Assembly: GCA_000388065.2 (NCBI GenBank)
Contig: KB932217.1
DNA length: 11,606 nt
Reading direction: 5' to 3' (one strand)
From: Fonticula alba ATCC 38817
Lineage: Eukaryota; Protista; Nucleariida
Position numbers and translations under genes: made by a program. Of this stretch, positions 1 to 11,606 are shown one piece after another. The notes under the pieces were generated by a model. The model made no database searches and was not told the DNA's origin. It worked only from the letters and a program-made list of their open reading frames with translations. Every line of letters begins with the position of its first letter. Within the stretch, counting starts at the first letter, position 1.

Positions 1-98
1 CCCCCCCCGCCCCTCCCACCGCCACATGCCGAGCGCCGGTCACTGACGTTCCGCACCCTCGAAATCTGCCGGCGGCCCGGCGGCCCATGCGCGCGCAG
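1..98 (+). other. 3' part of a spliceosomal intron preceding the Cys-rich exon
   Basis: C-rich start, branch-like CACTGAC at 41-47 and acceptor GCAG ending at 98. An in-frame TGA at 44-46 blocks simple upstream extension of the 134..805 ORF. Confidence 0.5.
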
Positions 99-805
99 CC
101 CTGCTCACGCGAGCCCTCTGGCCCCGGCTGGACATGCATGCACGCGGCGGGGTGCTGGACATGTGCGCCGAGGCCCAGCGCACCGGGCTGGACTACCGGG
201 CCCGCAAGTCGGACACCTGCCAAAATAGCACCACCTGCCTGGAGGACTGCGCGGTGTACACCTACCTGGAGGCGGTGTGCGACCGCGGCACGGACCAATG
301 CTTCCTGGAGATGGCGGCCGTGCACACGCGCTGTCCCCCGGGCACCGGGGCCCGGGATCTGATGGACTCGGTGTCCTACGATTGCCAGGCCACGGTGGTG
401 GTGCCGGATGAGTGGGACTCCGGCAGCGGCAGCGCCCTGCCCCCGGGGCCGCACCCCCGGCCGACCGATCCCCAGCCGAACCGCCTCTGCCCCGAGGGGA
501 CCCCCACCACCGAGGAGGACCTGCTGCGGTTCTGCACCTCGGCCGAGGACGACTGCTCCAAAATCTGCGCCTCCGTCAAGAGCGACTACCACTATTGCAC
601 CGAGCCGACGCTGGCCCGGTGCCAGGAGCGCATGCTCCACTACATCGACCGGTGCCAGGAGGCCAGCCCCGACTCGTATGCCACCAGCATGAAGGACTTC
701 TGCAATGGGGCCGGCGGGCCTGGCGGCCTGGCCGCCGGCCGGCCGGCTCTCCTGCTGGGCCTCCTGGCCAGCGCCCTTGCGATGGGGCTGCTGCTGGTCG
801 GGTGA
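99..805 (+). CDS. Terminal exon of a Cys-rich, probably GPI-anchored cell-surface protein with two 8-Cys modules (5' exon probably upstream of the window)
   Basis: ORF 134..805 is strongly GC3-biased and has 16 Cys in two blocks of 8 with matching spacing, separated by a Ser/Gly/Pro linker. It has an NST sequon and ends in a small-residue site (CNG-AGG), a spacer and a 19-aa hydrophobic tail (ALLLGLLASALAMGLLLVG) with no cytosolic tail. No signal peptide follows M134, consistent with an upstream exon. Confidence 0.8.
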
Positions 806-951
806 TGCCGGGCTGGCGCCGCCGCCGCCGCCCGGGCCCGGGTGACGGCGAGCGGGCGCAGGGGACAGGCGCATGGCCACGTGCGCGCCGGTGCCCCTGG
901 TCCCCGGTGTCCCGCGGGAGAAGGGGAGAGCGAGCGGGCGAGCGAACGAGT

Positions 952-990
952 GAGAGAGAGAGAGGGAGAGAGAGAAAAAGAGAAATAGAG
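952..990 (+). repeat. (GA)n-rich purine microsatellite
   Basis: gagagagagagagggagagagagaaaaagagaaatagag. Confidence 0.85.
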
Positions 991-1129
991 CGAAAGTGGG
1001 TGCCTCGGAAAAGGGCAGGCCTTTTTCTTGAGGCGGTGGCCGGGGCCCGAAGACGCTGACCCTCGGGCCCCGGCGCCCGGGCCCCCCCCTCCCCGCCCCT
1101 TCCCGCGGAGCCGCGCAGACTCGCGAGGA

Positions 1130-1135
1130 AATAAA
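1130..1135 (+). promoter_or_regulatory. Candidate polyadenylation signal of the Cys-rich gene
   Basis: AATAAA in a rare A-rich patch ~325 nt after the TGA at 805. Confidence 0.4.
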
Positions 1136-1406
1136 AAAGCAACACGCACAGCAAGATCGGGGCCGTCCGGTGGCACTTCATCCATGGTCGGCGGGGCCGC
1201 CCGGGGCACGGTTTGGTTGGGTGGGATCGAACGGGGGGGGGGGGGGCGGGCAGGCCGCGGGTGCGGGGTGCTCTCTTGCTGAGGGGCGCCCCTTTTCGGC
1301 CGGCCTGCTCGAACCAGGCGCCAGGGCACGCCGCACACCGTGCTCCTCCCCTTGTCCCCTTTCTTGCGCCTTCTCCCGCCTCGCTCCCAGACCGGGGCCC
1401 CTATTT

Positions 1407-1470
1407 CACACACACACACGCACACGCACACGCACACACGCACACACGCACACACGCACACACGCACACG
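1407..1470 (+). repeat. (CA)n/(CACACG)n microsatellite immediately 5' of the paralog A start codon
   Basis: cacacacacacacgcacacgcacacg... runs up to 1 nt before the ATG at 1472. Confidence 0.9.
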
Positions 1471-2626
1471 GATGCTCACCGCGTGTGGTCGCGCCGCAGT
1501 GGCCGGCGTCCGAGCCGGCCGCCTCGCCCGGATAGCCACCCCCCCGGGCGTCCGGTGGGCATGTAGCGGCCCGGGCCGGGCCTCGGTGGCCTCGATGGCC
1601 TCGGTGCCGGCCCACCGCGGGGAGTCGCTGGTGCAGGACATCCAGGCCGGCCGGGCGCCCCTGCCCCGGGGGTTTGACAGTGCCCGGGACTTCTGGGTGT
1701 TCTTGCGCCTGGCCGGGCTGTCGCATCCCAGCCTGCCGGCCAACCATGTGGCCCGGCTGCTGGGGCTGGACCGGGCCTCGACCGAGGTGCTGCTGTCGCG
1801 GTATGCCCATGACTTCGGCATCCCGGCCCCGCGGTCGCTGGTCCTGGAGCAGATCGGCCAGGAGCATGTGGACGACCTGCTGGGGCTGTTCCGGCGGGAT
1901 CCGCCGGTGGTCGGGCAGACGCTGGCCCGGCTGACGGGCCTGACGCCGGGGGCGGCCGACGACCTGCTGAAGCGGCACCTGGCCCCGGACGAGTACCGGC
2001 AGCTGCCGGGGCTGGAGATGGCCGTGTCGCTGGCCCGGCTCCGGGAGCTGCTGACCGTGGCGCCGACCCTGCCCCTGGAGCAGATGGCCCTGCTGCTGAG
2101 CGCCTCCTGGCAGGCGGTCTCCCGGGCCATTGGCCAAAGCCTGCCGCAGTATCAGAAGCTGCTGCCGAGGCACATCGGCGAGCAGCAGATCGCCCGGCTG
2201 CAGGAGATCCTGGCCCGGCCCGGGGAGCCGCCCTCCCCGGAGGCCATCATGCAGTATGCCAAGATCAGCTCCACGCAGCTGCAGCATGTGGGCCCGCATG
2301 TGGACCCGGGGTTTGTGATCCGCGCGCGGGGTCCCCTGTCGGAGCATGCGTAGGCCATCCTCCACGAGCAGGTGGCCGCCCGGCGCACCGTGGCCAGCCT
2401 GGCCTCCATGACGGGCATCGATGGCGCCGACATCCGGTGGTACCTGCGGTACTACTCGCCGACGACCCTGGTCCCGGAGTCCAACTGGACCCCGCTGGGC
2501 GAGGCCCCGGCGGAGCTGCAGTATGGCCGGCTGACCCTGCACCAGTATCTGACGCAGCGCCTGCCGGAGGGGTCGCCCGTGGCCGCCCTGGCCCGGGCGG
2601 CCATCTTGCCCGTGGGTGACAAGGGC

Positions 2627-2898
2627 CCGGCCCCGGCAAGAGTAATGGCATCGGCGCCGGCAACAGTAATGGCATCGGCATCGGCGCCGGCATCGGCATC
2701 GGCCCCGGCCCCGGCATCGGCCCCGGCATCGGCCCCGGCATCGGCCCCGGCATCGGCCCCGGCATCGGCATCAGCATCAACATTAGCGCCGGCATCAGCA
2801 TCAACATTAGCGCCGGCACCGGCATCAACATTAGCGCCGGCACCGGCATCAACATTAGCGCCGGCACCGGCATCAACATTAGCGCCGGCACCGGCATC
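2627..2898 (+). repeat. Coding minisatellite: 12-bp (ASAP) and 24-bp (STLAPAPA) tandem units in the paralog A linker
   Basis: Five 24-nt units RGCATCAACATTAGCGCCGGCAYC at 2773-2892, preceded by CCGGCATCGGCC-type 12-mers. The array is absent from paralog B. Confidence 0.9.
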
Positions 2899-3090
2899 GG
2901 GTCCGGTCACTTCCGTCACCTGGCCACTGGGTGTCGTGCTGCTTGGCCTCCGGCCGATGCCGACACCCACCGAGGTGGCCGCACATGTCGGGGGCCTGCC
3001 GCGGGATATCTCGTCCTTGCGGCTCCAATGGCCGGAGATATACCATCCGAAGTCACGCTCGGCACTCTCGCTGTCGAATGACGAGATTCG

Positions 3091-3434
3091 GGCCCTCCGG
3101 CGCCTGGGCGGCGAGGTCCACCCGGCCGGCGGGCGCATGCGCCACACGGTCCGGGAGATTGCCCGGGCGATGGACCTGCCGCCGGATCGCACGTACTGCC
3201 TCCTGCACCGGTACTGCCCGGAGTACTTCTTCCTGGCGCTGCCGGCGGAGGCCGGGTCCGGGCCCGGGGGGATGTACGTGCCGGAGGGCAAGCTGGGCGA
3301 GCTGGTGTCGGCGGTGATCGGCCGGCACCCGGCGCCGATCCTGCACCAGGTGGCGGCGGATCTGGGGTGTGCCCTGCCGCAGGTGGTGAACTCCCTGCGG
3401 GCGCATGCCAGCCAAGCCGGGCTGCCCTTCAAGG
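3091..3434 (+). repeat. Near-identical segment shared with 5606-5949 (offset 2515)
   Basis: 3091-3414 vs 5606-5929 differ at only 3 positions (3110/5625, 3326/5841, 3406/5921). A few more mismatches follow to 3434/5949. Confidence 0.95.
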
Positions 3435-3637
3435 TGCCCTTCTTCGCCAAGCACAGCACGTTCCGGCGCTATGAAATCATCCAAGCGCGGAGGAGCTTCC
3501 CGCACGCTACCCTCCAAGAGCTGTCTCAGACTCTGGGCATCACTCGCCAGACCCTCGCCAGGGAGTTGGCCAATGCCGATGCCTAGGCCGAGGCCCGGCG
3601 CCCGGTCTCCACCCGGGCACGAGGCCCAACCCGATAG

Positions 3638-3672
3638 ATACACGCACACGCACACGCACACGCGCGCACACA
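3638..3672 (+). repeat. (CACACG)n microsatellite between the paralogs
   Basis: tacacgcacacgcacacgcacacgcgcgcacaca. Confidence 0.8.
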
Positions 3673-4025
3673 TGCCAGGGAGATGTTGGTGGCCCGCCGC
3701 CCCCGGGAGAGGGGGTGTCCGCTTGACCGCGGAGAGCATCGGGGCCGGGCGCGGGACGGAGGGGGGGGGGGGGGGCAAACGCGCGCGCATGCACGCACGC
3801 GCACGCCCGTGCGTGGGCAGTTGGTGGGCATCAGCGCGCAGGGGACCACCCAGCCGGGTGGGAAAAAGAGGAGCCGGGGCGCCCTTCTCCGGCCGGGCTG
3901 GGGCAGAAATTCTTCTCGGCCCCTCCCCCCCCCCCTCTTTCTTTCTCGCGTCCCCCCCCCCCTCTTTCTTTCTCCTCCCTCTGGCTGTTCTCGCCCCTCA
4001 TCCAACACACCACCATCTTTGAAGC

Positions 4026-6095
4026 ATGCTCTCGCGCGCTCGGCTCGGCCTGGGCATCGGGGCCCGGGCGACGGGCTTGGGTGCCCGGCCGGGGCATTTG
4101 GCCGGGGCTCCGGCCGGCGTCCTCGCAGGTGCCCGGTGCCGGGCCGGCCTGACCGGCGCCGCGACATCACACAGCCCCCCGGCGCCGGGCTCGGCCGAAT
4201 GGCCAGGAAGCCCCTCGCGCGGGGGCGGCCAGCCCGGCGCCAGGGCCGGGCCCGCCCCCACGGCCACCACCCCCTGGTACGTGGGGTCCGTGTCCGCCGG
4301 CGAGCACCTGGTCCAGGCCATCAAGGATGGGAAGACCCCCCTGCCGCAGGGGTTCGACTCGGTGGAGGACTTCCACCTGCTGCTGCGGCTGGCCGGGACG
4401 CCCGGCAGCAACCGGCCGCTGGCCGACGATGGGACCATCGGCCGGCTGCTGGGCATGGACCGGCTGTCGGTGCAGGCCCTGCTGGCCCGCTACGCCGGGG
4501 TGTATGGGATCCCGCCGCCGGCGCGCACGCCGCGGCCGAGGTCCCTCATCCTGAAGGACCTGACGTGGCTGGTCCAGCGGGACCCGCCGGTTTTCGGCCG
4601 GCTGCTGGGCCGGCTGCTGGGCCTGTCGGCCAGCCAGGTGGAGCAGCTGCTGGCGAAGCACCTGCCGGAGGTGGACCCGGCCAGGGCCGAGCATTTGTGC
4701 CTGGCCCGGCTGCGGAAGCTGGTGACCGTGGCCCCGGCGTTGTCGGTTGACCAGCTGGCGCTGCTGCTGTCGTCCTCGCGCGACCGGGTGGCCCTGGCCG
4801 TGCAGCAGCACATGCCGGAGTACGGGAACTTCGTGGTGCCCAAGGTGCCGCCCGGGCGGCTGGCGGCCCTGCGAAGGGCGCTGGCCGACCCGGCGGAGCC
4901 GCCCCTCTCGCACGTGGAGATATGTGCCCGGGTCGGCATCAGCAAAAGCACCATGGATCTCCATGGCCCGGAGCTGCATTCGGAGTATGTGATCCGGCAG
5001 TATGGCGGCCTGCGGCCGGAGCAGCTGCGCCTGCTGGTGGACCTGCTGCTGGAGCGCCAGTGGAGCATCGCCGACATGGGCGTCGAGCTGGGCATGCCGG
5101 CGAACCGGCTCCGGTGGTACATCAAGCACTACTACCCGAAGGTGGTGCTGCCGCTGCGGAATTGCCAGCCCGTGTGGCAGCTGGCCCCGCCGGAGGACTT
5201 CGGCCAGCTGACCCTGGCCGAGTATACTCGGCGCTTTTTGCCGGCCGAGTCGCCGGTGCACCAGGCCCCGGACGATGAGACCCTGGCCCGGCTGGGCACC
5301 ACCTTGGCCACCAGCAGGGACTGTGACCCTGCCTCCGTCAGCAACATGGTCCCCTCGTTCGACCCGGATGCGCATGCGACCGCCCCGGGTGGGGACTTGC
5401 GCCTGCTGGCCCCGAACTTTGATCGGGGCTTCCGGCAGCGGCTCCGGGCCCTGGTGGGCCTTCGGCCGCCGCTGGCCGACACCGAAATGTCCACCCAGCT
5501 GGGCGTGCCGGTTGCGGTCATCGTTCGGCACATAGTCACCCCGGAGTTGGGCCAGCTGGAGCATGATTACCATACGGCGCTGGCCCTGGGGACGGAGGAA
5601 ATTCTGGCCCTCCGGCGCCTGGGCAGCGAGGTCCACCCGGCCGGCGGGCGCATGCGCCACACGGTCCGGGAGATTGCCCGGGCGATGGACCTGCCGCCGG
5701 ATCGCACGTACTGCCTCCTGCACCGGTACTGCCCGGAGTACTTCTTCCTGGCGCTGCCGGCGGAGGCCGGGTCCGGGCCCGGGGGGATGTACGTGCCGGA
5801 GGGCAAGCTGGGCGAGCTGGTGTCGGCGGTGATCGGCCGGTACCCGGCGCCGATCCTGCACCAGGTGGCGGCGGATCTGGGGTGTGCCCTGCCGCAGGTG
5901 GTGAACTCCCTGCGGGCGCACGCCAGCCAGACTCGGCTGCCCTTCAAGGCGCCTTCCTATGGGCGACACCCGTGTGCGCGTGTTTTCGAACTCGAGCAAA
6001 TCAAGAAAGAGAAGCCCGACATCTCTCCTAGCGCCATCTGCCTGCTGGCCAACATCAACTCAAAGCAACTGATTGAATGCCGGCCCTTCCTATAG
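4026..6095 (+). CDS. Multi-HTH array protein, paralog B (689 aa), with a putative mitochondrial presequence
   Basis: Uninterrupted ATG..TAG ORF with strong GC3 bias. About 9 HTH-like motifs, e.g. TIGRLLGMDRLSVQALLARY, SHVEICARVGISKSTM, SIADMGVELGMPANRLRWY, TVREIARAMDLPPDRTYCLLHRY. The N-terminus MLSRARL... has no acidic residue until E58. Colinear homology to 1472-3586. Confidence 0.88.
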   Translation: MLSRARLGLGIGARATGLGARPGHLAGAPAGVLAGARCRAGLTGAATSHSPPAPGSAEWPGSPSRGGGQPGARAGPAPTATTPWYVGSVSAGEHLVQAIKDGKTPLPQGFDSVEDFHLLLRLAGTPGSNRPLADDGTIGRLLGMDRLSVQALLARYAGVYGIPPPARTPRPRSLILKDLTWLVQRDPPVFGRLLGRLLGLSASQVEQLLAKHLPEVDPARAEHLCLARLRKLVTVAPALSVDQLALLLSSSRDRVALAVQQHMPEYGNFVVPKVPPGRLAALRRALADPAEPPLSHVEICARVGISKSTMDLHGPELHSEYVIRQYGGLRPEQLRLLVDLLLERQWSIADMGVELGMPANRLRWYIKHYYPKVVLPLRNCQPVWQLAPPEDFGQLTLAEYTRRFLPAESPVHQAPDDETLARLGTTLATSRDCDPASVSNMVPSFDPDAHATAPGGDLRLLAPNFDRGFRQRLRALVGLRPPLADTEMSTQLGVPVAVIVRHIVTPELGQLEHDYHTALALGTEEILALRRLGSEVHPAGGRMRHTVREIARAMDLPPDRTYCLLHRYCPEYFFLALPAEAGSGPGGMYVPEGKLGELVSAVIGRYPAPILHQVAADLGCALPQVVNSLRAHASQTRLPFKAPSYGRHPCARVFELEQIKKEKPDISPSAICLLANINSKQLIECRPFL
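5606..5949 (+). repeat. Second copy of the near-identical segment (partner 3091-3434)
   Basis: Direct base-by-base comparison, offset 2515. Confidence 0.95.
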
Positions 6096-6120
6096 ACATG
6101 AACCACCGTTCGCTGATGTC

Positions 6121-6243
6121 AGCATGTGTGCCTGTGAAGCCATGTTTCTGTGAAGCCATGTTTCTGTGTGCATGTCTATGTGTGTATGTGTGTGTGTGTG
6201 TGTCCGTGCTCTTGTGGTGCCGTGTTTGTATGTGTGCGTGTAT
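6121..6243 (+). repeat. (TG)n-rich tract 3' of paralog B, including a perfect 16-bp tandem duplication
   Basis: CTGTGAAGCCATGTTT x2 at 6132-6163, followed by gtgtgtatgtgtgtgtgtgtg. Confidence 0.85.
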
Positions 6244-6522
6244 GCTTTTCTTATTCCTCCAAGTGACCGCCTAGCTGCAGGGGCCGATGTCCGCGGAGGG
6301 GACGGTCCTCGCGTCCCGGGCACCGCCCTGTGTGCTGTATAGTGGGAGGGGGGGGGGGGGCGTGTGTACGACTTGGCGCCCGCGGGAGGAGACAGGTGGG
6401 TGGACGTCGCCGGCAGTGGCCGGGGCGCGCCCCCCCCCCCCCCCCCCCCCGCCCCCCCCCCCCCCCCCCCCCCCCCCCAAGCCAGCAGACGAAGTCGGTG
6501 CGAGCTGGGAAAACACCCGCAG

Positions 6523-6724
6523 ATGCCAACGGACCTGTTCACGATCAACAACACCGACGCCCCCTCGCCGGAGAGGCGCACGCGCAGCCGGGCCTTCGAG
6601 CTGAGCGGCAACTGCGCGGTCNNNNNNNNNNNNNNNNNNNNNNNNNNNNNNNNNNNNNNNNNNNNNNNNNNNNNNNNNNNNNGGTTTTCCCAGGCCCTCC
6701 AGGGGCCGATGCGGGCGTGCTTCC
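6523..6724 (+). CDS. Possible coding exon of an unidentified gene spanning the assembly gap (strand uncertain)
   Basis: After a poly-C tract, CCCGCAG|ATG opens MPTDLFTINNTDAPSPERRTRSRAFELSGNCAV...FSQALQGPMRACF with near-100% GC3, ending at a possible GTAGGC donor at 6725. The minus frame sharing the same third positions (TAQLPLSSKARLRVRLSGEGASVLLIVN) is also open and has its own possible splice sites. Confidence 0.35.
6622..6682. other. Assembly gap (61 N)
   Basis: Run of N. True length unknown. Confidence 0.99.
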
Positions 6725-7741
6725 GTAGGCCGGAGGGGCGTGTCCGCCTTCGCGGCTGCGCACGTGCGCGCGCGCGCCCCCCCCCCCCCCCCCCCGGTGG
6801 TCGCCCTCCTGTGCTGCCTACGGCGTGCGGGCGAGGCTGCGCGAGGGTGTCAGCCGGTCGCGGCATCGAGGCGCAGGCAGGTCCATGCTTCACCCGATGG
6901 TTGGCTTGCCTTCGCGCGGGCCCGGCCCGTCCGGTGACCAGCACGGGCTGCGGCGAGGCCGTCGGATGCACACCCACACCCACACCCACACCCACGCCCC
7001 TCTCGGGGTACGCTCGATAGGCCGGCCCGGGCCCGGGCCCGGGCGGCGAGCATCGGTGCATGCGCGGCCCGCCTCGCCGGGCCCCGGGAGGAAGAGACAA
7101 CCCACCGGGGGGGCACACCGGGGCTGTCATGTGTGCGGGATGTGCATGCTGCTTTGCCCGGCCCGGGGTCGGTGGCTTGCCTGTGACAGGCTGACCCGCC
7201 TGGGGGTGGCCATGGGACCCAAAGAGAGGCCGGGGGCGAGAGGCAGGCGGGGGCACCGGCGCTCGGGCGCTGCGGAGCTGCCCCTCGGCAAGGGGCCCTT
7301 TCTTCCCCTGCCGCCGTGTGTCTGGCGGTCGGTGGTGGCGGCGAAGCCCTTGGCTCCAGGAGGGGGGGGGGGGGGCCTTGCGAATGCCCCGCACTTGGCG
7401 TCATGGCTCGATGCCGGCGGGCCACCACCAAGGCGGGGAGGCGCGAGGATCGGGGCCGGGCCGTCCTCCCTGGGGCATGCCGGTCGCGGCCGCGCCCGGC
7501 GTGGCCCTTCGTGCTGGCGGTCGGCCTGATATTGTGCGCGCCCCCCGCGGCCGCACGCGCGCATGTACGGACTACGGGCCGGGCGCCGGTGGGTGGCCGG
7601 CCGGGGAGGACCACCGCCCGGCCTCTGCGGGTGCCAAAGCACGCGCGCCCATCCCGGGGCCCGATCGGTCGGCGGGCCGGCTTCGGTGTCCGGCCGCGAG
7701 GGAGGGGGGGGGGAGATCGGAGGGGCGCCGGTGCCGGGGGC

Positions 7742-7745
7742 AAAA
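7742..7745 (-). terminator. RNA polymerase III terminator (T4) of the tRNA gene
   Basis: TTTT on the minus strand ~12 nt downstream of the tRNA discriminator base. Confidence 0.6.
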
Positions 7746-7757
7746 GGAGAACAGAGA

Positions 7758-7830
7758 AGCCCACTGTGGGGCTCGAACCCACGACCCTGGGATTAAGAGT
7801 CCCATGCTCTACCAACTGAGCTAAACAGGC
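7758..7830 (-). tRNA. trnK-CUU: tRNA-Lys, anticodon CUU, intronless, 73 nt
   Basis: The reverse complement folds as a cloverleaf: GCCTGTT TA GCTC AGTTGGTA GAGC A TGGGA CT-CTT-AA TCCCA GGGTC GTGGG TTCGAGC CCCAC AGTGGGC T. Typical eukaryotic A and B boxes. Confidence 0.97.
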
Positions 7831-7986
7831 TTGTCTGAGCAGATCGGTGTGCGTGCGACATAAGAACGAGGGGCATTTTGCGGGCCGGCGATCGGGCCGC
7901 GGCCGGTGCCGGCGCCCCAGGACGTGTGCCGGCGCCGGCCGGGGTCCGACGAGCGGGGACACCCCGAATGGAGGCCGCGAAATGCA

Positions 7987-8006
7987 AATAAAGCACCTTA
8001 TTTATT
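7987..8006. promoter_or_regulatory. Back-to-back AATAAA hexamers on both strands (candidate bidirectional poly(A) site)
   Basis: AATAAA at 7987-7992 (+) and TTTATT at 8001-8006 (AATAAA on -), in an AT island within very GC-rich DNA. Confidence 0.35.
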
Positions 8007-8662
8007 CGCCGCCCACAGAGCACCACCAGAGGCCAGCCCGCCATACGCGCCCTCCGGGCGATCCGTTGGTATATGCTGGCGCCGGCCCGATCGGGCGACG
8101 CAGGGGCGGGACACACTGTTCCGCCGCCCGGGGCAGCGATGGCCGGCCTGCATCCCTCGGCCGGGAACACACCATCCTTTCTGACGCCCCCCCCCCGCGC
8201 TCGTGCCCCCCTGCTCTCGCCGGCCTTTCCCGTCCCCCCTCCGCTGGTCTTCCTTGCGCTCATTCTCGGGCCTCCGGCCTTCGGCCCCAGCGCCTCCCTC
8301 CTGTCTCTCTCTCTGTCCCCCAGGGCAGCAGCAGCAGCAGCCGTGGACCCGGCACGCTCTGAGGCGGGTTTGTTTTTTTGGCCCCCCGGCAGGTGGCTCT
8401 CGTCCATTGCATCGGGCGTGCCCTTGTGGTTCGGGCTGCTGCGGCGGCCCCCCCCCCCCTCCCCCCCCCCCGGAGCTTGTCTCCCGGCGGGGAGGCCATC
8501 GATGTGCGCCGTATGTCACCGGGTCGGCCCGCACGCCGGCGATCGCTGCCACAGGATGGCCGCGCTGCCCCCCGGCGACGCGGACCGCTCCGCCCTCCGC
8601 CTCACACACACGCTCGACTCCACGGTGTCCGATGGGCGGCAAGTGGCCTCAAGATGCGTGCC

Positions 8663-11534
8663 TCATCTCGCCGGCGGCCCTTGCTGGCCCTTCCGCCCGG
8701 CGGGCGCTCGGGGTGCCGGTTCGAATGCACGAACGCCGGCCTCGCGCGCCATCTCCCCGGGGCCCGCGTAGAGGCCGAGGGGCGGGGGGGGGAGGGAGGA
8801 AAAAAAGGGAGGCGTGCGCAGGCCGGCCGGCTCCACGCCCGGACCCGGGCCTGGCGAGCCCCCCCCGCCCCCCTCCAGGCAGATGGGCGTGGCCCAGGAA
8901 GGGGTGCCGGGCGGCGGCGGGGTGTTGCCCCCTGCTACCAGGGAGCCACCCCGGCCGGGCGATTGCGATAGGTCCGCGCCGGGCTGCCGGGGGGAGTCCG
9001 CCGGCCGGAGGGCCAGCAGAAGGAGACCACCGTCGGGCCGGCAGTCGGCCGGCGGGCCGGCAGTCGGCCGGCGCCAGCTGGTCCATGGCGCCGACGAAGA
9101 CCCCCGACCGGAGGTCGCGGCCCTGGTCATCGGCCATGGCGACGACGCGCGCCCGGAGCCCGAGATGGATGTATTCCTGCGGCCGACACCGGCAGGCGCC
9201 CCGCGGCCGGCCGGGGGGAGGGGGGAGGGGGCGCCCCAGATGGGGTGGGTTAGAATGCGCCCGAGGGGGAAGGCCGCCGCCGGAGGCCGGGGCCATGAAG
9301 CACAGGGACACGTACGGCCGGCCGGTGAATGGGGATCCCCGACAGGTAGGCATGGAGCATGTGTCGGAGGCGGAATTCCAGGAAGCTGGCCTGGCAGTGG
9401 GTGATGGCGGGGTCCACCTCGGTGAGGGCCAGCTCCAGGTGGCGGATGGCCGGGGGCCCGGTGCGGCGGCCTGGCCCCCCGGCCCGGGGGACCATGCGCC
9501 GGACATGGCCGTGCGTGGGGCTCAGGCACACGGCGTCCGGCGACATGAGGGCGACCCCCTGCCGGGGGGTGCCCGCCGGGGCGAGGTCCCCCCCCGGCTT
9601 CCGGGCATTCCGGAGCTGGGAGGCCCGGTGCGCGGCCCGGGTGCACAGCAGCACGGCGCTCGGCCGGTCGAGGACCGACCGCTGGCTCGGCCCGCAGCGC
9701 CGGCGCCCCGGGGCACAGCGCCGGATGAATGCCCGGCCGCCGCACAGGGCGGCATGCTGGGGGGGCGGGGGCGGAGGGCGGAGGGCGGAGGGCGGAGGGC
9801 GGAGGGCGGAGGGCGCAGGGCTTGCGCACGCACTCCAACGCCACATTGACGCCCTGCAGGTGGGCCGGCAGGGGCGCGAAGGTGGCCGGCCAGTGGCGCC
9901 GGCCGGAGGAAGACCCCGGCCCCCAGCGGGAGCGGCGCCGCTGGGCCGGCCGCGGCCGGGTCGTCCGGCAAGTGGGCCTTTTCGAGCAGGGCCCGGCGCA
10001 CGGGCCCCGGGACCAGCATCTGCAGGGGGCTCCCTCGCCCGGGGGCGGGGCCGAGCAAGAGCCGCAGGAAGAAGTGCCGCCCGGCCGGCCCGGCCCCGGC
10101 GTCGATCCACACGATGTCCGGGTGCCCGGCCATTTGGCTGCCCTCGAAGTAGAAGAAGACCCGGCTTCGGCGGGGGTGCAGGCGGCCGACCTCGAGCGGC
10201 CGGCCGGCTCGGCCGACCAGCAGCGCCCCGGTGGCCGGGATGCCGGCCGCGCGGCAAAGCTCCGCCACCTTTGCCCGTGCCGTCCCCCCCCCCCGTCATG
10301 CCCGATTCGCGGGCCCGTCGCGATGTACCGCCGGGCCGCGCGCGCGCGCGCGCGTGCGTGTGTCTGTGTGCCCTCGGCACGGGCCCGCCCAGCCGGGTCG
10401 AGGGGGGTACCTTTGGCCGGGCCAGCGGGGCCTGCTTCCGCAGGGCCCGGTGCACCAGGCGGACCATGTCCACGTAGGCGCCGGGCCCCGGGGCATCGAG
10501 CATGATGCACAGCACGTCGATCCTGCGTGCGACGGCCGGCCAGCCAGCCGCATGGTTAGAGGACGATTGCCGACGAGCGGCCGGAGGGGGGGGGGCCCGG
10601 GCGTACACTATGCCGGCCATGGGCCGAGGCCCGGGAGGAAGGCGGAGGAGCTGCAGGCCCGGCACGGCGCCGGTGCCCAGGGCCCGGGCGAGGTCGTCCC
10701 CGGCGGGGGGCGGTGTCTGCTTTGTATTTTTTTTTTGCCGCCCCGGCAGGCCGGGCGCAAGTGCATGTGTGTGTGTGGCGGATGTCAGCCGGCCGGAAGC
10801 CCTGCGGCGGCGGGGCAGGGGGGGTGCGGGGCCATATGTCAGGCAGGGCGCAGGCTGGCCCGGCGGTCGCACCCTGTCGGCCCGGGGGGCCTCTTCCAGG
10901 GTGAGGGGCGTGACCATGCCCGGGGCAGGCCCGGCCCCGGGGGCGGGCCGCCAGATGAGCAGGCGCCGCAGGCCGGCGGGCTCCAGGGCCGCGGCGCCGG
11001 GCCCGGGTGCCGGTCGCACAGGGGCATCAGCGAGAATTCCGGCTCCTCGAAGTGGGTCCAGCAGTCCCGGGACACGGAGGTCCGGGCAAACCGCACGGCC
11101 GGGCACTGGTCGCACACATGCATGCAGTCCGGTCCCGGGATGCTGTCCGACCGAAACGCACCCGGGCAGGCCCCACGCGTCAGTACATGGCCCGGGGCCG
11201 GGGCGGGCCAGGCGGGAGGGGGGTCGGGCGCACGCACGTCAGGCGGATGGCCCGGCCCGGCCGGGCCGGGTCCAGCAGCGGCCACTGCCGGGCCTCTTGC
11301 GGGTCGGCCAGCGGGGCAAGCAGCCGCAGGGTGTCCGCCCGGGCGAAGGCCTCGGCATGGGGCCCGGCCTCGAAGGCCACCCCCAGCGGGACCACCCGGC
11401 TCGGGGTCCAGCTGCACGTGCGTGAAGCCCGGCTCGAAGTGCCCGGCCGTGGTCCGGGCATGGTCATCGGCCAGCAGGAGCGACACGTGGAAGTGCGCGC
11501 GGCCGCCGGTGGCGGGGTCGGCGATGAGGCCGCG
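8663..11534 (-). pseudogene. Multi-exon gene of unknown function, 5'-truncated by the window, with four apparent frameshifts
   Basis: Inferred exons: 11534-11238, 11142-10873, 10716-10607, 10522-10411, 10268-9834 (or 9830), 9756-9316 and 9176-~8663. Donors are GTGCGT, GTGCGA, GTACGC, GTACCC and GTACGT. CTGAC/CTAAC-like branch sites lie at 11570-11564, 11185-11179, 10561-10555 and 9255-9249. Exon phases match when the GC3-rich frame is followed. That frame shifts near 11420, 11000, 9900 and 9050. The 3' end is uncertain and another intron is possible. Confidence 0.7.
9771..9819 (+). repeat. Intronic heptamer tandem repeat (GCGGAGG)6 plus one imperfect unit
   Basis: Six perfect units at 9771-9812 and GCGCAGG at 9813-9819, filling most of the 9833-9757 intron. 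Confidence 0.9.
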
Positions 11535-11606
11535 CTGGAAAGGAGGGAGGGGGGGCGGCGAGTGTCAGTGGTGGGGGGGGGGGGGGGGGGGGGGGCGGTG
11601 GCGCGG

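What the first reader, a model, noticed from the sequence alone, without database searches (positions are those of the whole stretch)
1472..6095. Tandem pair of ~9-module helix-turn-helix array proteins with mitochondrial-type presequences
Seen: each paralog is a string of about 9 similar modules, an amphipathic helix followed by [ST]xx[EQ][IVLM]Axx[LMT]G[LIVM]xxxx[VL]xxx[LI]x[RK][YH]. Paralog A examples: VARLLGLDRASTEVLLSRY, LARLTGLTPGAADDLLKRH, TVREIARAMDLPPDRTYCLLHRY, ATLQELSQTLGITRQTLAREL. No catalytic domain is evident. Both N-termini are Arg/Ala-rich and acid-free for 50-57 aa (7 and 6 Arg; B starts MLSR). Established: this pattern matches tri-helical bacterial/transposase-type HTHs (IS30 N-terminal HTH, sigma70 region 4-like, BirA-type), and acid-free Arg-rich N-termini typify mitochondrial presequences. 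Known organellar nucleic-acid-binding repeat families (PPR, OPR, mTERF) are not HTH arrays. Inference: a lineage-specific, nucleus-encoded family of modular mitochondrial DNA-binding proteins, acting in nucleoid packaging or transcription control, that I cannot match to a named family. Caveat: GC-rich ORFs are Arg/Ala/Gly-rich by default.
Basis: partly seen in the sequence, partly recalled or inferred. Interest (0 to 1): 0.85.

Follow-up and report, generated by a model that had tools for sequence, protein, structure and literature searches.

The report
Mitochondria-addressed helix-turn-helix array proteins
Two neighbouring intronless genes of the amoeba Fonticula alba encode ~700-residue proteins built from nine helix-turn-helix modules behind a mitochondrial-type address tag; they belong to a family of about 20 genes found only in this species, possibly a new kind of organelle nucleic-acid-binding repeat protein, though location and function are untested.

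Summary
The window is Fonticula alba. Paralog B (4026-6095, 689 aa) is intact. DNA contigs of two runs and RNA contigs of one all read C there (CAG), so A is most likely one 704-aa gene that the reference splits into two models.

The AlphaFold model of B shows nine helix / 8-residue helix / 3-residue turn / helix modules behind a disordered leader. An HMM built only from a different F. alba array protein finds seven of them (59 bits; best of 300 shuffles 7.6). All Pfam hits and nearly all structural neighbours are HTH DNA-binding domains. No mTERF, PPR or solenoid match appeared.

Every strong relative (about 20 loci) is from F. alba. The leaders are unalignable but Arg-rich and acid-free, and seven paralogs keep an R-x-[FLI]-S-S site typical of mitochondrial processing. 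B's ATG follows an in-frame stop and no later Met precedes the conserved domain.

Mitochondrial import is likely but unproven. DNA versus RNA binding and the cellular role are inference only. First-stage readers noted the same kind of protein on other DNA of this genome.

The parts
1472..3586 (+). Paralog A: one ORF of 704 codons if the TAG at 2351-2353 is read as CAG. The public annotation splits it into 252-aa and 369-aa models.
1472..1618 (+). Paralog A leader, 49 aa: 7 Arg, no acidic residue. A second Met at residue 42 (window 1595) is the annotated start.
2351..2353 (+). In-frame TAG in the window, inside helix 1 of module 5. Contigs of two DNA runs and one RNA run read C at 2351 (CAG, Gln), so this is probably an assembly base error.
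1676..2461 (+). Paralog A modules M1-M5: 1676-1822, 1841-1984, 2024-2164, 2174-2332, 2336-2461
2599..2910 (+). Pro/Ala/Ser-rich low-complexity insertion in A's variable linker (12-24-nt repeats). Its length differs in run X2: 72-nt deletion, 6-nt insertion.
2912..3583 (+). Paralog A modules M6-M9: 2912-3067, 3071-3235, 3278-3421, 3449-3583
   Evidence: Pfam HTH_23 on M9, E 8e-7
3080..3438 (+). Gene-conversion tract, copy in A (modules 7-8): 96.9% identical to B 5595-5953, against about 65% elsewhere
4026..6095 (+). Paralog B: intact 689-aa ORF (P0001), covered contiguously by RNA contigs without splice joints
4026..4286 (+). Paralog B leader: 8 Arg in 91 aa, first acidic residue at 58, residues 1-82 predicted disordered. 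TGA at 4020-4022 closes the frame upstream. An RNA contig spans 3953-4189.
4356..5138 (+). Paralog B modules M1-M5 (4356-4511, 4533-4667, 4695-4835, 4845-5006, 5010-5138); pLDDT mostly 80-94
5139..5423 (+). Conserved linker (L-T-L-x-E-Y-T-R-R-F-L-P-x-x-S-P-V-H) followed by a variable, disordered hinge
5424..6086 (+). Paralog B modules M6-M9 (5424-5582, 5586-5750, 5793-5936, 5964-6086). M7-M8 and the loop between them are the family's most conserved block.
5595..5953 (+). Gene-conversion tract, copy in B

Best explanation
A and B are two members of a family of about 20 intronless nuclear genes, found only in Fonticula alba. Each encodes a basic protein (pI 8.5-10) of roughly 620-800 residues.

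Architecture: a cleavable mitochondrial matrix presequence, then five HTH modules, a conserved linker and a variable hinge, then four more HTH modules.

Shown here: the module architecture, the restriction of the family to this species, transcription, and presequence-like leaders with an MPP/Icp55-type R-x-[FLI]-S-S site in seven paralogs.

Inferred: after import the array binds mitochondrial nucleic acid. I consider double-stranded DNA somewhat more likely than RNA, because every sequence and fold neighbour is a DNA-binding HTH. The nearly invariant modules 7-8 would contact a common element or partner; their recognition helix keeps Q, N and S in all paralogs. The variable modules 4, 6 and 9 would give each paralog its own target. 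On this reading the family would be this lineage's counterpart of the PPR, OPR, HPR and mTERF families, which control organelle genome expression or maintenance gene by gene.
For: Architecture:
- Nine tri-helical modules in the model of B; residues 90-410 at pLDDT 80-94. The C-terminal piece remodelled alone gives pLDDT 83, pTM 0.70.
- An independent module HMM scores 59 bits on B, against a maximum of 7.6 in 300 shuffles.
- All Pfam hits across 13 paralogs are HTH-clan families, and they fall on different modules.

Neighbours:
- AlphaFold DB neighbours beyond the family are multi-HTH proteins, E 1e-5 to 1e-2.
- Most of the 50 best chains in the wide PDB search are HTH or winged-helix domains laid on single modules, rmsd mostly 2-3 A.
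- All ten Atlas feature hits are HTH clusters.

Family: all hits with E below 1e-20 are F. alba, and none was found in JGI metagenome contigs.

Targeting:
- Leaders are acid-free for 30-64 residues and Arg-rich, and cannot be aligned with each other. RAFSS, RGFSS, RGLSS or RPISS lies just before the mature domain.
- B's ATG has an in-frame TGA two codons upstream, and the next Met is residue 144, inside module 1.
- RNA contigs cover B's start codon and leader. For A, RNA depth is recorded in the bin that holds its leader.
- F. alba has the processing peptidase MPP (PMC9291397).

Constant and variable modules: mean column conservation is 0.66 for M7, 0.73 for the M7-M8 loop and 0.63 for M8, against 0.46 for M4, 0.43 for M6 and 0.34 for M9. 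The invariant residues are listed.

Not a transposon: no DDE, rve or TniQ domain was found, and the genome holds only 0.36% repeats (bioRxiv 10.64898/2026.06.24.734286).
Against: - No localisation data exist, and no targeting predictor could be run.
- The window's own A and B have only degenerate versions of the cleavage motif (R-A-S-V, R-A-G-P).
- A could start at Met42, as annotated, and then lack a leader.
- H696_00212, a related 13-unit array, has an NLS-like N-terminus and no presequence, so the module is not specific to mitochondria.
- No nucleic-acid binding was tested.
- pTM of 0.56-0.70 suggests that the modules pack on each other, which could bury the recognition helices.
- The best solved multi-domain neighbour, the tandem winged helices of SelB (E 0.055-0.27), binds RNA.
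- Conservation is not clearly lower in the recognition helices of modules 1-3.
- All structural matches have Z of 6.2 or less, or TM below 0.3, so none is individually significant.
Confidence: 0.5

Rival explanations
1. The proteins are mitochondrial but bind RNA. They would act as gene-specific RNA stabilisers, processing factors or translational activators, or as mitoribosome-associated proteins, like PPR, OPR or HPR proteins and the yeast translational activators.
For: The targeting evidence is the same as for the main reading. Expanded, fast-evolving organelle repeat families are RNA binders in most lineages (established knowledge). The best solved multi-domain neighbour is the tandem winged-helix array of SelB, which binds SECIS RNA.
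Against: Every Pfam, Atlas and single-module structural neighbour is a DNA-binding HTH. The SelB matches are not significant (E 0.055 or higher).
Confidence: 0.22
2. The proteins are nuclear or cytosolic DNA-binding proteins derived from transposase-type or bacterial HTH arrays. The Arg/Ala-rich N-termini would be by-products of 72% G+C, or nuclear or nucleolar signals, not presequences.
For: The modules resemble transposase HTHs (HTH_23, HTH_28, HTH_38). The related array H696_00212 has a K-R-P-R N-terminus. The annotation of A starts at Met42. The best hits outside Fonticula are bacterial TniQ-plus-HTH arrays.
Against: Acidic residues are absent from the leaders but make up about 10% of the mature parts under the same G+C. 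R-x-[FLI]-S-S persists at the leader/domain border in otherwise unalignable leaders. B cannot start downstream of its leader without losing conserved sequence.
Confidence: 0.15
3. The array is a protein scaffold inside mitochondria. The HTH modules would serve as packing units for protein-protein contacts, for example with the mitochondrial RNA polymerase or the ribosome, and would not read nucleic acid.
For: pTM of 0.56-0.70 implies defined packing between modules. Modules 7-8 and their G-S-G-P-G-G-M-Y-V-P-E loop are nearly invariant, as expected for a shared partner.
Against: The mature parts are basic, pI 8.5-10. Recognition-helix residues typical of base contacts (Q, N, S, R) are conserved.
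Confidence: 0.1

Closest known systems
Transposase-type and paired-like HTH domains (Pfam HTH_23, HTH_28, HTH_38; the bipartite DNA-binding domains of IS630/Tc1-mariner and IS30 transposases)
   Same: The single module has the same tri-helical HTH with a G-x-S/D turn and an aromatic or His residue at the end of helix 3. HTH_23 scores just above its gathering cut-off on B module 7 and A module 9. The bipartite Tc3 domain and IstA align to modules 6-7.
   Different: There are nine modules instead of one or two. No DDE/rve catalytic domain and no terminal repeats are present, the paralogs are only 30-50% identical, and the genome is poor in transposons.
Bacterial TniQ/TnsD-family target selectors with tandem HTH repeats (P0024, P0025) and other bacterial HTH arrays (P0023, P0027)
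   Same: They have long arrays (9-10 units, period about 50-57 aa) with the same layout: a helix, a Pro-rich loop, then the HTH. Helix 3 is followed by an H-x-P-E-like motif. Among hits outside Fonticula they rank just behind one jellyfish protein (E 1e-10 to 1e-6, 5-7 stretches each).
   Different: The Fonticula proteins have no TniQ zinc-finger domain. Their modules have diverged from one another, whereas the bacterial units are near-identical. They carry a eukaryotic presequence. The similarity score is a sum over weak module hits, so specific ancestry is not shown.
Organelle-targeted helical-repeat families (PPR, OPR, HPR, mTERF)
   Same: All are nucleus-encoded, carry a presequence, are expanded in particular lineages, and are modular arrays without a catalytic domain. 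Genes sit side by side and show gene conversion, as in Rf-like PPR clusters.
   Different: The unit here is a three-helix HTH of about 50 aa, not a two- or three-helix solenoid repeat of 30-38 aa. There are no Pfam hits to PPR or mTERF. Binding and function are untested.
Myb/SANT repeat arrays (c-Myb R2R3, Reb1, SNAPc4)
   Same: They are tandem tri-helical units with a period of about 50 aa that track along DNA. c-Myb R2, Reb1 and SNAPc appear among the structural neighbours.
   Different: No Myb Pfam hit was found, and the modules show no regularly spaced Trp triad.
Kinetoplastid mtTF1 (PMC13623095)
   Same: It is a lineage-specific mitochondrial transcription factor with no recognisable domain, predicted to be built of 'helix-turn-helix repeats'.
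   Different: It is a single 37-kDa protein, not an expanded family. No sequence relation was tested, and the paper may mean generic helical repeats.

Membership tests
HTH clan (HTH_23 / HTH_28 type) | A Pfam model scores above its gathering threshold | tested here: met
   B scores 25.5 bits and the C-terminal piece of A 29.1 bits against a cut-off of 24.6. P0012 scores 35.3 and P0005 28.4. The margins are small, and each hit covers one module per protein.
HTH clan (HTH_23 / HTH_28 type) | Tri-helical fold with a short turn between helices 2 and 3 | tested here: met
   The predicted pattern is helix 8-13, loop, helix 7-8, a turn of 3-4 residues, helix 7-15, nine times over. Single modules superpose on FapR, NiaR, ScpB, SETMAR, DosR and c-Myb R2 at rmsd about 2-3 A, Z 5-6.2. 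This rests on predicted models only, and no Z value is significant alone.
HTH clan (HTH_23 / HTH_28 type) | Binding of nucleic acid through helix 3 | not testable with these tools
   No coordinates or complex prediction were available.
Mitochondrial matrix presequence | N-terminus rich in Arg, free of acidic residues, and variable in sequence | tested here: met
   The first acidic residue is at 51 in A and 58 in B. In 14 of the 16 proteins examined it lies between positions 30 and 64 (P0008: 5; P0012: 18). The leaders cannot be aligned with each other.
Mitochondrial matrix presequence | MPP/Icp55 cleavage motif (R-2 / R-3: R-x-[FYL]-[SA]) | tested here: inconclusive
   RAFSS, RGFSS, RGLSS or RPISS is present in seven paralogs. 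A and B have only R-A-S-V and R-A-G-P at the aligned position.
Mitochondrial matrix presequence | The leader is translated (the true start lies upstream of it) | tested here: met
   Met for B: TGA at 4020-4022, the next Met at residue 144, and an RNA contig over 3953-4189. Uncertain for A: Met42 is the annotated start.
Mitochondrial matrix presequence | Import into mitochondria | not testable with these tools
   No predictor or proteome was available.
mTERF / PPR / other alpha-solenoid organelle repeats | Match to the family profile or to a solenoid fold | tested here: not met
   No Pfam hit to mTERF or PPR in 13 proteins. None appears among the 50 best chains of the wide PDB search, nor among the Foldseek hits below E 0.1.
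DNA transposase (IS630/Tc1, IS30) | DDE/rve catalytic domain; near-identical copies | tested here: not met
   Pfam gives only HTH families. Paralogs are 30-52% identical.
TniQ/TnsD target selectors | N-terminal TniQ zinc-finger domain (PF06527) | tested here: not met
   It is present in P0024 and P0025 and absent from all Fonticula members.

The most novel reading that the evidence does not exclude
Fonticula alba independently built an organellar family of sequence-specific nucleic-acid readers from helix-turn-helix modules. Invariant anchor modules (M7-M8) would be combined with paralog-specific modules that set the target. This would be a fifth solution alongside PPR, OPR, HPR and mTERF, possibly seeded by a bacterial tandem-HTH array taken up from prey.
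Probability: 0.3. Interest if true: 0.85.

Novelty: new variant of a known kind. Interest (0 to 1): 0.66.

Why it matters
Organelle genomes are controlled by large nuclear families of modular repeat proteins, and each such family has opened a research field and a source of engineering tools. All known ones are alpha-solenoids. A family built of classical HTH domains and addressed to mitochondria would show a different route to the same end.

It would also give a handle on mitochondrial gene expression in a deep-branching relative of fungi. Arrays of nine HTH units with partly constant and partly variable modules are candidates for a readable recognition code.

Practically, the report corrects a reference error that splits one gene into two annotated models.

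Tried and rejected
- Foldseek against the PDB found nothing below E 0.05, with the whole model or the C-terminal model.
- Foldseek against Swiss-Prot models found nothing meaningful.
- A profile of the C-terminal half against PDB sequences gave a best E of 0.11.
- A scan of JGI metagenome contigs for the two most conserved peptides found no relative.
- Literature searches for the family or for HTH arrays in Fonticula found nothing.
- RNA raw-read run X20 gave almost no reads on the locus; only poly-G artefacts were laid.
- Pfam on six flanking ORFs gave nothing.
- An active-transposon reading was rejected: no catalytic domain, old divergence between copies, and a repeat-poor genome.
- A signal-peptide reading was rejected by eye, because the leaders lack a hydrophobic core.
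- A recent tandem duplication was rejected: A and B are 38% identical outside the conversion tract.

Full report
**Source and gene structure**

The window has about 72% G+C. It comes from Fonticula alba scaffold KB932217.1, around positions 237-249 kb of 355 kb.

Two long ORFs lie head to tail on the + strand. Paralog B is 4026-6095 (689 aa, intact). Paralog A runs from 1472 to 3586 in one frame but is interrupted by TAG at 2351-2353. The stop falls inside a helix that aligns with conserved sequence in B. The public annotation therefore has two models there, of 252 and 369 aa.

Public contigs were laid on the locus. The covering contig in each of three runs reads C at position 2351, where the window has T. 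These are DNA run X1 (depth 177, probably the sample that was assembled), DNA run X2 (a second sample, depth 5) and RNA run X3 (depth 6.5). The codon is therefore CAG, and A is most likely a single 704-codon gene. The stop looks like an assembly base error.

RNA contigs cover both genes contiguously without splice joints. They are absent from the three intergenic bins where DNA depth is present. The genes are thus transcribed and intronless.

**The repeat observation**

AlphaFold2 with an 8-row family alignment gives a mean pLDDT of 68.7 for B. Residues 90-410 score 80-94 and residues 1-82 are disordered.

The secondary structure repeats nine times: a helix of 8-13 residues, a loop, a helix of 7-8, a turn of 3-4 residues, then a helix of 7-15. 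The modules are M1 111-162, M2 170-214, M3 224-270, M4 274-327, M5 329-371, M6 467-519, M7 521-575, M8 590-637 and M9 647-687. A conserved linker and a variable hinge separate M5 from M6. The C-terminal four modules, modelled alone with 11 rows, reach pLDDT 83 and pTM 0.70.

Three tests bear on whether the modules are related by sequence:
- Profile-profile comparison of module sub-alignments links M1 to M7: M5-M7 95.6% (E 1e-8), M1-M2 87.6%, M4-M6 82%, M4-M5 78%. M8 and M9 are not significant.
- As an independent test I built an HMM from ten units of a different F. alba protein, H696_00212 (P0021). It finds M2 to M8 in B for 59 bits in total. Most other full-length paralogs score 18-68 bits (the two short, divergent members P0016 and P0019 score only 3-6), against a maximum of 7.6 bits in 300 shuffled sequences.

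"About nine similar modules" is therefore confirmed. Seven are supported by sequence and two more by predicted architecture.

**What kind of module it is**

Pfam gives only HTH-clan families, and they fall on different modules in different paralogs. HTH_23 scores just above its gathering threshold on B M7 and A M9. HTH_28, HTH_32, HTH_11, HTH_24, Sigma70_r4 and others score below threshold. There is no hit to mTERF, PPR, Myb or any enzyme domain.

The structural searches agree:
- Foldseek against AlphaFold DB clusters finds the paralogs first. It then finds multi-HTH proteins (Mos1 HTH, AsnC, AraC, sigma-70 region 4, CENP-B_N) at E 1e-5 to 1e-2 with low TM.
- In the wide PDB search, most of the 50 best chains are HTH or winged-helix domains, nearly all DNA-binding, laid on single modules at rmsd mostly 2-3 A. 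Examples are FapR, NiaR, ScpB, GcrA, c-Myb R2, IclR, BirA, SETMAR, KorB, VirB, DosR, Tc3 and IstA. Z is 6.2 or less, so no match is significant alone. The uniformity is telling, and no solenoid family appears.
- Foldseek against the PDB and Swiss-Prot finds no significant whole-array match. The best is the tandem winged helices of SelB, E 0.055-0.27.
- The Atlas feature search returns only HTH clusters, at scores that count as leads only.

**The family**

A profile search of 1.84 billion representatives gives 34 hits. Every hit with E below 1e-20 is an F. alba protein named 'hypothetical'. The locus tags are:
- H696_02523 and 03118
- H696_04187 and 04193
- H696_04677 and 04689
- H696_05305 and 05449
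- H696_05857 and 05858
- H696_05862 and 05870
- H696_05959 and 05961
- H696_06112, 06131, 06163 and 06348
- the window's own pair

That makes about 20 loci. Several have close locus-tag numbers, and one other pair is confirmed adjacent on its scaffold. Two clusters lie within about 25 kb of scaffold ends. JGI metagenome contigs hold no relative.

A and B are not recent duplicates. Their N-terminal halves are 38% identical, while B is 52% identical to H696_04677, and the tree is star-like. However, a 359-nt tract over modules 7-8 is 96.9% identical between them (A 3080-3438, B 5595-5953), against about 65% elsewhere. That indicates gene conversion.

It has a K-R-P-R N-terminus and no presequence.

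Outside Fonticula, most of the hits inspected are bacterial tandem-HTH arrays:
- P0024 and P0025 have a TniQ domain followed by 9-10 near-identical units ending in H-F-P-E-L-C.
- P0024 lies next to a second TniQ gene.
- P0023 and P0027 are arrays of transposase-type HTH units.

They share the module layout and an H-x-P-E-like motif after helix 3. Their scores are sums over weak module hits, so ancestry is not established.

**The leaders**

With the same G+C content, the mature parts hold 8-10% Asp+Glu. Leaders free of acid for 50-57 residues are therefore unlikely by composition alone (P about 0.017 for A and 0.002 for B).

Across the family the leaders differ in length (34-98 aa, and 191 aa in one paralog) and cannot be aligned. 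They nevertheless stay Arg-rich and acid-free. Seven paralogs have RAFSS, RGFSS, RGLSS or RPISS just before the conserved domain, and others have near variants. By established knowledge this is the R-3 site cut by MPP and trimmed by Icp55 (Vogtle et al. 2009, cited in PMC9291397). That paper reports MPP in F. alba.

For B, TGA lies two codons upstream of the ATG. No ATG lies between the start of the RNA contig (3953) and 4026. The next Met is residue 144, inside conserved module 1. The leader must therefore be translated.

For A, Met42 lies just before the domain and is the annotated start, so A's leader is less certain. A and B themselves have only degenerate cleavage motifs.

Mitochondrial import is therefore likely (my estimate about 0.7) but unproven.

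**Mechanism (inference)**

The mature proteins are basic, pI 8.5-10. Conservation is highest in M7, the G-S-G-P-G-G-M-Y-V-P-E loop and M8. Helix 3 of M8 keeps Q, N and S in all eleven aligned sequences. M4, M6, M9 and the hinge are variable.

I read this as a constant anchor plus paralog-specific modules. The proteins would act as gene-specific or site-specific factors on the mitochondrial genome or its transcripts. DNA is somewhat favoured because all neighbours are DNA-binding HTHs. RNA binding, as by the tandem winged helices of SelB, and a scaffold role remain open.

The transposon reading is rejected. There is no catalytic domain, the copies diverged long ago, and repeats make up only 0.36% of the genome.

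**Comparison and novelty**

The module belongs to the HTH clan of the transposase or paired-like type. The array has no solved or characterised counterpart. Functionally the nearest concept is the organelle repeat-protein families (PPR, OPR, HPR, mTERF), and clustered genes with gene conversion recall Rf-like PPR clusters. The kinetoplastid mtTF1 is a recent example of a lineage-specific mitochondrial factor described as made of helix-turn-helix repeats (PMC13623095).

I found no paper on this family. First-stage readers of this scan noted similar presequence-plus-HTH-array proteins on other DNA of the same genome, and none of these notes showed a follow-up. I rate the finding as a new variant of a known kind.

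Noticed in passing
window 2351: The reference base T creates a TAG stop. The covering contigs of two DNA runs and one RNA run read C. The public annotation splits the gene into 252-aa and 369-aa models because of it.
   Followed up: yes
window 2599-2910: The Pro/Ala/Ser-rich repeat tract inside paralog A differs in length between samples. Run X2 has a 72-nt deletion (2741-2814) and a 6-nt insertion at 2845.
   Followed up: partly
window 1407-1470, 3641-3672, about 6166-6215; poly-G at 1233-1246 and 3761-3775: A (CA)n/(CACG)n microsatellite and a G-run lie upstream of both paralogs, and a (GT)n-rich tract follows B. Apart from these low-complexity tracts the upstream regions are not alike.
   Followed up: partly
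window 7756-7831 (-): A tRNA-Lys(CTT) gene.
   Followed up: no
window 6622-6682: A run of 61 N (assembly gap) downstream of paralog B.
   Followed up: no
window 134-805 (+): An annotated 223-aa Cys-rich ORF with a hydrophobic C-terminal tail and no Pfam match.
   Followed up: no
It has an NLS-like N-terminus (K-R-P-R) and no presequence, so it is a likely nuclear cousin of the mitochondrial family.
   Followed up: partly
L004 639-3239 (P0024); L005 4314-6119 (P0025): Bacterial proteins with a TniQ domain followed by 9-10 near-identical HTH units ending in H-F-P-E-L-C. P0024 lies next to a second TniQ gene. They may be modular DNA target selectors of Tn7-like elements.
   Followed up: partly
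L001 (KB932214.1 518890-540950 of 542068); L002 (KB932216.1 4322-26283): Other family members lie within about 25 kb of scaffold ends, one of them as another side-by-side pair (H696_05857/05858). This may reflect a subtelomeric location.
   Followed up: no
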